A DNA stretch of 64,000 nucleotides from a virus. How positions within the stretch are numbered: position 1 is the first letter of the stretch; every line of letters begins with the position of its first letter. Below are positions 1 to 64,000 of this stretch, in pieces. The notes beneath the pieces are model-generated. The model did no database searches. It saw only the letters and a list, made by a program, of their open reading frames with translations, and had not been told where the DNA came from. The translations under genes and the position numbers were made by a program. The stretch is taken from IMG/VR virus record IMGVR_UViG_3300030103_004672, positions 24,678-88,677 of that record; one strand, written 5' to 3'.

Positions 1-2
1 GT

Positions 3-587
3 ATAACAATAAGTAACTCGGGAGCAGATGTTACTGTAAAAACCGTGTCAGACACTCATCAGAGGTATACGGCTGGAAACGAAGACTTGGTATTTCTAAC
101 TCACCAAGACTTTAATATGGTAAGTATAACAACAGCAGCAGGTAGTGGATTTCCTTCTACTTATGATGACGGCCCGGTGCAACGAAATAATACTGATATT
201 AGTTCACTACTTTTTTCTGGAGGTGAAGAAGATGTTTTGTATGCTAGTTACGTGATACCGGCAGGTTTTAATGTAACTAGAGTTGGTGTATTTGGAAACA
301 ACCCTGAGAACAGTGCTACATTTATGGTAAAAACCTCAAACGTTATAGGTTCAGGTGCGGATAATGCATTTGAAGCAAATAAGCAAGTTTTAACATCAAC
401 CCCTACTACATTTGCGGCATTCAAGGCAGCAGCGTACCAAACTGGTGCGGAAGAGTCTACAGTGCCATCTGCTCCATTTCCAACCAACCCGACTGAAACT
501 ACTATCAAAGGCAACTATATAAATATTCAGGTCTATAATCCTGGCAGAATTTTTGGAGCTGTTATTCACTTAACTAGAATTACATAG
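3..587 (+). CDS. C-terminal part of a probable virion/tail-fibre protein (5' truncated by window)
   Basis: Frame is open from position 3 (ITISNSGADVTVKTVSD...), so the GTG at 45 is not the true start; T/S/G/N-rich beta-type composition. Confidence 0.45.
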   Translation: MTISNSGADVTVKTVSDTHQRYTAGNEDLVFLTHQDFNMVSITTAAGSGFPSTYDDGPVQRNNTDISSLLFSGGEEDVLYASYVIPAGFNVTRVGVFGNNPENSATFMVKTSNVIGSGADNAFEANKQVLTSTPTTFAAFKAAAYQTGAEESTVPSAPFPTNPTETTIKGNYINIQVYNPGRIFGAVIHLTRIT

Positions 588-590
588 TAA

Positions 591-1229
591 ATGTTAAAAT
601 ATACTAACGACGAATTAGGTAAGAGTATCCTGATCGACTCGAATGGTGAACAAGTAATGATGGAATGGGAAAAGCCATACATGGAAGCATGTATTGATTT
701 TCTTGAACCAAAAGGAGATGTTTTAGAGATAGGATTTGGTATGGGTTATTCTGCTACTCAGATTCAAAAACATACCCCTAAGTCATACACTATTGTAGAG
801 TGTGATCCTGTTGTGATTGAAAAATGTAAAGAATGGGCTAAACAATATGATAATGTAACTATCATAGAAGCCCGATGGCAAGAAGTAATTACAACTGATA
901 GATTAGGTAAATATGACGAAGTATTCTTTGATGATTTTCCTAACGATATTGAATACAAATCCGAATTAGAGTATTACAACGTAAATACAAGATTCCATCT
1001 TTTTATTGACTTCTTACGAATGCATCATCTAAAGCCTAACGCCAAAATATCTGGATATCTTTGCAAAGGTGAGAGCATGCAAAAAAACAAATATTGGAAG
1101 CATAAGTATATCGATAATAATGCCTGGGACTACAAAGAGAAAATTATTGATATCGAGGTGAGTAAAATACAAAAGTATCATAATTCTGTAAATAAAGCAG
1201 TGATACCTCTCTTAACATACAAATTGTAG
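591..1229 (+). CDS. SAM-dependent methyltransferase, GAMT/RMT2-like
   Basis: VMMEWEKPYM and VLEIGFGMGYSA (motif I), TIVECDP, VFFDDF match guanidinoacetate/RMT2 methyltransferases. Confidence 0.8.
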   Translation: MLKYTNDELGKSILIDSNGEQVMMEWEKPYMEACIDFLEPKGDVLEIGFGMGYSATQIQKHTPKSYTIVECDPVVIEKCKEWAKQYDNVTIIEARWQEVITTDRLGKYDEVFFDDFPNDIEYKSELEYYNVNTRFHLFIDFLRMHHLKPNAKISGYLCKGESMQKNKYWKHKYIDNNAWDYKEKIIDIEVSKIQKYHNSVNKAVIPLLTYKL

Positions 1230-1257
1230 TAAACATTATCGAATGCCAGTGTATAAA
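1230..1257 (+). promoter_or_regulatory. Putative middle promoter TAAAC-N17-TATAAA
   Basis: TAAAC 1230-1234, 17-nt spacer, TATAAA 1252-1257; same geometry recurs 8 times upstream of replication-type genes. Confidence 0.7.
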
Positions 1258-1267
1258 AAGTAAAACA

Positions 1268-1732
1268 ATGGCAAATACAGATAATAAATGTGCTAATCTA
1301 GAAGTACAAGATCATCACAAACATGCCGAAGATACATTTGGTTTAATTTATGACAAACAGCGAGAGCTCCAAGAAAGGTTAGGGTTTGATTTCTCTAATT
1401 ATACTCTTAAGGACGTTGCTGATTTTTGGTTTGTTAACAAACATGCTTTAGATGATGAAATGGGCGAAATGTTCGATGCACTTGGTGGTGTAAATGACGG
1501 TATAGCTAATGCAGCATGGAAGTATTGGAAGAAAGATAATTCGAAGGCATCAAAAATGTCTGTTAAAGATCTTTCAGAAGCTGACCGCCTTGAGTTATAT
1601 TATGAATGGATTGACGGTTTGCATTTCTACATGAACTTTGCGATTGCACTAGGCATGACAAGCAAAGACATCGTAAATTTATACATGGCAAAGAATGCAG
1701 AAAATTTTGACAGACAAGAAAGAGGTTATTAA
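1268..1732 (+). CDS. All-alpha dimeric dUTPase / dCTP pyrophosphatase (T4 gp56-like)
   Basis: DDEMGE, WKYWK, EWIDGLHF and KNAENFDRQERGY motifs. Confidence 0.8.
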   Translation: MANTDNKCANLEVQDHHKHAEDTFGLIYDKQRELQERLGFDFSNYTLKDVADFWFVNKHALDDEMGEMFDALGGVNDGIANAAWKYWKKDNSKASKMSVKDLSEADRLELYYEWIDGLHFYMNFAIALGMTSKDIVNLYMAKNAENFDRQERGY

Positions 1733-1735
1733 TAT

Positions 1736-3139
1736 ATGCTATTAGATGTTTCGCAGGAAGACGGTAACTTGATCGTATCGTACTATAATTTTGAAGGTAA
1801 GACTAGATTTAAACATTACGAATTAACATCAAAGGATTTGTACAATTGGTATCCATGTGATGCAAGTGATAAAAGAGCAGATCTTAAGATGAAGAACTGG
1901 GATGGTACACCAGTTAGAAAGGGTCGTACAAAGCATCTTAATAAGTATCGTGTTATTGAATACTTAGAGAACATACCTGAGCAAGATAAGAAGACTATAT
2001 TCGGATATGATTTTCCTAAGACATATTTTATTGATATCGAAGTTGAAGTAACTGATAGTTTCCCAGAACCTGAAAAGGCTGAGAATGCTATTACAGCTAT
2101 TTGTATAGTAACGCCTGCAAATCAATGTGTAGTTCTCGCAACACGAGACATTCCAAAGGAGCAATATGGTGCTATTGAAAACCAGATAAATGAACACTTC
2201 AAAAGCACTGGTGAGACATTTACATTTGACATGAAATGTTTTAAGTCTGAATACGACATGCTATACACATTTCTTAAGTCATTTGTAAGAAAGTTCCCTA
2301 TGATGACTGGTTGGAACTTTGTTAAGTTTGACTGGGCTTACATAGTAAATAGAGCAAAAAAGCTTGGGATAGATGCTTCAATAGCTTCACCCCTTGACAG
2401 GTTATTCAGCAACAATAATTATCCGTCACACGTTGGTGTTATGGATTACATGGAGATATATTCTAAGTGGGACAGAACTGTAAGTATCAAAGATGATCTT
2501 AAACTCGATACTGCTGGAGCTGCTGTACTAGGAATTAAGAAGATAAAGTATGATGGCACACTGCAGGATCTGTACGAGAAAGAATACTCAAAATACATAT
2601 TTTACAATGCTGTAGATACGGCTCTAGTACAACTAATCCATAAGAAGATTAAGACGATGGATATTGCGTTGACAATATCACATATGAGTAGGATTAGTAT
2701 ATTTAAAGCTGCCTCACCTGTTGCAATTACAGAATCTTTGTTATGTAAAGAATTCTTAAAGCAAAACAGAGTTATGGCAACTCTTGATGAGAAGAATACA
2801 AAAAGCAGACAGTATGAAGGTGCATTTGTAAAACAACCAATAACAGGCATGCATAACTCTGTTGCATGTTTTGACTTTGCATCACTTTATCCATCAATCA
2901 TGAGACAGATGAATGTCTCTCCTGAAAGTTTTGTAAAGAAGGTAGACCCTAAACATACGTCTGATGAAATGGCTGATGATAGAATAGTTGCTATAAATGG
3001 AGTCGTTTATAAGTCTGAGGAATCAATTCTAAAAAGGATTCTTGCAGATCTATATGGTCAGCGTAAAGAATATAAAAAGAAATCTTTCGAATTGCAGCAA
3101 AAAGCTTATGACCTCGAAAAAACCTTACCAAAAACATAA
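1736..3139 (+). CDS. gp43: Family B DNA polymerase, N-terminal subunit (3'-5' exonuclease + motif A); split gene part A
   Basis: ExoI FIDIEV, ExoII GWNFVKFDW, ExoIII YNAVDT, motif A DFASLYPSIM; ends in first fingers helix (YGQRKEYKKK); no motif B or C. Confidence 0.92.
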   Translation: MLLDVSQEDGNLIVSYYNFEGKTRFKHYELTSKDLYNWYPCDASDKRADLKMKNWDGTPVRKGRTKHLNKYRVIEYLENIPEQDKKTIFGYDFPKTYFIDIEVEVTDSFPEPEKAENAITAICIVTPANQCVVLATRDIPKEQYGAIENQINEHFKSTGETFTFDMKCFKSEYDMLYTFLKSFVRKFPMMTGWNFVKFDWAYIVNRAKKLGIDASIASPLDRLFSNNNYPSHVGVMDYMEIYSKWDRTVSIKDDLKLDTAGAAVLGIKKIKYDGTLQDLYEKEYSKYIFYNAVDTALVQLIHKKIKTMDIALTISHMSRISIFKAASPVAITESLLCKEFLKQNRVMATLDEKNTKSRQYEGAFVKQPITGMHNSVACFDFASLYPSIMRQMNVSPESFVKKVDPKHTSDEMADDRIVAINGVVYKSEESILKRILADLYGQRKEYKKKSFELQQKAYDLEKTLPKT

Positions 3140-3205
3140 TTTTACCTTTTACTATCATCTTTAACCTGATAGATAAAACTCACAATCAAAAAGAATCACT
3201 AATTA

Positions 3206-4207
3206 ATGAGCATACCTAAACTATTTGAAGAAAGAATACCGTTCAAGCCATTTGAATTTCAGGAGTATTATACTGACGGTTGGCTAGCCCAGGCACAAGC
3301 CTTTTGGTTACATACCGAGATTGCAATGCAATCTGATATAAAAGACTGGAATGAGAATCTTAGTCCAGAAGAGAAGAATCTTGTGGGCAACATCTTATTA
3401 GGATTTGCTCAAACAGAATGCGCCGTTAGCGATTATTGGACAACCATGGTTACTAAATGGTTTCCAAAGCATGAAATTAAGCAGATGGCAATGATGTTTG
3501 GTTCACAGGAAACCATACATGCAACTGCCTATTCATACTTAAACGAAACTTTAGGTCTAGAAGATTTCGAGGCATTTTTGCACGAGCCTTCAATTGCAGA
3601 TAGATTTGAATTGTTGGTTGCAACTAAGGCTGACTACACTCATGAAGATCTAGCAATCAGCGAAGAGGCTAGAATCGATGTTGCAAAATCACTCGCAATA
3701 TTCTCTGCATTTGCTGAAGGCGTTTCACTGTACTCGTCATTTGCTGTGCTTTACTCTTTTCAGATGCGAAATTTATTAAAAGGTATCGGACAACAGATGA
3801 AGTGGTCAGTACGTGACGAGAGTCTTCATTCAAAAATGGGATGCAAACTATTCAACCATATGTGCACCGAATATCCTGAATTAAGAAGTGAAGTACGTAT
3901 TAAGGTAGAACAAGCAGCTGCCTTGATGGTCGAAATGGAGCACAAGTATATAGACAAAATATTTGAATCTGGCGATCTTGAAAATTTAACTGCTAGCGAC
4001 CTCAAAAATTTTATTTCTAGAAGAGCAAATGAAAAATTAGTTGAGCTAGGATATGAATCTATTTTTAATTATGACGCAGAAAGTGCGGATAATCTTAATT
4101 GGTTCTATCATTTAACAGGAGGTTTAACACACACTGACTTCTTTGCAATTCGACCTACTGACTATTCTAAGGCTGGAGAGGGCGATGATTGGGATAATGT
4201 TTGGTAA
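3206..4207 (+). CDS. nrdB: Ribonucleotide reductase class I beta subunit
   Basis: FW..E, ETIHATAYS, EGVSLYSSF, RDESLH di-metal ligands, HTDFF. Confidence 0.95.
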   Translation: MSIPKLFEERIPFKPFEFQEYYTDGWLAQAQAFWLHTEIAMQSDIKDWNENLSPEEKNLVGNILLGFAQTECAVSDYWTTMVTKWFPKHEIKQMAMMFGSQETIHATAYSYLNETLGLEDFEAFLHEPSIADRFELLVATKADYTHEDLAISEEARIDVAKSLAIFSAFAEGVSLYSSFAVLYSFQMRNLLKGIGQQMKWSVRDESLHSKMGCKLFNHMCTEYPELRSEVRIKVEQAAALMVEMEHKYIDKIFESGDLENLTASDLKNFISRRANEKLVELGYESIFNYDAESADNLNWFYHLTGGLTHTDFFAIRPTDYSKAGEGDDWDNVW

Positions 4208-4222
4208 AAAATATATTTAATA

Positions 4223-6007
4223 ATGAATACTGTAGATATTTTAGCCCATCAGTTAGGATGGGAGAGGGGAGTAGACTACCCAGAGTGGGGTCATACTGAT
4301 GTTTATTTGGCGACAATATCGAAGGGTTATTGTTATCAAAATGAAACACCTAGGGATGCATATTGGAGAGTTGCTACAACAATTTCAAAAAGGTTAAAAA
4401 AACCGGAGTTAGCCGATAAGTTCTTTAACTATATCTGGAATGGTTGGCTTTGTCTTGCATCACCAGTTTTATCAAACACTGGAACAGAAAGGGGCTTGCC
4501 AATTTCATGCTTTGGAATAGACGTTGGAGACAGCATCCATGAAATAGGCACTAAGAATCTAGAACTGATGTTGCTTGCTAAGTATGGTGGTGGGGTCGGA
4601 ATTGGCCATAACCAGATCAGACCAGCAGGATCAGAGATAACTAATAATGGAACAAGTGACGGTATAGTACCTTTCATTAAGATCAATGACTCTACTATAC
4701 TAGCTACAAACCAGGGAACAGTTAGGCGAGGTGCAGCTAGCTCAAACATTAACATTGATCATGAGGACTTTTGGGAATGGCTAGAGATAAGAGAGCCTAA
4801 GGGTGATATTAATAGACAATGCCTGAACATGAACCAGTGCGTGATTATTGGTGATAAGTTTATGAGAAAACTTCAGGAAGGAGATCGTGATGCCAGAGAA
4901 AGGTACTTAGCAGTTATCAAAAAGCGCAGGCAAACTGGGCAGCCCTATATAATGTATAGAGGTAATGTCAACAAGCAGAATCCAGAAGCATATAAAAATA
5001 ACGGCTTGAAAGTATTCATGACTAATATATGTAGCGAAATTGTCCTACATACCGATGAAAGCCACTCTTTTGTGTGTTGTTTATCGTCGCTGAATCTTGC
5101 GAAATATGATGAGTGGAAAAACACAAATTTAATTTATGACTCAACAGTTTTTTTAGACGGTGTATTAGAAGAGTTCATACAGCGTGCTAAGAACTTAAAG
5201 GGCTTTGAGAATGCAGTCAGATTTGCAGAAAAGGGAAGAGCCTTAGGTCTAGGGGTTTTAGGATGGCATACTTATTTGCAACAGCGAGGCATACCATTTG
5301 ACTCATTGGCCGCACAGTTTGAAACTAGGAATATATTTAGCCAACTCAAAATAGAGAGTGAGAGAGCAAGTAGAGATTTAGCTGAGGAATATGGAGAACC
5401 ATTGTGGTGCAGAGATACAGGTTTTAGAAATACACATCTTAGAGCCGTTGCGCCAACAGTGTCAAACTCAAAGTTATCTGGTGGCATTTCAGCAGGCATT
5501 GAACCAATTCCAGCGAACGTGTTCACAGATCAGTCTGCGAAGGGAACATTTATAAGAAAAAATCCAATATTAGAAACTGTATTAGATAGAATCGGCTATA
5601 ATAATGAATCTGCATGGAATAAAATCATGGCAGATGGTGGGTCTGTACAAGACCTACAAATTTTAGATGACTGGTGCTATTTGAGAGGTCGACTGGTTAG
5701 AACAGATGAGGTAACAGATCAAGAAAAATCTGAAATTTATCCAGCAAAAGACGTGTTTAAGACGTTTAAAGAGGTCAATCAGCTAGAACTTATAAGACAA
5801 GCAGGCATCAGGCAGCAATATATAGATCAAGCAGTTTCTCTAAACCTGGCATTCCCAAAGGCCGCCACACCTAAGTGGATACTGGATTGCCACCTAGAAG
5901 CATGGAAACTTGGTGTAAAAACTTTATACTATATGAGAACGGAATCAGTCCTTAGAGGAGACATCGCAGCAGCTGCTATGTCAGATTGCCTACACTGCGA
6001 CGGCTGA
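4223..6007 (+). CDS. nrdA: Ribonucleotide reductase class I alpha subunit (short, no ATP cone)
   Basis: ASPVLSN, PISCF, TNICSEI, CCLSSLN, APTVSNS, KTLYY, C-terminal CLHCDG. Confidence 0.95.
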   Translation: MNTVDILAHQLGWERGVDYPEWGHTDVYLATISKGYCYQNETPRDAYWRVATTISKRLKKPELADKFFNYIWNGWLCLASPVLSNTGTERGLPISCFGIDVGDSIHEIGTKNLELMLLAKYGGGVGIGHNQIRPAGSEITNNGTSDGIVPFIKINDSTILATNQGTVRRGAASSNINIDHEDFWEWLEIREPKGDINRQCLNMNQCVIIGDKFMRKLQEGDRDARERYLAVIKKRRQTGQPYIMYRGNVNKQNPEAYKNNGLKVFMTNICSEIVLHTDESHSFVCCLSSLNLAKYDEWKNTNLIYDSTVFLDGVLEEFIQRAKNLKGFENAVRFAEKGRALGLGVLGWHTYLQQRGIPFDSLAAQFETRNIFSQLKIESERASRDLAEEYGEPLWCRDTGFRNTHLRAVAPTVSNSKLSGGISAGIEPIPANVFTDQSAKGTFIRKNPILETVLDRIGYNNESAWNKIMADGGSVQDLQILDDWCYLRGRLVRTDEVTDQEKSEIYPAKDVFKTFKEVNQLELIRQAGIRQQYIDQAVSLNLAFPKAATPKWILDCHLEAWKLGVKTLYYMRTESVLRGDIAAAAMSDCLHCDG

Positions 6008-6022
6008 TAATTATATTAATTA

Positions 6023-6775
6023 GTGGATAATTTAAACATTTATATAGTAGGACCATGTAGTGTGGAAAGTAGCTTTATTTTTGGATGCGTTGCAGAGAAA
6101 ATGACTAGCGCGATACCAGACGATAAGAACTGGTATTTAAAAGGAAGCTTTGACAAAGCGAACAGAACTAGTGTCGAAGCGCCTAGAGGTCCTGGAATTT
6201 ATGATTCTATTGATATTTTTGAAGATATTAAAGAAAAATTCACAAATATTAAAATCACTACCGATATCCACGAGCCCTGGCAGGCTGAAAAATTGAGGCA
6301 CATTGTTGATATGATCCAAGTTCCAGCATTTTTATGCAGACAAACTGATTTGATAAGAGAATGTGCACATAATTTTGATGTGATAAATGTAAAGAAAGGC
6401 CAATGGATGGATCCTGGATCAATGCGACATGTGGTTGAGAAGATACGTTATTATAATGAAGATGCAAAGGTATACATCACAGAACGTGGCACTCAGTTTG
6501 GATACGACAGGGTCATAGTAGACTATAGAGCTGTTGATATCATGAAGGAATTTTGCGATGGTGTCATATTGGATTGTACACATTCAACTCAACAGTTAGG
6601 GCAGGGAACTACTGGTGGTAATAGAAATCTTGCAAAGGCATATGTTAAAACTGCAAGAGAATTTGGTTATGATGGAATTTTTGCAGAAACACATCCAGCT
6701 CCAGATACTGCAATTTCTGATAAGGATAGCCAAATAGACTTAGAGTGGATGGCTAGCGTGATAAATACTATATGA
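6023..6775 (+). CDS. kdsA: KDO-8-phosphate synthase
   Basis: GPCSVES, KGSFDKANRTS, QVPAFLCRQTDL, KKGQW, ERG, DCTHS, ETHP..D..SD. Confidence 0.9.
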   Translation: MDNLNIYIVGPCSVESSFIFGCVAEKMTSAIPDDKNWYLKGSFDKANRTSVEAPRGPGIYDSIDIFEDIKEKFTNIKITTDIHEPWQAEKLRHIVDMIQVPAFLCRQTDLIRECAHNFDVINVKKGQWMDPGSMRHVVEKIRYYNEDAKVYITERGTQFGYDRVIVDYRAVDIMKEFCDGVILDCTHSTQQLGQGTTGGNRNLAKAYVKTAREFGYDGIFAETHPAPDTAISDKDSQIDLEWMASVINTI

Positions 6776-7221
6776 AATATTCAAGATCCGCAGGACTGGC
6801 AATCATATACAAAGGGACAGTATTAATGGGGCATCCTAGTAATGGATCTTGGGTTGGTAGATATAGTATTCCAAAAGGTCACGTTGAAGATAGCGAATCG
6901 ATTTTAGAGGCTGCGATTAGAGAGACAAAGGAAGAGGTTGGCATATCAGTTCCACTTGAAATGATTGACAAAACCCCTTACAGAGTTTACAGAATAGGTA
7001 AGCACAGCATTAAAACAGTTTTTTATTATATAGTAAAAATTGACGATCTTGGGCAAATCGGACTAGATACGATAAAGGTACCAAAAGAACAGCTTCAGAT
7101 AGAGGAAATCGACTGGGCTGGATTTATAACATACAAAGAAGCTAAGCTTAGATCATCTAGGTATCAATTAGCACTGATAGATAACTTACTTAATTTAGGA
7201 TTATTAAACCCAACTTTATAA
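6772..7221 (+). CDS. NUDIX hydrolase
   Basis: Nudix box GHVEDSESILEAAIRETKEEVG. Confidence 0.9.
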   Translation: MKYSRSAGLAIIYKGTVLMGHPSNGSWVGRYSIPKGHVEDSESILEAAIRETKEEVGISVPLEMIDKTPYRVYRIGKHSIKTVFYYIVKIDDLGQIGLDTIKVPKEQLQIEEIDWAGFITYKEAKLRSSRYQLALIDNLLNLGLLNPTL

Positions 7222-7230
7222 AAAAATATT

Positions 7231-7410
7231 ATGATGGAAAAATTTGAAAACATTGAGACTTTGATTGAATCAGCAAGAGTAGAGGCTGAAAAATTCTATC
7301 AGAAAGGAAACAAAACAGCTGGCACTAGATTAAGAAAACTCATGCAGGATTTAAAGAACGCTGCACAAGAAGTTAGAGTAGAAGTACAAGAGACTAAGGC
7401 TAACCTATAA
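7231..7410 (+). CDS. Histone H1-like (Hc1-type) small protein of Bacteroidota type; absent from ORF track (59 aa)
   Basis: Manual translation MMEKFENIETLIESARVEAEKFYQKGNKTAGTRLRKLMQDLKNAAQEVRVEVQETKANL; KFY.KGNK.AGTR.RK is the family signature. Confidence 0.8.
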   Translation: MMEKFENIETLIESARVEAEKFYQKGNKTAGTRLRKLMQDLKNAAQEVRVEVQETKANL

Positions 7411-7435
7411 ACAAGTAGGATCTTTTTCGTATAAT
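7408..7435 (+). promoter_or_regulatory. Putative middle promoter TAAAC-N17-TATAAT driving the 7440-10621 operon
   Basis: TAAAC 7408-7412, TATAAT 7430-7435, ATG at 7440. Confidence 0.7.
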
Positions 7436-7439
7436 ATTT

Positions 7440-8522
7440 ATGGAAAAGCATACGCAGCTAAAGTACTTAACAGACTACATTAGTGATAAATCTACAAGTA
7501 TAGCAATCGCTGCGCTTGTAGGTAAACTAAGTCCAAAGGCGAGTTCACACAAATCAGGTTGGGCATACCACTTAGCAAACCAGTGCCATAATGCCGGTTA
7601 CGAAAACGTCACAGTAGTAACAGATACTACCACAAATTGGGATGATTTCGATGTCGTGCTAATTGAGCATGGGATGGAGTTCAAGGGCACTTTTAATATT
7701 TTCGGTGGTGCAAATGATGATCTTTATTATCAAATAACACGGATCTTTAGTTCTGCTAAGATGTTCAGCCTTCATCATGATATGCCTTGCATAGGTTCTT
7801 TGATAGAAAAAAGGCTGCATACTGGAAGCGACTTATTCAAGACGCTAGAAAGAAAAATTGAAGAGGTTAAAAAGATTTGTGCAAACAATATTACCAGAAT
7901 TGATTGCATCGAAAAAACCGACAAGCTATGTTTTGGTGACAGCCACTCATTTAGCCAATACACACCAGGATATATGACTAGTCGCCACGACGGTCTAACT
8001 ATGCACGGTGCATTAAAACGAGGTCTAGACACATATGTCTATCCTTGGATAAAGTCTCTAAGAATATACCTTGGAAATATCGACGTTAGGCATCATCTTA
8101 TGCGACAGCATAATCCAGAAATGGCTGTTGATAAATTACTAGCTCAATATGAAGATGGTCTTATGAAGCTACAAGAATCAGGAGTTGTGGATATAGAAGT
8201 TGTGCACACTTTACCAATAGAAAACGAGAGTAGAGCTTTGCCAAAAACTGGATACTACAAAGGTACTCCATTTACTGGAACATGGGAAGAACGAACTGAT
8301 TTGGTAAAGCAAATTAATAAAGGTATTGATAAAATGTGTGAAAGAAATGGTTGGAGTTCTTATAAGCATCCTGAGGTATTTTATAACCATATAGGTGAAC
8401 TTCCGTTTGACGTTATGGAAAAGCCAAAATCAGTACATATCGCTCGAGAATACTATAGATGGGATTTAGTAAACAATCGTAAAAACAAAAAGCTGATCAA
8501 GCAATCGATGTCTTTGTTTTAA
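7440..8522 (+). CDS. Putative DNA-modifying enzyme: beta-glucosyltransferase-like N-domain fused to SGNH-like domain, C-terminal clamp-binding-like tail
   Basis: DDFDVVLI...FNIFGG and MFSLHHDMP resemble T4 BGT N-domain; CFGDSHS, G, LGNIDVR, SVH resemble SGNH blocks I/II/III/V; ends QSMSLF. Confidence 0.5.
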   Translation: MEKHTQLKYLTDYISDKSTSIAIAALVGKLSPKASSHKSGWAYHLANQCHNAGYENVTVVTDTTTNWDDFDVVLIEHGMEFKGTFNIFGGANDDLYYQITRIFSSAKMFSLHHDMPCIGSLIEKRLHTGSDLFKTLERKIEEVKKICANNITRIDCIEKTDKLCFGDSHSFSQYTPGYMTSRHDGLTMHGALKRGLDTYVYPWIKSLRIYLGNIDVRHHLMRQHNPEMAVDKLLAQYEDGLMKLQESGVVDIEVVHTLPIENESRALPKTGYYKGTPFTGTWEERTDLVKQINKGIDKMCERNGWSSYKHPEVFYNHIGELPFDVMEKPKSVHIAREYYRWDLVNNRKNKKLIKQSMSLF

Positions 8523-8526
8523 AATT

Positions 8527-9729
8527 ATGGAAATAAAAACAACCAAATACTACGACGAATATTTGAGGTATTTTAATTTAGCAAAGAGGCAACAGGATTC
8601 GAGCAATCTCGGACATGTGCCACACGCAGATTCAGATCTAGATGATGAACTAATGCATCACATTGAACTATACGATGTGGTAGAGAGAAAATATGCCGGG
8701 TTTTCACAGATTGTTAACGATTGTTTTTACGGATGGTCAGAAGATCACCCGTATTGGTCAAGAATGAATGCAGGTCTTTATACAACTCAAAGAAAGCAGG
8801 TTGCAACGAACTGGACTGGCAAGCAAAATCATTTTGATCTGGCAGAATGGCTTTATGTTTTTATACTTCATAGAGTCACAGGATCTGCTATTAACTATGC
8901 AACTAAGCCAAGTGGCTATCATAACACCCTTCTATTTGATTTATGGCAATCTGATACTATAGAACAAATGTGCAAACAGGTTAAGGAGGCAACAAAATCT
9001 TTTTACACATCTGTTGGCTATCAGTTTCCAGCATTCCCAAAGCCACCTGCGCCAAAATCAAATGCTGATTTTAGCTTTAGCACAAAGAGAGAATACGTGT
9101 ATAAAAGAGGCGGCGATTACTTTCTATGTGAGTTCGCACCTAGACTTGCAAGGGATATGGCGCATTTTCTTGAGCAGGGTGGCAAAAAGGATCTTAGAGA
9201 GCTTGGAGAATGGATGTTTAAATGGAATAAGGACAATGGACTAAGAGCTTACAAATTTCAATATGCAGCTGTTATTGCCGATGTTGCAGATTGGTTTCCA
9301 CAATATATCAATAGGGAATCTATGTTTTTCTATGGAACAAACGCGGTAGAGTGCATTGGTTATCTAGCAGATCCAATAAATGGCAAGGGCAAAAAATCAG
9401 AGCCTTTTTTAGATGCAGTCATGACAAGAATTTATGAAGATACTGGATCACTACCATATAATGCCGAGGATGTTGCATGTGACTTTATTCGTTGGATAGA
9501 AAATTACATGAGACCAGGTGCGGATTATAAGCATATCAACATGGACACTCTTTGGAACTCATCTACAATAATTGATCATCCGTTTGGTAGACAGAGGGCA
9601 ATGCTTGAGTTAGGGCTATTAGAATCTTTCAATGGAATGACCAATCACCCATCTGATGACAAAGTTATAAAAGCAGCTGGTATTGATGTAGATGAGTACA
9701 AAAAACGTGTTTCGAAACTTTATAATTAA
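8527..9729 (+). CDS. aG/PT-PPlase-like (HhH-glycosylase fold) DNA base transferase
   Basis: Ordered motifs LYDVVER, LHR, KFQYAAVIADV, YGTNA, NAEDVACDFIRW parallel the N..R / FR / F.AYQ..D / GPGA / E..LCE..K pattern; adjacent to a PLP enzyme. Confidence 0.55.
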   Translation: MEIKTTKYYDEYLRYFNLAKRQQDSSNLGHVPHADSDLDDELMHHIELYDVVERKYAGFSQIVNDCFYGWSEDHPYWSRMNAGLYTTQRKQVATNWTGKQNHFDLAEWLYVFILHRVTGSAINYATKPSGYHNTLLFDLWQSDTIEQMCKQVKEATKSFYTSVGYQFPAFPKPPAPKSNADFSFSTKREYVYKRGGDYFLCEFAPRLARDMAHFLEQGGKKDLRELGEWMFKWNKDNGLRAYKFQYAAVIADVADWFPQYINRESMFFYGTNAVECIGYLADPINGKGKKSEPFLDAVMTRIYEDTGSLPYNAEDVACDFIRWIENYMRPGADYKHINMDTLWNSSTIIDHPFGRQRAMLELGLLESFNGMTNHPSDDKVIKAAGIDVDEYKKRVSKLYN

Positions 9730-9733
9730 GATT

Positions 9734-10621
9734 ATGCCACATAACAAACATACAGATAGTCTATCTAATCAAGATCTAAATCTAATGATGCCTAATCGTG
9801 AAGCATGGCTTGATTTAGCTGGAGATTGGGAAGATCCATTTGATGCTCCTACAATTATTGAACATGATGGCTTTAAAGTCGTTAGAGAAGATATGATGGG
9901 ATTTGGATCAAAGTGTAGATTTGGAGACATCTTAGTACAAAAGGCAGCTTCAGATACTCTTGTATATGTACAGCCTCGATACGGATTTGCAGGTATATCG
10001 CTTGCATATCTTGCCAAAAAGTACAATAAAAAATTAGTATTATTTAGTCCTAGCCAAAAACAAATATCAGATCACCAGGCAATATGTATAGAAAGAGGAG
10101 CTACAATGAAATTTAGAAGAATTGCAGCAATGCCAAATCTAAATAAAATAGCCGCAGATTGGGCTAAAGATAATGGTGCATTTTTCATTCCACTCGGATT
10201 AAGACATCCGTTAGTAACTGCAGCTGCCGTAAAAGTTGCATATGATTTAGCAGAGAACAATGGCTATCCAGAAGAAGTTTGGTCTGCAATATCAACAGGT
10301 GTGCTTCAACGATCTTTACAAATAGCGTGGCCAGATTCTAAATTCAATGCAGTTGCAGTTGCTAGAAATATAAAAAGAGGTGAAAGGGGAAAGGCAAAGA
10401 TGTGGTCACATCCAAAAGCATTTAACCAAAACGTGGATCAAAAATACTATCCTCCATTTCCTTCTGCGCTGAACTATGATGCAAAGGCTTGGGAATTTAT
10501 GAAAAGAAATGGATCTCCTGGCGCTTGGTTTTGGAATGTTGGGGGTGATCCTAAACCTGAATTCGATGAAACAAAAGACAAAACTGATTCACAGAGGGAA
10601 TGGGGAGAAATAAGAGATTAA
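9734..10621 (+). CDS. PLP-dependent fold-type II enzyme, as found in phage base-hypermodification loci
   Basis: VVREDMMGFGSKCR (Schiff-base Lys), SLAY, STGVL, YDAKAW, FWNVG; ATG at 9734 after upstream stop preferred over 9692. Confidence 0.8.
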   Translation: MPHNKHTDSLSNQDLNLMMPNREAWLDLAGDWEDPFDAPTIIEHDGFKVVREDMMGFGSKCRFGDILVQKAASDTLVYVQPRYGFAGISLAYLAKKYNKKLVLFSPSQKQISDHQAICIERGATMKFRRIAAMPNLNKIAADWAKDNGAFFIPLGLRHPLVTAAAVKVAYDLAENNGYPEEVWSAISTGVLQRSLQIAWPDSKFNAVAVARNIKRGERGKAKMWSHPKAFNQNVDQKYYPPFPSALNYDAKAWEFMKRNGSPGAWFWNVGGDPKPEFDETKDKTDSQREWGEIRD

Positions 10622-10646
10622 ACAATTAACAAAAAATTAGTAAAAT
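10619..10646 (+). promoter_or_regulatory. Putative middle promoter TAAAC-N17-TAAAAT
   Basis: TAAAC 10619-10623, TAAAAT 10641-10646. Confidence 0.6.
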
Positions 10647-10662
10647 AACTAAAAATAAAAAA

Positions 10663-11424
10663 ATGGCAAGTACAGTATCACTTAATAAAATTAACGGGTA
10701 TGAATTTCAATCATACGTCAAAAAACTATTATCAATTGACAAATTTATTTTCATCAAAATAGGAAATGAAACCACAACTTCTTCAGTATACCTACCTGAA
10801 CGAGATGCTGTTAAATTGGCAAACATTCCTACTTCTGACCTATTTGATTTTGATCAAGAGCTTGATGGTGATATAAAAGTTAGTTTTTACAATGGATCTA
10901 AAGTAGTAGATGCAATTTCACACTTTAAAGGTGAAGTAACTGGTGATGTTGTCTATGATAATATAGATGATGCTAATCTTGCAGCAGACTTTGTGATTCA
11001 AAATGACAAACTTAAAATTAATCTAGCTTGCGCAGATCCAAGTTTATCATTTATGGAAATGAACAAAGAGGAGATGTCGAGAGCATTTGGTGTTGAGAAC
11101 AAGTTATTTGAGTTTGACCTTTTAACTGTTGATGCGGATAGAATTAAATCACTATTTAATCTAGAGAAGGAAGAAGATGTATTTTCTTTCTCAATTAGTG
11201 AACGAGGAGTTAATGTAGTTGGTGCAGCTTATGATGCAGTCATTGCTACTAAGTTTGCAGGAGATGTTCCTGTAGGCACTAAGGTCACTGCATATAAAAA
11301 GTATTTCAATTTGTTAGACAAAGAAAACTATAAAGTGATTGTTTGTGAAAACAAAATTGTATTTAAATCAATGGATACAGACACTCTACTCACAGTTGCT
11401 GTAGCTGTAGTAGATGAGGACTAA
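10663..11424 (+). CDS. gp45: Sliding clamp (gp45-like)
   Basis: 253 aa acidic alpha/beta protein with central ACADPSL linker; clamp loader genes present in window. Confidence 0.6.
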   Translation: MASTVSLNKINGYEFQSYVKKLLSIDKFIFIKIGNETTTSSVYLPERDAVKLANIPTSDLFDFDQELDGDIKVSFYNGSKVVDAISHFKGEVTGDVVYDNIDDANLAADFVIQNDKLKINLACADPSLSFMEMNKEEMSRAFGVENKLFEFDLLTVDADRIKSLFNLEKEEDVFSFSISERGVNVVGAAYDAVIATKFAGDVPVGTKVTAYKKYFNLLDKENYKVIVCENKIVFKSMDTDTLLTVAVAVVDED

Positions 11425-11473
11425 GTTTCAATTTTGAATATACTTGTTATATTTAATTTGTATATGTTATCTG

Positions 11474-11499
11474 AATGGCCTGCTTTGCGGGCCATTTTT
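11474..11499 (+). terminator. Intrinsic terminator
   Basis: AATGGCCTGC-TTT-GCGGGCCATT followed by T run. Confidence 0.75.
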
Positions 11500-11538
11500 A
11501 TTAAATATAATGTATAGTGCGTTTTTGATATATAAAGT

Positions 11539-12348
11539 ATGAATCACAAGAAAATACATGACTTAATAATCAAAAGGGCAAAAGAGAGAACTTTAGAAGG
11601 CTACTCCGAAAAACACCACATTATACCAAAATGCCTAGGCGGAACTGATGATCAAGATAATCTAGTACATCTAACAGCAAGGGAGCATTTTATCATACAC
11701 AAACTACTATGTGAGATCTACCCAAATGAATCAAAACTCCATTGGGCTGCATTTATGATGGCAACTGCACGAGGCAAACACATGGACAACCGAGATTACC
11801 GAATAGGCTCTAGAGAATATGAAAGGCTTAGAGAATCTTTAGAGATTAGTGACGAGACTAGGCGAAAATCAGGTATTGCAAACATTGGTAACAAGTATAG
11901 ACTAGGAAAAAAACATTCTGACGAAAGCAAAAAAAAGATGAGCCAGGCAGCTATGGGAAATACAAATTCGAGAGGCTATAAACACACTGAAGAAGCAAGA
12001 AAAAATATGAGTAAGGCTGCGAAGGCAAGAGATCGTAAACCACACTCTGGGGAAACTAAGCAAAAAATGAGTGATGCCTGGAAATTAAAAAAGGAACAGG
12101 GCTACGAGTCACCGATGAAAGGTATAAAGAGGCCTGAAGAAGTAAAGAAGAAAATATCTGCTTCTAAAACTGGTGTTAAGCGTGGCAAGTTCTCGCAAGA
12201 ATGGCTTGATAACATGTCAAAATCTCTAAAGGGAAAAGCGAAGGGCAAAATATGGATTAACAACGGTGTAAAGGGTAGCATGATACTCCCAGATGAGCCA
12301 ATTCCAGAAGGCTGGACACGTGGCATGCTTAGAAGAAAACAAAATTGA
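11539..12348 (+). mobile_element. Free-standing HNH homing endonuclease with NUMOD3-type repeats (MobE-like)
   Basis: EKHHIIPKCLGG.D..NLVHLTAREH..H followed by repeated H(S/T)EE.K.KMS motifs. Confidence 0.9.
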
Positions 12349-12363
12349 TAATTTAGTTATAAT
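12336..12363 (+). promoter_or_regulatory. Putative middle promoter AAAAC-N17-TATAAT for polymerase part B
   Basis: AAAAC 12336-12340, TATAAT 12358-12363, ATG 12369. Confidence 0.6.
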
Positions 12364-12368
12364 ATTCA

Positions 12369-13505
12369 ATGGATCGAAAATTAGAAAAAAAGTACGAAGA
12401 GTTAGCAGAGCTTAAAAAATTAGCAGGCGAGTATTATAACTACGAACAAGGAATCAAGCTCATGCTTAATTCGATCTACGGTGCATTTGGAAATCCATAC
12501 TTTTATTTCTTCAATGTTGACATAGCAGAAACTATCACACTTCAGGGTAAAGATGCTATTCTTTACACAGAAGAATTAGTAAACAAATACTTTAGAGAAT
12601 TTTGGCATTTAGATACGGATGCACACAATAAGATGGGTATCACCGTTACTGGAAAGATCAAGCAACCTGTAGGAATCTATATTGACACTGATTCAATTTA
12701 CATGAAATTTGAAGAAGTTATCAAAAACTCAGACTGGGAAGGTGATTCTAAAACTTTTATACTTAATTTATACAAGCATAGATTAGGAGAATACATTGAA
12801 CGCATTCTACAAAAATATGCTGATGACAACAACGCCGAAAACTTCTTAAGCTTCGAACTAGAAAGCATTGCAAAGAATGCTATCTGGTTAGCTAAAAAGA
12901 AATACATGCAAAATATAGTTTGGAAAGATCCTGACTTACATTATGATGATCTTACTAAGATCAGCGCTAAGGGATTTGAAATTATTCAATCATCTACTCC
13001 GATATTTGCAAGGCAGAAGTTAAAAGACTTATTAAAATACATCTTTTCTGTTGAAGAGCTTAGCATGAAGGATTTTGCAGGTCGTCTTAAAGAAATAAAG
13101 CGTGAGTTCAAGCTTGCAAACGTTGAAAATATAAGTTTTGCAAAAAAGGTAAACAATTATCAAAGGTATGTTCTAAACGACATAGATAGATTTGAGATTA
13201 CTAAAGGATGCCCTATCGGTGTAAGAAGTGCAGGATATCATAATTACTTGCTAAATAATTCAAATGCAAAAATGAAATACAAACCGCTTGGTAATGGCGA
13301 AAAGTTAAAAATGTATTTTTCTACAGATAGGCACTGTGATGTATTTGCATATGCACCTGGTGATTATCCTTATGAATTTGCACCTGAAATAGATTACGAT
13401 GTGCAATTTGAGAAAACTATATTAGATCCAATAAATCGGGTTATTAAGGCGATGGGATTCAAGCCATTTGATCGTAACTTGATTTATGCAGTGTCTTTAT
13501 TCTAA
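12369..13505 (+). CDS. gp43: Family B DNA polymerase, C-terminal subunit (motifs B, C, thumb); split gene part B
   Basis: Motif B KLMLNSIYGAFG, AETITLQG, motif C YIDTDS, KKKY, KGFE, IDYDVQFEK; ends AVSLF. Confidence 0.92.
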   Translation: MDRKLEKKYEELAELKKLAGEYYNYEQGIKLMLNSIYGAFGNPYFYFFNVDIAETITLQGKDAILYTEELVNKYFREFWHLDTDAHNKMGITVTGKIKQPVGIYIDTDSIYMKFEEVIKNSDWEGDSKTFILNLYKHRLGEYIERILQKYADDNNAENFLSFELESIAKNAIWLAKKKYMQNIVWKDPDLHYDDLTKISAKGFEIIQSSTPIFARQKLKDLLKYIFSVEELSMKDFAGRLKEIKREFKLANVENISFAKKVNNYQRYVLNDIDRFEITKGCPIGVRSAGYHNYLLNNSNAKMKYKPLGNGEKLKMYFSTDRHCDVFAYAPGDYPYEFAPEIDYDVQFEKTILDPINRVIKAMGFKPFDRNLIYAVSLF

Positions 13506-13530
13506 ACATTTTGATCAATTGCCATATAAA
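13503..13530 (+). promoter_or_regulatory. Putative middle promoter TAAAC-N17-TATAAA
   Basis: TAAAC 13503-13507, TATAAA 13525-13530. Confidence 0.7.
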
Positions 13531-13545
13531 AAATAAACTTTTAAA

Positions 13546-14739
13546 ATGGCAACAAAAACATTCTCGTTTGATGATCTAAATAAGGAAATGAGTAAAATCT
13601 CTCAATATGGAGATACGCTTGATAAGTCAACAATTTCATCAATTGATCATTTCATACCCACTGGTAATTTTCATCTAAACGCATGCCTTACAGGTTCACT
13701 ATTTGGAGGGTTTCCAAATAATCGAGCAGTTGCTCTAGCAGGACCTTCTGGAACTGGTAAGACTTTTTTGGTTTTAAATGCGATCAAACAGGCTCAAGAT
13801 TTAGGTTATTCAATCATATTCTATGATTCAGAGAATGCTGTAGATAAGGAATTAGTAGAAAAGTTTAACATTGATACTTCAAAATTTAGATATGAGCCAT
13901 GTAATACTGTTCAAGAGTTTAGAAAATCTGTAACTGCAGTTGCTGATAACCTTATTGAAATGAAAAATAAGGGATTTGAGTTACCTAAAGTTATGATCAT
14001 ATTAGATTCGGCAGGTAATTTAGCAACACAAAAAGAAATTGATGATGCTAAGTCCGGCAGTGACAAAGCTGACATGACACGTGCAAAACTACTGAAATCA
14101 ACTTTCAGAATCCTAATGACAAAACTTGGTATTTGTCAAATACCTTTCTTGTTTACAAACCACACTTATCAGACCCAAGACTTATTCTCTAAGACTGTTG
14201 GGGGCGGTGGAACTGGGCCTGAGTACGCAGCTTCTATTATTTTGTTCTTAGGAAAGGCAAAACTAAAAGAAGGTACTGAGCAAACTGGAATTGTTGTGAC
14301 CGCAAAGCCGAACAAAAATAGATTTGCCAAGCCACTTCCAATCAAATTCCACATCTCTTTTAATAAGGGCATGAATCCATATGTTGGCCTTGAAGAATAT
14401 ATTAGTTGGGATCTTTGCGGAATAGAAAGGGGTAGATTTATAACAGAATCCCAGTTTAAAAAGTTAAATTCAACGCAGCAGGATGAATGCAGAAAGCATG
14501 AGTACGAAGATTCAGGAAAGACTAAGATTGTTTACTTCCAACCATCTCAAACCGCTAGAAAACTTTGTGTGAAACATCTTAATGACACCGTTGATCTTAA
14601 TGAACTATTTACACCTAGAGTTATTACTAGTGACGTGCTTCAGTCTATCGAGCCAATTATAAATGAGAAATTTTCTTATGGTACTGAAGATCTAAATGCA
14701 GCAGATCTGTCTATTATGTTAGAAGGAGACGATGTTTGA
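13546..14739 (+). CDS. uvsX: RecA-like recombinase
   Basis: GPSGTGKT, YDSE, ILDSAGNL, DMTRAK, TNHTY, GGG.G..YAAS. Confidence 0.92.
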   Translation: MATKTFSFDDLNKEMSKISQYGDTLDKSTISSIDHFIPTGNFHLNACLTGSLFGGFPNNRAVALAGPSGTGKTFLVLNAIKQAQDLGYSIIFYDSENAVDKELVEKFNIDTSKFRYEPCNTVQEFRKSVTAVADNLIEMKNKGFELPKVMIILDSAGNLATQKEIDDAKSGSDKADMTRAKLLKSTFRILMTKLGICQIPFLFTNHTYQTQDLFSKTVGGGGTGPEYAASIILFLGKAKLKEGTEQTGIVVTAKPNKNRFAKPLPIKFHISFNKGMNPYVGLEEYISWDLCGIERGRFITESQFKKLNSTQQDECRKHEYEDSGKTKIVYFQPSQTARKLCVKHLNDTVDLNELFTPRVITSDVLQSIEPIINEKFSYGTEDLNAADLSIMLEGDDV

Positions 14740-15031
14740 TAGACGAATCGATACAGGCAAGTTAAAAGTCAAATACGTTTTAGGCAATCACGCAGCGATG
14801 CCTAATTACCCTGATGGTGAGGACATCATATTTGAAATTATACGAGAACTATGTTCAAAGCCTAACAAGAAAACTAAGTTTACTGATGTTTCAATTTCTA
14901 AAAAGTTTGGTATAAGTATTGATGAAGTCAACAATAAACTTCTAAAATTTGTTCATGAGAATATAATAGAAATGGTTGGCAACACTCGTACTAAAATAAC
15001 TTATGATTTTAAATCAAACCCATATTCTTAA
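14732..15031 (+). CDS. Hypothetical protein, possible winged helix-turn-helix
   Basis: SISKKFGISIDEVNNKLLKF..NIIE pattern; overlaps uvsX end. Confidence 0.4.
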   Translation: MFDRRIDTGKLKVKYVLGNHAAMPNYPDGEDIIFEIIRELCSKPNKKTKFTDVSISKKFGISIDEVNNKLLKFVHENIIEMVGNTRTKITYDFKSNPYS

Positions 15032-15033
15032 TC

Positions 15034-16320
15034 ATGCGCAGTAGTATAGATCACGAAAAAATATTTTTTAATTACTTTTTAGAAAAGCCTACATATTTAA
15101 AGTCAGTTGGCAAAAACTTCTTTAAAAATCAAGATTTAGATTTTGTTGTAAATCTATGTAAAGACTTCTTTATTAAGTTTGGTGAAGCCCCTTCAAAGGA
15201 TCAGGTAAAGGCTCTTGTCAAAGACGTTGAGTCTGAGGTATCTGATGATATGATAGATTCTATATTTAATGTGTCTGTCAAGGAATACGATCACGAATGG
15301 CTTAAAAGAACTGCAGAGGCTTGGGTAAAATGGAACCATTTTGACAAGCAAATTGTAAGAACTATTGAATACATTAAGACTGTTGACGTTTCGCCTGAGA
15401 ACGTAGAAGACGTCGTAGGTCGTGCCATAAACATGATTTCAACTGACGGTTCGTTGACATTTGATGCTGATGTAGGATTAGATTTCTTTAATCCTGAAGA
15501 TCACATACAAAGAACAACTAAGAAATTAGAGACTGGCTGGAATTTTATAGATAACATCTCAGGAGGTGGTTACGATCCAAAGTCATTAATTGTATATGCA
15601 GGTGAACAGAACGTCGGTAAGTCTATTTGGTTGGCTAATGATGCAGCTAACTTTGTACGCATGGGCCATAATGTAGTTTTCGTTACTGCTGAAATGTCTG
15701 CTCAAAAAGTATTAAAGAGAATCGGATCGAATCTACTGAATGTGAAAATGATGGATTATGATCAGAAGTCTGTCAACAGAGACTTCATGAAGAGAAAGCT
15801 TGAAAAGGTATCTCGTGGTATTCTACCACCTGGTAAACTCTTTGTTAAGGAATTTCCAACATCACAAGGAACTGTACTAGATATTGAAGCGTATCTAAAA
15901 ACTTTAGAAGAATCTCAAGATCATAAGGTAAATGTTGTTATTGTTGACTATATAAATATATTAGCCAACTACCGAAATCCTAATACAGAGAATACTTACA
16001 TGAAAATAAAGCAGATTGCTGAAGATTTACGTGCACTTGCAGTTAAAAGAGACATGTTAATTATTTCGGCGACTCAAATAAATCGTGGCGCCTGGGACTC
16101 GAGTGAAGTAAAGATGGAGAACATTGCTGAATCAGCAGGTCTGGCGCATACTGTTGATGTTATGTACGCACTGATCCAGGATTCAATGATGCATGCAGGC
16201 AGAGAATATTGGCTTAAAGTTTTAAAAATAAGAGATGGCCAAGGCAAGGGAAGTAGATGTCGATTTAATATCGACTACGACTACATGAGACTTACAGAGA
16301 CTGGTGATATAACACAATAG
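15034..16320 (+). CDS. gp41: Replicative DnaB-like helicase
   Basis: GEQNVGKS, TAEMS, IVDYINI, SATQINR, AESAGL. Confidence 0.92.
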   Translation: MRSSIDHEKIFFNYFLEKPTYLKSVGKNFFKNQDLDFVVNLCKDFFIKFGEAPSKDQVKALVKDVESEVSDDMIDSIFNVSVKEYDHEWLKRTAEAWVKWNHFDKQIVRTIEYIKTVDVSPENVEDVVGRAINMISTDGSLTFDADVGLDFFNPEDHIQRTTKKLETGWNFIDNISGGGYDPKSLIVYAGEQNVGKSIWLANDAANFVRMGHNVVFVTAEMSAQKVLKRIGSNLLNVKMMDYDQKSVNRDFMKRKLEKVSRGILPPGKLFVKEFPTSQGTVLDIEAYLKTLEESQDHKVNVVIVDYINILANYRNPNTENTYMKIKQIAEDLRALAVKRDMLIISATQINRGAWDSSEVKMENIAESAGLAHTVDVMYALIQDSMMHAGREYWLKVLKIRDGQGKGSRCRFNIDYDYMRLTETGDITQ

Positions 16321-16325
16321 AAATT

Positions 16326-16760
16326 ATGAATAGAGATAAAATATTTAACAATACTTACGGAGAGCAAGATCTAAGTGATTCTAAAATAGAATTTAAGGTT
16401 GCACCTAGTTACGAGACAGATCTAGATCCTGATGACCAGATGCACTACAACATATTGTTCAAAAAAATAGATGCTTTAATAGAGGACTCAGAATTCAGCC
16501 AGCTTAGTAAAGTCACACCTGATGGTGTTGTTAAAAAGCTTAACAAAGTACAAATCAACAAAGTATTTCTATACGTTATCGAACATTTAGGTACTTCTTA
16601 TTCAAGGATAGATCTATTTAGTGTGATTTCTGACTACTTTGATGTATTTCCAAATAAGTTTTATAATTCATTGTCTAACAAATTTAAAGATGAATTGATA
16701 CTAGAGCTTGATAAGAAGTACGATATTCTTAAGAAGAAAAAAATTAATAAACTCTTTTAA
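16326..16760 (+). CDS. Possible late-transcription coactivator (gp33-like)
   Basis: C-terminal half (IDLF...SLSNKFKDELILE...ILKKKKINKLF) follows the gp33 helical pattern; ends in a clamp-binding-like KLF. Confidence 0.4.
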   Translation: MNRDKIFNNTYGEQDLSDSKIEFKVAPSYETDLDPDDQMHYNILFKKIDALIEDSEFSQLSKVTPDGVVKKLNKVQINKVFLYVIEHLGTSYSRIDLFSVISDYFDVFPNKFYNSLSNKFKDELILELDKKYDILKKKKINKLF

Positions 16761-17863
16761 TGAAAAGGGTTTGGATGATATCCGACACGCATCTCGGCTG
16801 TCGGTCTAACTCAGTCATGTGGCTGAATTTAATCGAGGACTACTTTTTTAATTTTTTTATACCTTTAGTTAAAAAGGAATATAAAAAAGGCGATGTACTA
16901 TTCCATCTTGGTGATGTCTTCGATAACAGGCAAAGCCTAAACTTAGCAGCACAAAACCTTGGTATAAGAGTTTTTGAAGAACTTGGTAAAATATTTCCCG
17001 AAGTGCATATTATCGTTGGGAATCATGATATCATGAGAAAAAACTCAAATGATATTTCTTCGGTTGACTGTCTAAAATATATTCCGAATGTAAATGTGCA
17101 TAAGGAGCCAAAAATTATTAGTCGTAACTCAAATGCAAACTGTGTGCTCATGCCATGGAGGCGTAACTCAGATCATGAAAAGGAAACTCTTGCTAAAATA
17201 GCTAAAAAGCTAAAAGGAGATAAAAAGTCATTCTTGTTCTGTCACTCAGAAACACAAGGCGTGCAGACAAGCCCTAGTAAAAGGCATTTACATGATGGCG
17301 GTAATTCAGTTGAAGTGTTTAAAGGATATCATAGAGTTTATTCTGGACATATCCACTATAGACAAGAAAAGAAAAACTTTACACTAGTTGGAAATCCTTA
17401 TCACATGACAAGATCAGATAGGGATAATACTAAAGGCATATACCTTTTAGATCTAGAGACAGGTGATCATACCTTTTTTGAAAACAAATATTCTCCAAAG
17501 TTCACTAGATATTATATGAATGATTTATTTGAGAGAAGAATGGCTGACATCAAATCAGAAATAGAAAATAATTTCGTTGACATATTCGTTCCTTCAAACG
17601 CTCTAGGCAAATACAATATAAACCAGTTTATGACCTACTTAGATGGTCACGCTAGAAAATTAGAGCCAAGAATTTATGATGAGGAAAATCCCATAGAATG
17701 CCAAGATGATAACATTTCAGATTTTAAAGGTGAATTAGACATATTTAAGATAGCTCAAGATTACGTTAATGGTCTGGATTATGACGAAGAACTAAAACAA
17801 AAGTTAGTGAATTCCATAAAAGAGTTATATTTAGAGACAACCACACCATCGTATGCGCATTAA
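16760..17863 (+). CDS. gp47: Recombination endonuclease subunit (Mre11/SbcD-like)
   Basis: SDTHLG, HLGDVFD, GNHD, SGHIH. Confidence 0.92.
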   Translation: MKRVWMISDTHLGCRSNSVMWLNLIEDYFFNFFIPLVKKEYKKGDVLFHLGDVFDNRQSLNLAAQNLGIRVFEELGKIFPEVHIIVGNHDIMRKNSNDISSVDCLKYIPNVNVHKEPKIISRNSNANCVLMPWRRNSDHEKETLAKIAKKLKGDKKSFLFCHSETQGVQTSPSKRHLHDGGNSVEVFKGYHRVYSGHIHYRQEKKNFTLVGNPYHMTRSDRDNTKGIYLLDLETGDHTFFENKYSPKFTRYYMNDLFERRMADIKSEIENNFVDIFVPSNALGKYNINQFMTYLDGHARKLEPRIYDEENPIECQDDNISDFKGELDIFKIAQDYVNGLDYDEELKQKLVNSIKELYLETTTPSYAH

Positions 17864-19520
17864 ATCACTGCAATTTAAGAACTTCGCAAGCTACGGTAAC
17901 CGAATACAGAACATTGAATTTGAAAAGGGTAAAGGCGACCTTTACTTAGTTCTTGGTAACAATGGCGTAGGAAAAAGCACTCTTGCTAGAGTGATGACAT
18001 ATTTATGCTATGGAAGAGTTGAAGGTGTAAACCTCAGAGATCTTCCAAACAGAGTTAATAGTGGCCTGTGGGGAAAAATACATCTCGAAAGCAAAGGTAA
18101 GCACATAGAAATAGAAAGAGGAATAGCACCTAGTATTTTCAATGTAAAAATAAATGGCGAAGAATACGATGTTGCAGGTAAAAGCAACATGCAGGATTTT
18201 CTGGAAACTGAGATGTATGAAATCCCTTACCATGTATTTAAGAATGTAATCATATTGTCAGTTAATGATTTTAAATCATTCATTACGATGTCTCCGCATG
18301 ATAAAAAGATGATCGTCGATAGAATATTTGGATTTTCTGTGATAAACGATATGCGTGAGATTGTAAAACAAAAGCGCAGAGAGATTATTGATGAAATAAG
18401 AACGTTTGATGATGAAATAAGAACGCTAGACGATTCTATTAGATCTGTGGCTAATCAGCTTGAAAAACTTGAAAAAGAAAATGAAGCTAAGAATAAAGCA
18501 GAAATAAAAATACTAAAGGAAAAGCTCATCAAACTTGGCGAGAGCAAGAAAAAGCTAGTAGAAGCAAATAATAAGATAAAGGATCAAATATCTAAAGTTG
18601 ATAAAGAGCTTAAGGAAGAATCATCTTTAGCATACGACATTAAGTCAAAAATACGAGGCATTCAAACTGGTCTTAAATTATATGAACAGAAGGCATGCCC
18701 TACATGTAGTGCACCTTTGGATTCCGATTTCCATACAAACCTAAAGCAAGATAAATTAGATCAGGCAGAAGACCTTAAAGAATCTTTTAAAGCTGCAAGC
18801 GAAAATGTAACTTCGCTAGAATCTAAGATGTCAAAGCTGAGGGAGCAGAATAGAGAGATTATATCACGAGCTAGTAACTTGGATGCATCAGTTAATCAAT
18901 TAAAAGAGGAACTAGTAAAGTTAGCTAAGCGCGAATCAAATGACTCAGACCATTTAAAAACCCTAGTTAAGCAGTTTGGGGATAGGCTAAAATCTAAAAA
19001 AGATTCTAAGAATAAAATAGAGGGTGAAGACTATTATTTGACTATTTTGGAGAATATGATGGGCGACGATGGTATTAAGAATATGGCAATTAGATCAGTC
19101 TTGCCTTCTCTAAACAACAATGTAACTCTGATGGCAAAGGAAATGGGAATTCCATTTGGTATCAGGTTTGATGAAAAATTTAATTGCACTCTACATCATC
19201 TAGGAGAAGAAATAAGCCCAAAGACTTTATCAACAGGTGAGAAAAAGAAGGTTGATTTCGTAGTGATCATGTCACTGATAAAAATGATAAAGATTAGATT
19301 CCCTAGCCTAAATATTTTATTCCTAGATGAAATCTTCTCAAGTATAGACGCTGATGGAGTTTACCATATCGTTAGCATTTTACACAATACCATACAGGAG
19401 ATTGGTTTAAATACATTTGTAATTAATCATACTGTACTACCTAGCGAATACTTTGATAAAAAATTAGAGATAAGTAAGGATGCAGGTTTTAGTGAGTTCA
19501 ACATTGAAACAATAGGCTGA
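17853..19520 (+). CDS. gp46: Recombination ATPase subunit (Rad50/SbcC-like)
   Basis: GNNGVGKS, coiled coil with CPTC hook, LSTGEKK, FLDEIFSSID. Confidence 0.92.
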   Translation: MRIKSLQFKNFASYGNRIQNIEFEKGKGDLYLVLGNNGVGKSTLARVMTYLCYGRVEGVNLRDLPNRVNSGLWGKIHLESKGKHIEIERGIAPSIFNVKINGEEYDVAGKSNMQDFLETEMYEIPYHVFKNVIILSVNDFKSFITMSPHDKKMIVDRIFGFSVINDMREIVKQKRREIIDEIRTFDDEIRTLDDSIRSVANQLEKLEKENEAKNKAEIKILKEKLIKLGESKKKLVEANNKIKDQISKVDKELKEESSLAYDIKSKIRGIQTGLKLYEQKACPTCSAPLDSDFHTNLKQDKLDQAEDLKESFKAASENVTSLESKMSKLREQNREIISRASNLDASVNQLKEELVKLAKRESNDSDHLKTLVKQFGDRLKSKKDSKNKIEGEDYYLTILENMMGDDGIKNMAIRSVLPSLNNNVTLMAKEMGIPFGIRFDEKFNCTLHHLGEEISPKTLSTGEKKKVDFVVIMSLIKMIKIRFPSLNILFLDEIFSSIDADGVYHIVSILHNTIQEIGLNTFVINHTVLPSEYFDKKLEISKDAGFSEFNIETIG

Positions 19521-19527
19521 TATATAA
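19519..19527 (+). promoter_or_regulatory. Putative late promoter GATATATAA
   Basis: Motif recurs just upstream of virion genes (20796, 27622, 29495, 35326, 40016, 43967). Confidence 0.7.
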
Positions 19528-19560
19528 TTCAGCGCAACTTTGTGCAAATTTTTAGTTAAT

Positions 19561-20763
19561 ATGTCAGCATACAATCAGGAATTTAATAAAGACAACGTAG
19601 TTCTTAGGTATATTATTGTTGCCTTGCTTGCTGAACTAAGAGAAAAGGTATTTTATTACAATCAGCTTGATGAGGACACTACTCAGAAAGTACAAGTTCC
19701 TTTTTATTATTCAGTTACAGGAAACGAGAGGTTGTTGTTAGATGTTTTTAAGTTTGGAACTGCTGAAAACGACGAAGCGATAGGTGATTATGATGTTGTG
19801 CCAAGGGGAGTGATTCAACTAACAGGAGTTTCTATTGATTCAGGCTCACTAACTAATAAGTTTACAAGAGCAAGTTTTGTTAGAAATATTGGTGGATATT
19901 TAAAAACTCTTATGTTGGATACAGCATACATTCCATTAGTAATGACATTTGATACAACTGTGGTTTGTTCGTCTAATCTTGAAATGCTTAAGGTTACAGA
20001 ATCTTTGATGAGTAGAATGTATAAAACAACCAGATTTCAGGTTGATTTAGGCATGTTTAGAGTTGAAGCATCTGTTGGTTTACCTGAGGACTATTCACAA
20101 AATAAACTTTTTGAGTATGGCCTCTCTGATAAAAAGGAGTTTACTGTGACATTTGCACTAGAAGTTAAATCGTTCCTTCCTGTATTTGACGGAGGATTCT
20201 TAATGAAAGAAATAGATGTTTTAGCAGAAGAGGCGATTGATAAAGCTATAGCTGAACATGAAGCTGCTGTTCAAGCGGCACGAGGCACTGGGCTAGTTCC
20301 TGGTGTCGGGGCAGGTACTGTAGATAACGGAACTCCAAATCCGTCACCTAGTAATATAGAATCTACACAGGCTAATGACGATGGCACCTACACAATAACA
20401 TTTAAAGATGGAACAACAACTGTCACAGATGATTTGAGAACCGTTTCTCCTACTGCAACTGGAGACGGCGCATTTCCAGAAATACCACTAAGTATTGGCC
20501 AAGTTGGAGTTTTAAGAAATGGTACAATAGAATTTATAGGTGGGTCTATGACGGAAATGCAATCGAGCGTTGAGCCTATTAAGAAATTTTCACCGCAGTC
20601 AACAGTATCTGGAGATTCAAATTCTGCATTTGTAGATCCTGATAGTATTAATGAGCCTAATTTCTCAAGCAACACGGTGACTACAAATCAGCCAGCGCCA
20701 GAGCAGAAAGATAGTAAAGTATATAGAAATGCTTCAAATGAAGATAACAACAGTAATACATAA
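19561..20763 (+). CDS. Tail sheath stabiliser/terminator (gp15-like) with long low-complexity C-terminal extension
   Basis: VPFYYS...E.LL...YDVVPRG N-terminal motifs; ATG at 19561 preferred to TTG at 19540. Confidence 0.6.
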   Translation: MSAYNQEFNKDNVVLRYIIVALLAELREKVFYYNQLDEDTTQKVQVPFYYSVTGNERLLLDVFKFGTAENDEAIGDYDVVPRGVIQLTGVSIDSGSLTNKFTRASFVRNIGGYLKTLMLDTAYIPLVMTFDTTVVCSSNLEMLKVTESLMSRMYKTTRFQVDLGMFRVEASVGLPEDYSQNKLFEYGLSDKKEFTVTFALEVKSFLPVFDGGFLMKEIDVLAEEAIDKAIAEHEAAVQAARGTGLVPGVGAGTVDNGTPNPSPSNIESTQANDDGTYTITFKDGTTTVTDDLRTVSPTATGDGAFPEIPLSIGQVGVLRNGTIEFIGGSMTEMQSSVEPIKKFSPQSTVSGDSNSAFVDPDSINEPNFSSNTVTTNQPAPEQKDSKVYRNASNEDNNSNT

Positions 20764-20795
20764 TACATTTTTTATGATGTTACTTTTTTATTGAT

Positions 20796-20804
20796 GATAT
20801 ATAA
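20796..20804 (+). promoter_or_regulatory. Putative late promoter GATATATAA
   Basis: Exact motif 17 nt before ATG 20822. Confidence 0.7.
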
Positions 20805-20821
20805 AACAAATTAGATTATAG

Positions 20822-22669
20822 ATGTCGAAGATTAACGAAGGACAGACCCAAGTTTATATGAATGGGATGGTAACACCACAAGTTGGTGTTGATACAAGTG
20901 CAGCTTATCTCAATACGCCTCCACAGCAATTGATGGATTTAGCTTACGAATTTTTTAAAAGCGGTAAATCAGAATCACAAGTTCTTGCAATTTTAGTAGG
21001 AATGGGTACTCCACAACAGTTAGCATACTCGGCAATTCAACATTATAAAATGGAAACAATGCAAAATAACCCAACAGTAGCAGAAAATACTAATCAAAAA
21101 AATAATTCAACGATGAACTTCACACTTACTGGTCTATATGAAATGGTAGTTAAAACCTTAGATAGCTTAAAAGAAATGTCTAGCGACAACTCTAGAGTTT
21201 CCTTTTCAGTTAAAGCCGCAACAGAAATATTGGAAAATGTAACAAGACAATTCCCAGTTAAATTCAATTCTCTTGGAGTAGATGGCCTTACAGAGGAAGT
21301 TGAGGCTACAGTGAATCCTTCACTTAAATTTATGATAGCCAAAAATATACACAATCAGATTTCAGCATATAATTGGATCGATCCAGTGTTAGAATTAAAA
21401 GGTTTTATCGAAGAATGCTATAACGAAAGAAAGTGGGCATTTAGAATTGCAGAGTCTGTATCTAACATGACCAGAAAAGACGGAATGTATGCTAAGCTAG
21501 GAGAAGAAATGGGTGCATTATTAAATGAATCAGAGCAAGTTATCTTTTCAAAGATGCCATTGATATCTTATTCAAACCCTTGGTCTCCAGAAGCTAAGAA
21601 ATTAGTTGCTGAAATGAAGGAAGCTAAGAAAGAAAGCACTCCACAATCTGGAGCAACACCATACCGACTATTTACGCCAATGATTACCGAAGGCGAGTCT
21701 ATGATATTCAGACTGCACGGAAAGGATTACAAGATGACTGATGGTTCTATCGAAGAAACAAAGGTTACAGATAACAGATACAACGTCATTGCAATGACTT
21801 TAGCTGAGGCTAATCATTCCGGAGACTCAATTGTATTCTTCGGTGATAATGGAAAATCATTAGAATTTAATATTAATGAAGGGACTATCATGTTAGGAAA
21901 TATGGATATTTCTAACCATAGCTCGATTGAAATTCAAGAAGCACTTATTGCTACTAAATTCTATGGATTTAGAGATCAGTGGAAGATCAACAACCTTTGC
22001 ACATTATTTGAAAATATAGGAATGGTAACTGAAATGGATAACTTCCTTAATTTAACATCAGAGCAATTTCTACATGTATACTTAACTATGTTGAGCCTCC
22101 CTTTGAAAGAGGGTGTTTATGTAAATAAAGTAAATCACTCAATGGGCCTCAATGAAATGAAGTTTTTTGAGTCTGCAACTGATGCATTAAATGAAGCAAA
22201 GGATTTTATTGGATACGATGCTACCACATATCTTTCTGAGAAGCTACAAAAAGAGAATAACGAGAAAGCTATTGTTGAAGCTAAAAGATCTAAGATCAAC
22301 GAAGAAATCGATTTTCTAGAAGAAAAAAGAAAGGAGATCGAAGATGCTATGTCCAGAATTGGAGAAGACGAGTCTTTAAAAGAAGCCTTAGAGTTAATCA
22401 GCACTGAAATTGCTAAAAAGGAAAAAGAACTTTCAGGAACTTATACAACTGAGAAGATCAAAAACATTAATCAATATCTAAATGATGGTTATGTCGAGGC
22501 TACTGTTGCCAAGAATATACCAGGTTTAAGAAAAGGCGAGGCAATTTTAGTAAATGCAGAAGAATATTCTAGCCTTGGCGATGAAGATTTGATTGATACA
22601 ATTATCGTTAAAAGCGGAAACACTAAAATGGTAAAAAGAGGTGATTTAGAGATTAGTCTATCTAAGTAA
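20822..22669 (+). CDS. Probable head/prohead-core protein, C-terminal coiled coil
   Basis: Late promoter; begins MSKINE; many (L/I/V)xE protease-type sites. Confidence 0.45.
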   Translation: MSKINEGQTQVYMNGMVTPQVGVDTSAAYLNTPPQQLMDLAYEFFKSGKSESQVLAILVGMGTPQQLAYSAIQHYKMETMQNNPTVAENTNQKNNSTMNFTLTGLYEMVVKTLDSLKEMSSDNSRVSFSVKAATEILENVTRQFPVKFNSLGVDGLTEEVEATVNPSLKFMIAKNIHNQISAYNWIDPVLELKGFIEECYNERKWAFRIAESVSNMTRKDGMYAKLGEEMGALLNESEQVIFSKMPLISYSNPWSPEAKKLVAEMKEAKKESTPQSGATPYRLFTPMITEGESMIFRLHGKDYKMTDGSIEETKVTDNRYNVIAMTLAEANHSGDSIVFFGDNGKSLEFNINEGTIMLGNMDISNHSSIEIQEALIATKFYGFRDQWKINNLCTLFENIGMVTEMDNFLNLTSEQFLHVYLTMLSLPLKEGVYVNKVNHSMGLNEMKFFESATDALNEAKDFIGYDATTYLSEKLQKENNEKAIVEAKRSKINEEIDFLEEKRKEIEDAMSRIGEDESLKEALELISTEIAKKEKELSGTYTTEKIKNINQYLNDGYVEATVAKNIPGLRKGEAILVNAEEYSSLGDEDLIDTIIVKSGNTKMVKRGDLEISLSK

Positions 22670-22685
22670 GTATATTGTTTGCCAA

Positions 22686-22713
22686 TAAACCATTGGCTTT
22701 TATTTCATATAAT
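22686..22713 (+). promoter_or_regulatory. Putative middle promoter TAAAC-N17-TATAAT upstream of the late sigma gene
   Basis: TAAAC 22686-22690, TATAAT 22708-22713. Confidence 0.72.
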
Positions 22714-22727
22714 AATAAATAAGCAAT

Positions 22728-23093
22728 ATGCCTAGAAAAAGAAAATATCTAAATAATAGAGACCTCTTAGAAGAGATCAAAAAATCAAGAGAGCAGGACG
22801 AGCTCACCCCTAAGGCATTAAAAATGCTTATGATGTTAGCTGAGAGATCTTCTAACCGATTACAATATAGAGATCCAGACGATAAGCAAGATTGTATAGC
22901 TTATGCTTACATGGATTTATACAGATACTGGAGAAACTTTGATCCTGCTAGAAGTAGTAATGCATTCGCATATTTTACAGAAGTAGCAAAGAGAGGATTT
23001 GCTAAAGGCTGGAATGCTTTGCATCCTAAAAAATACCATGGCACGGTTTCAATAAATGGAAGCGCAGATTCCGACGGGATTTACACTATTTAA
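22728..23093 (+). CDS. gp55: Late-transcription sigma factor
   Basis: YLNNRDLLEEI and NFDPARSSNAFAYFT motifs. Confidence 0.85.
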   Translation: MPRKRKYLNNRDLLEEIKKSREQDELTPKALKMLMMLAERSSNRLQYRDPDDKQDCIAYAYMDLYRYWRNFDPARSSNAFAYFTEVAKRGFAKGWNALHPKKYHGTVSINGSADSDGIYTI

Positions 23094-23569
23094 TGAGCAT
23101 CAAAAAAGTAAAACCTACTGTAAAGTCCGGTTTTAAACAAGGATATTACAAACCTGTTAACATTGAAAAATATGTTGGTGCATTTCCAATAATTTACAGA
23201 AGCAGCTGGGAAAGAAAGTTTTGCCACTGGTGTGATCATAATGAAGATGTTATATCTTGGATGTCCGAGCCCTTTTCAATTAAATATTTTAATCTACTAG
23301 ATAAACGATTTCATAACTATTTTCCAGACTTTTTTATAACAATGAAAAATGGTGACGAACAAACAAATTATGTAGTTGAAATAAAGCCAAAGTCGCAGTT
23401 GGTAAAACCAAAACCTCCATCGCGTAAATCAAAAAAGGCAGTTGAAAACTATAAATATAGTTACGAAATGTACGTTAAAAATCTTTGCAAGACAGATGCA
23501 TTGAATAAAGAGGCACAACGTAGAAATTATAAGGTCATGCTGTTAACAGAAGATTCAAAGATATTTTAA
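23093..23569 (+). CDS. gp4: Head completion nuclease (TnsA-like)
   Basis: YRSSWE, W.SEP, YFPDF, EIKP. Confidence 0.85.
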   Translation: MSIKKVKPTVKSGFKQGYYKPVNIEKYVGAFPIIYRSSWERKFCHWCDHNEDVISWMSEPFSIKYFNLLDKRFHNYFPDFFITMKNGDEQTNYVVEIKPKSQLVKPKPPSRKSKKAVENYKYSYEMYVKNLCKTDALNKEAQRRNYKVMLLTEDSKIF

Positions 23570-24156
23570 TGGCACAACTAGATGGAACATTTAGGCTTGA
23601 ACTAGATTATGCGCTTAGTTCAAATGGTGGTGCGAAAAAAGCATCAAAATTTTCACAAGAAGAAATAGAATTACTAAAAGCAAGTAGTAGAGGATTCTTA
23701 GAGCCTGGGAAAATGTATGCATTTGAATATGATACAGACTTAGAACCGGAATACGACGAATATCCAATAGTTATCGGTTTAGGTTATTATAAACAAAAAA
23801 ATACAGACAATCAGCTTGGTATAAATTTACATTACATGCCATACGACGTGAGGCTACCATTTATAGAACTTATTATAAAGTCGATGCAATCACACATAGA
23901 ACAAGAGCTAGATAAAAGTTTCGGTGATGGCGAAGCACAGAATCCATATCCGCAATTTACATGGGACAACGTAAAGAAGGCCTATGGATCAAAATACAAT
24001 CTTTCATATTGTGTTCGACAGTACAGAATGAAACAAATCGAGAATATTAAAGTATTAGGTTATGAAGATTGGTATTTAGGTACCTTAAATGACGAGGATA
24101 ATTTTTCAGGAACTAATATGAGAATGGTTCAAAACAATTATTACAAGAATATATAA
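23569..24156 (+). CDS. gp2: DNA end protector protein
   Basis: PGKMYAFEYD, YDEYP, GINLHYMP. Confidence 0.75.
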   Translation: MAQLDGTFRLELDYALSSNGGAKKASKFSQEEIELLKASSRGFLEPGKMYAFEYDTDLEPEYDEYPIVIGLGYYKQKNTDNQLGINLHYMPYDVRLPFIELIIKSMQSHIEQELDKSFGDGEAQNPYPQFTWDNVKKAYGSKYNLSYCVRQYRMKQIENIKVLGYEDWYLGTLNDEDNFSGTNMRMVQNNYYKNI

Positions 24157-24173
24157 AACAACTATAAGTAGAA

Positions 24174-25820
24174 ATGGCCGGCTTTACAAACAGAAAAGGA
24201 CCCTTAACTAATACTAATCCCGTTAGAAAGTTACTCAAGGATTTATCAAATCTTGGGATGGCTTATGACGATATGATTTTGCGGAATTCAAGAGCTATTG
24301 GTTTTGCTGAAAATCAAATGGGCTATACGATGAATCCCATGGGATCTGATGCAGATGACATGTACGGTTTTTTTGCAGGTCTTTCCCTAACAGATACATC
24401 ATTGAAGAAGAACATCAGTTTCTTCGATAAAAACTATGCTAAGAAAAGAGAACAGCTTAGAACATTCGCCGTTCAGGATGAAATAGAAGACATCTTAGAT
24501 GTTATATGCGACGAGTGTATTGTATTTGATGAGTCTAATTATATGGCTTATGCAGATTATCATGGTGAAATTTCTAAAGCTATCGAAGAGGAAATCTCTG
24601 ACACATATAATAACATTTACAATTATTTTGGTTTTAATGATGCTGTATCGCCTTGGAACTATTTTAGAAAATGGTTAGTTGATGGCTACCTTGCATTTGA
24701 AATAATCTACAATGACAGGCAGACTGAGATTATTGGTTTTAAAGAACTAGATCCTGTGTCTCTATTACCGGTCGTTGATACAGAAACCGGTCAAAAGATG
24801 TGGATCCAGTATAAGGACCAGGGTCCTAAGGAGAGAAAGCTTTATGACACGCAAATTATTTACCTGTCTTATTCTTCTGTTAATTCTCCACAGAGAATAT
24901 CTTATGTTGAAAGGCTGATTAGAGCATTTAATATGTTACGCATTATGGAGACCACAAGAATCATATGGTCTGTTACTAATGCTTCCTACAAAACACAATT
25001 TATAATACCAGTTGGTGGTAAATCTAAGACGAGAGCAAAACAATCACTTGCACAACTCATGAATTCCTACAGAGAAGTTGTTGAATTTGATCATAACTCA
25101 GGTGAATTACAAACCAATGGTAAGCCAATGATGGCATTTAATAAAGAATATTGGTTACCAAGCAAGGACGGGGAAGTTCCAGAAATTTCTACAATAGGTG
25201 GAGATGGTCCTGATTTAGGGGACACGGAATCTCTTAAATACTTTTCTGATAAGCTGAAATTAGCATCAAAAATACCATTTTCTAGATTCGATAGAGAGGC
25301 TGCAAGTACCTACAGCATGGATGCAAGTGGTATGATGCGAGACGAGATTAAGTTCTCAAAGTTTGTTGATAGGTTAAGATCTATATGGCAAGAGGTTTTA
25401 ATTAAACCACTGTATATTCAATTATGTATGAATCACCCTGAATTGAATGACGATGTGGCGTTTAAGGCAGGTCTTGCACTCAAATTCGTTAAGGATAATG
25501 TATTTGAAGAAATGAAGGAAATGGAGCTTCAAAATAGAAGAATAGATTTCATTGGTAACATGAAAACACAATTGAGCGTAACTGATGAAAACATGAATGA
25601 AATTCCATATTTTGATCTAGGATGGTTAATAAGTAAATATGGTGGATTCACTAGAGATGACCTGAAAGCAAATAGTCGAGCTAAGCGTAGAGAGGAGCTT
25701 GAAAAAGAAGGTTATAGAGAAGAAGACATCGAAAAGATTCTATTAGGAGCCGATAAATCTAAATTTAAGGCTACAAAAACCGAAGAAGATCCATTGGGTG
25801 GCTTAGGCGGCGGAATATAA
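24174..25820 (+). CDS. gp20: Portal protein
   Basis: FRKWLVDG, N.LRIME, EYWLP, RDEIKFSKFVDRLR. Confidence 0.92.
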   Translation: MAGFTNRKGPLTNTNPVRKLLKDLSNLGMAYDDMILRNSRAIGFAENQMGYTMNPMGSDADDMYGFFAGLSLTDTSLKKNISFFDKNYAKKREQLRTFAVQDEIEDILDVICDECIVFDESNYMAYADYHGEISKAIEEEISDTYNNIYNYFGFNDAVSPWNYFRKWLVDGYLAFEIIYNDRQTEIIGFKELDPVSLLPVVDTETGQKMWIQYKDQGPKERKLYDTQIIYLSYSSVNSPQRISYVERLIRAFNMLRIMETTRIIWSVTNASYKTQFIIPVGGKSKTRAKQSLAQLMNSYREVVEFDHNSGELQTNGKPMMAFNKEYWLPSKDGEVPEISTIGGDGPDLGDTESLKYFSDKLKLASKIPFSRFDREAASTYSMDASGMMRDEIKFSKFVDRLRSIWQEVLIKPLYIQLCMNHPELNDDVAFKAGLALKFVKDNVFEEMKEMELQNRRIDFIGNMKTQLSVTDENMNEIPYFDLGWLISKYGGFTRDDLKANSRAKRREELEKEGYREEDIEKILLGADKSKFKATKTEEDPLGGLGGGI

Positions 25821-25866
25821 TATAAAAAATATAGTATCACTTTAATATATAAAAAAACCTTGACAG

Positions 25867-27537
25867 ATGTCTAAAAATTTATTAATCATAGAAAGATCGA
25901 GCACCGTACTCAATACGCAGAAGGAGACGGATGGTTCGGTAATACTCGAAGGAGTCTTTACACAAATAGGAGTAAAGAACAAGAATAACAGAATTTACGA
26001 AGAAGAGGAAGTTCTACCTCATATTAATGAGCTAAAAGAGAAGGTTGCTAGTAAAAAATTATTAGGCGAACTTGATCATCCAAAGGATTTTGATATTAGC
26101 TTATCAAATGTATCTCACGTTATCGAGGATCTAAGATATGATGAAAACAAAAAACAAGTTTTAGGTCGAATTAAATTATTGAACACATCTAAAGGTAAAG
26201 AAGCAAAGGCGCTAATAGAAGACGGTATTCCATTACACATCTCTAGCAGGGCTGCTGGAACTGTAGGTGATGATGGTCGAGTAAAAATTAAAAAATTCTT
26301 TACATATGACTTAGTCGCTGATCCTGGTTTTGAAAACGCAGAATTAGCAAGAGTTAACGAATCATTTGGATTTGATGCAGATGACTCTTTATACATCTAT
26401 GAAGTTAATGAACAGATAAATAAACCAAATAAAAAATCAGAAGAAATGGCTCAAGAACAATATGTAACTGTTGAGGACTTTAACAAGTATACTGAATACT
26501 TAAAAAATGAAATTGAGAGAGTAAAAGAAACAGCTAACGATGATCAGTCTGCTACAATTCAAAAACTAGTTGAGTATTCTGAGCATATCGCTGAGAAAGT
26601 AAATCAGGTTACTGATTATGTTGAGTATGTAGCTGAAAATGTCGATAAGAGCATTTCATATACTGACTACTTAGCAGAAAATATGAACAATATTAAGGAA
26701 TACACAGATTATTTAGCTGAACAGTTAGATACAGGTATTCAATATTCTGAGCATGTTGCTGAAAAGACAGATCAGTCTATCGAATATGCTAATTACCTAG
26801 GAGAAAGCTTAGAGAAAGGAATTGCATATAGCGAGTACATTGCTGAGAAACTCGATAAGAGCATTGCCTATTCTGAGTACTTGAAAGAGAATGTCGAAAA
26901 GAGCATTACTTATACTGAGTATGTTGCTGAAGAAGTAAACAACGAATACGGAAAGATTTTAGCTGAAAATGCTAAAGATACAGCTGATGGTAAAATTGTT
27001 GTAGAGTCTGACGATTCTTACAAAGCTAACATTAGTGAAAAACTAACAGCTCTTGTTGAGAAGGCTGAATCTAAGAGCAATCACAACTTGTTCTTCATGA
27101 ATTTCTTAACTGAAAAGAAAAGAAATGAGTTCGGTGCATTAAACAATGAAAAGCAAGATAAGATTGTAGAGCAAATGAATTCAAACCGTTGCATGTCTAC
27201 CATAGACGCTGAGAGAATTTGGGATTCTTGCTTTGTTACTGAATCTAATAAATTAGATGTTGTAGATAGCATGCCAGAGAAATACCGCGCAAAATGGGAA
27301 TCATTGAGTGAAGGTAAGAAAAACCAGATTCTAGCCGAGTCACAGTTCAGAAGCTTAGATACTCAATATGCTATCGATAACTTCTGGGCAACTAGAGATC
27401 TTCGCGATACTAAAGTTGAGTTAGAAAAAATCAACGAATCTAAAGTTGCTGGTGAGGATGTAGAAAATCCATATGCAGTAAATGAAGATTTCAAGAATGA
27501 CTTAGTTAACAGACTAAGATTCAACTTAGGAAGATAA
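25867..27537 (+). CDS. gp21: Prohead protease fused to scaffold/core domain (gp21+gp22-like)
   Basis: NKNNRIY, LGELDHP, ISSRAAG, YDLVADPGF, then acidic helical repeats. Confidence 0.9.
   Translation: MSKNLLIIERSSTVLNTQKETDGSVILEGVFTQIGVKNKNNRIYEEEEVLPHINELKEKVASKKLLGELDHPKDFDISLSNVSHVIEDLRYDENKKQVLGRIKLLNTSKGKEAKALIEDGIPLHISSRAAGTVGDDGRVKIKKFFTYDLVADPGFENAELARVNESFGFDADDSLYIYEVNEQINKPNKKSEEMAQEQYVTVEDFNKYTEYLKNEIERVKETANDDQSATIQKLVEYSEHIAEKVNQVTDYVEYVAENVDKSISYTDYLAENMNNIKEYTDYLAEQLDTGIQYSEHVAEKTDQSIEYANYLGESLEKGIAYSEYIAEKLDKSIAYSEYLKENVEKSITYTEYVAEEVNNEYGKILAENAKDTADGKIVVESDDSYKANISEKLTALVEKAESKSNHNLFFMNFLTEKKRNEFGALNNEKQDKIVEQMNSNRCMSTIDAERIWDSCFVTESNKLDVVDSMPEKYRAKWESLSEGKKNQILAESQFRSLDTQYAIDNFWATRDLRDTKVELEKINESKVAGEDVENPYAVNEDFKNDLVNRLRFNLGR
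26572..26949 (+). repeat. Nine tandem 42-bp (14-aa) repeats, consensus xY(S/T)EY(I/L/V)AExxDKSI
   Basis: EYSEHIAEKVNQVT / DYVEYVAENVDKSI / SYTDYLAENMNNIK ... TYTEYVAEEVNNEY. Confidence 0.85.
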
Positions 27538-27562
27538 TAGTTATTTAATCAATTATTTTTGT

Positions 27563-27588
27563 AGGGGCCAAGTTTTGGCCCCTTTTTT
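27563..27588 (+). terminator. Intrinsic terminator
   Basis: AGGGGCCAA-GTT-TTGGCCCCT then T run. Confidence 0.85.
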
Positions 27589-27616
27589 ATATTATATTAT
27601 AAAAATCGAATATATC

Positions 27617-27633
27617 GACATGATATATAATAC
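27617..27633 (+). promoter_or_regulatory. Late promoter of capsid gene within 17-bp element GACATGATATATAATAC
   Basis: Identical 17-mer at 43962-43978. Confidence 0.7.
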
Positions 27634-27703
27634 GTATCCAAGGACTAAGAAGCAAAAAGTCAGGATAGTAAATCTTAATTAAAAATTAAAAAACATAAAA
27701 ATT

Positions 27704-29440
27704 ATGTACGCAAATCGTCTTATTAATGAGGCTGAGGTTCAAAAGACTTGGACACCTATCATTTCAGAGGCTACTGGTATCGAGGACAAAAGCAAACTTG
27801 CTTGGATGTCTAAGTATTGCCACTACCATAACTTGAATGAGAGTGTTTATAACACTGTGCACCTCAACCCTAACATGAACCTTCAAGGTATGAATGCGCC
27901 AGCTTTCCCAAATGACCCAACTACCTTGAATGCATTCCCAGGCCAAGTAACTGGTTCTGGTGACAAACCTTTCTCTTTGCTTCCACTTGCTATGCAGGTT
28001 GCTGCTCAGACTGTAGGTCTTGACTTAGTACCTGTTGTGCCAATGCAAGGTCCTATGGGAGTATTAACTTACCTGGACTTCGTATACGGTGGTGGTAGAA
28101 TTCAAGATGCTGGTGGAAAAGCAACTGATTCTGCACCATTGATGATCAAATTCGCTTTTGATAACTTACAAGGTGCTGCTTTAGTAGAAAACGACCTAGT
28201 ATACGCATCTTCTGCCGCGCTTACTACAACTGTTGCTCCTTACGAATTAACATTCATTGGATTATCAAGAATTGATGGTAAATCTATTTTCCGTGTAAGA
28301 GGTAACGATGACGCCACTGCAACTACTGCTGGTGTTTACCAACAAGGTGAAGTAGGTTATGAGCCTATCTATGATGCAATTGCTAATAACGTAGACTTCT
28401 ACGATGCTGCTGCCGCACAAGCTGGTGATGTAAAAGGTACAGTTGACGGAAATGTTGAGTTAGTAAAAGCTTTAGAAGATCATATCCCAGGTTTCTCAGG
28501 TTCTGCATTTGAAGCAAACAACCCAGTTGGATCTGCTCCTACTTTCGGTGTTGAGAATATCGGTGGTGTTGACCCATACCAAAGAGGTGTTGGTGAAGCT
28601 ACTCCTGATAACAACTTAGGTCTTTCTTTATTCAACAAGTCAGTTGCTGCTATGACTTACCAAGTTGCAGCTGCTGTTACTCGTGAGCAAGTACAAGATC
28701 TTAAGCAATTCGGAATCGATGCAGTTGCTCAAGTAGAGGCTGTACTTGTTAATGAATTGACTCAGTCAATCAACAAGTTAATCCTTGATCGTATCTTCAA
28801 GCTTGGTGTAACTAACGCATTCCAAGTATCTCAAGTCAATGGAACAGTTCTTTCTGCTCACTTTGACCTAACTGGAGGTGTTGGTACTACAATTGCTCTC
28901 GGCCAAGATAACACTGGTACTGCTCGTTCAGTAACTGTTGATAGTGTTAACGTTGCTGGCGGTGGAGAAACTCAGGGTACTCTACAGCGTAGAATCTTAA
29001 CTAAGATCTTAGCTGCTACAAACCTTATCGCTGTACGTGGACGTCGTGGTCCAGCTACTTTCGCTGTAACTAGCGGAAAGATGGCCACTGCTATCCAAGA
29101 CGTTGCAGGTTTCGTACCTTACCCACTATCAAATACAGTTAACCAAGCTGGTGGATCACTCTACCCAATTGGTGCTGTTGCTGGTGTAACTATCTACGTT
29201 GATCCAAACCGTGATTTTGATGATAACAAGATTGCTGTTGGACGTAAAGGAGATGGAAACTCACCAGGATTGGTATTCATGCCTTACTTAATGGCTGAAT
29301 CAGTTGAGACAATCGCTGAAGGAACTATGGCTCCTAAAATTGCGGTTAAATCACGTTTCGCTCTTGTTGAGGCTGGTTTCCACCCACAAACTATGTACTA
29401 CACTTTAGACTTCGTGTTGACAGGTGTTGACTTGATCTAA
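27704..29440 (+). CDS. gp23: Major capsid protein
   Basis: VPVVPMQGP.G, EQVQDLK, L.NELTQSINK, FMPY, KSRFAL; strongly biased codon use. Confidence 0.92.
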   Translation: MYANRLINEAEVQKTWTPIISEATGIEDKSKLAWMSKYCHYHNLNESVYNTVHLNPNMNLQGMNAPAFPNDPTTLNAFPGQVTGSGDKPFSLLPLAMQVAAQTVGLDLVPVVPMQGPMGVLTYLDFVYGGGRIQDAGGKATDSAPLMIKFAFDNLQGAALVENDLVYASSAALTTTVAPYELTFIGLSRIDGKSIFRVRGNDDATATTAGVYQQGEVGYEPIYDAIANNVDFYDAAAAQAGDVKGTVDGNVELVKALEDHIPGFSGSAFEANNPVGSAPTFGVENIGGVDPYQRGVGEATPDNNLGLSLFNKSVAAMTYQVAAAVTREQVQDLKQFGIDAVAQVEAVLVNELTQSINKLILDRIFKLGVTNAFQVSQVNGTVLSAHFDLTGGVGTTIALGQDNTGTARSVTVDSVNVAGGGETQGTLQRRILTKILAATNLIAVRGRRGPATFAVTSGKMATAIQDVAGFVPYPLSNTVNQAGGSLYPIGAVAGVTIYVDPNRDFDDNKIAVGRKGDGNSPGLVFMPYLMAESVETIAEGTMAPKIAVKSRFALVEAGFHPQTMYYTLDFVLTGVDLI

Positions 29441-29463
29441 TCATAGTCAAAGTACTTTGTTTT

Positions 29464-29490
29464 AAAGGGGCTCATATGAGCCCCTTTTTT
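29464..29490 (+). terminator. Intrinsic terminator after capsid gene
   Basis: AAAGGGGCTC-ATAT-GAGCCCCTTT plus T run. Confidence 0.88.
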
Positions 29491-29523
29491 ATTTGATATA
29501 TAAAATAACAAAAAAATAATCAA

Positions 29524-30534
29524 ATGATTTTTTCTTACGACACCTTTAATAGAATCAACGAATCTGTAGAAAGAGTTGAAAAAAATGGATTAGTAGAAGA
29601 AGGCCTGCTTGCCGCTATTAAATTTCCAATTAAATTTACTAAAATTAAAAATAATGCCAAGAAATATCTAAAGGCTAAAATGAAGCACATGTCTGTAGAG
29701 GTTGCATTGGCTAAAAAGAAAGCAAATACCAACTGGGCTGACCTTCCACCAGAAAAGAAAGAAGTGGTAAAATTGGCTGCAGATGCTAAAAAGAGAGCAA
29801 TTGACCTAGAAATGAAGTCTATTACAGACAGGATTGCTAAATTGGCTTCTAGTCCTATGTTACAGGATTATGCAGCTTATAAGAAAGGGGAAGCAGATTT
29901 AGAGGCTGCACTAGAGCTCCAAAAAAATATGGAGAGTGAAGCTGACCAAATATTAATTCAAAAGAGAATTAAAAATCTTCAGACTAAACAGGCTGAAAGA
30001 AAGGCTGAACTAGAAACAAAACCTGATCCGGAAGAAGATAAAGGTGGTAAAAGTGATCAGAAGGCGGACGAAACGCCGTCAAGAGCTGAACAAGATGCTG
30101 AGGCTGAAAGGGAAAAGGAGAAGGCTGCAGAGGATAAAAAGAAACAGGCTTTAGAAGATGCTAAAAATAAGATTGCTGACGCTAAAGCTGCATATGATAA
30201 GGTTAAGGATGGTGATGATGAAAGAGCAAAGTTTGACGCACAGATAACGTTTAAGCAAGCACAGCAGGAGAAAGCAAAGATAGAGGGAAATACCGAACTA
30301 TACCAAGCACTAGCTAAGGATCAAGGAGATATCCTAAAGAAAATTGACAATCTAGATAAAAATAAAGATCCCAAGGTAAAAAAGCATGAAGATAAGATTA
30401 AGGAATACGAAGAAGCAATTGATGTCTTAAAAGACAAGACAGACAAAAAATCAAAAGGAGATCTTCAAATAATACAGTCTGCATTGAAATCCGAAAAAGA
30501 AAAATTAGCTAAGGCTAAAGAAGAATCAAAATAA
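29524..30534 (+). CDS. K/E/A-rich coiled-coil protein, probable internal head protein
   Basis: GATATATAA at 29495; N-terminus MIFSYDTFNRINE resembles a capsid-targeting leader. Confidence 0.5.
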   Translation: MIFSYDTFNRINESVERVEKNGLVEEGLLAAIKFPIKFTKIKNNAKKYLKAKMKHMSVEVALAKKKANTNWADLPPEKKEVVKLAADAKKRAIDLEMKSITDRIAKLASSPMLQDYAAYKKGEADLEAALELQKNMESEADQILIQKRIKNLQTKQAERKAELETKPDPEEDKGGKSDQKADETPSRAEQDAEAEREKEKAAEDKKKQALEDAKNKIADAKAAYDKVKDGDDERAKFDAQITFKQAQQEKAKIEGNTELYQALAKDQGDILKKIDNLDKNKDPKVKKHEDKIKEYEEAIDVLKDKTDKKSKGDLQIIQSALKSEKEKLAKAKEESK

Positions 30535-30540
30535 TTAATT

Positions 30541-30675
30541 ATGGCAACAGGTAGATTTATTTCAACGTCAGCGCGACAACAAGGACAAACTAAAAACAAT
30601 AATAAGAAGCGAACTAGCTCAACTAAAAGAAATAACAAGAGTAAATCTAAGCTTAGCGGCAAGAAATATCTATAG
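30541..30675 (+). CDS. Small highly basic protein (44 aa), absent from ORF track
   Basis: MATGRFISTSARQQGQTKNNNKKRTSSTKRNNKSKSKLSGKKYL; fills the gap between neighbours. Confidence 0.6.
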   Translation: MATGRFISTSARQQGQTKNNNKKRTSSTKRNNKSKSKLSGKKYL

Positions 30676-31169
30676 TGTATAAGGTTAGAGCCATAAATTT
30701 TGGATGGTACAGGCGTAAGCATGGTATTCTTCTAGAGAACCTGCCTCCTGCAAAACAGAAGCTAATTAAAAATAATGATTTTTTTAAATGGCTCGATGCA
30801 GATACACAAGCTATTGAAGTTATTTTTAAGCTAGAGGATAATAATGACATGATGAAAGTATTTCATCAACAAGTCTGGAATCCATTTACTGAACAAATAT
30901 CTACAAAAAAAGAATTAGATCAGTCTGCTAAGACGGTTGAATGGTCATGTGCAATTTGCAAGACTGACATACTTTGCAAATCAAGTTATACAAGAAAAGT
31001 AGAAAACTTCGTATGCGATAAATGCTCGGAAGTCCATAATTCAAAAAATAAGATAGTTGATCAACGAATTATTGATTCATCAAATGAATTTACTGAACAC
31101 TGCAGAAGCTTGCTAAAAAAAGAACAAAAAGAGTTCATAAAATATGCTAGAAAGACTGCTAAATCATAG
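30675..31169 (+). CDS. Hypothetical zinc-finger protein
   Basis: CAIC...CDKC. Confidence 0.55.
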   Translation: MYKVRAINFGWYRRKHGILLENLPPAKQKLIKNNDFFKWLDADTQAIEVIFKLEDNNDMMKVFHQQVWNPFTEQISTKKELDQSAKTVEWSCAICKTDILCKSSYTRKVENFVCDKCSEVHNSKNKIVDQRIIDSSNEFTEHCRSLLKKEQKEFIKYARKTAKS

Positions 31170-31970
31170 TTTTAAACCTTGATCTAATGTAATCTTTGGA
31201 AAGCAATCTAAAAGGCTTTTCGGATTTGTATTGTAAACCTTTATTTTTTTATTTTTTAAGGCACTTGCTATATGTGGAAATGCAGGAATGAACTGTATTT
31301 GGTAGGTTGAGTTTTTGGTTTTTCTTGTTGGGTATCCGTCATGAAAATGCGATTCATGATCGTTTGTTACCATGTCAAATCCTAGTAGAACAATCTTGGA
31401 TGCACCGAGATGATATGCAAGATTTATTGCAGCATAGCCACTATTATTACCATGTGCGATTGCATCTGAATTTTCTTCAAGCCCAAACTTGTTTCCTTTC
31501 CTTAAAACTGTAACACTATCGTTATAATTACGATTCCTGCCTATTGTAAACTTTAATCCATTAAAATTGTCAATATCATTTTGATACCAATTGTAAACCC
31601 TAGAATCAGTCCAATACAAAACAGAAGCAAATGGTACGCTATAAAATGCTTTGTTTATAGCTATAGTTTTTTTAAGTTTAAGCGAGTCAAAATCAAATGA
31701 CTTTAATGATGGACCACCGCCCACGATATAAATAGTTTCTCCCCTAAACACAGGATCTACCTTGCCAAATTTTATATTAGGCATACCTAAAGTCCTAGTT
31801 TTATTTCTAGGCATCTTAGTGGGTTCTATCCTGGTTTTTGTTGATTTTATCCGACGAGATATAGTGACGTCATCGCGTGGTTCGCCTATTCTTGATCTTA
31901 CCACTTTGGTTTTTAGTGATGGTGAATTTGCAGGAGTTTTTATCTTACGTAAACTTCGCCTTCTTTGCAT
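31164..31970 (-). CDS. Maf/MptE-like (sialyltransferase-fold) transferase with basic N-terminal arm
   Basis: IVGGGPSL, IAINKA, NSGYAAINLAYHLGA..IVLLGFD, HF; ATG at 31970 preferred; only credible minus-strand gene. Confidence 0.7.
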   Translation of the reverse strand: MQRRRSLRKIKTPANSPSLKTKVVRSRIGEPRDDVTISRRIKSTKTRIEPTKMPRNKTRTLGMPNIKFGKVDPVFRGETIYIVGGGPSLKSFDFDSLKLKKTIAINKAFYSVPFASVLYWTDSRVYNWYQNDIDNFNGLKFTIGRNRNYNDSVTVLRKGNKFGLEENSDAIAHGNNSGYAAINLAYHLGASKIVLLGFDMVTNDHESHFHDGYPTRKTKNSTYQIQFIPAFPHIASALKNKKIKVYNTNPKSLLDCFPKITLDQGLKL

Positions 31971-31986
31971 AATACAGTATCTATTG

Positions 31987-32014
31987 TAAACAAATTGATA
32001 GCTAATGATATAAT
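31987..32014 (+). promoter_or_regulatory. Putative middle promoter TAAAC-N17-TATAAT
   Basis: TAAAC 31987-31991, TATAAT 32009-32014. Confidence 0.7.
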
Positions 32015-32040
32015 TTATATACATTTCTACAATATTTCAA

Positions 32041-33003
32041 ATGAAAAATATAAGTTCAATACTACTTACTGAAAAATATAGGCCCAAGAATTTAGATGAT
32101 TTAATAGTACCTGAAAGGCTTAACAATAAACTTAACAAAGGAATCTATCAACATTTGCTGCTATATGGATCTCCAGGAACTGGTAAGACTAGCGCTGCTA
32201 AGGCATTGGTGAAACACTTTAGTCATCCATACCTTTATATTAACGCTTCAACCGATACTAGCATAGATGTCGTCAGAACAAGAATCACGGATTTTTGTGC
32301 TAACAGGTCAGTGATGGATGCATCTAACAAAATGAAAATAATTCTACTAGATGAGATCGATGGCGTATCTGATCAGTTCTTTAAAGCATTAAGAGCGACT
32401 ATGGATCAGTTTTCGGCCAATGCCCGCTTTGTTGCAACATGCAACTATATAAACAAGGTACCAGATCCTATTCAGTCTAGGTTCGAACTAATAGACTTCG
32501 ATTTTACAAAAGAGGAGGAGGCTGAAATCATGAAGTCATACATTATACGTGTCCTTAACATTTGTAAAGATGAAGGGATTAAGATCGATAAGTATGCGGC
32601 TGTAGAGCTTGTAAAAAGAAAATTCCCAGATTTAAGAACAATACTTAATATGCTTCAGGGATTTAAGTCACAGGGTGATGATATGATCACTGTTGAAGAT
32701 ATTAAAAAGTTCAACTCTATATACAAGGATGTGTTTGATTTAGTTATTGACAATACAGATCCTGTTAAAAATTATCAATATATGGTGTCTAATTACTCAA
32801 ACAGGGTTGATGATGTTTTATCATCTCTTGGTAGTGAGTTTATAGAATACATTCAGCAGGAGTTTAGTTCATACATTTCACTTATACCACAAATAGTTGT
32901 ATGTGTCGCTAAGTACCAATCACAACGTCAATTTGTTGTTGACCCGGTAGTGTCTATGTTAGCTTGTATTTATGAACTGCAATCAATAATTAACGAAGCA
33001 TAA
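32041..33003 (+). CDS. gp44: Clamp loader AAA+ subunit
   Basis: EKYRP, GSPGTGKTS, INAS, LDEID, SRF. Confidence 0.92.
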   Translation: MKNISSILLTEKYRPKNLDDLIVPERLNNKLNKGIYQHLLLYGSPGTGKTSAAKALVKHFSHPYLYINASTDTSIDVVRTRITDFCANRSVMDASNKMKIILLDEIDGVSDQFFKALRATMDQFSANARFVATCNYINKVPDPIQSRFELIDFDFTKEEEAEIMKSYIIRVLNICKDEGIKIDKYAAVELVKRKFPDLRTILNMLQGFKSQGDDMITVEDIKKFNSIYKDVFDLVIDNTDPVKNYQYMVSNYSNRVDDVLSSLGSEFIEYIQQEFSSYISLIPQIVVCVAKYQSQRQFVVDPVVSMLACIYELQSIINEA

Positions 33004-33025
33004 ATTTTATTTTTAACAAAAAAAG

Positions 33026-33034
33026 TGTTATATT
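33026..33034 (+). promoter_or_regulatory. Putative early/host-type promoter element TGTTATATT
   Basis: Same 9-mer in intergenic positions 11445, 51828, 55010. Confidence 0.5.
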
Positions 33035-33040
33035 AAGTAT

Positions 33041-34249
33041 ATGGCAAATAACAGATACACATTATTAATAGACGGAAATTACTTTTTATTTAGAACCTTG
33101 TTTGTAAATCCAAGTTCTAGATCTGGTGAATTATTAGCAGATGAAAACTCTATTGCAGTCTTTGTTAGAAAACTAGCAACAGACCTTACTTATCAAATAA
33201 GACTATTCGATGGACTTATTGGCAATATAGTATGGGCACAGGATTCTAAATCATGGCGAAAGCCATTCCATCCTGAATTAGATTATAAGGGTAGTAGAAA
33301 GAAAAACAATAAAGTCAATTGGGACAATTTTCAAAAGGCTTCTGAATCATTTACAAAGATTCTCGCACAATATGGAGTTAGTATTTCAAAAGCTGCAGGT
33401 GCAGAAGGAGATGACCTAGTATGGGCATGGTCTGAGAGACTAATAAATGACGGTACATCTTCTATAATTTTTTCAGGGGACAGAGACTTAATGCAATTGA
33501 TCCAGAGAAGTGGCGACAACCATATCTTATTTTACAGCCCAACTCACAAAAACTTGTCTGTTCCCATAGGTTTCAATAACTGGATTAGTCATAAGGAAGA
33601 TGACGAAGGCGTTGACATATTTAACATGTCATCTATAAGTGAAAACCAAACTAAGCAAAAGCTAGAGTCGGTTATCAAGAAGAAAAAGATTGATCCCTCT
33701 GAATTAAATGTAGAAATATTTAAACTTAACAAAGTTTTAACAGGTGACGCTGGTGACAATGTTCCGCCAGTCTATACAAAAATTGTTGCGGGCAAGGACG
33801 GTAAGGAGCGCAAGTATGGTGTGAGCGATAAGAAGGCTTCTAAAATTTGTATTGAATATGCAAAAAAATACAATGATTTGTCAATATCAAATCTTTTAAC
33901 TGACGATGCCTGCACTTATATGGCTAACACTATTATTAAGAACTTAAATATACAAGACAAAACGCAGGAAGATATCATAGAATCAATTAAGCTTAATTGC
34001 AAGTTGATGATACTGTCAACTGATTTAGTTCCATCGGAAGTATTAGAAGCAATGGAAGACGATATTAGCAACAATATAAATAATAAAACAGACTTATCTA
34101 AGTTTAAAAATATGAAATCTCTATTAGCTAATAGCGATTTTGTTACAAAGGATTTAGAAATGGCACAATCGTCATCATTCTTAAAAGATGCAGGAGACAG
34201 CGATATGTCATTTATTACAGATGCTAAACAAAATCAAAGTTTGTTCTAA
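33041..34249 (+). CDS. rnh: 5'-3' exonuclease / RNase H (FEN1 family)
   Basis: LIDGNY, SWRK, YKGSR, EGDD, SGDRDLMQL, GDAGDNVP; ends QNQSLF. Confidence 0.88.
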   Translation: MANNRYTLLIDGNYFLFRTLFVNPSSRSGELLADENSIAVFVRKLATDLTYQIRLFDGLIGNIVWAQDSKSWRKPFHPELDYKGSRKKNNKVNWDNFQKASESFTKILAQYGVSISKAAGAEGDDLVWAWSERLINDGTSSIIFSGDRDLMQLIQRSGDNHILFYSPTHKNLSVPIGFNNWISHKEDDEGVDIFNMSSISENQTKQKLESVIKKKKIDPSELNVEIFKLNKVLTGDAGDNVPPVYTKIVAGKDGKERKYGVSDKKASKICIEYAKKYNDLSISNLLTDDACTYMANTIIKNLNIQDKTQEDIIESIKLNCKLMILSTDLVPSEVLEAMEDDISNNINNKTDLSKFKNMKSLLANSDFVTKDLEMAQSSSFLKDAGDSDMSFITDAKQNQSLF

Positions 34250-34256
34250 AATATAC

Positions 34257-34676
34257 ATGAAGCTATTTGACTACATATCAAAACTATTTGGATCGTCTGA
34301 TCTCGAGTGGGAGAAAATAAAAGACTATGACAAGTCTAAGAATTCATTTATGACTCAAAGATTTATGAGTATTAAATATCCTATTCAAGCTAATATGTTC
34401 AATGGCTTAAAAACTAACCCTGTAGGCATTGCAAATAGCTGGAGATTGGTTGCTTCAAAATTTAACCGAACGCCTTCATGGATCTATACCAAGGTTAAAA
34501 AGGCTTCGACAAAGACTAAAGATAATTGGTCACCTAACCCTGAAGCTCTTAAAATGTATTTAAAGCTTAATGAAATTGGTACTAGAGAATTTGAGTTAGC
34601 TTTAAAGATGGAACCTACAACCGTTAAAGCATCGATAAATAAGTTAGAAAAACAGATGCATGTCAATGCTAATTAA
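34257..34676 (+). CDS. Clamp loader small subunit (gp62-like)
   Basis: MKLFDYI..., FMTQRFMS pattern; ATG 34257 follows the rnh stop. Confidence 0.55.
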   Translation: MKLFDYISKLFGSSDLEWEKIKDYDKSKNSFMTQRFMSIKYPIQANMFNGLKTNPVGIANSWRLVASKFNRTPSWIYTKVKKASTKTKDNWSPNPEALKMYLKLNEIGTREFELALKMEPTTVKASINKLEKQMHVNAN

Positions 34677-35325
34677 TACTTCGGAATTTAGTATACCAAC
34701 AAGAATACATTTTACTCTCTTTAGATATGATCATACAGATTCGATTTTAATATCTAGAGTTAAGAGTACTTGCCATAATTATTCTAGAGATAAGGATTCA
34801 GATCATTTCATAGTAAGAGCATCACACCTAAAAAATGCCATAGAGACTTCCAGTAGGCTTAGTCATATAGCAAAGTCTGGTGAAGGTGGTGACTTTAAGT
34901 CTCTAAAGCTTAATTCAGTAATTTTTATATGGAAGATACTTAATAGTATGTCTAATCTAAGACTTGTGTCTTTTAACGTATCAAAAGATAAAAACTACAC
35001 CAGATTGTTTAAGCATGAAGGCAAGGACGTTTTTGGTTTTAACTTTAAGATCCAAGAAGGATTTATGGATCTTCCAAGAGTTTTATCAAGAAAAAACTTA
35101 GACAGATTCAATATGAAATTGATAGAGATGGGTCTAATGAAAAATTCATTTTTATCTAGATCTCCATTTTTTCAAATGGATGCAAGTCTATTCTTTGAGG
35201 CTCTTGCGTTGGCACAGATGGACCATGATGATCCAGAACTTGCATTGGTTTTAGAAAGTATTGATCCTCAGCTCGAAGAAGATAACCCAGTACTACTTGT
35301 TAAAACTGACTATTCAGCTTATTAA
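34660..35325 (+). CDS. Hypothetical protein
   Basis: 221-aa ORF tightly packed in operon; no motif recognised. Confidence 0.6.
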   Translation: MSMLINTSEFSIPTRIHFTLFRYDHTDSILISRVKSTCHNYSRDKDSDHFIVRASHLKNAIETSSRLSHIAKSGEGGDFKSLKLNSVIFIWKILNSMSNLRLVSFNVSKDKNYTRLFKHEGKDVFGFNFKIQEGFMDLPRVLSRKNLDRFNMKLIEMGLMKNSFLSRSPFFQMDASLFFEALALAQMDHDDPELALVLESIDPQLEEDNPVLLVKTDYSAY

Positions 35326-35360
35326 GATATATAAAAGGCAAGTAATTCACTCAATGTCTA

Positions 35361-37304
35361 ATGGCTGTAAACGGAACCACTACAAATGAAAATGGCGATG
35401 CCATTCTAATATCGCTTCAAGAACCTTATAAAAATGTTGTTGAAGTTGTATCATTTACTGATGAAGTAGAAGGAGAGTCCACAGATTGTTTCTATACAAA
35501 ACAATTCAGATGGGGAACCGATGGAGTTGCATATTCTGATTATGTAGACTTAACAAACGAAAACCTAGCAGCTTTACTATTAAATCCTGAGGAACCTTTC
35601 TGGATTCAATACAAATATACACAAGTTGGTGATTGCACTTTAGAGTTTAAATCAATTGCACTAGAAATAGTAACAGATGGCGGTGTGATCTGTAGAGTAC
35701 CGCAGGTTGAGTGCTGCGATAGTCAGTCTATGTCAGGTGCACAAAACCTTGTAGTCGATTGCTGTGAATCTACATGGAATCCTTACGATTTGTCAAGAGC
35801 AAGTCAGATGTACAATCAATTGTCTTCTGTAGCTTCTCAGATATTCGGATTTTGTGTTAAATACTTTAAAACACAGGCTGATCAAAGATCAAAAGATGTT
35901 ATATTAAAGGAATATTCATTATTTGATGTTATTGACACTGCAGAGGTCAAGCTGATGATTCCCGATAATGCATTTCCGACAAGGGAATTGCAATTTAACC
36001 CTTTAATGATTGACTACCCAGTCCAATTTGAAGTGCATATTGTAAAATCAGAGTTCGAGAAAGTTTTCGGGGCAGGAGCAAAACCTGAGATGCGAGATTA
36101 TCTTTATTTTGAGCAATATCTTAATAAGGTTTATGAAGTAGATGCAATAGCAGAGCCAGATGACTTCTTATATGCAGGATCTTATTGGCGGGTTAGTTTA
36201 GTACAATATCAGCAGAGAACGGCAGTACAATATCCAGATAAAAACATAGAAGCTGTAAAAGATGCTATTGTTACGTCAGTTGAAGAAGAATTTGGGGAAG
36301 AGCGAGAAAAAGAATTTAAGGATGTACGCAAGCCTAAGCTTTATAACACAATCGGTAACCAAGATAACGATTACGTAAGGCGGATTCTTGATAAACAACT
36401 TATTATAAAACAGGAAAACGTTTACAATTTCTATACAATAATCTCTAAATACCATTATAAGCTGAGCTCAATGAAAAAGGGTGAAGAGGCAGTAGAGTAC
36501 CGATTTACAGATGGTTGGACTGCAGAACAAAATAGGGCATTCACAGGATGGATAAGGCCAACATATATAAACCAAATAGGAAGCAACGTACTAATAACGG
36601 CAGTTTCAGATATCGGTGGCCGAGCTGCATTGAGTACAAATGGTTTGCCACAGCCTGCAAATAGAAAGGTAGTAGCTGGTGATTTCTTGCGAATAACTGG
36701 CACAAATTCATATAATGGTATTCAGGAAATATTGTCGATTTCAGGTAATACAGTGATACTGAATACCCCATTTGTAGATGCTACTATAAACCCAAATGCT
36801 AAATTTAAGAAAGAAGGCGGAAGCAGATTTTTTGTTTACGAGTCAAATGACCAAGAATATTTTTCATTAATACAAACCGTAGGTGCTTTCATAGTAAACA
36901 TAAATGATACTAAATATGAGTTTGATATGCCATTCCAGTTTCTTGCTAATAATTTTTATTCATATGTCATAAATCTTAACAATAAAGCTAGGCAATTAAG
37001 TTTATTTGTTTACGAAACTCAAATGAACGTGACACAACCAAATGCGGGTTCTACAGGTGAACTTAAAAAGGTGTACGAAAACACCATTACGATTAGTCCT
37101 GTAGCAGTGCCTAGCGGACATTCTTGGAGGTTATTAGCTTCTGATGTTGACTTTACAAACAATAGAATATGGAATACTCCAATAGAAATAGAAGAACAGA
37201 ATTTAGTATTGAGCCAATATGTGGTTAATGACACAAGTTTAGCTTTATTAATTGACAATGCATCTCCAAGGCTATTAGTTCCACGCACTAATAATCCAAG
37301 ATAA
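35361..37304 (+). CDS. Neck/head-tail connector protein (gp14-like core) with extra domains
   Basis: FEVHI.K.EFE..FG...KP..RDYLYF...YEV motif; GATATATAA at 35326. Confidence 0.55.
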   Translation: MAVNGTTTNENGDAILISLQEPYKNVVEVVSFTDEVEGESTDCFYTKQFRWGTDGVAYSDYVDLTNENLAALLLNPEEPFWIQYKYTQVGDCTLEFKSIALEIVTDGGVICRVPQVECCDSQSMSGAQNLVVDCCESTWNPYDLSRASQMYNQLSSVASQIFGFCVKYFKTQADQRSKDVILKEYSLFDVIDTAEVKLMIPDNAFPTRELQFNPLMIDYPVQFEVHIVKSEFEKVFGAGAKPEMRDYLYFEQYLNKVYEVDAIAEPDDFLYAGSYWRVSLVQYQQRTAVQYPDKNIEAVKDAIVTSVEEEFGEEREKEFKDVRKPKLYNTIGNQDNDYVRRILDKQLIIKQENVYNFYTIISKYHYKLSSMKKGEEAVEYRFTDGWTAEQNRAFTGWIRPTYINQIGSNVLITAVSDIGGRAALSTNGLPQPANRKVVAGDFLRITGTNSYNGIQEILSISGNTVILNTPFVDATINPNAKFKKEGGSRFFVYESNDQEYFSLIQTVGAFIVNINDTKYEFDMPFQFLANNFYSYVINLNNKARQLSLFVYETQMNVTQPNAGSTGELKKVYENTITISPVAVPSGHSWRLLASDVDFTNNRIWNTPIEIEEQNLVLSQYVVNDTSLALLIDNASPRLLVPRTNNPR

Positions 37305-37326
37305 TATATAATATAAATAAAGATAC

Positions 37327-37929
37327 ATGGAAGAATCTAAGAAAAATCTTAGAGAGAGCCTAGATGATATATTAGGCTCAGATTTACCAGATGAAGTTCC
37401 TGGACTTTCCGATGCTCCAGATTTAAGGCCCGTTAGAAAGACTAGCATAAATGTCGGTCTAGAACGCGCTAAGAAAAAGGCTACAAAAGTAATGGACTCA
37501 CTCTTAAAATTTTATTTGAGTGAAGAAATTATCGAAGAACAGGAGTACATTAAGGCTAAAAGCGAACTTGATAAGTACGCATTGACTTCGTTAATAAGAC
37601 AGATGGAAAATAGCGAAAAGGCTATAACTACATTGATGGCAACTATTGATGAGGGTGATGTTTCGCCTAGAATGTTTGAAGTTCTTAGTGATTTGCAAAG
37701 AACTATGCTAGATATAATTAAGAGCCAAACAATGTACATGGTTGCAATTGAAGAGAACGCTAAAAAAATATCTAGAGATCTAGATGTTTATCATGGAACT
37801 AGTAACAAAAAACTTAAAGGCGAATCCGGTGTGAAATCAAGGGGAACTAAGGATTTAATGAAAGCTTTACAAAATTCAATAAACGAAGAAAATATACAAG
37901 ATGTCGATTCAAGTGAAGATGAAGAATAA
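37327..37929 (+). CDS. Terminase small subunit (gp16-like)
   Basis: SPRMFEVL motif, G.KDL.K.L tail; upstream of large terminase; AATATATAA/TATAAATA at 37303-37319. Confidence 0.65.
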   Translation: MEESKKNLRESLDDILGSDLPDEVPGLSDAPDLRPVRKTSINVGLERAKKKATKVMDSLLKFYLSEEIIEEQEYIKAKSELDKYALTSLIRQMENSEKAITTLMATIDEGDVSPRMFEVLSDLQRTMLDIIKSQTMYMVAIEENAKKISRDLDVYHGTSNKKLKGESGVKSRGTKDLMKALQNSINEENIQDVDSSEDEE

Positions 37930-38191
37930 ATTTATTCTTATCAAAGATTTAGATGAAGATGGATTAACCGAAACCGAATCTGGTTTGTTTGTTCCAAAGG
38001 ATAAATTAGAAGTAGGTAGAACTGCAATAGTATTAGCAGCCGGAGATTGTGATAAAGTTAAAAAAGGTGATATAGTCTATAAAATAAAAGGCAACGGAAC
38101 GCCTATTATTCTGAATGATATTAAAATGGAGATGATTCATATAGACTTTATATTAGGTGTTATAGAAAATGGCGAAACCGCAACCACATAG
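37919..38191 (+). CDS. groES: GroES-like co-chaperonin
   Basis: ETESGLFVP mobile loop, VLAAG, VKKGDIV, ILGV. Confidence 0.8.
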   Translation: MKNKFILIKDLDEDGLTETESGLFVPKDKLEVGRTAIVLAAGDCDKVKKGDIVYKIKGNGTPIILNDIKMEMIHIDFILGVIENGETATT

Positions 38192-39983
38192 TGCAGGATT
38201 TGACTTCAGTGTAGATGCTGCAGAAAGTAATTTTTCTTGGTCAACTGAAAAAGTTAACCAATTGATGATTGCTTTAGATGAGGGCTATAAACCAAAAGCA
38301 CACCCCTTTCATAGTGGTGATCCAAATCTCAGAAAGGGTAACATTGTATTTAATTATACAGATAAGGAAATTAAGGAAATACGAAAGTGTGCTACTGATA
38401 TAGTTTATTTTGCAAATACCTATTGTACTGTAATGACAGATGAGGGCTTGAAGTCTATAACACTAAGACCTTATCAGGAAGAAATGCTAGAGCAATTTCA
38501 AAACGAAAGGTTCAATGTATGCTTAGCAAGCCGACAGGTAGGAAAAACTATATGTTCATCAATTTTTGTTGCATGGTACTCACTTTTTAATTTTGATAAA
38601 AACGCATTAGTTCTTTCAAATAAAGGTGCAACCACAAGAGAGATTATTGATAAGGGTAAAACTATCTTAACCCACTTGCCTTTCTTTCTTAAACCTGGTG
38701 TGATAAAATGGGACGTATTTAGTTCAAAATTTGATAATGGTTGCAGAATTATTGGACAAACAACTACTAAGAAGGCTGCTATCGGTTTTACGATCCATCT
38801 TCTATTTATGGATGAGTTTGCACATATTCCAAATCAGTTTGTTGATACTTTTTATGAGAACGTTTATCCAACAATTTCGGCATCCACGACATCAAAGGTT
38901 ATTATAACAAGCACACCAAACGGATTTAATAAGTTTTACGATATTTACAATGGCGCTTCATCAGGACTGAATGAGTATACACCATTTAGAGTGGATTGGT
39001 GGGATGTCCCAGGACGTGATGAGGCATGGATGCAGCAAGAAGTTTCAAACCTTGGAAGCGAGGAGGCTTTTAACCGCCAATACGGAAATCAGTTTATAGC
39101 ATCATCGTCTTTATTATTAAGTCCAGATAGTATTAAAAAACTTGGACAAAATAGAAAAGAATTCGTTTTTAGAGACATTCCAGAGTTTGAAGGAGAAGGT
39201 ATAGATTACCAAGGTCTAGTTTGGGATCCTGATTTTGATATTGATGATGCATCTGATGAGCTGAACTATTACATGTTTTCAGTTGATATTGCAGAGGGAG
39301 CAGGCGGAGATTATTCAGTTATCAATATATTTAAGGTGGAAATAATGGACTCGAAGGACTTTGATAAAGTACACACACCCGGTTCATTTGTTGACTTTTT
39401 TAGAATGCGCCAGATTGCAAGATTTAGGAGTAACGAACACTCTATAGAAGAGTTCTCAAAGGTTTTGTATGTCTTAGGTTTTGAGGTATTTTACCCAGAG
39501 AACCTAAAAATGATAATAGAATGGAATGTTTTTGGATCGGAAGTTGTAAAAAGGCTAGAAACTGTTTTTCCAGCAAGAAATAATTTTGATGAGGAGACTA
39601 TTGTGAAATTTAAGCACCGCGTTGACGGAACATCACTAAAATTTGGTCTTAAAGTAAAAAGTGATAATAAACCTATTTTTTGTCAAAACTTTAAAAAATA
39701 TGTGGTTCAAAATAGAATTGTATTCAACGAAACAGAAACAGTAAATGAGGCTAATTCTTTTGGTAGAATGCCAAATGGATCTTATGCAGGCCAACTTGGC
39801 AATGATGATCTAATTATGACATGCATAAATGGATGTGAATTTTTCAATACTATGGACTTCACTGAATTTGCTGAGGAGATTTATGAATATGTTGATTTTG
39901 GCGATCAGGACAAGATAGATAAAATCTTAGAGTCCGACTCTAAGGGTGGAAATCTTAACTATGATATTTACGATATCATTTAA
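38169..39983 (+). CDS. gp17: Terminase large subunit
   Basis: LRPYQ, SRQVGKT, MDEFAHI, TSTPNG, VDIAEG.GGDYS, DDLIM. Confidence 0.95.
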   Translation: MAKPQPHSAGFDFSVDAAESNFSWSTEKVNQLMIALDEGYKPKAHPFHSGDPNLRKGNIVFNYTDKEIKEIRKCATDIVYFANTYCTVMTDEGLKSITLRPYQEEMLEQFQNERFNVCLASRQVGKTICSSIFVAWYSLFNFDKNALVLSNKGATTREIIDKGKTILTHLPFFLKPGVIKWDVFSSKFDNGCRIIGQTTTKKAAIGFTIHLLFMDEFAHIPNQFVDTFYENVYPTISASTTSKVIITSTPNGFNKFYDIYNGASSGLNEYTPFRVDWWDVPGRDEAWMQQEVSNLGSEEAFNRQYGNQFIASSSLLLSPDSIKKLGQNRKEFVFRDIPEFEGEGIDYQGLVWDPDFDIDDASDELNYYMFSVDIAEGAGGDYSVINIFKVEIMDSKDFDKVHTPGSFVDFFRMRQIARFRSNEHSIEEFSKVLYVLGFEVFYPENLKMIIEWNVFGSEVVKRLETVFPARNNFDEETIVKFKHRVDGTSLKFGLKVKSDNKPIFCQNFKKYVVQNRIVFNETETVNEANSFGRMPNGSYAGQLGNDDLIMTCINGCEFFNTMDFTEFAEEIYEYVDFGDQDKIDKILESDSKGGNLNYDIYDII

Positions 39984-40015
39984 AAAATTATCAGATAAAA
40001 ATACTAATTGTAGCT

Positions 40016-40024
40016 GATATATAA
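40016..40024 (+). promoter_or_regulatory. Putative late promoter GATATATAA
   Basis: Exact motif upstream of sheath gene. Confidence 0.7.
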
Positions 40025-40053
40025 ATCAAATCTTAGTAAAAAAATATTATAAA

Positions 40054-43000
40054 ATGGCATTAGATCCGCAAATAACGTCGCTGAAAGCCTCTGGAACGTA
40101 TAGATTCGAATTTGACAAGAGTCAAGTTGTTAACATTCCAGCTAACCAGATTAGATTGGTTGTAGGTTTTTCTAAAAAAGGTCCATTCAATACGCCAGTG
40201 TTTGTTCCAGATACTGCTTTCTTTAAGCAAGTTTTCGGCGATATTGATAGAAACTTAGAAAAGAAAGATTCTTTCTTCCATAGAAGTTGTTTAGTTGCTC
40301 TTGAGAGAGGTCCAATTTTAGCAATGAATCTTTTAAATCTAGACGAAAACGATCAGGTTGAATATATTCAATTTGCAACTGGTGCTACACCAGGTAATGT
40401 ACAGGTTAACACTCCAAAGAATGGAGAATATCAAGGATTCTATAACAGAGACAGATTCTTCTTCCCAGACAGTGATGCATTCTTAGATAATGTTTCGCCT
40501 GCTGTTAACAGAGATGCTTTATCTGGCGCTTCTACTAATAACCTATTAGATTTTGTTAATCTAGGCCAAAATGCTGTATCTGTATTTGTTAAAAAGGCAG
40601 CAGCAGAAAATGTAGCTGGATTTGACATTACAGTTGAAGAATTTTACGGATCTGCAAACATCCCTGGATTCTTAGATAAGGACAGTTTGATATCTGACTT
40701 TATGGTAGATGTTTCTGTAATCGAAGGTAACTTTGGTGGAGATTTTTCTCTAGCAAATCCATACGAAAGATTTGATGCTGATCCATTATTCCAACCATAT
40801 TTTGATAAGAGCTCTGGTCTTTTAAGAAAGAAAGTTGCTACTGACGATAGTGATACCTCAATAACTGAGTTCTTGAACTTGCCAGAAGTTAACGAAATCG
40901 CAAGATATACGGCTTGTTTAATTCCAAACTTTATTGATCAGCTTGGAAACAATCTTTTTATCGAGAACTTAATAAACAGAGACACTGCAACTACAGGTCT
41001 TTTCGTAACAGTTAACGAAGACCTATTCTCAGGAGACTTCTTAATCGATGGAGTTGCTGGAGGTATTGACTTAATAGGACACAACCTGGAGAAGTCGCAA
41101 CCATCAACTGTTAACTTCCTTTCTTACCAAGGAGCTATTAAGTCAGATGTCGAGAGCTGTAAAGAATTCTCTACTCCTAATACCGTAGAAGTTTCTGCTA
41201 CCGATGTTGTGGCCGTTAGCACAAACGCTTCTGGGGACATTGAGATTACTGTTACTGGATCTGCTGGAGAAACTTTATATGATGCCCTAAGCGCAATGAC
41301 AGCAAACACCGCAACTACTATAGGTACTTATTTAAAGGGTGCAGTTAGCAACGAATATGTACCAGTTATTGGCAAGCAAGTATTAACAGGTTCTGTTACT
41401 ATTTCACTATCTGCGGTTGGAGGTATTGTTGTAGGAGACTTCCCGGTCACTGTTGGTGATATATTAACATACCTAAACCCTACTGACTTAGACTACATAG
41501 TACATGAGTGGGACGGCTCTGCACAAACTACAAAAATTGTAGGCGCGCCTGCATCTGCACTTTATACCCAAGTTTCTTCTGGAACTTTTACTGATGGGGA
41601 CACTGCAATCTATTCGTATACTAATGGTGGTGTAACAACTGACACACAATCGTTCTTAGTATTTGATGAAGCGACTTATGGCTACATACACGAAACAGAC
41701 ACTGGTATTGCTATTAGTGACCCTGCATACAATCTAACTATAGCTAAAGTAAGTCCTTACACAGATGAGAATTATGCTACTCCATTAGGAGCAACTGATT
41801 TCACTAAGTTTAACATTGACACAGCTAGCCCAGGTACTGGTGGATTCTTAACATCTAGTGGTACATTCGCAACGGCTAACTGCCTTAATGTTATAACGTT
41901 AAAAGGAGATCTTAACTTAACTGTTGATATCTTAGCAGATTCATCTGATGAGCCAACATTATTCCCTAACCAAGTTCTCATCGCCGCTACTGAAGATGAG
42001 GTTGTGAATGGAGATGTTGCTGTTGGAAGATACCTAGTACATAGTGATGGCGATCTAAGCAACCCATCTAGATTAACTAGAATTAATGAAGTTCAGGGTG
42101 GTAAAACTACTGCTAATTATGCTGCTATCCCAGCAGGAACTACTGCTATTCTAGTAACAACACAATCTGAGATCTTAGTAGATACTCAAAACGACGGCAC
42201 AACTGCTGGAGTTAAGAAGGTTGAACTTTACTACCCAATCGACCAATGGTTTGACTACCTAAATGTATTCAAACTAGATGGGTTTTCACTTGATCCAACT
42301 AAGCACGTGCCTGATGGAACTAATGATCGTCAAAACGATATCCTCAACGATACAATCGGAGCTGGAACAAACTTGTTCAAAGCACTGACTGACAGAGACA
42401 TCATTAACTTCAGATATTTAGTAGATACGTTTGGTAACGGTATTGAAGCTAATTCAAAATCTGTTTACACAAAACTATGTTCAAGCAGAAAGAATGCTTC
42501 TGCGATTATCAATGCGCCTTCTGCTAGAGATTTCAAGAAGAGCACTGATCCATCATTCCTAGATGCAACTAAAACGCTTTCTACAAGATTTATTGCTGAG
42601 GGTGGTGATCTAAGCAAGAATCCAACAGTGAGATACTCACTACCATCTATTGCGGATGGCGCCAGCTTTGGATTCTACTTCTTCCCATTCGTACAAGTAC
42701 GAGACTTAGGAAGAAATATCAGCGTACCGCCCGCAGCTTACGTATCAAACAACTTCATTAACAAGTTTGAAAATGCATTACCATGGTCATTGGTTGCTGG
42801 AGTACGACGCGGAGTCTTAGGCGGTGCTGGATTAGTCGGTCTTGAAACGAATCTTGATACTAGTGATAGAGCAAATATCGAGCCATTTGGTCTCAACCCA
42901 ATCATCTTCCAAAGTGGAACTGGGCCTACTATCTTTGCTAACAAAACGGCACAGCAGAATCCAACATCTGCACTTAGCTCAATTAACGTTAGAGAAGTAG

Positions 43001-43302
43001 TGATCTATATCCAAGATGGTATCGACGCAATCTTGAAAAACTACTTGTTTGAGTTTAACACTCCACAAACAAGACTAGAGATCGTAACGTTAGCAAACAA
43101 CTTCTTGCAAACTGTTCAGAACGACGATGGAGTATTTGACTTCAGAAACGTGATGGATGAAACAAATAACCCGCCAGAAGTTATTGACAGAAACATTGGA
43201 ATAATTGACACCTTCATCGAGCCTGTTAGAGGTATGGAAATTCTCGTACAGAGAACAACAATCTTGAGAACTGGAGCGATTAGCAGTGGAAACTTCCAAT
43301 AA
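40054..43302 (+). CDS. gp18: Tail sheath protein
   Basis: SGTY.FE.D.S, GFSKKGPFNTP, VPPAAYV, AG.RRG, NPII, KT, INVRE, FEFN. Confidence 0.92.
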   Translation: MALDPQITSLKASGTYRFEFDKSQVVNIPANQIRLVVGFSKKGPFNTPVFVPDTAFFKQVFGDIDRNLEKKDSFFHRSCLVALERGPILAMNLLNLDENDQVEYIQFATGATPGNVQVNTPKNGEYQGFYNRDRFFFPDSDAFLDNVSPAVNRDALSGASTNNLLDFVNLGQNAVSVFVKKAAAENVAGFDITVEEFYGSANIPGFLDKDSLISDFMVDVSVIEGNFGGDFSLANPYERFDADPLFQPYFDKSSGLLRKKVATDDSDTSITEFLNLPEVNEIARYTACLIPNFIDQLGNNLFIENLINRDTATTGLFVTVNEDLFSGDFLIDGVAGGIDLIGHNLEKSQPSTVNFLSYQGAIKSDVESCKEFSTPNTVEVSATDVVAVSTNASGDIEITVTGSAGETLYDALSAMTANTATTIGTYLKGAVSNEYVPVIGKQVLTGSVTISLSAVGGIVVGDFPVTVGDILTYLNPTDLDYIVHEWDGSAQTTKIVGAPASALYTQVSSGTFTDGDTAIYSYTNGGVTTDTQSFLVFDEATYGYIHETDTGIAISDPAYNLTIAKVSPYTDENYATPLGATDFTKFNIDTASPGTGGFLTSSGTFATANCLNVITLKGDLNLTVDILADSSDEPTLFPNQVLIAATEDEVVNGDVAVGRYLVHSDGDLSNPSRLTRINEVQGGKTTANYAAIPAGTTAILVTTQSEILVDTQNDGTTAGVKKVELYYPIDQWFDYLNVFKLDGFSLDPTKHVPDGTNDRQNDILNDTIGAGTNLFKALTDRDIINFRYLVDTFGNGIEANSKSVYTKLCSSRKNASAIINAPSARDFKKSTDPSFLDATKTLSTRFIAEGGDLSKNPTVRYSLPSIADGASFGFYFFPFVQVRDLGRNISVPPAAYVSNNFINKFENALPWSLVAGVRRGVLGGAGLVGLETNLDTSDRANIEPFGLNPIIFQSGTGPTIFANKTAQQNPTSALSSINVREVVIYIQDGIDAILKNYLFEFNTPQTRLEIVTLANNFLQTVQNDDGVFDFRNVMDETNNPPEVIDRNIGIIDTFIEPVRGMEILVQRTTILRTGAISSGNFQ

Positions 43303-43333
43303 CAGATAGATAAATAAAAAAAAGAGATAGAAT

Positions 43334-43894
43334 ATGCCACTTCCGCATTATACACAGAGTAGAACGAGTAATAACCTTTTCGAGCCAATATATCCCAGTT
43401 TGTTTGAGGTGACTTTGTTTACACCTCCTTCAATTGGAGCTGACACAGCAGTATTGCTTGAGCACGTCAAATCTATTGGTGGTCTTAACGGACTTAACCC
43501 ATCAGTTGACGCTGTAGGACAAAAGTACAAATTTGCTGATCGTTCATTCGCTTCAATGCCAGGTCAGACTTTCATTGATGTAAGTATGAACTTCACATTG
43601 AACTTGAATGATGCAAATGAGAACTTCATTTACAACACTATGAGAAACTGGTATAAGTTGATCTACGATCCATTAACTGCTGAGATGGGTCTTAAGAGAG
43701 ACTATGTTGGTAGTGCAATTATCGTACAGTACAACCGTCCTGGTGATGTATTTAGAAAGATTACTCTAAATGACATCTTCCCAACTGGTGCTCCTGAATT
43801 CTTAGATGAATTAAATTACGAGACCAACGATCCAGCTGAATTGTCAATGACATACCGTTGTGACCACTGGGTTGAGGAGAACGTTGGAGGATAA
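43334..43894 (+). CDS. gp19: Tail tube protein
   Basis: Follows sheath; NW..LIYDP.T..MG.K.DY, FPT, L.Y, T...D.W. Confidence 0.85.
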   Translation: MPLPHYTQSRTSNNLFEPIYPSLFEVTLFTPPSIGADTAVLLEHVKSIGGLNGLNPSVDAVGQKYKFADRSFASMPGQTFIDVSMNFTLNLNDANENFIYNTMRNWYKLIYDPLTAEMGLKRDYVGSAIIVQYNRPGDVFRKITLNDIFPTGAPEFLDELNYETNDPAELSMTYRCDHWVEENVGG

Positions 43895-43914
43895 TTCAAA
43901 CTCTCAATTATTTT

Positions 43915-43947
43915 AAAAAGGGCCAAAAAAAAATTGGCCCTTTTTTT
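43915..43947 (+). terminator. Intrinsic terminator after tube gene
   Basis: AAAAAGGGCCAA...TTGGCCCTTTTT plus T run. Confidence 0.85.
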
Positions 43948-43995
43948 ATTTTCCAAGATTAGACATGATATATAATACATAATATAGATTAACTA

Positions 43996-44466
43996 ATGGT
44001 AATTTTTAAAGTAACACATAAATCAAACGGTAAGGTTTACATTGGTTATTCAACTAACGACAATCCTAACTTTTATGGATCTGGCAAATACATCAAAAAG
44101 GCAATTCAACATTTTGGAATTGATAGTTTTGATAAAACACTAATCGAGTCTTTCGAAGACGATGCTAGCATAGCAACAGTCATGGAGAGGGTTGATTATT
44201 GGATTAAACATTTTAAAGCAGATAGTTCAAAGTATGGATATAACGAAAGTATAGTTGAATTAATACCAAAAAAGAAGAAACTCACAAGAAAGCTTCAGGT
44301 TTTGCTATCAAGTGAACATGAAGATGCTCTAAATTCTATTATAATTTCTAAATCAATGGAACAGGGAACAAAACCTATGGCATTGTCTAAATATATCAGA
44401 CAGCTAATTATCCAACATATAGTGGAAGAAACAAATATTCAAAAACAATTTAGTCAAAAAAATTAA
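43996..44466 (+). CDS. Degenerate GIY-YIG domain fused to ribbon-helix-helix-like domain
   Basis: IFKVT...GKVYIG, YGSG, GYN; C-terminal KLQVLLS..HEDALN...ALSKYIRQLI. Confidence 0.6.
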   Translation: MVIFKVTHKSNGKVYIGYSTNDNPNFYGSGKYIKKAIQHFGIDSFDKTLIESFEDDASIATVMERVDYWIKHFKADSSKYGYNESIVELIPKKKKLTRKLQVLLSSEHEDALNSIIISKSMEQGTKPMALSKYIRQLIIQHIVEETNIQKQFSQKN

Positions 44467-44478
44467 AATAACAAAAAC

Positions 44479-45582
44479 ATGGATAACAATTTTGGAAATG
44501 TACATGGTGATGACAGAAAGGCACACCAAGAAAACTTGAAAAAGGAATTTGAAGCAAAGGAAGCTGAAGCGGCAGCAAAGGCGGCACCCAAGGGCGCAGG
44601 TCCAACCGGTCCTACCGAAGAAGCCGTAGATGTTGACTCTTATGAGGATAAAGTTGCTGAAACTGATGATAAAGGAACTATCACTAACTTAGGTAGGGTT
44701 GCACATGAGCGCAACAGATCGGTTAATCCCGATGATCCTAAGATCAAGAGAATGCGTGAACTAACAGGTTATCATTCTTTAGACACAAAGCTATTCCCTT
44801 CAGGTGGAAAATTCTATAGAGATGATTTCGAGATTCATATTAGAGCGGCAAGAGTTGCAGAAATCAGAGACTTCTCTACAATGAATGAAGATGACATCAA
44901 TGATGTTGATGAAAAGTTAAATGAGATCCTCGTAGGATGTTGTAAGGTCATGTTTGGGCAACAGAGAGGATCATATAGAGATATTCTAGAAGAAGATAGA
45001 ATCTATGTGATTCTGAGCATCAGAGAGCTTACATTTAAACAAGGAGAACAACAACTAATGATGCCTGTCGGATCACGTAAATGTTCTGGTGTTTGTTCGT
45101 TCGGTGATCAAATGGAACTTAAAACATCAAACCTTCAATTCGAAAGACCTGATATGGAGATTGAAAAGTATTATGATGATCATACAAAGTCTTACGCAAT
45201 TGAAACTAAAAACTACGGAACTATTTACATGGCTCCTCCAACAATTGGAGTTATGCGCCAGCTTAGTGAATGGATTAAGGCAAAAGAGCAAGAAGGCAAA
45301 AAGTGGGATAAGTCCAGTGTAACTACAATGCCATATCTGCAAAGAGAATGGCGCGGATGGAGTGACCGAGAAATATTTCAGTCTGTTTCTAACATGCAAG
45401 GTTGGGATGCCACGAAATATGCTTTAATTTATCGATTAGCTGAGAGAATGCGAGTTGGTGTGAAACAAGAAATGATCTTTGATTGTGAAGGTTGCGGTGC
45501 TGAGATCACCGTGCCCTTAACGTTTCCCGGAGGGCTCAAATCTCTTTTCGTTATTTCAGATATCTCTTCTGAACTTCTTTAA
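44479..45582 (+). CDS. Baseplate hub / tail assembly chaperone (gp26-like)
   Basis: PSGGKFY, D...L.IR.LTF, two Cys pairs; lies between tube and tape measure. Confidence 0.65.
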   Translation: MDNNFGNVHGDDRKAHQENLKKEFEAKEAEAAAKAAPKGAGPTGPTEEAVDVDSYEDKVAETDDKGTITNLGRVAHERNRSVNPDDPKIKRMRELTGYHSLDTKLFPSGGKFYRDDFEIHIRAARVAEIRDFSTMNEDDINDVDEKLNEILVGCCKVMFGQQRGSYRDILEEDRIYVILSIRELTFKQGEQQLMMPVGSRKCSGVCSFGDQMELKTSNLQFERPDMEIEKYYDDHTKSYAIETKNYGTIYMAPPTIGVMRQLSEWIKAKEQEGKKWDKSSVTTMPYLQREWRGWSDREIFQSVSNMQGWDATKYALIYRLAERMRVGVKQEMIFDCEGCGAEITVPLTFPGGLKSLFVISDISSELL

Positions 45583-45595
45583 AACGAGGGTCATA

Positions 45596-45838
45596 TTGAT
45601 GGAAAAGCTTCACATGCAAGTCAGTGAAATTGATGCTCTTCCATTTTATGAATTTGAATTTACCATCGAGTCGTACAACGATATTGTTGAAGAAAGAAAC
45701 GAACATGAAAAGAAACAGCAAGCTGATCAAGAAGGACAACTCGACATGGATAAATACAAAAAGACTTTAGGAAATCCGTCTAAACTGATGGGTAGCTCTG
45801 GCATGAAAATGCCGAGTTTAAAGATGCCTAAACTCTAA
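45596..45838 (+). CDS. gp51-like / tail chaperone T part; frame open from 45521
   Basis: EIDALPFYEFE motif; upstream in-frame SLLNFFKTRVILM overlaps the end of the previous gene. Confidence 0.6.
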   Translation: MMEKLHMQVSEIDALPFYEFEFTIESYNDIVEERNEHEKKQQADQEGQLDMDKYKKTLGNPSKLMGSSGMKMPSLKMPKL

Positions 45839-45857
45839 AAAAAGGTCTATTGCCTAG

Positions 45858-48800
45858 ATGGCTCGTTTTAAGCTAGAAGATTTAATGTCCCCATTAAAGG
45901 CTCTTGAACAGAAGTTCCAGGAGCTAGTGGACCAAGGTGGAGCTGGCGGCGGTGGTAGCGCTGCTGCCGGCCAGGCCGTTGCCACTGGTGATATGTCCTC
46001 GTTAGTAGAGATAAACACGGCAATCGCAAGTGAATTACAGGGGCAAACTACTCTCTTAAAACAAATTGCTGCAAACACCAGAGGAGGCGGTGGTGGAGGT
46101 GATGGCGGAATGTCAGCAAGACTTGGAAGAGCTGGAGAAGCAATCATGTTGGTATCGGGTGGTATCTTAGCACTTGGTCGTGCCCTTCGAAGGTTGGGCC
46201 GAAGATCAAAGTCTATCAATAAAGGTATAGATTCGATAGGAAACCTTTTAGATAAGCTTGGTGAAGAGTTCGACGATAAACAACAAATTACAAAGCTCAG
46301 GGAAGGTGGAGAGGCGCTTACTGCGGTAGGCGATGGTATATTGCGTTTCATGAAAGCCATGGCGATATCGTCGCTATTAGCAATACCTGCGGCAATAGGT
46401 GCTCCAATAGTATTCTTTATAGTTAGAATGGCAGGCCGTACATTCTCGGCAATGGGCAGACAGGCTAAAGAGATAAAAGCAGGTGCCAATGCAATAGAGC
46501 AGATAGGATACGGGTTAACAGAATTTGCTATAGGGTTCGGTGTACTTATGCTAATTTCATTGGCTGTAATAGCGATGCCACAATTAGCGTTAGTTGGTGT
46601 AGGACTTCTATTAAGTATGGCACTTGTATTTAGGATAATAGGTGCTGGTGCTAAACAAATAAGAAAGGGTGGTCGTGCAGTGGCATTTGTAGGTCTCGGA
46701 TTAGCTGCATTTGGCGCTGGATATTTTATATTTGCACTAGCCATAAGCAAAGCAGGTGTAACATTTAAATCTGTTGGAATTCAAATGCTTGTCTTAGTAG
46801 GTATGCTAGGTGTATTTGGTCTTGCCGGCAACATTATTGCTAAAAATCCTTTGGGTCCACAGATACTTCTTTACGGCCTAGCAGCGTTTGCAGCATTAGG
46901 ATTAGGACTGCTAGTATTCAGTTTTGGATACAAAAAATTTGCAGAAGCAACCAAGGGAATGAAGATGATGGACGCTGTCGTCCAAGGGGCAGTCTTGCTT
47001 GAGGTCGGACTAGTAATGGCATTGATGGGTCTAGCAGTATTTGCTTCCGCAGGTAGTGTGCTATTAGGTCCAGTTATGTATGGAGCCATCGGATTATCAC
47101 TGGTAGAATTATCAAAAGGATTAGTTAAGTTTAAGGAAGCAAAGTTCACTAAAGAAGATGCTGAAAACATGGGGGCTGTGCTCACAGTAATTAAAGCTGC
47201 ATTTAGTAATGGTCCATTTGAAACAAAAGGCGGAGGTTTTGGCGGATTTTTAGGAAGTATTGGAAATGCAATAGCAGCACCGTTTGAGACTGCGGCTGTA
47301 GCCGGATCAGCAGCGTCTATGTCATTGATAGGTGGCGCGCTGGTCGATCTATCAAAAGGTTTAGCCAAGTATAAGGCTGTCAAATTTACACAAACTGACG
47401 CAGAGGATCTTGCCGTTGGAATCACATCTATAAGTGCAGCATTTGCTAATGCAGGCGGAGGGGCTAAGTATATGCTAGGTATTAAGATTAAACCTAGCAA
47501 CACTGAGGCTGGTATAAGCGCAACGAAAAAGGCTGGAAAGAGCCTAATATCGATAGCTAATGGCTTGAAAGCATTCATGGCGCTATCGGACACAATACCT
47601 TTTGGTAAGGTTGAGAATAAAGGAGATGGCAATGTAACAATTAAGAAAGCTAATGGCCAAGAAGACCTTAAGGGGGAAACATTAGCTTACAGGCTCGTAA
47701 ATGGAGTTGGAATGGTTCAACAGGCATTCGCTGCAATTGGTGAACAAAACACATCACCTGCGCCAGGACTCTTTGGCATGATTGGATTCAACCAAAATGC
47801 AGTTGCGCAGGGTATTAAGGCAACTAAGAATGCTGGCAAGTCAATGGACAGCATAGTCAAAGGGCTTAGAGCATTTATGTCAACTGCTGGTGCAATTGAT
47901 TTTGGAAAGATAGAAGGTGTTGGTGAAGGTAATGTGGTTATTAAGAAGGCCGACGGTTCAGACGACACTGGAGGGGAAACTCTCGCATATATGGTAGTAA
48001 ATGGAATCGGTATGGTTCAACAGGCATTTGCAGCTATAGGGGAGGAAAGTGCGCCGGCGCCTGGATTATTTGGTATGATCGGTTTTAGCCAAAACGCAGT
48101 TAATAGAGGTATTAAGGTCACTAAGAACGCAGGCAAGAGATTGACTGAGATTGCAAAGGCACTTCAGGCGTATTCTCAAATGATAACATCAGGTCCACCA
48201 TTTGGAGATCCCTCAAATCCTAATGGCCCAGGTAAAGGGACTATAACTGAAGCTGTTATAAACTCAATGGGTGTTGTACAAGCTGGTTTTGAAGCTATTG
48301 GTAAAAAAAGTAAGCCATCTAGAGCATTCTTTGGTATAGCTGGTGCTTTAGGATTTAAAGAAAACCCAGTTAAGCAGGGTATCAGGAAAGTAAGAGGAGC
48401 AGGTAGAGAATTAACGAAAATAGCTAAGGGTTTAAAGGCATTCGCTGATATAATAAGTTCAGGCGTCAAGTTCGGAAACCCAGAAAGTCCAACATTTGGA
48501 GGATCAAATACAATAACCGCTGCTGTTGTTAATTCAATGGGTATTGTTACCGCCGGTTTTGAGGCAATAGGCAAGAAAAGTAAGCCATCTAAGGCATTCT
48601 TTGGTCTTGGAGGCGCTTTAGGGTTCAAAGAGAATCCTGTTAAGCAAGGTATTAGAAAGGTTAGAGGTGCAGGTAAGCAGTTAAGAGAAATAGCTAGTGG
48701 CCTTAAGGCATTCGCCGATATAATGAATTCCGGTATTGATTTTGGTGATCCGAAGAGTGAAACCTTTGGAGGATCAAAAACCCTTACAGCGGCTGTGGTT

Positions 48801-50954
48801 AATTCAATGGGTATAGTATCCGCGGCATTTAGCGCAATAGGAAAGAAGAGTAGACCTTCTAAGGCATTCTTTGGGCTTGCTGGAGCTTTAGGATTTAAAG
48901 ATAATCCAGTTAAGCAAGGTATTAAGAAAGTTAAGGGCGCTGGAAAGCAACTCAAGGAAATAGCGATAGGCTTAGCCGAGTTCCAAAAATTGGCTAACTC
49001 AAAGATTGTGTTCGGTGATGCTGCAGATCCACAGCCCGGTACTTTAGCTGAAGCTGTTATGAATTCGATTGGATTTGTAAACGCAGCATTTGCAGCAATT
49101 GGAAACGATGGAAAGCCTGAGGGTGGCCGAAGACGTGGACTGTTTAGTTTTTTCTTTCCTGTAAGAGAAAGTGCAACGCAGCTAGGTATCAAAAAAGTTA
49201 AAGGTGCAGGAAAACAATTAAAAGATATAGCAGACGGTCTAATGGGATTTGTTGCTTTAACTGAGAAAGACAACCTATTTGATGATCCTAATACAGGTGC
49301 TCAGGGTGTTTTAGGACCAGCAGTCAAGAAGACAATTTTGTTTGTTGCTGAAGCGTTTGCAGCTATCGGAGGGCAGAGTAAGGATTCTCAAGCTTTAGGA
49401 GGTGCTGCAAAATTCTTTGCATTTAAGGAAAACCCTGTAAAACAAGGTATTAAGAAGATAAAAGGCGCAGGTACTCAGTTAAAAGAAATATCTGACGGAT
49501 TACTAGGATTTGTAAAGTTAACTGAGAAGAAAAATTTATTCCCATCTGAAAAGGGCCCAGGCTTGTTGGCACCTGCAGTGTCTTCAGCAATGATGTTTGT
49601 AGCTGATGCATTCGCTCAAATAGGTGGACAAAGCAAGCCTTCTTCTGCTATGTTTGGAGCTGGAGGTGTCTTTGGATTTAATGAAAACGCCGTTGCACAG
49701 GGTATAAAGAAAATTAAGGGAGCGGGTTCTGAGCTTGCCAATATAGCTAAGGGTTTAGAAACGTTTTCTAAAATTGCAGAACCAAAGCGTGGTAAAGATC
49801 CATTTGGCCCAGAAGGACATATAGGAAAGGCTGTAGTTGCAGGAGTTTCTTTTGTTTCATCTGCATTTGCTATTGCAGGAGGTGGAAATGTACCTAGCGA
49901 GATATCTAAGAATTTCCCTATATTAGCTAATCTATATGTTGACCCAACTGAAATAAAGAGAGGTATTGATGCCGTGTCAGGAGCTGGTGAAAAGGTTAAA
50001 GTAATAGCAGAAGCATTAAAAGCTGTAATGAAAGCAGATCCTAAGGGAATGGGAGAGAACTTAGTAACTGCTGGCCAAAATTTTGTAAAAGGAACAGGTC
50101 TTTATTCTTTAGCATTCGGTATACCTGGTGGAACACAAATACCTAGCGGACTAAAGGATGTGATGTTCGGTGCAAATAATATTTCACAAGGATCTGTTAG
50201 TAGAGGGCTTAAGGTTATGGATGGTGCAGCCAACAAAATTGAGTCAATTGGAATGGCGTTTGGAAAAATAGAAAGGATTAGGATGTTTACTGCAGGTCGC
50301 CAGCTTGCATTAGGCATGGCATCAACAGCTGCAGGTATTAATATTCTGTTTGGTGAAGAAGATGCACCTGAGGTTGAACTTACTTCAAATGGTATATCAT
50401 GGGGAAGTATGCGGCGTCGTAAAAAGAAAGCTGGGAAAACTAACATTCAGAAATTAAACATGTTTGCAGACTTTTACATCAGAATTGGTAAGGGCGCAAG
50501 TGAGTTTAGCAAGGCTGCAAGATCTATGAACATGTTTGCGAGTGCAATTAACAAGATCGAGATTCCAAAGGCTGAGGCAATGACTGACTTCATGCATGTA
50601 ACCAGTACTATGGGTAACAGACGAAGATTCGATGTTACAATCTTGAAAAAACTTGCTATCGCAATAGACGAGCTAAAGGCTGCAGTTGTAAGAAACGTAG
50701 AAGCCACTGAATCAGCACCGCCTGCAGGATCTGCAGATCCAGGTGGAGAAGGTACCGCATCAGCACCAGGAGATAGACCAGCAGGAACATTCGAGAATCT
50801 TGAAAAACTATTAAATAGTGGTGGAGGTGAAGCCGGTGGAGGAGGTGCAAGCGGAGGTGCCGATATGTCTGGCGCGCTAAGCCAACTGAATAGTACACTT
50901 CAGAGACTTCCTGGGGCAATTGCCAATGCTATAGAAGGCAATAGAGGTTTTTAA
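45858..50954 (+). CDS. Tape measure protein
   Basis: 1698 aa A/G-rich helical protein, hydrophobic segments, internal repeats, position after tube and chaperones. Confidence 0.8.
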   Translation: MARFKLEDLMSPLKALEQKFQELVDQGGAGGGGSAAAGQAVATGDMSSLVEINTAIASELQGQTTLLKQIAANTRGGGGGGDGGMSARLGRAGEAIMLVSGGILALGRALRRLGRRSKSINKGIDSIGNLLDKLGEEFDDKQQITKLREGGEALTAVGDGILRFMKAMAISSLLAIPAAIGAPIVFFIVRMAGRTFSAMGRQAKEIKAGANAIEQIGYGLTEFAIGFGVLMLISLAVIAMPQLALVGVGLLLSMALVFRIIGAGAKQIRKGGRAVAFVGLGLAAFGAGYFIFALAISKAGVTFKSVGIQMLVLVGMLGVFGLAGNIIAKNPLGPQILLYGLAAFAALGLGLLVFSFGYKKFAEATKGMKMMDAVVQGAVLLEVGLVMALMGLAVFASAGSVLLGPVMYGAIGLSLVELSKGLVKFKEAKFTKEDAENMGAVLTVIKAAFSNGPFETKGGGFGGFLGSIGNAIAAPFETAAVAGSAASMSLIGGALVDLSKGLAKYKAVKFTQTDAEDLAVGITSISAAFANAGGGAKYMLGIKIKPSNTEAGISATKKAGKSLISIANGLKAFMALSDTIPFGKVENKGDGNVTIKKANGQEDLKGETLAYRLVNGVGMVQQAFAAIGEQNTSPAPGLFGMIGFNQNAVAQGIKATKNAGKSMDSIVKGLRAFMSTAGAIDFGKIEGVGEGNVVIKKADGSDDTGGETLAYMVVNGIGMVQQAFAAIGEESAPAPGLFGMIGFSQNAVNRGIKVTKNAGKRLTEIAKALQAYSQMITSGPPFGDPSNPNGPGKGTITEAVINSMGVVQAGFEAIGKKSKPSRAFFGIAGALGFKENPVKQGIRKVRGAGRELTKIAKGLKAFADIISSGVKFGNPESPTFGGSNTITAAVVNSMGIVTAGFEAIGKKSKPSKAFFGLGGALGFKENPVKQGIRKVRGAGKQLREIASGLKAFADIMNSGIDFGDPKSETFGGSKTLTAAVVNSMGIVSAAFSAIGKKSRPSKAFFGLAGALGFKDNPVKQGIKKVKGAGKQLKEIAIGLAEFQKLANSKIVFGDAADPQPGTLAEAVMNSIGFVNAAFAAIGNDGKPEGGRRRGLFSFFFPVRESATQLGIKKVKGAGKQLKDIADGLMGFVALTEKDNLFDDPNTGAQGVLGPAVKKTILFVAEAFAAIGGQSKDSQALGGAAKFFAFKENPVKQGIKKIKGAGTQLKEISDGLLGFVKLTEKKNLFPSEKGPGLLAPAVSSAMMFVADAFAQIGGQSKPSSAMFGAGGVFGFNENAVAQGIKKIKGAGSELANIAKGLETFSKIAEPKRGKDPFGPEGHIGKAVVAGVSFVSSAFAIAGGGNVPSEISKNFPILANLYVDPTEIKRGIDAVSGAGEKVKVIAEALKAVMKADPKGMGENLVTAGQNFVKGTGLYSLAFGIPGGTQIPSGLKDVMFGANNISQGSVSRGLKVMDGAANKIESIGMAFGKIERIRMFTAGRQLALGMASTAAGINILFGEEDAPEVELTSNGISWGSMRRRKKKAGKTNIQKLNMFADFYIRIGKGASEFSKAARSMNMFASAINKIEIPKAEAMTDFMHVTSTMGNRRRFDVTILKKLAIAIDELKAAVVRNVEATESAPPAGSADPGGEGTASAPGDRPAGTFENLEKLLNSGGGEAGGGGASGGADMSGALSQLNSTLQRLPGAIANAIEGNRGF
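47701..49070 (+). repeat. Tandem intragenic repeats in tape measure (300-bp pair, then 270-bp triplet)
   Basis: NGxGMVQQAF at 47701 and 48001; NSMG at 48261, 48531, 48801. Confidence 0.85.
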
Positions 50955-50974
50955 TTCTTTCTTAAAATTGCATT

Positions 50975-51002
50975 TAAACTTTTTGATTCTATAGAATATA
51001 AT
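50975..51002 (+). promoter_or_regulatory. Putative middle promoter TAAAC-N17-TATAAT
   Basis: TAAAC 50975-50979, TATAAT 50997-51002. Confidence 0.7.
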
Positions 51003-51019
51003 TACAAAAGTTAATATAC

Positions 51020-51814
51020 ATGGGTGAAATTGTTTGGATTGATCTAGAAACAACTGGTATTTCAAGAACTGAAGATAGAATTATCGAGATTTGCATGATA
51101 AAAACTGATGCAGATGGAAACGAGATCGATAAATTTTACAGCTTGATAAATCCAGAGGGTGTAAAATCTAGGCAAGAAGCTCTAGATAAACATGGAATAC
51201 AAGATTCAGAACTGGAAGACAAGCCTACTTTCAGATCAGTAGCTAAAGAGATAGTTGACTTCATAGGAGATGCTGATCTTGGAGGTTATAACCTTTTCTA
51301 TTTTGACCTGCCATTTATTATTGAGGAATTTATTAGAAGCGGGATAGTATTTGACTACAGATCTAAAAATATAATCGATCCATATAAGGCAATCATAAAA
51401 TACGAATCCAGAGATTTAGAATCTGTATACCGCAGATTATTTGGCACAGAACTTGAGGGCTCTCATAGAGCTGAAACCGACATCAGAGCAACCATGAAAG
51501 TCTTCGAAAAGCAAAAAGAAATATATGGCTTATCTAAAGATCCTAATCAAATAGACTTAGATATAAATCCAGAGAGATCAGGAATGATTGATTCTGATGG
51601 CAAATTCGTTATTAAAGAGGTAGATGGAAAAAAACAAGTTGTATTTAACTTTGGTAAATATAAGGGAAAATCATTCAAGGCTGTATATGAAACTGATTCT
51701 AGATATATTGATTGGTTCATAAATATGGGTGATTTTGCATCTGAGAGCAAAATGTATGCAAAAAAAATGATTAATAAAATTTCTGCTGAAACTCCTATGC
51801 CAGATATTTTTTAA
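51020..51814 (+). CDS. DEDDh 3'-5' exonuclease (Pol III epsilon-like)
   Basis: DLETTG, GYN..FD, HRAETD; C-terminal FNFGKYKG. Confidence 0.9.
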   Translation: MGEIVWIDLETTGISRTEDRIIEICMIKTDADGNEIDKFYSLINPEGVKSRQEALDKHGIQDSELEDKPTFRSVAKEIVDFIGDADLGGYNLFYFDLPFIIEEFIRSGIVFDYRSKNIIDPYKAIIKYESRDLESVYRRLFGTELEGSHRAETDIRATMKVFEKQKEIYGLSKDPNQIDLDINPERSGMIDSDGKFVIKEVDGKKQVVFNFGKYKGKSFKAVYETDSRYIDWFINMGDFASESKMYAKKMINKISAETPMPDIF

Positions 51815-51867
51815 TCTGAGTTTTTTTTGTTATATTATAAAGGTGATACATAAAAAAATTTAAGAAT

Positions 51868-52092
51868 ATGTTAATTGAAAATGATCAAAATAGATCAAAG
51901 TATATTGAGCGTGCGATTTATAACTACATAACAAAGACACTCAAAATAAGATTTGTATCAGGGCAAGTATACGAATACGAAAACTTTGATGAAGAAGTAT
52001 ATGACAAATTTATTAAGGCTGAATCGCAACAGGCTTTTTTCACAGAGCAGATCAAGCCAAATTATGATGGTACTGAACTTTTGCTTGATTAA
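51868..52092 (+). CDS. KTSC-domain protein
   Basis: YN...L.I.F.SG.VYEY..., F..AESQ..FF...IK. Confidence 0.8.
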   Translation: MLIENDQNRSKYIERAIYNYITKTLKIRFVSGQVYEYENFDEEVYDKFIKAESQQAFFTEQIKPNYDGTELLLD

Positions 52093-52568
52093 TGGGTAAG
52101 GTTATTTTAGTAGGTAAGTCAGCTGCTGGTAAGGATCACCTAAGAAAGATATTACAGAGCAGGGGCTTTAAATATGCAGTTTCTTACACAACGAGACCTA
52201 AGAGGGAGAAAGAGATAGACGGCTTAGATTATTTTTTTATAGAAAAGAAAGATTTTAACAATAAGCTATTGTCAGGGGAATGGTACGAATATGTAAAGTT
52301 TAATAATTGGTATTACGGAACAACTAGGAAACAGTTCAAAAACTGCAATCTATTTATAATGACACCAGCAGGTTTAAGCAAGGTCGATCCAATTGATAGA
52401 AAGCAATGTACTGTGATTTACTTAGATGTAAGCAATGAAGTAAGAATGCAGCGTTTATTGGACCGAGGAGATAATAATGATAGTTTAGAACGTAGGATGT
52501 CTGCAGACGATAGAGACTTTGAAACTTTTACAGATTTCGATATTAGAATAACAGAATCTAATTTTTAA
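52092..52568 (+). CDS. Guanylate-kinase-like NMP kinase
   Basis: GKSAAGKD, SYTTRP.R..E.DG.DYFF, YGT. Confidence 0.85.
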   Translation: MGKVILVGKSAAGKDHLRKILQSRGFKYAVSYTTRPKREKEIDGLDYFFIEKKDFNNKLLSGEWYEYVKFNNWYYGTTRKQFKNCNLFIMTPAGLSKVDPIDRKQCTVIYLDVSNEVRMQRLLDRGDNNDSLERRMSADDRDFETFTDFDIRITESNF

Positions 52569-52571
52569 CAC

Positions 52572-53165
52572 ATGATAGTAATTATAGAAGGCCAAGACCG
52601 TACTGGTAAAGATACACAAACTGAGCTATTAAGACAAAAGTATAAACACTTATCATTTCATAAGCTACACTACTCAACACCGCCAACTAAAACAATATAC
52701 ACTAGCATTGATTACAGTTCAAAGCTATATGATGGTATGTTCAAAATGATCCATAGTGCTAGTGAAACAGATCAAAACTTACTTATAAACAGAGCACACC
52801 TAGGTGAATCTGTTTACTCTCCGTTATACCGAGGATATTCTGGTGATTACATATTTGACATTGAAAAACAATATCTAGAAACACTAACAGATGATTTATT
52901 TCTAATTGTCCTAGTAAATGATCCATATTTTGTAATGTCTAGAGATGACGGTGACAGCCACCACAAAAATAGCGAAGAACGCATTGCTAAAGAGCGTGAT
53001 ATGTTTACTCGTGCATATATGAAAAGTGGTATTACTAACAAGCTCTTAATAAATTGTAGAGATTTAACTCCTGATGTGATTCACTACGATATAAGTAAAT
53101 TTATTGAAGACACCATTCATAGTAGATTGGTAAGTCATGATCAAATACAAATACAGTTTCAATGA
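52572..53165 (+). CDS. Thymidylate-kinase-like dNMP kinase
   Basis: IIEGQDRTGKDT, NRAHLGESVY..LYRG; overlaps the gp42-like gene (ATGA). Confidence 0.8.
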   Translation: MIVIIEGQDRTGKDTQTELLRQKYKHLSFHKLHYSTPPTKTIYTSIDYSSKLYDGMFKMIHSASETDQNLLINRAHLGESVYSPLYRGYSGDYIFDIEKQYLETLTDDLFLIVLVNDPYFVMSRDDGDSHHKNSEERIAKERDMFTRAYMKSGITNKLLINCRDLTPDVIHYDISKFIEDTIHSRLVSHDQIQIQFQ

Positions 53166-54031
53166 TAGCAACATTTAAAGGTCAAACATTTGCAGATGTA
53201 TATCAAGAACTTTTAACAGAGCTTTACAGCGATCCGCATTGTGTTAGCAATCCTCGTGGAATGGCTTGTAAAGAAATGCTTAATGTAAGTCTTCATATTG
53301 AAGATCCAGAATTTCCACTATACGAGAATGAACGCAGGTCTAGCCAATTACGCTATATAGCAGGTGAGCTATTATGGTATTTCACAGGTCGTAATGATAT
53401 TGACTTCATATCTAAGTATTCAAAGTTTTGGGCACATTTAGATAATGGTGACGGCACGGTTAATTCTGCTTATGGTAATTTAATATTCAGGGAAGAGAAT
53501 GAACATGGTGTTTCCCAGTGGCAGTGGGCATACGATTCATTAGTTGCAGATAAAGACACTAGACAGGCAGTGTTACATTACAATAAACCTAGTCATCAAT
53601 TTAAAGGTAATAAGGATTTTGTTTGTACGATGTACTCAAACTTTCATATTAGAAATAATAAGTTATATCTGAAGACTGCAATGAGATCTAATGATGCAAT
53701 ATTAGGTACTCCTACAGACATAGCATTCTTTTGTTTTTTGCAACAACAGATGCATCGACTTCTACTTCCACATTATCCAAAGCTAGAATTAGGAAGTTAT
53801 ACTCACACGGTTGACTCTATGCATATTTATGAAAGACACTTTGATCTAGTTAAGGATATGCTAGCTAATGATTTTCAGGCATTTTCATTCCCAAAAATAG
53901 ATCACAATCTAGTTGATTACAAAGGTATTCCATCAAACACCTTAATAAATACAGTATATAGCATAGTCAACGGTTCTATTCTTAATCCATCTACTAAAAT
54001 TATGACATGGATTTATGATAATGCCAAATAG
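53162..54031 (+). CDS. Thymidylate-synthase-family enzyme, dCMP hydroxymethylase (gp42) type
   Basis: NSAYG, DFVCT (catalytic Cys), MRSNDAILGTPTD (Asp where ThyA has Asn), SMHIYERHF. Confidence 0.75.
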   Translation: MIATFKGQTFADVYQELLTELYSDPHCVSNPRGMACKEMLNVSLHIEDPEFPLYENERRSSQLRYIAGELLWYFTGRNDIDFISKYSKFWAHLDNGDGTVNSAYGNLIFREENEHGVSQWQWAYDSLVADKDTRQAVLHYNKPSHQFKGNKDFVCTMYSNFHIRNNKLYLKTAMRSNDAILGTPTDIAFFCFLQQQMHRLLLPHYPKLELGSYTHTVDSMHIYERHFDLVKDMLANDFQAFSFPKIDHNLVDYKGIPSNTLINTVYSIVNGSILNPSTKIMTWIYDNAK

Positions 54032-54052
54032 ACTCAAAAAAAATAGCTAATA

Positions 54053-55003
54053 ATGAAGCTACTAGATTTTAACCAATTTATCAACGAGAATTTCTCTGAA
54101 CAATACCCAGGCCTTAAGAAGGTATATTTAGCTACGAAAAGATCTAGTGGTCAGTATTGGTTATCTTACAAGGGATTTGCAGGCAACAAATTCTTTACAC
54201 AAATAACTGAAAAAAATATTGATGATTTAGACATCAATAAGGATTACCCTGTTTTAACTTACAATAAAGAGCTTGTTACTAAGCTTATTGATTCTGGAAG
54301 AATAAAAGAAGAAAACGTTTACAATCTTCCAAAGCACGTAGATTTATCAGGATCTAAAGAAGAATTTCACAAGTTAGCTGGTGATCATGAAAATGTTCCG
54401 ACTACAGTTTATACTAAGGAAGATGCCCTAGAGAAACTTAATTTCCCAATCATCGCAAAACCCTCACAAGGCCACAGCGGAATGGGAATACAAATTTTTA
54501 AGACTAAAGAAGATTTTGAAAAGGCAGACGAAAATAAATTTGATACATTCTCTGAATTTATAGATAAGGCTGAAGAGCAGAGGTTTTTTGTATTTAAAGG
54601 AGAGCCGTTCTTTTGGCAAGAAAGACAGCCTAATAATGCAAAGGCAAAATCAGGCGACGGCGGAGCAGATTCAAAAATGAATTTTAAGTATTGTAGAAAG
54701 GATCCGGCTAATATTCCATCTGAATATGCAAGTGTTATCAAAGAATTTTCTAAGATGTATGAGAACCTACCTATGATATGTTTTGACATGATGAAAGATA
54801 AAAATGGTAAGGTATTCGTTATTGAGCCAAATAGCCAACCAGGTCCACCATTTGATTCGACTGCGAAGATGTATGAGAAGATTTACGAAGACTTCTACGG
54901 TGAGAAGATGGATAAGGCATCTAAAGATAAGCTCGATGAATATTCTAAGCAAATGATTGAGATGACTTTAGCAGATGATTCAGGAAGATTTTCAACTGAA
55001 TAA
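54053..55003 (+). CDS. ATP-grasp (RimK-like) ligase
   Basis: FPIIAKP..GHSGMGI, EFI, E.R, FD, VIEPNSQPG. Confidence 0.8.
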   Translation: MKLLDFNQFINENFSEQYPGLKKVYLATKRSSGQYWLSYKGFAGNKFFTQITEKNIDDLDINKDYPVLTYNKELVTKLIDSGRIKEENVYNLPKHVDLSGSKEEFHKLAGDHENVPTTVYTKEDALEKLNFPIIAKPSQGHSGMGIQIFKTKEDFEKADENKFDTFSEFIDKAEEQRFFVFKGEPFFWQERQPNNAKAKSGDGGADSKMNFKYCRKDPANIPSEYASVIKEFSKMYENLPMICFDMMKDKNGKVFVIEPNSQPGPPFDSTAKMYEKIYEDFYGEKMDKASKDKLDEYSKQMIEMTLADDSGRFSTE

Positions 55004-55009
55004 TTTTTT

Positions 55010-55018
55010 TGTTATATT
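55010..55018 (+). promoter_or_regulatory. Putative early/host-type promoter element TGTTATATT upstream of the sigma-factor operon
   Basis: Same 9-mer at 33026 and 51828. Confidence 0.5.
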
Positions 55019-55037
55019 AGTATTCTAAATAACTTAC

Positions 55038-55619
55038 ATGATAAAAACCCAAGAAGAGCTTTTGAAGGCCATTGATGATCCTTCATTTGATTTCTTTATT
55101 ACTTCAGATACTTGGTTTGGCAGAAAGCAAATCATAGATATCGCAAACCGACCTTTTAGCACTTTGAATGAGATGAATGATACTCTTGTTGAAAAGTGGA
55201 ATGAGAAGGTATCTAAAAGTGACATAGTGTTTCACCTTGGCAATTTTGCTTGGGATCCTATAACAGCTGAAAATATGTTATCTAGGCTGAATGGTAACAT
55301 TATATTTTGTGTAAGCGACGACGATGATGCAATATCACTCATGTCGGAAGCTGACGAGACAATAAACATTATTGACAATGATATAGTAATATTAGAAGAA
55401 CGAGATTTAGTTCTTTGCCATTATCCATTACGAGTTTGGCCTGGTAAGAGCTCTGGTACTATACACATCCACGGCCACACTATATTTTCACATAAAACAA
55501 ATTTAACAGAAGAGCTTCGCATAAATGCGTGTATCGACTTCTGGAATTATGCACCCATTCGTTTTTCAACCCTTAAAGACTTAATAAATGAACAAAACTT
55601 ATCGTCAACTAGCAAGTGA
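55038..55619 (+). CDS. Calcineurin-like phosphoesterase homolog with degenerate metal ligands
   Basis: SDTWFG, HLGNF, SDDD, HYP, HGHT. Confidence 0.75.
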   Translation: MIKTQEELLKAIDDPSFDFFITSDTWFGRKQIIDIANRPFSTLNEMNDTLVEKWNEKVSKSDIVFHLGNFAWDPITAENMLSRLNGNIIFCVSDDDDAISLMSEADETINIIDNDIVILEERDLVLCHYPLRVWPGKSSGTIHIHGHTIFSHKTNLTEELRINACIDFWNYAPIRFSTLKDLINEQNLSSTSK

Positions 55620-56202
55620 ATTTAAAAATACAAGATCTGAGGAATCTTTTTCTCAACTATACCAAAAAATAAAACCAGGATTAACAAGTTATGTAAATAA
55701 GATATTAAAAGATCCAGAGTTAACACAGGATGTTGTATCTACGACACTTACTAAAATATTCCTGAAGATAGATCAATATAATGAAGACTATCAGATTACA
55801 ACCTGGGCTTACAAGATAGCCTATAATGATGCAATAGGTAAAATTAGAGACCGTCAAAAAAGAGTCAGCATGAATGCATTTACTGATGCTGGTCAAGATG
55901 TTCGCCGAGCTGCTGTTCCTGCGTCTATAGCAGACGACGATCTAACTAATGATGAGTATTTAGAGGAAGACAATATTTTGCAAGAGAAGTTTGATAAGAC
56001 CACCGAAGCAATTAAATCACTTCCTGCCTTATACAAGCCTTACATGGTAGAACGGTTTTTGAATAATAGATCGTACAATGATATCCTTGACATGATGCAA
56101 GCAAAGGAAAAGGGAATCAATCTACAAACTGTAAAAAACAGAATATTCAGAGGGCGAAAACTAGTAAAAGACTCATTAAACAATGAGGTAGTTTTTCAGT
56201 AA
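55588..56202 (+). CDS. Sigma-70 family, ECF-like sigma factor
   Basis: Region 2 (QDVVS..L.K....YN...TWAYKIAYN) and region 4 (LP..Y...SY.DI...TVKNRIFRGRK). Confidence 0.85.
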   Translation: MNKTYRQLASEFKNTRSEESFSQLYQKIKPGLTSYVNKILKDPELTQDVVSTTLTKIFLKIDQYNEDYQITTWAYKIAYNDAIGKIRDRQKRVSMNAFTDAGQDVRRAAVPASIADDDLTNDEYLEEDNILQEKFDKTTEAIKSLPALYKPYMVERFLNNRSYNDILDMMQAKEKGINLQTVKNRIFRGRKLVKDSLNNEVVFQ

Positions 56203-56214
56203 AATAAATAAAAT

Positions 56215-56676
56215 ATGTTTATATTTAAGCTAATTCGAGAAATAAGATTATGGCGAAAGGTTAAGAAAGTATTAGAAGAAAATACTGATTCTCTTAACGA
56301 AAGTGGCTTTCGTGTTGATTGGGTTGGTCGTGCATATACTGTAATAAATTTACCAGAAGAGGTTGCTAACCATAATGAAACTGTCCAGGAAGGATATGTC
56401 CTACAAAAGCTCAGAGACTATGATGAGTTATTTTTAAAGTTAGGAGTTTCTGATGTATTGATACCAGAGATGGAAAGAATCGATGAGCCAGGAGCTGCTG
56501 CCTTTTTACTAATATTAGCACCAGCTCGCAGATATCTTAATTTAGGCAGAATATTGCTGTCATTATTAAGTGCAGTGCTTGGCATATTTGCTATTCGAGT
56601 TATTTTTAAACTTATCAGCAAATATAACGTGCCTATTGCAGAGTTCTTTAATAATGCAAAAGAAATAATATTTTAA
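56215..56676 (+). CDS. Hypothetical membrane protein
   Basis: FRVDWVGRAYTVINLP; C-terminal hydrophobic helix. Confidence 0.6.
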   Translation: MFIFKLIREIRLWRKVKKVLEENTDSLNESGFRVDWVGRAYTVINLPEEVANHNETVQEGYVLQKLRDYDELFLKLGVSDVLIPEMERIDEPGAAAFLLILAPARRYLNLGRILLSLLSAVLGIFAIRVIFKLISKYNVPIAEFFNNAKEIIF

Positions 56677-57416
56677 TGTCGATATCACAAGAACTTAAAA
56701 AGACGGTCAGTTTAAATGGCAAGAGGTATTACGATGTAGGAATTGACAAGCTGTTGCCTTCAGTAACCACAGTAATAGGTGAATTTGCTGATAAATCAGG
56801 AATTAAACATTGGATAGAAAGAGTAGGTGCGGAGAAGGCTCAGAAGATTACAAAATTTTCTGCAAACCGGGGTACGGTTATGCACCAAATGATTGAATAT
56901 TTTTTAACTTCATTCGAGAGGGAAGAAAGGCTTAGACTCATGGAGGCTCGCGAGAAAATAAAAAGTTATTGTGAATCCGAGGGATTTACTAGAGATGAAC
57001 GGCGAATGGGCGAGCGTTTATTCTACAATTTTTACAACACCGACACATTTGATAGAATAAAAAGAGTTGATAAATTAGAGGAAGCAGTTTGGTCAACAAA
57101 GAACGGTGGGTTTGCAGGGCGAACTGATGCTATATACGAAAACCAAAACGGCGGTATTATAATTCTTGACTTTAAAACCGCCAGAAAGGCAAAAAAGAGA
57201 AAATGGATAGATGATTATTTTCTGCAGGCAGCAGCTTATTACATTGCATATTGGGAAATGACTGGCGTGAAACCTGAAGGTGGAGAGATCTGGATAAGTA
57301 ACGAACAAGAAGGGTTTCCACAAGTTTTTGAGATCTATGAGAAGGATATGCAATACTATGGAGCTAAATTTTTAACCATGGTCAAAGATTTTCACACCAA
57401 ATACAACGAAGATTAA
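56676..57416 (+). CDS. PD-(D/E)XK exonuclease
   Basis: PSVTT, RGT..H, AGRTD, DFKT, Q..AY. Confidence 0.88.
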   Translation: MSISQELKKTVSLNGKRYYDVGIDKLLPSVTTVIGEFADKSGIKHWIERVGAEKAQKITKFSANRGTVMHQMIEYFLTSFEREERLRLMEAREKIKSYCESEGFTRDERRMGERLFYNFYNTDTFDRIKRVDKLEEAVWSTKNGGFAGRTDAIYENQNGGIIILDFKTARKAKKRKWIDDYFLQAAAYYIAYWEMTGVKPEGGEIWISNEQEGFPQVFEIYEKDMQYYGAKFLTMVKDFHTKYNED

Positions 57417-57440
57417 ATATATAAAGAAAAAATCATCATC

Positions 57441-57722
57441 TTGGGAAGAATTAAAAAATTTGCAGATTTTGTCTTAGAAGGCAAATCAGTTAAAATCATA
57501 CCAGCGGGTGATGAAGAGCAGGGTGATGGTTCAGACAGGGAAACTGAGGCGGAAGTTACATCATTTATGGATGCAGAAGAAGACAACTGCCCACGATGCG
57601 GTGAGCATGTAGAGGACTGCAGATGTGATGATTCGGATTATTGGTCAACCCAGACTTACCACAGAGTACCCAAAGGTAAAGTGGAAAAACCAAAACCAAA
57701 ACAGAATTTTAAAGACAAATAA
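57441..57722 (+). CDS. Small acidic Cys-containing protein, probable head-packaged protein
   Basis: AATATATAA at 57416; N-terminus IKKFADFVLE; CPRC...C.C. Confidence 0.55.
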   Translation: MGRIKKFADFVLEGKSVKIIPAGDEEQGDGSDRETEAEVTSFMDAEEDNCPRCGEHVEDCRCDDSDYWSTQTYHRVPKGKVEKPKPKQNFKDK

Positions 57723-57740
57723 CTTTTTAATAATTTTTAT

Positions 57741-58064
57741 ATGAAATATACAGAATACGTAAATTATGCAGTGTTAACTATTGTTTTTCTAGTTTTTATG
57801 CAGACATGTGGCACTAAAAAAAGAATAAGTAGAGCTTATGATGATCATCAGGAAACCCTTGATAGCCTTCAGACTGAGGTAGATTCCTTAAAGTCTATGA
57901 ATGCTAAAAAGTTTGGTGAGCTTTATGAACTATTAATAACCGAGGATGAAATGGTTGAACTGATCAAAGAAACACCTGCATGGAAAACGCTAAGAATTGA
58001 GGAGATATCTGACAAAGAAAGAATCTCAATTAACGCGTTAGAAGAAAGAGATCCAAATGAGTAG
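57741..58064 (+). CDS. Membrane-anchored coiled-coil protein
   Basis: N-terminal hydrophobic helix ending QTC, then coiled coil. Confidence 0.55.
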   Translation: MKYTEYVNYAVLTIVFLVFMQTCGTKKRISRAYDDHQETLDSLQTEVDSLKSMNAKKFGELYELLITEDEMVELIKETPAWKTLRIEEISDKERISINALEERDPNE

Positions 58065-58572
58065 AATAATTCCAGGCGTGCCCACACCCAGATCAGGTGA
58101 TCCAACCTGTGTTCTTTCGACTTGTGCTAGAATAATAGCACAGGTCGATTGTGTTTTAACTGTGTTGCAGGGTGCAACTGGTTGTGTAGAAATACAGCTT
58201 TTTAATAAAGAGGGTAAACCGCTCGATCTAGATAGGTTTTCCGAAATGCACGTTATGCTCTATGATGAGCTAGAATGTGTAGTTGCAAATTTCTTTTGGC
58301 CAAACATACCTACAGGATGTACAGGTCATCTTATAGAAGTATTACAGAGAACCACTTCAACTGGAACTATTGTTGACAAAGGTTTAATTAAGGTTTGTCT
58401 TTCAAAAGAATGTACAAGTAGAAGCCCAGGTAAGATATTTGCAGAGATAAGGCTGACCGAACCTGCAACTGAAACAGGTGGCACTGACGATATTATAGGA
58501 GTCAAGTGTATTTGGGTTGCTCAGATATTAGAATCATTAATTTATAAAAACGGATGCGATGACGGCTGCTAA
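58057..58572 (+). CDS. Cys-rich (11 Cys) beta-type protein, possibly virion-associated
   Basis: QG...EIQL....GKPLDL pattern typical of Ig-like baseplate/tail adaptor domains. Confidence 0.4.
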   Translation: MSRIIPGVPTPRSGDPTCVLSTCARIIAQVDCVLTVLQGATGCVEIQLFNKEGKPLDLDRFSEMHVMLYDELECVVANFFWPNIPTGCTGHLIEVLQRTTSTGTIVDKGLIKVCLSKECTSRSPGKIFAEIRLTEPATETGGTDDIIGVKCIWVAQILESLIYKNGCDDGC

Positions 58573-59293
58573 AAGCAAACTAGTTAATTTTTTCATCATA
58601 GGTATTTTTACAAGTCTTTACATTTTAGTTGCAACAATATCTATGATCAATAGTGTTGATTTCTTTGATCTTAGTCATGATAGAAACTTGGCATGGTCAT
58701 TGGCCATTGGATTTGAAATGGGTGCAGCAGCATCTCTTGCTGCAATCATTATATTAGACAAGACAAATAAATTTTTAGTTTGGGGACTATTCTTGCTATT
58801 AACACTTTTCCAAATGATGGCAAATTCATATCATGCCTTTGTTAGCCTTGAAGAATTCCAGGGTTGGATAGAGTTATTCGGACTACAAGAAGAAGAGCCA
58901 TTAACACAAAAAAGAATTTTAGCCATTTTAAGTGGTGCTATTTTACCACTTGTAGCTTTAGGTTTTATTAAATCATTGGTTGACTATTTAAGACCTGATG
59001 ATTTACAGATACCAAAACAAATTCAAGCTGAAGAAGAAATAGCTAACAAAAGAATTATGAATGTAATTGATCAAAATGAAAACATTGGTTTCAATTATAC
59101 TGATAAAGAACAAAGTGAAGAACAGCTCAAAACTATAGAGGTAGTTGTTGAGCCAAAGGTGGTCAATGATACGACTAATGTGAGTGCAAACGACGAAAAG
59201 GAATCTGTTTCTGAAAAGGACACAACTGATAGTTTGGATAAGAATCAGGTTCAACGGCCTCGAAAGGCATTCACCAAGCAGTATAAGCCCTAA
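58559..59293 (+). CDS. Four-TM membrane protein with acidic tail
   Basis: Four hydrophobic segments in the first 140 aa. Confidence 0.65.
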   Translation: MTAAKSKLVNFFIIGIFTSLYILVATISMINSVDFFDLSHDRNLAWSLAIGFEMGAAASLAAIIILDKTNKFLVWGLFLLLTLFQMMANSYHAFVSLEEFQGWIELFGLQEEEPLTQKRILAILSGAILPLVALGFIKSLVDYLRPDDLQIPKQIQAEEEIANKRIMNVIDQNENIGFNYTDKEQSEEQLKTIEVVVEPKVVNDTTNVSANDEKESVSEKDTTDSLDKNQVQRPRKAFTKQYKP

Positions 59294-59334
59294 ATCTGCA
59301 TTATGAAACAGGGTAAAAAATATACTACTGGTTT

Positions 59335-60018
59335 ATGTCAAAGGAAGCGCGCGAAGAATCTGTGTTTCATGAAAAACGGAGACCTAAAAATCCAATAAAA
59401 TTTAATATTACATTAAACGAGGAGCAAAAGTTAGCAAAAGAAAAAATATTAAGAAACACAATAACAGTTCTAGCTGGTAGAGCTGGATCTGGAAAGACAC
59501 TGTTAGCTTGCCAAATTGCTTTAGATGGATTGTTTCGAAAGGAATACGAAAAAATTATTATAACAAGGCCAACCGTATCCAAAGAGGATATCGGATTTCT
59601 GCCAGGAAACTTAAAAGAGAAACTAGATCCCTGGGTTCAGCCAATTTACCAAAACATGTATCAATTATATGATCGTGAAAAGGTAAATAAACATCTAGAA
59701 AATAGTGATATCGAGATAGTACCTATCTCATTTATGCGAGGCAGGACATTCTTAGATAGCTGTGTAATTGTTGATGAGGCACAAAACGTGACAATGGAGC
59801 AAATGCAAATGATTGTAACTAGAGTTGGTTTGCGAAGCAAAATGATAATTTGTGGAGATGCTGCTCAGATAGATCTAAAAACAAGAAGAGAATCAGGTTT
59901 TAGCTTTTTATATGATGCAGCAGAAAGCATTGAGCACTTAGCAGCCATCTTGCTTGAAACTAACCATAGAAATCCTATTGTAGATGAGCTAATTGAATAT
60001 TATTCTAAGTATAGTTAA
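59335..60018 (+). CDS. phoH: PhoH-family ATPase
   Basis: GRAGSGKT, TRP, GFLPG, FMRGRTF, DEAQN, GD..QIDL, HR. Confidence 0.95.
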   Translation: MSKEAREESVFHEKRRPKNPIKFNITLNEEQKLAKEKILRNTITVLAGRAGSGKTLLACQIALDGLFRKEYEKIIITRPTVSKEDIGFLPGNLKEKLDPWVQPIYQNMYQLYDREKVNKHLENSDIEIVPISFMRGRTFLDSCVIVDEAQNVTMEQMQMIVTRVGLRSKMIICGDAAQIDLKTRRESGFSFLYDAAESIEHLAAILLETNHRNPIVDELIEYYSKYS

Positions 60019-60028
60019 TAAATAACTT

Positions 60029-61651
60029 ATGGTCATAGACTTAAAGTATATTTTTACTGCCGTTTCGGCTATGCTAACAATTTTAACATTTTTTGTTGTC
60101 AAGACACTAGGAGTATTTGATATAATAGAGCACTCTCAAACAGTAGATCTTTTTGAATATTTTTCATTTATATTGTTCTTGCCTTTCTTTTTTCATTTGG
60201 GTTGGCAAATTTTTACGACTACAAAGAGAGAGAAGGTTAGCCGAAAGGCACTACAAGACATTCTTGATGATTCATGCTTGGTATTGAGAGCAGATGCTAA
60301 CGGTAAAATAGTTTTTGTTAATGATTTATTTTGCAAAACATCTGGATACAAACCACATGAACTTTTAGGAAAGGAATATAACTCACTCGGTTGTAAGGAA
60401 TATCATGATGATGAATTTTGGGAAAACGCTATAAGTACTACAGTCAAATATAGATCTATATGGCAAGAGGTTGTAACTAATATGCATAAAGAAGAACGGT
60501 GCTATATAGTTAACACTTGGATGATGGCAGAATTTAATGAAAACGGTGAGCATATAGGTTTTCTTTCTGTAAGCCAGGACATAACTAAACTTATGGATTC
60601 ATTAGACATGGTTGATAAAAAATCAAAAGAAGTTGAGAACGTTTTGTCAGCTATTGATAAATCAAATGCAGTAATTGAATTTTTACCACATGGGCATATT
60701 ATAACAGCAAATAAAAACTTTCTGGACTTGATGGGATATTCTCTTGAAGAAATAAAAAATGAACATCATTCGATATTTGTAGATGAAAAAACAAAAATAT
60801 CCAAAGGGTACGATAACTTTTGGAAATCTTTAAGAAACGGTAATTTTAGATCTGGTGAATTTACGAGATATAAAAAAAATGGAGAAACCGTTTACATTCA
60901 GGGCACTTACAACCCTATTATGGATGAAGATGGAAATCTAGAAAGAGTTCTCAAGGTTGTTACGGACATAACAGATTCAGTTGTACAGAAACAAGAAATA
61001 GAAAGAAAAAATGCATATTTGGAACACGCAGCTAAAATATTGCGACATGACATGCATTCAGGAATTAACACATATATACCTCGAGGTCTATCATCTCTAA
61101 AAAGGAGAATCACTGATGAGAAAATAGAAGAGTTGCGTTTATCTTCTCCTATGAAAATGTTAGAGGAGGGGCTTAAACATGCACAAAGGGTTTACAATGG
61201 CGTAAAAGAATTCACAAACTTAGTTAAAAAAGATGCAATTCTAGAAAAAGAGTTTCTTGATCTAAATGTAATTTTAGAAAATTATTTGTCGTCAACATCC
61301 TATAAATCACAGGTTAATATAGACGTATTGCCGTCTGCGGAGGTAAATGAATCATTATTTTGCACAGCTATAGACAATCTAATTAGAAACGGCTTAAAAT
61401 ATAATGATAGTCCAACTAAACAGATAAATATTTATTATGAATCAGGGTATTTGATTATCAAGGATAACGGCCGAGGAATGACTAAAGAACAATTTAGACA
61501 TTACAGTCAACCGTATACCAGAGGTAAAAATCAAAAAGAAGCAGGATCTGGTTTAGGATTAAATATTTGTATATCGATACTAGCAGAACATGGGTTTGAA
61601 GTAGAGTCTACAAAACTTAAAAATGGAACTAAAATAAAAATAAAATTATGA
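60029..61651 (+). CDS. Membrane sensor histidine kinase, 2TM-PAS-PAS-HisKA-HATPase
   Basis: H-box LRHDM, N-box NLIRNGLKY, DNGRGM, GSGLGL; two PAS/PAC domains. Confidence 0.92.
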   Translation: MVIDLKYIFTAVSAMLTILTFFVVKTLGVFDIIEHSQTVDLFEYFSFILFLPFFFHLGWQIFTTTKREKVSRKALQDILDDSCLVLRADANGKIVFVNDLFCKTSGYKPHELLGKEYNSLGCKEYHDDEFWENAISTTVKYRSIWQEVVTNMHKEERCYIVNTWMMAEFNENGEHIGFLSVSQDITKLMDSLDMVDKKSKEVENVLSAIDKSNAVIEFLPHGHIITANKNFLDLMGYSLEEIKNEHHSIFVDEKTKISKGYDNFWKSLRNGNFRSGEFTRYKKNGETVYIQGTYNPIMDEDGNLERVLKVVTDITDSVVQKQEIERKNAYLEHAAKILRHDMHSGINTYIPRGLSSLKRRITDEKIEELRLSSPMKMLEEGLKHAQRVYNGVKEFTNLVKKDAILEKEFLDLNVILENYLSSTSYKSQVNIDVLPSAEVNESLFCTAIDNLIRNGLKYNDSPTKQINIYYESGYLIIKDNGRGMTKEQFRHYSQPYTRGKNQKEAGSGLGLNICISILAEHGFEVESTKLKNGTKIKIKL

Positions 61652-62085
61652 TACCATCAATATTATTAGTAGATGATGAAGATCTATTTCATTTAGTATT
61701 CGAAGACGCATGTAGCTTATTAGACATTACACTTTCTTTACAGTCAGTAAATTCAGCTGACGATGCAGCAACTATGTTTAAGGAATGGTATGATAATGGG
61801 CACAGTGGTGATAGACCTGCATGTGCTTTTATAGATTTAAACATTATAGGTTCTTCATTTGATGGAATAGAACTTATAAGAAAAATAAACAAAGAATATG
61901 GTAATGGTGTCGTTATTGGTATCATATCATCATCTAGTGATCAAGATGAAATAGAAAAATCTAAAGAAGTCGGTGCACAGTTTTGGATTATAAAGTCTGA
62001 CGAAATAGAGCCTCGATTGGAACAATTTAGGGAAGATTACGAAGGATTTAAAGATAGAATCATGCCTTTTAAAGTTTACAAATAA
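61648..62085 (+). CDS. Stand-alone response regulator receiver
   Basis: LLVDDE, FIDLN (phospho-Asp), DGIELI, ISSS, IIK; ATGA overlap with the kinase. Confidence 0.92.
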   Translation: MIPSILLVDDEDLFHLVFEDACSLLDITLSLQSVNSADDAATMFKEWYDNGHSGDRPACAFIDLNIIGSSFDGIELIRKINKEYGNGVVIGIISSSSDQDEIEKSKEVGAQFWIIKSDEIEPRLEQFREDYEGFKDRIMPFKVYK

Positions 62086-62086
62086 T

Positions 62087-62674
62087 ATGATTATAAAGGG
62101 TTCCCATAGGGATTTAATTTTACAGTTAATATCAAAAAAGGTTTTTTTAGAGGGAAACATTCTAAAGCTATTGCGCGCTGAAGAAGGTGACACTGAAATA
62201 AACGATTACCTGACAGCGTGCAAGGATAAGGACCAATCCGCTAGAAAAAAGAGGCTTGCGATTACTAAGAAGATCCAATCGCAAAACAGAGAACTAATAG
62301 ATGCAGATAAAGCAAACAACGCGCTGATGCGTCAGATTTCTGAATCACTAGAACAGACTAAAATAGCTAAGGATGAAGCAGATAAAGCTAGGCATGAAGC
62401 AGAATTACTTAGAGATGCTGCAGTAGAAGACTTGGATGCACTACAGAAACGAGTACAGACAGAATTAATAGGTACTATCGTAAGAGTCTCGCTGATAGTT
62501 ATATGTTCAGTAGGGCTGTTAACAACTGGACTGTATATCTATGTTATGTCTATAGGTGCAGATACAAAAATCGTAGAGTCGACATGGTCAAATTTATTTG
62601 GAATTTTGCTTACCAACTCATTTAGTATAATTGGAACTATTATGGGTGTTAAATACGCGACAGAAAAGCAATAA
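62087..62674 (+). CDS. Coiled-coil protein with two C-terminal TM helices, third gene of the two-component operon
   Basis: Starts 1 nt after the receiver stop; long heptad region then two hydrophobic helices. Confidence 0.7.
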   Translation: MIIKGSHRDLILQLISKKVFLEGNILKLLRAEEGDTEINDYLTACKDKDQSARKKRLAITKKIQSQNRELIDADKANNALMRQISESLEQTKIAKDEADKARHEAELLRDAAVEDLDALQKRVQTELIGTIVRVSLIVICSVGLLTTGLYIYVMSIGADTKIVESTWSNLFGILLTNSFSIIGTIMGVKYATEKQ

Positions 62675-62795
62675 TATTTAACGAAAAAAACTATATATAA
62701 AAAATAAGGGCCAACATTATTAGCATAGTTTAGAATATTAAATACAAAGCATTTTATATGTTAGAATTTGGTCGGTAAACATACGAGAATGAAAT

Positions 62796-63023
62796 ATGTG
62801 GATCAAAGAAATATTCAAAGACAAAAACGATATAAATGAAAAATCTGTTATAGGATTCCTTTCATTTGCAGTAATGGTAACTTTTGCAGTGGCAGATCTC
62901 CTTACAGGTTATGTAGGCACAGACCTAGTAATCAACGAGTTTATTTATAATTCATTTGTTTTGATAACCTTAGGTTCTCTAGGAATTGCGGGAGCCGAAA
63001 AAATATTTGGCTCACGATCATGA
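62796..63023 (+). CDS. Small two-TM protein, holin-like
   Basis: 75 aa, two TM helices, LGIAGAEK; TATATATAA at 62692. Confidence 0.5.
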   Translation: MWIKEIFKDKNDINEKSVIGFLSFAVMVTFAVADLLTGYVGTDLVINEFIYNSFVLITLGSLGIAGAEKIFGSRS

Positions 63024-64000
63024 TAAAGAATTTATTAACACTAATTACATTTTTACCTTTATTTCTATCAGCTCAAACAAGCTGGGTAGCATTTAGATTA
63101 GAAACTGATACTCATCCCGAAGAATTTTCTTGGTATGTTGAAGAAGTGGCAACTGGTGATACAGTTGATCAAGGAGGTAATTATGTAGGTGGCTCATATG
63201 GTCCAGCAGGAGAAAGAACACTTATAACTGAGTATATTGAATTACCTAATACAGGAGATTATATTTTATGGTTAGAGGACGCAGCTGGAAATGGATTTGA
63301 CAGTATACCTAATGATGAAGTTGAATTCTTTGTTGGTAACTGGTGTGGATTTCAAAATGATGACATACCAGGATATACAAACTGGACAGCTTGGGGCTAT
63401 CCATTTACAATACCTAACTCATGTCCTTTACCAACTATTGGTTGTTTAGATCCTAATTCATCTAATTATGACTCATTAGCTAATTTTACTTTATTTGGAA
63501 CTGCTTGTGAATATATTTGGGATGTAACATTTCAATTAGATATTTCAAATGCACCTCCTATGGATACTCCTGAGGTAAATGGAATATTTAATGCGTGGTG
63601 TGGTGATTGTAATCAAATGACTGATATGGGTAATGGTATATGGGAAACCACTATATCAATACCAGGTGGAGTATATCCTTACAAATTTTCAGCTGATGAT
63701 TTTGCTATACAAGAACAGCCATTTATTGGTGCTAATAATTCTTGTTTTCAAGAAGATTTTGGATTTGTAAATAGAATATTAGATGTAGACAGAGATACAG
63801 TATTACCATTAGTATGCTGGGAGTCTTGTTTACCATGCGGTGCAGTTCCTGGTTGTACTGATCCTACTTCACCTAATTGGAATCCATGGGCTAATTATGA
63901 TGATGGAACTTGTTTAATTACTTGTCCTCCTAATTCAGAAATACTTCAAATAGAATTAACAACTGATCAATATCCTGATGAAACAGAATGGGAAGTAAGA
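63020..64000 (+). CDS. Secreted Bacteroidota-type multidomain protein (3' truncated); absent from ORF track
   Basis: Manual translation open to window end: signal peptide MIKNLLTLITFLPLFLSAQ, GCLDPNSSNY and GCTDPTSPNWNP.AN.DDGTC repeats, CBM48-like VNGIFNAW...DMGNGIW...YKF, repeated TD.(H/Y)P.E..W domain. Confidence 0.75.
   Translation, partial: MIKNLLTLITFLPLFLSAQTSWVAFRLETDTHPEEFSWYVEEVATGDTVDQGGNYVGGSYGPAGERTLITEYIELPNTGDYILWLEDAAGNGFDSIPNDEVEFFVGNWCGFQNDDIPGYTNWTAWGYPFTIPNSCPLPTIGCLDPNSSNYDSLANFTLFGTACEYIWDVTFQLDISNAPPMDTPEVNGIFNAWCGDCNQMTDMGNGIWETTISIPGGVYPYKFSADDFAIQEQPFIGANNSCFQEDFGFVNRILDVDRDTVLPLVCWESCLPCGAVPGCTDPTSPNWNPWANYDDGTCLITCPPNSEILQIELTTDQYPDETEWEVR

What the first reader, a model, noticed from the sequence alone, without database searches (positions are those of the whole stretch)
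7440..10621. Candidate undescribed cytosine-hypermodification operon (BGT-N/SGNH + aG/PT-PPlase-like transferase + PLP enzyme)
Seen: three tightly spaced genes under one TAAAC-N17-TATAAT promoter, inside the replication region between the two polymerase halves and directly before the sliding clamp. Known: aG/PT-PPlase-type transferases, often with fold-type II PLP enzymes, build hypermodified thymidines on 5-hydroxymethyluracil DNA (phiW-14, SP10, ViI, M6), after a DNA kinase pyrophosphorylates the hydroxymethyl group. Seen: the only TS-family gene in this window (53162) has the dCMP-type Asp, a gp56-like pyrophosphatase is present (1268), and the operon has no kinase but has a BGT-N/SGNH fusion. 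Inference: the phage makes 5hmC (or a related C5-modified C) and elaborates it post-replicatively with an amino-acid-derived group. The SGNH enzyme might activate the CH2OH by acylation instead of pyrophosphorylation, or add/remove an acyl group. This would be a new base and a new route.
Basis: partly seen in the sequence, partly recalled or inferred. Interest (0 to 1): 0.93.

Follow-up and report, generated by a model that had tools for sequence, protein, structure and literature searches.

The report
Kinase-less hydroxymethylcytosine DNA hypermodification cassette
An uncultured marine T4-like phage carries three linked genes related to the enzymes that attach amino acids to thymine in other phages' DNA, but here they travel with the hydroxymethylcytosine pathway and have an esterase-fold partner instead of the usual DNA kinase, so the phage DNA probably carries a decorated cytosine that I found described in no paper.

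Summary
Three co-oriented genes (7440-8522, 8527-9729, 9734-10621) sit 4 nt apart behind a TAAAC-N17-TATAAT site of a motif class that is strongly enriched in the window.

- **ORF1:** the C-terminal half is an SGNH fold (Z 14.6). The N-terminal "BGT-like" domain was not shown.
- **ORF2:** it folds as a helix-hairpin-helix glycosylase-like protein. Its best solved match is the PaMx11 gp46 amino-acid:DNA transferase (Z 9.5), and it keeps an invariant Glu-x3-Cys. It matches no Pfam model of that superfamily.
- **ORF3:** it belongs to the PHROG of M6 gp52, a proven DNA-adduct PLP decarboxylase, and its lysine aligns with gp52 K36.
- **Linkage:** ORF1 and ORF2 are fused in other phages. The trio is syntenic in 63-79 of 80 related contigs and also occurs in a T7-like phage.
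- **Base:** all eight genome lineages examined carry a T4 gp42-type dCMP hydroxymethylase signature, and a gp56-like dCTPase is present.
- **Kinase:** no 5-hmdU DNA kinase is found, even in a complete 256-kb relative.

The cassette most likely modifies 5hmC in DNA by an undescribed, kinase-independent route. The chemistry is inferred, not shown. This scan already reached the same reading on other genomes.

The parts
7408..7435 (+). Promoter-like site TAAACA-N16-TATAAT, 4 nt upstream of ORF1
   Evidence: The motif class is enriched: 13 sites against 1.5 expected.
7440..8522 (+). ORF1, 360 aa. It has an N-terminal alpha/beta domain (about residues 1-150) of unassigned family and a C-terminal SGNH/GDSL-fold domain (about residues 155-349). 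GDSHS Ser168 is at 7941-7943, GNID Asn213 is present, and His333 is at 8436-8438. The protein ends in SLF.
   Evidence: phrog_13881 at 2e-61. AF2 pLDDT 90.6. SGNH matches at Z 14.6 and Foldseek 5e-6. Invariant residues from alignment A3. Fused to an ORF2-like domain in P0275, P0282, P0305, P0329, P0344, P0351 and P0358.
8527..9729 (+). ORF2, 400 aa. It is an HhH DNA-glycosylase-like helical protein of the aGPT-Pplase / amino-acid:DNA transferase / HMUDK_hel superfamily. The Glu314 (9466-9468) and Cys318 (9478-9480) dyad is invariant.
   Evidence: AF2 pLDDT 94.4. PDB best hit 8z2m, Z 9.5. BFVD hits. Invariants from A2. Atlas neighbours carry PF18723 in 11-14% of members. No Pfam, PHROG or NCBIfam match.
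9734..10621 (+). ORF3, 295 aa (an alternative upstream ATG lies at 9692). It is a fold-type-II PLP enzyme of the M6 gp52 family. The predicted PLP lysine is Lys60, at 9911-9913.
   Evidence: phrog_7093 at 7.7e-37; M6 gp52 matches the same PHROG at 2e-159. K60 aligns with gp52 K36. The family profile hits O-acetylserine sulfhydrylases at 7e-6. PF00291 at 4e-4, below cut-off.
1268..1732 (+). gp56-like dCTP pyrophosphatase. In most relatives it sits directly after ORF3.
   Evidence: PF08761. About 40% identity to T-even dCTPases. Synteny ORF1-ORF2-ORF3-gp56-polN in 50 of 80 loci.
53162..54031 (+). TS-family enzyme with the T4 gp42 (dCMP hydroxymethylase) active-site signature. It is the presumed source of 5hm-dCMP.
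   Evidence: PF00303. Residues at ThyA positions 143/146/169/177 are D/C/D/D, as in T4 gp42. This is not the D169N signature of 5hodCMP synthases (PMC13326640).
52572..53165 (+). Thymidylate-kinase-like P-loop kinase immediately upstream of the TS homologue. Its role as an hm-dCMP kinase is inferred.
   Evidence: Weak PF02223 / TIGR00041 matches. The same kinase-TS pairing is seen in RB69/DLP3 (PMC13326640) and in the T7-like relative L100.
10619..10646 (+). Next promoter-like site of the same class. It marks the end of the three-gene unit.

Best explanation
The three genes form a post-replicative DNA hypermodification cassette that acts on 5-hydroxymethylcytosine.

Shown or strongly supported: the phage makes hm-dCTP and excludes dCTP, because it has a gp42-type TS homologue, an adjacent nucleotide kinase and a gp56-like dCTPase. 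ORF1 and ORF2 work as one two-part enzyme and are fused in other phages.

Inferred: ORF2, a base-flipping HhH protein, takes 5hmC into a pocket that holds the Glu314/Cys318 dyad. As in PaMx11 gp46, the Cys would attack C6 so that the C5 substituent can leave and a nucleophile can add. The SGNH domain of ORF1 (Ser168/His333) stands in for the P-loop 5-hmdU DNA kinase, most simply by esterifying the CH2OH to make a leaving group, or by delivering an acyl or aminoacyl group. ORF3, a homologue of the M6 gp52 / ViI gp226 PLP decarboxylases, then trims an amino-acid adduct that has a free alpha-amine, for example to an aminoalkyl group. The nature of the donor and the final base are not known.
For: - **Folds and families.** ORF2 fold. 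The ORF2 Glu-x3-Cys is invariant in 45 homologues, with the same spacing as the catalytic E243/C247 of PaMx11 gp46 (PMC11472151; sequence). ORF1 SGNH fold with invariant Ser, Asn and His. ORF3 matches phrog_7093 together with M6 gp52, and its Lys aligns with gp52 K36 (PMC8989533).
- **Functional linkage.** ORF1-ORF2 fusions. ORF1 is linked to ORF2 in 79 of 80 IMG/VR loci and ORF3 in 63 of 80. The same trio plus MazG, kinase and TS occurs in a 37-kb T7-like phage. A complete genome with the fusion also has ORF3.
- **Base identity.** The D/C/D/D gp42 signature is present in the window, G001, G002, the L045 group (TS about 2 kb from ORF2), L100, G006, G007 and Aeromonas phage 44RR2.8t. dCTPase. 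Canonical ThyA is also present in G001, G002 and 44RR2.8t, as in T4.
- **No kinase.** No PF18748 match in a complete 256-kb relative or in four other large contigs.
- **Variable island.** Relatives insert a paralogue (ORF2b; hhalign 89.6%, E 2e-6), LOG, GT2+Glf or CitG into the island. This is typical of modification clusters.
- **DNA context for ORF3.** ORF3-type PLP domains are fused or adjacent to DNA methyltransferases in Erythrobacter and Microcystis phages.
Against: - No chemistry was or can be tested here.
- ORF2 matches neither PF18724 (ADDT) nor PF18723 above threshold. Profile comparisons with M6 and PaMx11 proteins are not significant.
- Weak sequence signals lean towards the kinase-partner clade (HMUDK_hel) rather than the transferase clade. 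M6 gp55 of that clade is dispensable in vitro (PMC8989533). ORF2 may therefore only present the base.
- The window lacks ORF2b, which 51 of 80 relatives have.
- SGNH enzymes are usually hydrolases, and the Asp of the DxxH block is missing here (Lys330).
- Aeromonas phages have the ORF1-type protein without ORF3. In phage 25 it sits beside a UDP-galactopyranose mutase instead of an ORF2, so ORF1 may have a role unrelated to amino-acid transfer.
- The record is only about 32% complete, so a kinase or further partners elsewhere in this genome are not excluded.
Confidence: 0.6

Rival explanations
1. ORF1 and ORF2 together are the counterpart of the two-part 5-hmdU DNA kinase (catalytic domain plus HMUDK_hel helical domain), with SGNH replacing the P-loop. 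ORF2 only binds DNA and flips the base. The SGNH domain is the sole group-transfer catalyst and leaves an O-acyl or O-aminoacyl ester on 5hmC. ORF3 then remodels that ester. Where a true transferase step exists, it is done by the paralogue ORF2b, which this phage lacks.
For: Weak sequence signals point to PF18723 rather than PF18724: one of 45 ORF2 homologues at E 0.01, the 44RR2.8t ORF233c C-terminus at 0.0036, and Atlas neighbours with 11-14% PF18723. M6 gp54 (kinase) and gp55 (HMUDK_hel) are adjacent and are fused in SP10. This mirrors the ORF1/ORF2 adjacency and fusion. ORF2b is present in 51 of 80 relatives. SGNH acyltransferases exist, for example PatB and OatA among the structural matches.
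Against: About 25 relatives, like this window, have the plain trio without ORF2b, so ORF2b is not needed. ORF2 keeps the invariant Glu-x3-Cys, which is catalytic in ADDT (PMC11472151). The best solved structural match is the transferase gp46. An ester through the alpha-carboxyl would leave nothing for a decarboxylase to remove.
Confidence: 0.2
2. The cassette modifies 5-hydroxymethyluracil or thymine, like its characterised relatives, and the link to cytosine is coincidental.
For: All characterised aGPT-Pplase/ADDT and gp52-type PLP enzymes act on 5hmU-derived bases (PMC8989533, PMC11472151).
Against: No Asn-type hydroxymethylase was found in any of the eight lineages. The Asn-type copies are canonical ThyA, with Leu at position 143. 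The dCTPase is tightly linked to the cassette. There is no 5-HMUDK. The 93%-complete T7-like genome has a single TS homologue, and it is of gp42 type.
Confidence: 0.05
3. The genes do not modify DNA bases. ORF2 is a nucleoside or nucleotide glycosylase or salvage enzyme (like the DUF2419 queuosine-monophosphate hydrolase), ORF1 is an esterase and ORF3 is a metabolic PLP enzyme. They would act on nucleotide pools, RNA or host envelope components.
For: DUF2419 queuine-salvage enzymes are the second-best structural match (Z 8.4, 8.3). SGNH matches are mostly carbohydrate and lipid esterases. ORF3 profile hits are cysteine synthases. Neighbouring genes here include KdsA and a NUDIX hydrolase.
Against: KdsA, NUDIX and Hc1 are not conserved next to the trio in any of 80 relatives. 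The trio sits among replication and dCTPase genes. ORF3 shares family-specific C-terminal motifs and the Lys with the DNA-acting M6 gp52. ORF3-type domains are fused to DNA methyltransferases. The Glu-x3-Cys dyad is typical of the DNA-acting superfamily.
Confidence: 0.08
4. ORF1 is a tailoring enzyme for a glycosylated base, adding or removing O-acyl groups on a sugar attached to hmC. It would not be part of the ORF2/ORF3 chemistry.
For: In Aeromonas phage 25 a standalone ORF1-type gene follows a UDP-galactopyranose mutase and an unknown 358-aa protein. The complete relative G001 has GT2 and Glf right after ORF3. The closest SGNH structures include sialate and xylan O-acetylesterases.
Against: This window and most relatives have no glycosyltransferase in the island. 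ORF1 is fused to ORF2-type domains in many phages, which argues for joint action on the same substrate.
Confidence: 0.07

Closest known systems
Thymidine hypermodification pathways of phages M6, ViI, PaMx11, PhiW-14 and SP10. Components: dUMP hydroxymethylase, 5-HMUDK kinase (PF18748 plus PF18723), amino-acid:DNA transferase (PF18724), and a PLP decarboxylase, rSAM or FAD enzyme (PMC5889632, PMC8989533, PMC11472151).
   Same: A post-replicative cluster that combines an HhH glycosylase-like protein carrying a Glu-x3-Cys dyad with a gp52-type fold-II PLP enzyme. Relatives have a paralogous pair of HhH proteins. The clusters are variable tailoring islands next to replication and nucleotide genes.
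   Different: The base is cytosine-derived (gp42-type TS plus dCTPase) rather than 5hmU. There is no P-loop DNA kinase; an N-domain/SGNH protein is adjacent or fused instead. ORF2 is too divergent to match PF18724 or PF18723. No rSAM or FAD enzyme is present.
T4 5hmC synthesis and glucosylation (gp42, gp56, gp1, alpha-gt, beta-gt).
   Same: The pre-replicative part is the same: a gp42-type dCMP hydroxymethylase signature, a gp56-like dCTPase and a separate canonical ThyA in complete relatives. The modification genes sit next to the DNA polymerase.
   Different: There is no alpha- or beta-glucosyltransferase. The post-replicative enzymes have entirely different folds. Only a short FNIFGG/INFFGG resemblance links the ORF1 N-domain to beta-gt, and it is not significant.
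5-hydroxycytosine arabinosylation in RB69, DLP3 and relatives (PMC13326640).
   Same: A T4-like phage that has a TS homologue and a TMK-like kinase but lacks T4 glucosyltransferases. It is another case of a gene-42-positive, gt-negative phage hiding a different modification.
   Different: Those TS homologues carry the D169N signature and make 5hodCMP, whereas here Asp169 is retained. Their tailoring enzymes are GT-B arabinosyltransferases fed by a UDP-arabinose pathway.
Phage C5-MT/TET clusters with a P-loop kinase and aG/PT-PPlase genes (PMC8256090).
   Same: That work raised the idea that aGPT-Pplase-type enzymes might act on 5hmC in DNA.
   Different: There the 5hmC comes from methylation plus TET oxidation, a P-loop kinase is present, and the step is untested. 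Here 5hmC is made pre-replicatively and there is no kinase.
Aeromonas phage 44RR2.8t ORF233c (phrog_17781) and phage 25 ORF225c (phrog_13881).
   Same: They are homologues of ORF1 (33-38% identity), found in cultured T4-like phages that have genes 42 and 56 but no glucosyltransferase (PMC2993671). In 44RR2.8t the protein is fused to a helical C-terminal half that gives weak HMUDK_hel / phrog_2396 signals.
   Different: They have no ORF3-type PLP enzyme. The C-terminal half is not detectably an ORF2 homologue by BLAST or hhalign. The neighbours differ: an SSF transporter in 44RR2.8t and a UDP-galactopyranose mutase in phage 25.

Membership tests
Amino acid:DNA transferase (Pfam PF18724 ADDT, aGPT-Pplase clade 2) | Match to the family profile above its cut-off | tested here: not met
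   ORF2 and 44 homologues gave no PF18724 hit at E<=1. The positive controls PaMx11 gp46 (1.6e-27) and M6 gp51 (1.4e-46) do match.
Amino acid:DNA transferase (Pfam PF18724 ADDT, aGPT-Pplase clade 2) | HhH DNA-glycosylase-like helical fold as in PaMx11 gp46 (8z2m) | tested here: met
   The best of 48,161 PDB representatives is 8z2m_A: Z 9.5, rmsd 4.1 over 213 residues. BFVD hits to ADDT-labelled proteins have probability 1.0. For an all-helical model, Z 9.5 is only moderate.
Amino acid:DNA transferase (Pfam PF18724 ADDT, aGPT-Pplase clade 2) | Catalytic Cys with a Glu four residues upstream (gp46 E243/C247; the equivalent residues in M6 gp51 and ViI gp247 are required for activity) | tested here: met
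   E314 and C318 are invariant in 45 homologues and were verified in the window. They lie inside the structurally aligned range 10-333. Residue-by-residue superposition could not be inspected.
Amino acid:DNA transferase (Pfam PF18724 ADDT, aGPT-Pplase clade 2) | Works downstream of a 5-hmdU DNA kinase (PF18748) on a phosphorylated hydroxymethyl group | tested here: not met
   No PF18748 match at E<=1 in a complete 256-kb relative or in four other large contigs. The cassette neighbourhoods contain no kinase.
HMUDK_hel (Pfam PF18723, aGPT-Pplase clade 1) | Match to the family profile | tested here: inconclusive
   One of 45 ORF2 homologues matches at E 0.01. The own record has none at E<=1. The nearest Atlas clusters have 11-14% of members with PF18723. 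hhalign against M6 gp55 and PaMx11 gp50 gives E 0.12 over the expected region.
HMUDK_hel (Pfam PF18723, aGPT-Pplase clade 1) | Adjacent or fused to the catalytic domain that derivatises the hydroxymethyl group | tested here: met
   ORF2 is adjacent to ORF1 in 79 of 80 loci and is fused to it in at least 7 proteins. The partner domain is SGNH, not a P-loop kinase.
M6 gp52 / ViI gp226-type PLP-dependent DNA-adduct decarboxylase (phrog_7093) | Profile match to the family that holds M6 gp52 | tested here: met
   ORF3 matches phrog_7093 at 7.7e-37 over profile positions 15-278 of 279. M6 gp52 matches at 2.2e-159.
M6 gp52 / ViI gp226-type PLP-dependent DNA-adduct decarboxylase (phrog_7093) | Schiff-base lysine (gp52 K36) and fold-type-II PLP scaffold | tested here: met
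   K60 of GSKCR is invariant and aligns with gp52 K36. The C-terminal PFP..YD.KAW..FWN motif is shared. The family profile hits O-acetylserine sulfhydrylases at 7e-6, starting at this lysine. PF00291 at 4e-4 is below its cut-off.
M6 gp52 / ViI gp226-type PLP-dependent DNA-adduct decarboxylase (phrog_7093) | Decarboxylates an amino acid attached to a DNA base | not testable with these tools
   This needs an enzyme assay.
SGNH/GDSL hydrolase superfamily | Fold, with block I Ser, block III Asn and block V His | tested here: met
   Z 14.6 against 2hsj and Foldseek 4.9e-6 against 3p94, over residues about 155-349. GDSHS S168, GNID N213 and H333 are invariant.
SGNH/GDSL hydrolase superfamily | Asp three residues before the catalytic His (DxxH) | tested here: not met
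   The sequence is K330-S-V-H333. The position holds K, Q or S in homologues, and E327 is invariant nearby.
T4 beta-glucosyltransferase N-terminal (acceptor) domain | Detectable homology or shared fold with BGT residues 1-170 | tested here: inconclusive
   hhalign of A3 against T4 BGT aligns 46 columns around FNIFGG/INFFGG, with probability 3.6%. The fold searches were filled by the SGNH domain.
T4 gp42-type dCMP hydroxymethylase | TS fold with the catalytic Cys, Asp at ThyA N177, Asp retained at ThyA D169 and Asp at ThyA L143 | tested here: met
   PF00303 at 4e-25. Residues are D/C/D/D, identical in pattern to T4 gp42 and unlike RB69 gp48 (D169N) or ThyA (L..N).
T4 gp56 dCTPase/dUTPase | Sequence similarity to characterised T-even dCTP pyrophosphatases | tested here: met
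   33-42% identity over about 90% of the length to 1,445 phage records, mostly annotated as dCTP pyrophosphatase. PF08761.

The most novel reading that the evidence does not exclude
The cassette makes a previously unknown hypermodified cytosine, namely an amino-acid-derived group on the C5 methylene of 5hmC. It does so by a route in which an SGNH acyl-enzyme domain, docked or fused to a base-flipping HhH protein, replaces the DNA kinase. This would be ester rather than phosphate activation, and a new class of enzyme acting on a DNA base. The cassette is widespread in marine T4-like and T7-like phages.
Probability: 0.3. Interest if true: 0.92.

Novelty: new variant of a known kind. Interest (0 to 1): 0.82.

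Why it matters
Every biochemically characterised aGPT-Pplase/ADDT pathway modifies thymidine and begins with a DNA kinase. A cytosine-directed, kinase-independent version would add a new hypermodified base and a new activation chemistry to DNA biology.

It would also explain what gene-42-positive, glucosyltransferase-negative T4-like phages do with their hmC. That question was left open in 2010 (PMC2993671) and has been answered only for RB69-type phages.

The cassette is common. ORF1, ORF2 and ORF3 have 733, 932 and 2,057 homologues at E<=1e-3, mostly from marine metagenomes. Its product probably shapes restriction and CRISPR evasion in abundant ocean phages. It may also affect how well such phage DNA is sequenced, cloned or cut. 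The enzymes could become tools for site-specific derivatisation of 5hmC.

Tried and rejected
- **Direct sequence searches.** ORF2 against Pfam, PHROGs, NCBIfam and PDB sequences gave nothing. tblastn of ORF2 against 50,697 phage records gave no match.
- **Profile comparisons of ORF2 and ORF2b.** Comparisons with PaMx11 gp46, M6 gp51 (ADDT), M6 gp55 and PaMx11 gp50 (HMUDK_hel), and the C-terminal half of 44RR2.8t ORF233c were not significant.
- **Foldseek of ORF2 against the PDB.** Nothing at E<=0.001. VIA-align and BFVD were needed to place the fold.
- **BGT-N test.** hhalign probability 3.6%. The Atlas gave no usable hit. pdb_via was filled by SGNH chains.
- **KdsA, NUDIX and Hc1 as cassette members.** Rejected: none is conserved beside the trio in 80 relatives, and there is no KdsB or SIS gene in the record.
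- **ATP-grasp next to the TS homologue as a cassette member.** Rejected: it is not adjacent to TS in G001 or G002, and it is absent from G006, G008 and 44RR2.8t.
- **5hoC (RB69-type) chemistry.** Rejected: Asp169 is retained.
- **The search for related loci with the fusion P0344.** No confirmed locus.
- **Literature.** Searches for SGNH in phage DNA modification, and for amino-acid:DNA transferases acting on cytosine, found no description.

Full report
**Anatomy.** The window is part of an 88,677-bp IMG/VR viral contig that CheckV rates about 32% complete. It belongs to a distant T4-like phage with about 35% G+C. ORF1 (7440-8522, 360 aa), ORF2 (8527-9729, 400 aa) and ORF3 are co-oriented. ORF3's homologues are about 298 aa and cover 95% of the 309-aa reading. 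The real start is therefore most likely the ATG at 9734, which gives 4-nt spacers after both upstream stops. TAAACA-N16-TATAAT lies at 7408-7435. The class WAAAC-N17-TAWAAW occurs 13 times against 1.5 expected, with 0 of 100 shuffles reaching 13. Almost all sites are on the + strand, in front of genes. One site precedes ORF1, the next lies at 10619 after ORF3, and none lies between the three genes. Only the identity of the downstream 'clamp' gene could not be verified by sequence.

**ORF2.** No sequence library recognises it. It is nevertheless highly conserved, with 932 homologues at E<=1e-3 and many at 72-80% identity in marine metagenomes. An exhaustive search found 142 cluster representatives down to about 21% identity. 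With a 45-sequence alignment, AlphaFold gives pLDDT 94.4 and pTM 0.92.
- In BFVD the model matches proteins labelled 'amino acid:DNA transferase domain', aGPT-Pplase clade 1, '5-hmdU DNA kinase helical domain' (PhiW-14, SP10) and endonuclease III.
- Among 48,161 PDB representatives the best match is PaMx11 gp46, the 5-PmdU glycinyltransferase (8z2m, Z 9.5, rmsd 4.1 over 213 residues). Queuine-salvage DUF2419 and the 8-oxoG, 3-meA and EndoIII glycosylases follow. For a helical protein this Z is moderate, so I read it as superfamily membership.
- The family's invariant residues include E314 and C318 in the motif AEDVACDFIRW. In gp46 the catalytic pair is E243/C247, also E-x3-C (PMC11472151; sequence). 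The equivalent Cys and Glu are required in M6 gp51 and ViI gp247 (PMC8989533). PaMx11 gp50, an HMUDK_hel protein, carries EHTLC.
- ORF2 fails the Pfam models of both clades. Its weak signals lean to PF18723, the kinase-partner clade.

**ORF1.** The model (pLDDT 90.6) has a C-terminal SGNH/GDSL domain covering residues about 155-349. It matches at Z 14.6 to 2hsj, and many esterases and peptidoglycan O-acetyltransferases follow. Ser168 (GDSHS), Asn213 (GNID) and His333 are invariant, but there is no Asp three residues before the His. The N-terminal alpha/beta domain resembles T4 beta-glucosyltransferase only around FNIFGG/INFFGG, and hhalign gives probability 3.6%.

**ORF3.** It matches phrog_7093 at 7.7e-37. 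M6 gp52, the experimentally proven PLP decarboxylase of C-alpha-glycinylthymidine in DNA (PMC8989533), is a core member of that PHROG at 2e-159. In an alignment that includes gp52, ORF3 Lys60 (GSKCR) aligns with gp52 K36, the proposed Schiff-base lysine. A C-terminal PFP..YD.KAW..FWN signature is shared. The family profile hits O-acetylserine sulfhydrylases at 7e-6, starting at that lysine. Related PLP domains are fused to an N6/N4 DNA methyltransferase in Erythrobacter phages, and one is adjacent to such a methyltransferase in a Microcystis phage.

**Linkage.** ORF1- and ORF2-type domains are fused in at least seven proteins of 639-790 aa. In 80 IMG/VR loci retrieved with the ORF2 profile, ORF1 is present in 79 and ORF3 in 63. 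The usual order is ORF1-ORF2-(ORF2b)-(LOG)-ORF3-gp56-polN-nrdB-nrdA-clamp-polC. KdsA, NUDIX and Hc1, which precede the trio here, are never conserved there.
- ORF2b is a distant paralogue of ORF2 (hhalign 89.6%, E 2e-6; it also carries E-D-K-x-C). It follows ORF2 in 51 of 80 loci but is absent from this record. This recalls the paralogous aGPT-Pplase pairs of thymidine-modifying phages.
- Other inserts are a LOG-family protein, GT2 plus UDP-galactopyranose mutase, and CitG.
- In one subgroup the order is TS, MazG-like protein, dCMP deaminase, ORF2, ORF2b, ORF3, ORF1.
- A 37-kb, 93%-complete T7-like phage carries MazG-ORF1-ORF2-ORF3 and, 5 kb away, a kinase and a TS homologue.
- A complete 225-kb genome with the fusion has ORF3 elsewhere in the genome.

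**Which base.** I aligned TS homologues with E. coli ThyA, T4 gp42 and RB69 gp48. The set comprised the window, two large relatives (G001, which is complete at 256 kb, and G002), the L045 subgroup, the T7-like phage, the two fusion-bearing genomes and Aeromonas phage 44RR2.8t. At ThyA positions 143/146/169/177 all show Asp/Cys/Asp/Asp, exactly as T4 gp42 does. Asp at position 177 marks dCMP as the substrate. Retention of Asp169 excludes the recently described 5-hydroxy-dCMP synthases, which have D169N (PMC13326640). G001, G002 and 44RR2.8t also have a canonical ThyA (Leu143/Asn177), as T4 has td. The gene at 1268-1732 is about 40% identical to T-even dCTPases, and in relatives it directly follows ORF3. 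No PF18748 5-hmdU DNA kinase is detectable in the complete relative or in four other large contigs.

**Cultured relatives.** ORF1-type proteins occur in Aeromonas phages of the 44RR2.8t, 31 and 25 groups, in Stenotrophomonas phage IME13 and in Tenacibaculum phages. [quoted passage not shown]
- In 44RR2.8t the protein (795 aa) is fused to a helical half with weak HMUDK_hel and phrog_2396 signals, and it sits beside a Na+/solute symporter.
- In phage 25 it stands alone, after a UDP-galactopyranose mutase and an unknown 358-aa protein.
- Neither phage has ORF3.

These phages offer a direct experimental entry. They also warn that ORF1's chemistry may not be tied to amino-acid transfer.

**Interpretation.** The best-supported reading is a post-replicative, kinase-independent hypermodification of 5hmC.
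- Shown: the folds, the conserved catalytic-type residues, the fusion and synteny, the gp42-type signature, the dCTPase, and the lack of a kinase.
- Inferred: that ORF2's Cys attacks C6; that the SGNH domain supplies leaving-group activation or acyl transfer; that the adduct is amino-acid-derived; and that ORF3 decarboxylates it.

The main rival keeps the same substrate but makes ORF1 plus ORF2 the analogue of the two-part kinase, with the SGNH domain as the only transferase.

**Literature and earlier scan notes.** Literature searches found no description of such a cassette. The closest idea is an untested suggestion that kinase and aG/PT-PPlase genes in TET clusters might act on 5hmC (PMC8256090). 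This scan's own earlier follow-ups on other genomes reached the same 'kinase-less hydroxymethylcytosine cassette' reading. I saw them, after my own analysis, and they are not independent evidence.

**Limits.** No chemistry could be tested. The ORF1 N-domain could not be modelled on its own.

Noticed in passing
window 6023-6775: A phage-encoded 3-deoxy-8-phosphooctulonate (KDO-8-P) synthase. It scores above the NCBIfam equivalog cut-off (NF003543, 260.7 bits against 242; PF00793 at 3e-41). No KdsB or SIS/KdsD gene is present in the 88.7-kb record, and the gene is not conserved next to the cassette in relatives.
   Followed up: partly
window 7231-7410: A 59-aa histone H1-like Hc1 protein (PF07432, 3.6e-22) lies directly upstream of the cassette promoter. 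A NUDIX hydrolase at 6772-7221 precedes it.
   Followed up: no
window 8502-8522, 13485-13505, 34229-34249: ORF1, the polymerase C-terminal half and the 33041-34249 protein all end in SLF. All standalone ORF1 homologues in alignment A3 end in LF, whereas the fused forms do not. This could be a clamp-docking tail that couples modification to replication.
   Followed up: partly
window 1736-3139, 11539-12348, 12369-13505: The family-B DNA polymerase is split into two genes about 9 kb apart. An HNH-type endonuclease ORF lies directly before the C-terminal half. Relatives show the same split, with nrdB, nrdA and the putative clamp between the halves.
   Followed up: partly
window 1230, 7408, 10619, 12336, 13503, 22686, 31987, 50975 and others: The motif WAAAC-N17-TAWAAW occurs 13 times against 1.5 expected. 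Nearly all sites are on the + strand just upstream of genes. It is a candidate phage-specific promoter class.
   Followed up: partly
window 52092-55003: A four-gene block: guanylate-kinase-like, thymidylate-kinase-like, gp42-type TS homologue and an ATP-grasp ligase. The ATP-grasp gene has homologues in G001 and G002, but they are not next to the TS gene there.
   Followed up: partly
L023 11206-13025; L056 13143-15423; L027 9191-9988: Relatives insert further genes into the cassette. These are an ORF2 paralogue (ORF2b, 51 of 80 loci), a LOG / 'lysine decarboxylase'-family protein (14 loci), a GT2 glycosyltransferase plus UDP-galactopyranose mutase (5 loci) and a CitG-like triphosphoribosyl transferase (1 locus). 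This suggests a family of different final bases.
   Followed up: partly
L088 2326-4764 (Erythrobacter phage ZS04); L002 5105-6696 (Microcystis phage Mae-JY30): ORF3-type PLP domains are fused to an N6/N4 DNA methyltransferase (812 aa), or lie adjacent to one, near ParB-like and PAPS-reductase-like genes. This may be another undescribed DNA modification system that uses the same PLP family.
   Followed up: no
L003 3393-7373 (Aeromonas phage 44RR2.8t); L105 832-4103 (Aeromonas phage 25): In cultured T4-like Aeromonas phages the ORF1-type gene sits beside a Na+/solute symporter (44RR2.8t), or beside a UDP-galactopyranose mutase and an unknown 358-aa protein (phage 25). These phages have genes 42 and 56 but no known glucosyltransferase.
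   Followed up: partly
window 591-1229: A small SAM-dependent methyltransferase-like protein with weak RrnaAD and Methyltransf_25 matches lies just upstream of the dCTPase gene.
   Followed up: no

Follow-up and report, generated by a model that had tools for sequence, protein, structure and literature searches.

The window, a stretch of 64,000 nucleotides of DNA from a large phage, carries a cassette of three ORFs on the plus strand, the first of which, ORF360, is predicted to join a domain like that of T4 beta-glucosyltransferase (BGT) to a domain of the SGNH type. The features of this cassette are:

7440..8522, plus strand: ORF360, an ATG ORF of 360 aa, predicted two-domain enzyme with a BGT-like N-domain and an SGNH C-domain
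7440..7904, plus strand: N-domain of ORF360 (approximately residues 1-155), flavodoxin/Rossmann-like and, by profile comparison, homologous to the N-terminal (acceptor-side) domain of BGT
7905..8522, plus strand: SGNH/GDSL-fold domain of ORF360 (about residues 155-349), assigned with Foldseek and VIA-align
8527..9729, plus strand: ORF400, partner protein with no assigned family, which begins 4 nt past the stop of ORF360
9734..10621, plus strand: ORF309, PALP-fold enzyme, probably translated from the ATG at 9734 into 295 aa (the longest ORF opens at 9692)

The start of ORF309 was chosen by reading the codon at 9734 and setting it against the N-termini of homologues. A scan for promoters and terminators around the cassette gave 28 against 22.1 +/- 4.9 in shuffles, which is not above the shuffled level.

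The first-pass annotation had described the ORF at 7440-8522 by a number of short motifs. The ORF is real and every quoted string is present in its translation, in the N-half TNWDDFDVVLIEHG (residues 65-78), GTFNIFGG (83-90) and AKMFSLHHDMP (106-116), and in the C-half GDSH (166-169), GNID (212-215) and SVH (331-333). The AlphaFold2 model of ORF360 is of high quality (pLDDT 96.7, pTM 0.93), and no secretion signal is evident in the protein, as its N-terminus is taken up by strand beta-1 of a domain that this model folds with high confidence. ORF360 matches PHROG 13881 and PHROG 17781, both of unknown function. A Pfam search returned only noise and found no family above cut-off, also when the family members (118 sequences) were included, and NCBIfam gave zero matches. 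The profile of the 118 sequences had no match among PDB sequences at E <= 10. A phmmer search of ORF360 against PDB sequences picked up an NlpC/P60 protein with E 0.65, which we judged to be due to chance. The family is nevertheless large: 733 homologues were found in metagenomes, which form 402 clusters at 50% identity, and there are at least 595 relatives in IMG/VR.

Comparing profiles with hhalign, we aligned the ORF360 family (118 sequences) with the BGT family (34 sequences) at a probability of 97.2% (E 4.1e-11, 101 aligned columns). The alignment spans positions 14-121 of the ORF360 family on 2-118 of BGT, that is, the N-domains alone, and a repeat gave 96.0%. The likeness of the N-half to BGT is beyond chance, as the controls reached at most 1.6% (reversed BGT columns 0.2%, best of 40 column shuffles 1.6%); T4 alpha-glucosyltransferase (AGT) scored 0.9% against the ORF360 family. 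The T4 strings quoted in the first-pass annotation are truly part of T4 b-gt (NC_000866) and can be seen in the hhalign output. The structural check of the N-half gave a divided result. VIA-align placed BGT (1c3j_A) first among 48,161 chains (Z 6.6, rmsd 3.0, 105 aligned), a Z that is weak alone with unrelated flavodoxin-like folds tied within 1, whereas Foldseek of the N-domain alone against the PDB had no hit that reached E <= 0.001 (CheY3 came closest with 9.1e-3). In a second VIA-align comparison with the PDB BGT was missing among the best 50 rows, and the top Z was 6.2 (the C-terminal domain of a catalase-phenol oxidase, and TIR). The BFVD search with the N-domain returned at E <= 0.001 its own family only, followed by weak glycosyltransferase rows with E 0.06-0.13. 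The Pfam profile T4-Gluco-transf (PF09198) matches three of the 118 members, all below cut-off (best E 0.024), and does not match ORF360 itself. Therefore it is the profile-profile comparison, not the fold ranking, that supports the kinship, and on this sequence evidence we consider the N-half of ORF360 to be homologous to the N-terminal domain of T4 BGT.

Conserved in the N-domain of the ORF360 family are S36, H37, W41, D71, N86, F88, G89 and G90. The string AKMFSLHHDMP had been taken for the equivalent of the BGT loop that holds the catalytic Asp100, and this assignment has to be given up. T99 and D100 are invariant across the BGT family alignment, but the BGT residues T99-D100-I-R sit opposite a gap in the ORF360 family, and within residues 111-117 of ORF360 P116 alone reaches 70% conservation. 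Because Asp100 faces a gap and position 114 is below 70% conservation, the string is not a conserved counterpart of the Asp100 loop. Thus the proposed chimera of a BGT-like and an SGNH domain stands as far as its architecture is concerned, with homology, fold and a conserved nucleophile and base, and the conserved counterpart of Asp100 falls away.

Foldseek of the C-half found 3p94_A with E 2.5e-6 and a total of 64 matches at E <= 0.001, of which the listed rows are nearly all GDSL/SGNH proteins. VIA-align gave 2hsj_A (Z 14.5, rmsd 3.8, 175 aligned) and 4rsh_A (Z 14.0), and its matches also include the known SGNH O-acyltransferases PatB (7tjb, Z 11.7) and the C-domain of OatA (6vjp, Z 10.6). 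The SGNH blocks, which we assigned from their motifs and from where they follow the model's strands, not from residue-level superposition, are G166-D167-S168-H169 (block I), D184-G185 (II), G212-N213-I214-D215 (III) and S331-V332-H333 (V). Among the 118 sequences the catalytic columns hold S168 in 117, H333 in 116, N213 in 101 (Ser in 13) and G185 in 85. D167, H169, D215, R217, R265, R285 and E327 are invariant in 118/118, and H218, H219, R222 and E261 are near-invariant. The usual Asp of block V (DxxH) is missing, since ORF360 reads K330-S331-V332-H333, and the nearest invariant acid is E327. Both this absence and the presence of the block II glycine in only 85/118 were counted against acyl transfer. 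The invariant Arg/His set would be just as compatible with a phosphoryl or sugar-phosphate chemistry. Matches to Pfam GDSL families were seen in 12, 10 and 5 of the 118 members, all below cut-off. The earlier SGNH reading of the C-half is borne out by the fold (Foldseek E 2.5e-6, Z 14.5) and by conserved Ser168, Asn213 and His333, and going by the model the C-half has an SGNH/GDSL fold with nucleophile and general base conserved. A UDP-sugar Rossmann domain is absent from ORF360.

The partner ORF400 has no match in Pfam, PHROG or NCBIfam, and tblastn against phages found none either. It is similar to residues 410-772 of P0152, a protein in which an ORF360 homologue is fused to a second part (BLASTP E 3e-49, 30% identity). 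Such fusions were found in 9 of the 150 representatives listed. Seven of the nine carry an ORF400-type C-half, and all seven are in the ORF400 family alignment; the two remaining ones carry an HMUDK_hel-type domain, with E 4.5e-11 in P0134 and a weak match (E 0.0036) in 44RR2.8t ORF233c. An ORF400 homologue lies directly downstream in 61/80 related loci, namely in 61/62 loci of the close clade, where an ORF309 homologue follows in 44/62. The loci of the distant clade are organized differently: an HMUDK_hel protein is found in 17/18 (Pfam 1.7e-9 and 3.2e-13), a ThyA-like gene upstream of the ORF360 homologue in 14/18, and a myo-inositol-1-P synthase gene in 18/18. The ESM Atlas pointed to a link between ORF400 and HMUDK_hel (11-36% of the members of neighbouring clusters). 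This lead remains unconfirmed by profile tests, because hhalign of the ORF400 family gave 0.2% each against the 44RR-type HMUDK_hel alignment and against M6 gp51, in shallow alignments, and because 0/57 members of the ORF400 family match HMUDK_hel at E <= 1. The profiles of the ORF400 family and of the 44RR-type HMUDK_hel domain returned only noise from PDB sequences, and BLASTP of ORF400 against the C-half of 44RR2.8t ORF233c showed no similarity.

ORF309 connects the cassette with an enzyme of known function. It matches phrog_7093 with E 7.7e-37, the same PHROG as M6 gp52 (2.2e-159); Pfam PALP is below cut-off in ORF309 (E 4.2e-4), and the direct BLASTP comparison with M6 gp52 gave E 0.008 over a common C-terminal motif. 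According to PMC8989533, M6 gp52 is a DNA-acting PLP decarboxylase which removes the carboxyl from an amino-acid adduct on DNA.

Further genes in the window could provide the modified nucleotide:

1268..1732, plus strand: dUTPase_2 (all-alpha NTP pyrophosphatase) family protein, PF08761 E 6.4e-10
52572..53165, plus strand: thymidylate-kinase-like P-loop kinase, phrog_761 E 3.5e-9 and PF02223 28.2 bits, adjoining the hydroxymethylase gene
53162..54031, plus strand: divergent ThyA-family protein of 289 aa, predicted dCMP hydroxymethylase, PF00303 88.5 bits

The ThyA-family protein is far under the ThyA equivalog cut-off (71.8 versus 327 bits). It has Asp at the positions of both Asp179 and Asp145 of T4 dCH, while the dUMP hydroxymethylase of SP10 has Asn at the Asp179 position; the roles of these residues in T4 dCH-type enzymes are taken from PMC6400193 and PMC13326640. 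Judged by these residues, the protein is predicted to supply the 5-hydroxymethyl-C substrate. The adjoining P-loop kinase is a candidate hm-dNMP kinase. A dUTPase_2-type gene directly follows the ORF360-ORF400-ORF309 cassette in 38/80 related loci, and the family member in the window is a candidate dCTPase. A divergent ThyA-family gene was present in all three complete genomes with an ORF360 homologue that were checked (44RR2.8t, phage 25 and the 293-kb DTR contig).

Members of the family are also encoded by cultured Aeromonas phages, where they are annotated as hypothetical: ORF233c of 44RR2.8t and of phage 31 (795 aa) and ORF225c of phage 25 (348 aa). They share 33-38% identity with ORF360 (E 5e-49 to 8e-34), and the fold match in BFVD is Q56ED1 with 7.1e-8. 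Gene 42 is present in the genomes of these phages. Instead of an ORF400 gene next to it, 44RR2.8t ORF233c has a fused C-terminal domain, the one with the weak HMUDK_hel match. The neighbouring genes include an SSF sugar/solute symporter by 44RR2.8t ORF233c and a UDP-galactopyranose mutase by the phage 25 homologue. Genes for sugars and polyols recur around the family (inositol-1-P synthase, Glf, GT2, SSF symporter, KDO8P synthase), and these could indicate a glycosyl or polyol donor.

The fusions, the PHROG shared by ORF309 and M6 gp52, the dCMP-hydroxymethylase-like gene and the adjacency seen in the distant clade lead us to a role in DNA hypermodification. The suggestion of the first-pass annotation that the protein acts on modified DNA bases is strengthened by the fusions to ORF400-type and HMUDK_hel domains, by the M6 gp52 homologue next door and by the hydroxymethylase-like gene. 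The base flipping that it also suggested is hypothetical, and its acyl-transfer or deacylase chemistry is read from the fold. Folds, homologies, conservation, fusions, synteny and the hydroxymethylase signature were observed as such, and with about even confidence we propose that ORF360 is a post-replicative modifier of a 5-hydroxymethylpyrimidine, most likely 5hmC, in phage DNA, which would act by transfer of an acyl group that serves either as a mark or as a leaving group. What we infer from these observations is that the substrate is DNA and that an acyl group is transferred, as well as its donor and the sequence of the steps.

In the proposed mechanism ORF360 would be a cytoplasmic enzyme which works after replication on the phage's own DNA. 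Its BGT-derived N-domain would bring the hydroxymethyl of the base to be modified to the interface between the two domains. BGT's UDP-glucose domain is not retained, nor is its catalytic Asp; the SGNH domain stands in their place, with a putative site made up of the Ser168/His333 pair and an oxyanion hole of Asn213 and Gly185, and the invariant Arg and His residues around this site could grip DNA or the phosphates of the donor. The acyl-enzyme at Ser168 would hand its acyl group to the 5-CH2OH, which would give 5-acyloxymethyl-cytosine. The acyl group is possibly the final mark, but it would more likely be a leaving group, in the role that the P-loop 5-hmdU DNA kinase has in the hypermodification of thymidine. 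ORF400, or an HMUDK_hel-domain protein elsewhere, would swap the acyl for a small nucleophile, and ORF309 would then decarboxylate the appended amino acid. In this specific form, namely that ORF360 O-acylates 5hmC in duplex DNA and so creates without a kinase a leaving group which its partners exchange for amino acids, inositol or sugars, the proposal is a tentative one in which we place distinctly less confidence.

ORF360 could instead be a transferase of non-canonical type for glycosyl, polyol or sugar-phosphate groups, in which the donor domain of BGT has given way to an SGNH-like one. This domain would use its Arg/His cluster to bind the donor (a sugar, inositol or a Kdo-type compound), and the enzyme would put the group on 5hmC. 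We consider this unlikely. In its favour, the N-domain has BGT ancestry, the invariant R217, R265 and R285 together with H218/H219 suit the binding of phosphate, and sugar or polyol genes turn up beside homologues in contexts that are independent of each other: the UDP-galactopyranose mutase by the phage 25 homologue, Glf together with GT2 in three loci, the myo-inositol-1-P synthase of all 18 distant-clade loci, the SSF symporter by 44RR2.8t ORF233c and, in the window, a KDO8P synthase that lies two genes upstream. However, to our knowledge there is no SGNH-fold glycosyltransferase, the Ser/His/Asn esterase machinery has been kept while the catalytic Asp of BGT is gone, and the supply genes could feed the nucleophile of the helical partner instead. 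Most SGNH proteins are hydrolases and the best structural matches of the C-half are acetyl or sialate esterases, so that an esterase or deacylase which takes an ester-linked group off a DNA adduct or a small-molecule precursor has to be considered as well. This, too, appears unlikely to us, because such trimming would leave unexplained why ORF360 is the sole constant member of variable cassettes and why it is fused to a partner of the DNA-recognition type.

An action on the nucleotide pool (hm-dCMP, hm-dCTP or precursors) and not on polymer DNA would agree with the position of the distant-clade gene inside a nucleotide-metabolism run (ThyA-like, DUF6378, dUTPase) and with the RNR genes near ORF360 in the window. 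It is nevertheless quite improbable, given that BGT uses polymer DNA, as do the 5-hmdU DNA kinases with the HMUDK_hel domain that is found fused to homologues, and that M6 gp52, the PHROG mate of ORF309, works on DNA, both according to PMC8989533. We regard it as highly improbable that ORF360 has an auxiliary role at the envelope, as an O-acetyl esterase or transferase that acts on LPS, capsule or peptidoglycan, and merely happens to lie inside the replication module. Peptidoglycan and carbohydrate esterases are among the SGNH matches and the KDO8P synthase is nearby, but a secretion signal is not evident, and the BGT-type N-domain, the fusions, the linkage to a hydroxymethylase and the gp52-like neighbour indicate DNA.

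Hypermodification of phage DNA shapes the defence by restriction, CRISPR and glycosylases, and the routes known to lead on from 5-hydroxymethyl pyrimidines rely on glycosyltransferases, a carbamoyltransferase or a P-loop kinase. If the preferred reading of ORF360 as a modifier of 5hmC is true, the action of an SGNH fold on a DNA base would be a chemistry new to DNA. If its more specific form, with O-acylation and exchange by the partners, is true, the family would stand for an unseen type of cytosine hypermodification that is widespread in aquatic jumbo phages and that also occurs in Aeromonas phages which can be cultured (44RR2.8t, 31 and 25). The preferred reading could explain the fate of 5hmC in T4-like Aeromonas phages with gene 42, and it would suggest that uncultured phages abundant in water carry modified cytosines still to be described. 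BGT is a standard tool for labelling 5hmC, and a relative that adds another group could serve as a second, orthogonal reagent. In a literature search on the themes SGNH, hypermodification, inositol and PLP, which covered the main text of articles, we found no description of the ORF360 family. The words SGNH, GDSL and esterase are absent from the text of PMC8989533, PMC8670742, PMC13326640, PMC8256090 and bioRxiv 10.1101/2023.12.21.572611. Family members might be contained in contig figures or tables of PMC8989533 and PMC8256090.

Compared with known systems, ORF360 shares with BGT the N-terminal Rossmann-like domain, homologous over BGT residues 2-118, and the N-x-F-G-G loop, which is invariant in both families; both are phage enzymes from genomes with a dCMP-hydroxymethylase-type gene. 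They differ in that the catalytic Asp100 of BGT has no counterpart in the ORF360 family and that the UDP-glucose-binding C-terminal Rossmann domain of the GT-B fold is replaced by an SGNH fold, which leaves nothing in ORF360 to align with the BGT invariants G188, R191, R269 and E272. With the SGNH hydrolases and O-acyltransferases (PatB, OatA-C) the protein has in common the fold (Z 10.6-14.5), the Ser of block I, the Asn of block III and the His of block V. Unlike them it has an additional N-terminal BGT-like domain, an invariant His169 straight after the Ser and the set R217/H218/H219/R222/R265/R285/E327, and it is without an Asp at -3 from the block V His. Compared to PatB and OatA, ORF360 would be cytoplasmic, and its context is DNA metabolism, not the cell wall.

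The thymidine hypermodification clusters of M6, ViI and PaMx11 consist, according to PMC8989533 and PMC11472151, of a 5-hmdU DNA kinase, an amino-acid:DNA transferase/aGPT-Pplase2 and a PLP decarboxylase. The genome hydroxymethylase, the PLP enzyme of the M6 gp52 PHROG and the HMUDK_hel partners of ORF360 homologues resemble these clusters. A BLAST-level search with a single query (M6 gp54) found no P-loop DNA kinase of this type in five records, which include one complete genome of 293 kb; most records are fragments, and the window's genome is 32% complete. In contrast to the thymidine clusters, the hydroxymethylase here carries the cytosine-type Asp, the profile tests detected no kinship of ORF400 with aGPT-Pplase or HMUDK_hel proteins, and the SGNH/BGT chimera ORF360 holds the place of the constant enzyme.

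The source record of the window, an IMG/VR virus, measures 88,677 bp and has a CheckV completeness of 32%. The features needed here are:

1268-1732: dUTPase_2-family pyrophosphatase, in related phages directly after the cassette ORF360-ORF400-ORF309
6023-7410: KDO8P synthase, NUDIX hydrolase and 59-aa Hc1 histone H1-like protein, directly upstream of ORF360
7440-8522, + strand: ORF360, ATG start, 360 aa
8527-9729: ORF400, beginning 4 nt past the ORF360 stop
52092-55003: run of guanylate-kinase-like, thymidylate-kinase-like, divergent ThyA and ATP-grasp genes
53162-54031: the divergent ThyA homologue (dCMP-hydroxymethylase-like; PF00303, 88.5 bits)

All strings quoted for ORF360 in the first-pass annotation were found in its translation. 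ORF400 is followed by ORF309, a PALP-fold enzyme that probably begins with the ATG at 9734. The KDO8P synthase matches NCBIfam NF003543 above cut-off (260.7 bits) and the Hc1-like protein matches PF07432 (E 3.6e-22). In 75 of 80 related loci a DUF6378 protein, absent from the window, is found in place of the KDO8P/NUDIX/Hc1 genes. The window carries a T4-like replication module (split family-B DNA polymerase, RNR, UvsX, DnaB, SbcCD-like gp46/47), and the nearest polymerase among GenBank phages, at 53% identity, is from an uncultured 462-kb phage. The two polymerase genes (1736-3139 and 12369-13505, both matching DNA polymerase PHROGs) lie about 9.2 kb apart, with an HNH homing-endonuclease gene (11539-12348) immediately before the second; in related contigs the cassette is located just upstream of the first half and not between the halves.

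ORF360 belongs to no Pfam or NCBIfam family and matches PHROGs 13881 and 17781, both of unknown function. At E <= 1e-3 it has 733 relatives (90% identity clusters), or 402 representatives at 50% identity, at least 595 confirmed relatives occur in IMG/VR, and 43 GenBank phage records carry a homologue (38 Aeromonas, 3 Tenacibaculum, 2 Stenotrophomonas). The family is large and looks viral.

The protein had been claimed to be a chimera of a domain like T4 beta-glucosyltransferase (BGT) and an SGNH domain, and both halves of this claim hold. For the C-half the evidence is the predicted fold together with the conserved S168, N213 and H333. In the AlphaFold2 model, built from the family alignment of 118 sequences (pLDDT 96.7, pTM 0.93), the C-half has 64 Foldseek matches in the PDB at E <= 0.001 (best 3p94_A, 2.5e-6), and almost all rows listed for ORF360 are GDSL/SGNH proteins. 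VIA-align against 48,161 chains superposes residues ~155-349 on 2hsj_A (Z 14.5, rmsd 3.8, 175 aligned), and its list includes two SGNH O-acyltransferases, PatB (Z 11.7) and the C-domain of OatA (Z 10.6), as well as the RNA-binding OSK domain (Z 11.2). Because S168 (117 of 118 sequences), H333 (116), N213 (101) and G185 (85) are conserved within an SGNH fold, the esterase/acyltransferase machinery is kept. In contrast to usual SGNH proteins, ORF360 lacks the Asp three residues before the block V His and adds an unusual Arg/His-rich set of residues. Invariant in the 118 sequences are D167, H169, D215, R217, R265, R285 and E327, and near-invariant H218, H219, R222 and E261.

For the N-domain, modelled separately (pLDDT 96.5), the fold searches by themselves are not decisive. 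BGT (1c3j_A) does rank first of the 48,161 chains in the wide VIA-align search, but weakly: its Z of 6.6 (rmsd 3.0, 105 aligned) exceeds that of unrelated flavodoxin-like folds by at most 1. T4 alpha-glucosyltransferase ranks 16th, Foldseek gives nothing at E <= 0.001, and BGT is absent among the rows shown in a second PDB structure list (pdb_via). It is the comparison of sequence profiles that decides the question. The family profile matches the single T4 BGT sequence with a probability of 76.5% and a 34-sequence BGT family alignment with 97.2% (E 4.1e-11; columns 14-121 against BGT 2-118), repeated at 96.0%, whereas reversed columns give 0.2%, the best of 40 column shuffles 1.6% and T4 alpha-glucosyltransferase 0.9%. 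The BGT profile against the window ORF360 alone reaches only 11% (E 0.0028) in the same region, and sub-threshold Pfam T4-Gluco-transf matches occur in three of the 118 members and one fusion protein. The N-x-F-G-G loop, invariant in BGT (N70, G73, G74), is near-invariant in the family (N86, G89, G90). A counterpart of the catalytic Asp100 had also been proposed; there is none, because the invariant T99-D100 of BGT aligns to a gap. The glucosyltransferase catalytic apparatus is lost from ORF360.

Four lines tie ORF360 to DNA hypermodification: gene fusion, synteny, the PHROG shared by ORF309 and phage M6 gp52, and substrate supply. Among the 150 listed family representatives nine are fusion proteins. 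In seven the C-half is homologous to ORF400 (P0152 residues 410-772, E 3e-49; the other six at 23-35% identity), and two carry a different helical domain, Pfam HMUDK_hel, an accessory domain of 5-hmdU DNA kinases. The HMUDK_hel match is at E 4.5e-11 in P0134, which also contains an FkbM methyltransferase, and weak (E 0.0036) in ORF233c of Aeromonas phage 44RR2.8t. The ORF400 family matched neither an HMUDK_hel-type alignment or M6 gp51 (hhalign), nor PDB sequences, nor Pfam HMUDK_hel; the only lead came from the Atlas.

Synteny was studied in 80 IMG/VR loci, 62 of a close and 18 of a distant clade. In the close clade an ORF400 homologue lies downstream in 61 of 62 loci and ORF309 in 44; between them 37 loci (37/80 overall), though not the window, have a gene of ~330-380 aa without a Pfam match (L009:12429-13562, L060:12985-13980), the L060 copy also without a PHROG match. 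The distant clade (40-44% identity) shows the order ThyA-like (14 of 18 loci), DUF6378 (tallied across all loci together), dUTPase (16), ORF360 homologue, myo-inositol-1-phosphate synthase (18; Pfam 1.5e-22), a 131-aa protein (17) and an HMUDK_hel protein (17; 1.7e-9 and 3.2e-13). A small protein of this clade resembles the PNK phosphatase region (phrog_415, E 1.3e-8); L068:11160-14201, L079:11059-16021 and L086:7884-10597 combine it with the ORF360 homologue, the synthase and HMUDK_hel, and L079-type loci also code for an FkbM methyltransferase along with a C5 cytosine DNA methylase. A LOG-like protein gene is near the homologue in nine loci, and an SSF symporter gene adjoins it in 44RR2.8t. 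In two of the 80 loci (L038:11210-12007, L065) the ORF360 and ORF400 homologues are separated by a gene of the CitG family (PF01874, E 8.2e-11; ATP:dephospho-CoA triphosphoribosyl transferase), hinting at a possible CoA-derived donor or carrier.

ORF309 matches phrog_7093 (E 7.7e-37), of which M6 gp52 is a full-length member (2.2e-159); direct BLASTP between the two is weak (E 0.008). According to PMC8989533, M6 gp52 depends on PLP and decarboxylates an amino-acid adduct on thymidine within DNA. Among GenBank phages ORF309 finds matches only in Erythrobacter phage vB_EliS_R6L gp1 and Microcystis phage Mae-JY30 (34-36% identity), within genes annotated as 'DNA modification methylase' and neighboured by ParB/sulfiredoxin genes or a PAPS-reductase gene.

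As to substrate supply, the window ThyA homologue falls far under the ThyA equivalog cut-offs and is flanked by the two nucleotide-kinase-like genes and the ATP-grasp gene (54053-55003), whose product could be a further tailoring enzyme. In the alignment it has Asp at the positions of Asp145 and Asp179 of T4 dCMP hydroxymethylase, the latter reported as the residue for cytosine specificity and protonation (PMC6400193, PMC13326640). The distant-clade ThyA-like genes likewise have Asp; in SP10 dUMP hydroxymethylase the Asp179 position is occupied by Asn. Divergent ThyA-family genes also occur in 44RR2.8t, in Aeromonas phage 25 and in one complete contig of 293 kb. Five records searched with M6 gp54 as the query yielded no kinase resembling it.

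Across loci ORF360 is the constant element and its partners and neighbours vary: ORF400 with a gp52-like enzyme, HMUDK_hel with inositol-phosphate synthase, Glf/GT2, CitG, LOG-like protein or SSF symporter. In thymidine hypermodification as described in PMC8989533, a constant kinase activates 5-hmdU, then variable transferases and tailoring enzymes act. The ORF360 cassettes mirror this layout, and for this reason we propose, by analogy, acyl transfer to 5hmC: the BGT-derived N-domain would present the SGNH site with a 5hmC base in DNA, and Ser168 would carry an acyl group onto the 5-CH2OH of that base. The resulting ester might be the final mark or a leaving group for substitution by a partner protein, followed in the window phage by decarboxylation through ORF309.

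Alternatively, ORF360 might transfer a sugar, polyol or phospho group. The sugar and polyol genes recurring beside homologues keep the glycosyl/polyol option alive, as does the Arg/His cluster of the SGNH domain. UDP-galactopyranose mutase (Glf) and a GT2 glycosyltransferase adjoin the cassette in three of 80 loci (L028:14483-16763, L029, L058), and an independent mutase gene lies two genes upstream of the phage 25 homologue (L002:2332-3396). Further alternatives to acyl transfer would be hydrolytic trimming, free nucleotides as the substrate, or a function as envelope enzyme.

In the literature searched, we found no account of this family, nor of phage DNA being modified by an SGNH enzyme. 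ORF360 appears to be a so far undescribed enzyme architecture, with a probable role in phage DNA hypermodification.

Follow-up and report, generated by a model that had tools for sequence, protein, structure and literature searches.

Gene content and phage origin of the locus

The analysed window is the whole 64,000-nt stretch at the end of an 88,677-bp IMG/VR virus contig (IMGVR_UViG_3300030103_004672) that was estimated to be 32% complete. The source phage is an uncultured marine giant phage. The same window also contains genes for DNA polymerase, RNR, portal, capsid, terminase and sheath. Four successive ORFs encode a histidine kinase, a receiver-only protein, a coiled-coil/two-transmembrane (2-TM) protein, here termed the hairpin protein, and a 75-aa 2-TM protein; the first three are referred to as the trio. 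This layout had been described in an earlier note made from the sequence alone, and the ORF list and sequence agreed with it in positions, ATGA overlap and 1-nt spacing. The kinase and receiver genes overlap by ATGA, a single base separates the receiver stop codon from the ATG of the hairpin gene, and the 75-aa gene overlaps the following ORF by ATGA. The features are:

59335..60018, + strand: phoH-like ATPase gene (PF02562, 211 bits), upstream neighbour outside the conserved cassette
60029..61651, + strand: membrane-anchored PAS-PAS histidine kinase, 540 aa (ORF and Pfam)
60071..60199, + strand: N-terminal membrane anchor of the kinase, hydrophobic segments at aa 15-33 and 39-57 with a short connecting loop (hydropathy)
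60266..60583, + strand: PAS1, aa 80-185, MmoS/Aer/NifL-like (Pfam PAS, PDB matches)
60683..60976, + strand: PAS2, aa 219-316, flavin-PAS group (Pfam PAS_9/PAS_3, PDB matches)
61046..61048, + strand: codon of His340, the predicted phospho-acceptor (H-box conservation, alignment to kinase 8f71)
61355..61648, + strand: HATPase_c, aa 443-540, with N, G1 and G2 boxes (PF02518, 50.9 bits, cut-off 26.4)
61648..62085, + strand: receiver-only response regulator, 145 aa (PF00072)
62087..62674, + strand: hairpin protein (coiled-coil/2-TM), 195 aa (ORF, hydropathy)
62087..62464, + strand: cytoplasmic part of the hairpin protein, N-domain aa 1-75 and long coiled-coil helix (alignment, AlphaFold)
62465..62674, + strand: two-helix membrane hairpin, proposed output element (hydropathy, alignment)
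62675..62795, no strand: AT-rich spacer of 121 nt between the hairpin gene and the 75-aa gene (sequence)
62796..63023, + strand: 2-TM protein, 75 aa, holin-like candidate (hydropathy)
63020..64000, + strand: secreted multidomain ORF, cut by the contig end (weak carbohydrate-binding-module matches only)

No terminator-like site was called on the + strand of the spacer. The last ORF occupies the slot that holds an endolysin gene in relatives, and contigs of other runs fragment into short variant pieces across it. The position of the block right after phoH is real in this contig and incidental as a conserved feature: within the fetched DNA (up to 6 kb per side), phoH occurred in three of 80 relatives (L003, L004, L006), where it lies about 5 kb downstream of the hairpin gene and is never adjacent.

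Because the block lies less than 4 kb from the contig end and PAS kinases and receivers are typically bacterial, we considered an origin from host DNA, either at the edge of a prophage or through chimeric assembly of the contig end. Such an origin is extremely improbable. The strand, spacing and G+C content of the block match those of the phage genes, contigs from runs of three other studies span the phoH/kinase and the receiver/hairpin/75-aa gene junctions with phage genes upstream, and the hairpin family is nearly absent from prokaryote genomes (see below). With structural genes on the contig and junctions bridged by contigs of other studies, the DNA is that of a phage.

Histidine kinase and PAS domains

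The kinase is an intact 2TM-PAS-PAS protein, with two PAS stretches, a HATPase_c domain, an invariant H-box and two hydrophobic segments, the second of which (aa 39-57) is the weaker (hydropathy 1.56). All 59 full-length kinase relatives have one or two N-terminal hydrophobic segments. His340 is, together with 25 residues around it, invariant or almost so among 59 distinct relatives, and it aligns with the H-box of the solved kinase 8f71; the Pfam HisKA model gave no score for the kinase. The N, G1 and G2 boxes (aa 450, 479 and 506) are invariant in 59 relatives. Kinase identity is 72% in L169, the closest relative, 81% in L002, and 45-64% over the kinase core in other loci.

By sequence, the closest relatives of both PAS domains are the flavin PAS group (Aer/NifL/MmoS). 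PAS1 matched MmoS (3ewk, E 1.3e-12), Aer (8dik, 4.3e-5) and NifL (2gj3, 1.1e-4) in the PDB, in line with the Aer/NifL likeness noted before and extending it to MmoS, while its score against the NCBIfam NifL N-terminus (76 bits) was far under the cut-off of 242. PAS2 matched 3ewk (9e-9) and 8dik (1.2e-6), followed by LOV domains. PAS2 retains a Trp and an Asn aligned with those of Aer, PAS1 lacks that Asn, and in both domains the stretch aligned with the Aer segment around His-Pro-Asp differs; we take the Trp, the Asn and this segment of Aer to be the FAD-relevant positions. The columns of PAS1 are occupied in less than 10% of 59 kinase sequences and PAS2 is present in about 80% of kinase relatives. 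Some relatives are PAS-less kinases of about 300 aa that retain the membrane anchor alone, which points to signalling within the membrane.

Receiver-only protein and its predicted partner

The receiver matched PF00072 with 33.0 bits (cut-off 30.2), its nearest solved homologue is 3ilh (E 8.5e-6), and the CheY-like canonical positions (acidic pair, phospho-Asp, Ser/Thr, Lys) are intact. D9, D10, D63, S94-96, W113 and K116 are invariant in 21 sequences, and a mean column identity of 84% in the same set makes it the best-conserved gene of the trio. No output domain was found: the fold is followed by a conserved tail of about 25 aa without further Pfam matches. A 145-aa receiver without a second Pfam domain upholds the description of the module as one without DNA-binding output.

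A complex of the receiver with aa 1-125 of the hairpin protein was modelled alongside three controls. The model passed weakly: its ipSAE was 0.55 (best of the three controls, 0.00), where 58 of the 80 solved complexes and, among 110 mismatched pairs, 2 exceed or equal the pass mark, and where values up to 0.60 comprise just 7 of the 80 solved complexes, yet both passing mismatched pairs. At least 93% of contacts agreed between runs, with a partner pLDDT of at least 88.

The hairpin protein as proposed output

The AlphaFold model of the hairpin protein (pLDDT 83) contains a single helix from aa 36 to 156, hydropathy peaks at aa 127-145 and 170-188, and model and hydropathy leave essentially no periplasmic part. 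No family in Pfam or PHROG matched the protein. Across 26 sequences with 51-91% identity elsewhere, 26 of the 27 residues of the second helix (aa 165-191) are invariant, and small or polar Ser, Thr, Asn and Gly recur at about every fourth position, including a G-x-x-x-G motif. The N-domain is also fused to HisKA and HATPase_c in four proteins.

In a sister family, the sensor is fused directly to the coiled coil and hairpin, with PAS-PAS (P0170), PAS (P0173) or GAF (P0150) as the sensory part. P0170 has 253 IMG/VR relatives, 80 of which were fetched; its PAS pair shares 30-46% identity with aa 65-332 of the kinase in the window, and none of the 80 loci has a receiver gene nearby. Since sensors are joined to the same hairpin in fusions that have no receiver gene close by, the hairpin is best seen as the output. 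The comparative data support the earlier proposals that a kinase and receiver-only pair is coupled to a membrane protein and signals to it.

The receiver could instead serve as a phosphate sink or source for host two-component systems, with the kinase cross-talking with host regulators. Receiver-only proteins can act as sinks, and no other gene of the set is as well conserved as the receiver. However, the receiver always occurs with its own kinase and hairpin gene, direct sensor-hairpin fusions exist without any receiver, and no single target kinase would be common to hosts of phages this diverse. The fusions and the constant company of the receiver argue that the pathway ends at the hairpin and not at host regulators; we regard the sink or source role, which the earlier note had offered as an alternative and which found no support here, as very unlikely.

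Distribution and conservation of the trio

By sequence comparison, the trio forms a virus-only cassette that is conserved and mobile. At 90% clustering, 5301 relatives of the hairpin protein were counted, which have no Pfam family and fall into 244 clusters at 50% identity, and all Atlas matches to the family are in virus-only clusters. Among 463 IMG/VR relatives, gene order was kept in 80 of the 80 fetched, with the kinase in 76 and the receiver in 79 of these loci; the misses are loci cut at that end. The comparison of phages with bacteria proposed earlier accordingly showed a trio conserved in viruses and a hairpin family represented in just three MAG contigs among 185,579 prokaryote species. 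The hairpin protein had no match in GenBank phage records, and we found no paper describing a kinase-receiver-hairpin module. The view that two-component modules are rare in phages therefore holds for deposited genomes and fails for metagenomic phage contigs, in which they are very common.

The trio is much better conserved (receiver about 73%, hairpin about 55% identity) than the phage backbone; in G001 and G003, the capsid protein shows 28% identity along a part of its sequence. At DNA level, the similarity of L169 to the window is confined to the trio (74% over 2,595 nt), and its flanks are unrelated. Additional genes accompany the cassette: a 62-aa small membrane protein precedes the kinase in 35 loci, a 4-TM protein is inserted in 14 trio loci, and a proteorhodopsin-like gene lies between the receiver and hairpin genes in three loci.

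Association with lysis genes

In 55 of 80 trio loci and 72 of 80 fusion loci, the fetched flanks contained a lysis-type gene; where both flanks reached at least 3 kb, the counts were 22 of 36 and 30 of 34, respectively. These counts come from related phages with shared synteny, and so are not independent events, and they used four enzyme clusters, two of which have no verified lytic family (none for cluster 72, DUF5675 for cluster 76). In 49 of 80 fusion loci, a gene of the 75-aa type is located no more than 400 nt from the hairpin gene, and 75-aa homologues in relatives immediately precede genes for amidase, M15 or other enzymes. In L169, the trio is followed by a small 2-TM protein and then by a PG_binding_1 and Amidase_2 protein (amidase endolysin). 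The Flavobacterium phage vB_FspM_immuto_2-6A (NC_055915) encodes a 57%-identical 75-aa homologue directly upstream of its annotated endolysin and holin; this holin is 63% identical to the 4-TM protein beside the trio in relatives, and the phage also encodes a homologue of the 357-aa membrane protein located at the end of the cassettes in relatives. None of the kinase, receiver and hairpin genes was found in NC_055915, so that this cultured phage represents a natural "empty" version of the lysis cassette.

In the window itself, the 75-aa protein has hydropathy peaks at aa 18-36 and 49-67 and fits the pattern of a holin, which is small, with one to four membrane helices and a charged C-terminus; it matched no Pfam, PHROG, NCBIfam or PADLOC family, hence no described holin family. 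The designation "2TM holin-like" is thus right as to topology and lacks a family match. The gene is followed by the secreted protein and no recognisable endolysin, and searches of the 88.7-kb contig (about 32% of the genome) detected none of the families Amidase_2, Peptidase_M15_3 and Phage_lysozyme. The link to lysis suggested by the earlier note hence draws on the relatives and is not visible in this contig.

Proximity to lysis genes could also reflect clustering of membrane genes, with the cassette controlling another membrane process such as superinfection exclusion, respiration or transport in the host, or assembly at the membrane. In 19 of 80 loci, the trio adjoins baseplate genes and the flanks contain no lysis gene; about 158 kb separate the trio from the 75-aa homologue in G001, a complete phage of 252.6 kb; and other small membrane proteins, the 62-aa and 4-TM proteins mentioned above, travel with the trio. 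Against this, relay and fusion versions in phages whose capsids are barely or not alike both adjoin the same lysis genes, and the gene order in L169 places the trio, 2-TM protein and endolysin in one row. We judge a role outside lysis to be unlikely.

Proposed function in lysis timing

Because the trio is common to thousands of related phage sequences and usually lies beside host-bursting genes, the cassette probably lets the virus time lysis by the energy state of its host, as far as sequence comparison can tell. Our working model, to which we give slightly more credence than to its negation, is of a signalling cassette in large aquatic phages that is self-contained, moves horizontally and would exert redox- or energy-controlled lysis timing via action of the hairpin on the holin pathway. 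The membrane-anchored kinase would read a cytoplasmic signal, most likely of redox or flavin type, via one or two MmoS/Aer/NifL-type PAS domains, autophosphorylate on His340 and pass the phosphate to Asp63 of the receiver. The receiver would then contact the small N-domain of the hairpin protein, and the long coiled coil would relay the change to the two-helix membrane hairpin as the output. The hairpin would most likely act within the membrane on the phage holin pathway, for which the adjacent 75-aa 2-TM protein and, in relatives, the 4-TM holin are candidates, and lysis might thereby be advanced or delayed according to host energy or redox state.

Alternatively, the hairpin itself may permeabilise the membrane as a signal-gated pinholin or ion leak, oligomers of its second helix depolarising the membrane and triggering ordinary holins, in place of a regulator that binds a holin. 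The near invariance of the second helix, its regularly spaced small and polar residues with G-x-x-x-G, and the virtual lack of a periplasmic part would suit such a function, as would the persistence of the trio in phages without a nearby holin gene; the proteorhodopsin-like gene inside the trio at three loci fits a membrane-potential theme. However, the fold search with the hairpin protein returned no channel or holin (best E 4.3), no holin family matched, and helix invariance could equally mean binding to a conserved partner. We consider direct permeabilisation unlikely.

A wider proposal embraces both modes of action. Aquatic phages would possess a phosphorylation-controlled lysis clock in which a flavin-type PAS gates the hairpin directly (in the fusions) or by a private His-Asp relay, and the hairpin either times the holin or itself depolarises the membrane; the phages carrying such a clock would form a large, unnamed class. 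We advance the clock and the class together and tentatively, as a little more likely wrong than right.

Lysis timing sets burst size and phage fitness. To our knowledge, the tuning of lysis timing known so far is through holin sequence and, in T4-like phages, through superinfection. If such a clock exists, it would be the first case in which a two-component system takes a phage lysis decision, and it would define a new, non-transcriptional output class for these systems. With a widespread sensor relay of their own that ends in a membrane effector, many marine and freshwater phages would actively read host physiology before lysis, which bears on aquatic carbon release. Two-component signalling would gain a membrane-hairpin output without DNA binding, and a virus-only family with over 5,000 sequence clusters would acquire a function. 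A natural series makes the question testable: kinases with no, one or two PAS domains, PAS/GAF-hairpin fusions and the trio-less Flavobacterium phage.

Comparison with known systems

In lysis inhibition of T4, holin T is governed by the antiholins RI and RIII, and the signal is superinfection sensed in the periplasm. The proposed cassette would resemble it by analogy, in that a phage sets holin firing by a sensed signal through small accessory proteins at the membrane. T4 does so without kinase, receiver or phosphorylation, whereas the trio has cytoplasmic PAS domains, a predicted His-Asp relay and a hairpin almost without periplasmic part. An assignment of the hairpin protein as a T4-type RI/RIII antiholin was rejected, as it had no PHROG or Pfam family and no GenBank phage match.

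LytSR controls the holin/antiholin-like proteins LrgAB/CidAB in staphylococci, Bacillus and streptococci and is likewise, by analogy, a two-component system tied to holin-like membrane proteins and membrane energy state. It is, however, bacterial and transcriptional, with a LytTR DNA-binding regulator and the 5-TM sensor LytS. In the phage, the receiver lacks an output domain and probably acts by contact on a separate membrane protein, the output. Membership in LytSR-LrgAB was rejected, since the trio has no LytTR output and its kinase combines a two-segment anchor with PAS; the likeness is one of analogy only.

Aer, NifL and MmoS are, by sequence, the most similar group for both kinase PAS domains, and Aer is held at the membrane by a two-helix hairpin, as the phage kinase is anchored. 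Aer signals through HAMP and CheA, in contrast, and NifL through binding of NifA. For the receiver, the closest parallels are CheY-FliM and DivK: it is receiver-only, with an intact acidic pocket and Ser and aromatic switch positions, and must act by protein contact. It would differ from CheY-type receivers in its proposed target, a virus-only coiled-coil membrane protein.

Gene organization and phage context

The open reading frames (ORFs) named in the earlier note were all exactly as stated on re-inspection. In window numbering, the ORF calls are:

59335-60018, + strand: phoH
60029-61651, + strand: kinase, 540 aa
61648-62085, + strand: receiver, 145 aa
62087-62674, + strand: coiled-coil protein with two membrane helices (2-TM), 195 aa, here called the hairpin protein
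62796-63023, + strand: 2-TM protein, 75 aa, a holin-like candidate
from 63020, + strand: secreted protein, running off the contig end

The kinase and receiver genes overlap by ATGA and a single base separates the receiver stop from the hairpin start. A 121-nt spacer follows before the 75-aa gene, which ends in a second ATGA overlap at 63020. A promoter scan returned 36 sigma-70-like sites versus 31.2 expected, and no common promoter motif precedes the kinase in relatives (2 of 44 distinct upstream regions versus 29 of 477 for other genes), because the genes are packed so tightly. The octamer ATAAATAA occurs in eight copies on the + strand and one on the - strand; those at 22715, 34635, 37313, 43310, 56204, and 60018 lie 4–18 nt upstream of gene starts, among them the kinase gene and genes adjoining structural genes. 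It is possibly a phage promoter or start-context motif; relatives show no enrichment of it upstream of their kinase genes. No RNA data set was listed among the 20 sequencing runs found, which speaks neither for nor against expression.

Nearly all window ORFs lie on the + strand, the G+C content is 32–43%, and the gene complement includes DNA polymerase, ribonucleotide reductase, DnaB, SbcC, portal, major head protein, large terminase, and tail sheath. The 88,677-bp IMG/VR record, whose final 64 kb make up the window, has a CheckV completeness of ~32%, and the genome is therefore roughly 250 kb or more. The major head protein (27704-29440) has 56% identity to its homologue in LR756500, an uncultured 462-kb phage, and ~35% to those of Lak megaphages of Prevotella, which puts the phage in the vicinity of huge Bacteroidota-type phages.

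A two-component system could in principle have entered the contig as host DNA or by chimeric assembly, as the earlier note had cautioned. At least 84% of the sampled words from 59300-63900 were present in eight runs from three studies (marine/aquatic metagenomes), one of these runs possibly being the sample of origin of the window, and the following contigs from runs X1, X4, and X8 bridge the junctions:

57000-61458: X1 record 1
57000-61683: X4 record 9
58813-60369: X8 record 21
61685-63093: X4 record 10

X1 record 2 and X8 record 23 span the receiver, hairpin, and 75-aa genes. Independent assemblies join the block to the phage genes upstream of it, even with one study omitted, and it is neither chimeric nor, with very little doubt, host DNA. 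At window positions 63000-64000, which hold the secreted ORF, contigs of three other runs fragment into 120–450-nt pieces with many variant letters, at a summed depth two to three times higher. The pattern suggests microdiversity or a shared region, which is probably why the IMG/VR contig ends there.

Conservation and mobility of the kinase–receiver–hairpin trio

A total of 463 relatives of the hairpin protein are present in IMG/VR, and the loci of 80 were fetched. Gene order kinase–receiver–hairpin is fixed in these loci, with the receiver present in 79 and the kinase in 76; loci without receiver or kinase end at that point. A scan of 185,579 species (one genome each) placed the hairpin family, outside viruses, on three metagenome-assembled genome (MAG) contigs only. 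These contigs (L083, L084, L085; 21–89 kb), labelled Bdellovibrionota, Gemmatimonadota, and Alphaproteobacteria, are probably mis-binned phage contigs. The adjacency to phoH mentioned in the earlier note did not extend to the relatives: phoH was found in the fetched DNA of 3/80 loci only, ~5 kb off. Among 50,697 GenBank phage records, the hairpin protein and the receiver were without a match and the kinase had three weak matches only, and full-text literature searches found no description of a kinase–receiver–hairpin module.

Among trio relatives, the receiver is ~73% and the hairpin protein ~55% identical. The window capsid protein matches those of two other trio-bearing phages at 28% identity over part of its length only, and has no match in two phages that carry sensor–hairpin fusions. 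The closest relative with both flanks, L169, has identities of 72% (kinase), 90% (receiver), and 79% (hairpin protein), and at the DNA level matches the window contig across the trio only (74% over 2,595 nt), the genes on either flank being unrelated. The trio is, judged from these comparisons, a mobile cassette.

Additional genes accompany the trio in some loci. In 14/80 (L032 5520-6014, + strand, and 13 others), a gene between those for the receiver and the hairpin protein encodes a 164-aa protein, which combines about four membrane helices with a C-terminal coiled coil. Three of these 14 (L040 and L043, 5391-5969, + strand; also L044) also have a 192-aa proteorhodopsin-like gene between receiver and hairpin genes. 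Its product scores 46.6 bits against Pfam Bac_rhodopsin (cut-off 24.6), matches green proteorhodopsin (E 1.4e-9) and the viral rhodopsin OLPVRII (E 2.9e-6) in the PDB, and aligns a Gln to the proteorhodopsin proton-donor (Glu) position. A light-driven pump or channel in the cassette would fit a membrane-potential theme. Immediately upstream of the kinase, 35/80 loci (L045 4111-4299, + strand, and 34 others) encode a 62-aa membrane protein in which a Cys-Pro is conserved; the window lacks this protein. It occurs in lysis-linked and baseplate-linked settings and may be a fourth module member.

Kinase and receiver

The kinase begins with two hydrophobic segments, followed by two PAS domains and HATPase_c (Pfam). 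Pfam HisKA gave no score on the window kinase; the His340 H-box and the N, G1, and G2 boxes are invariant among 59 distinct relatives. PAS1 matches MmoS (3ewk, 1.3e-12), Aer (8dik, 4.3e-5), and NifL (2gj3, 1.1e-4) in the PDB, in agreement with the likeness to Aer/NifL flavin PAS domains pointed out in the earlier note, and the NCBIfam NifL model matches it far under its cut-off. PAS2 matches 3ewk (9e-9) and 8dik (1.2e-6), followed by LOV domains. By sequence similarity, the nearest group for both domains is flavin PAS. Relatives of the kinase fall into three length classes, namely ~300 aa without PAS, ~410–430 aa with one PAS, and 540–602 aa with two, all with the N-terminal membrane anchor.

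The receiver retains D9, D10, D63, S94-96, W113, and K116, has no output domain, and is the best-conserved gene of the set (mean column identity 84%, 21 sequences). Passages of PMC7824862 deal with an NAD-linked receiver that differs from the phage receiver. PADLOC defence models matched none of the kinase, receiver, hairpin, and 75-aa proteins.

The hairpin protein as the probable output of a sensor relay

The hairpin protein matches no Pfam, PHROG, NCBIfam, or PADLOC family. In its structural model (pLDDT 83), a small element at the N-terminus precedes one very long helix (aa 36-156), and the chain returns as a second helix (aa 161-194). From this we infer a membrane hairpin whose periplasmic loop is almost absent, joined through a coiled coil to a cytoplasmic N-domain. 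A fold search against the PDB returned a best E of 4.3 and no match at E <= 0.001. Of 5509 candidates in the 90%-clustered collection, 5301 are relatives at E <= 0.001, and the family forms 244 clusters at 50% identity. None of the 120 hairpin relatives listed had a Pfam family, and the longest contig is 215,900 bp. A function as His phosphotransfer protein was rejected, because the coiled-coil His103 is not conserved. Across 26 sequences that are elsewhere 51–91% identical, there is almost no variation in the second membrane helix, which is rich in Ser/Thr/Asn/Gly. One of the two main rivals to a relay that acts on lysis is a hairpin acting as a gated leak or pinholin in its own right.

An exhaustive profile search identified fusions of the hairpin with sensor domains. 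In P0170, two PAS domains take the place of the N-domain ahead of the same coiled coil and hairpin; P0173 has one PAS and P0150 a GAF domain in this position. In P0248, P0262, P0266, and P0267, the N-domain stands ahead of a HisKA+HATPase_c core, and thus behaves as a portable input module. These four proteins also contain the start of the coiled coil, without the membrane helices; P0262 has no IMG/VR relative. P0194 joins the N-domain to a FecCD permease and is a possible artefact. From 1553 candidates, a word-index search for longer fused forms yielded only P0121 (458 aa, no Pfam); its N-part resembles a neighbouring structural gene and it may be a gene-call fusion.

The P0170 family has 253 relatives in IMG/VR, and its PAS pair shares 30–46% identity with aa 65-332 of the window kinase. 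None of the 80 fetched P0170-type loci contains a receiver gene. Like sensors are joined to the same hairpin either directly or via kinase, receiver, and N-domain, a comparison that would fix the direction of the signal and makes the hairpin very probably the output of a phage-owned sensor relay. A receiver devoid of an output domain would also suit a phosphate sink, as had been proposed; beside fusions that dispense with the receiver, such a role of the module is very unlikely. The modelled complex of receiver and hairpin N-part reached the pass mark with a score of 0.55 (best of three controls 0.00; at least 93% of contacts agreeing between runs; partner pLDDT at least 88). The pass is weak: 58/80 solved complexes and 2/110 mismatched pairs reached the mark, and just 7 of these 80 had scores <=0.60, as did both mismatched pairs that passed.

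Lysis neighbourhood

Genes recurring around the trio in relatives encode a small 2-TM protein (75-aa-type or 80-aa-type), an enzyme (PG_binding_1+Amidase_2 or Peptidase_M15_3, both above Pfam cut-offs, or two putative families), a 4-TM protein with a sub-threshold Phage_holin_4_1 match, the 62-aa membrane protein, and a 357-aa membrane/coiled-coil protein. Lysis-type genes were detected by tblastn in the fetched flanks of 55/80 trio loci (22/36 where at least 3 kb were available on both sides) and 72/80 fusion loci (30/34), counts that are not independent events because the loci derive from related phages. In 49/80 fusion loci, no more than 400 nt separate the hairpin gene from a 75-aa-type gene. 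The order in L169 is M23 peptidase, 620-aa protein, kinase, receiver, hairpin, small 2-TM protein, and amidase endolysin; this 2-TM protein bears a weak likeness to the window 75-aa protein (33% over 33 residues, pairwise E 1e-6).

A link to lysis is weakened by several observations. In the window contig, the 75-aa gene is followed by the secreted-protein gene, and no relatives of the lysis enzymes, Amidase_2, Peptidase_M15_3, or Phage_lysozyme were found in the 88.7 kb. Baseplate genes without a flanking lysis gene occur in 19/80 trio loci. In the complete 252.6-kb trio-bearing phage G001, the 75-aa homologue is ~158 kb from the trio, beside spanin-like ORFs; in G002, it is ~13 kb away, beside an amidase. 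The baseplate settings and the distance in G001 would suit the other main rival, that the hairpin serves another membrane process, and the lysis-type flanks of most fetched loci would not. We lean, by a small measure, towards the full reading, in which a phage-owned sensor relay to a membrane hairpin also times lysis according to an energy or redox signal, close to what the earlier note had envisaged.

Comparison with a cultured phage

The same lysis cassette is present in the cultured Flavobacterium phage vB_FspM_immuto_2-6A (L249, NC_055915 39470-47652), whose host is LMO8. A 57%-identical 75-aa homologue lies directly upstream of its annotated endolysin and holin genes, the holin has 63% identity to the 4-TM protein of trio relatives, and a homologue of the 357-aa protein follows downstream. 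This suggests a Flavobacteriia-type host range for the lysis gene set. Unlike the trio phages, vB_FspM_immuto_2-6A is without kinase, receiver, and hairpin gene; it thus represents a natural trio-less cassette and would allow the trio to be tested in culture.
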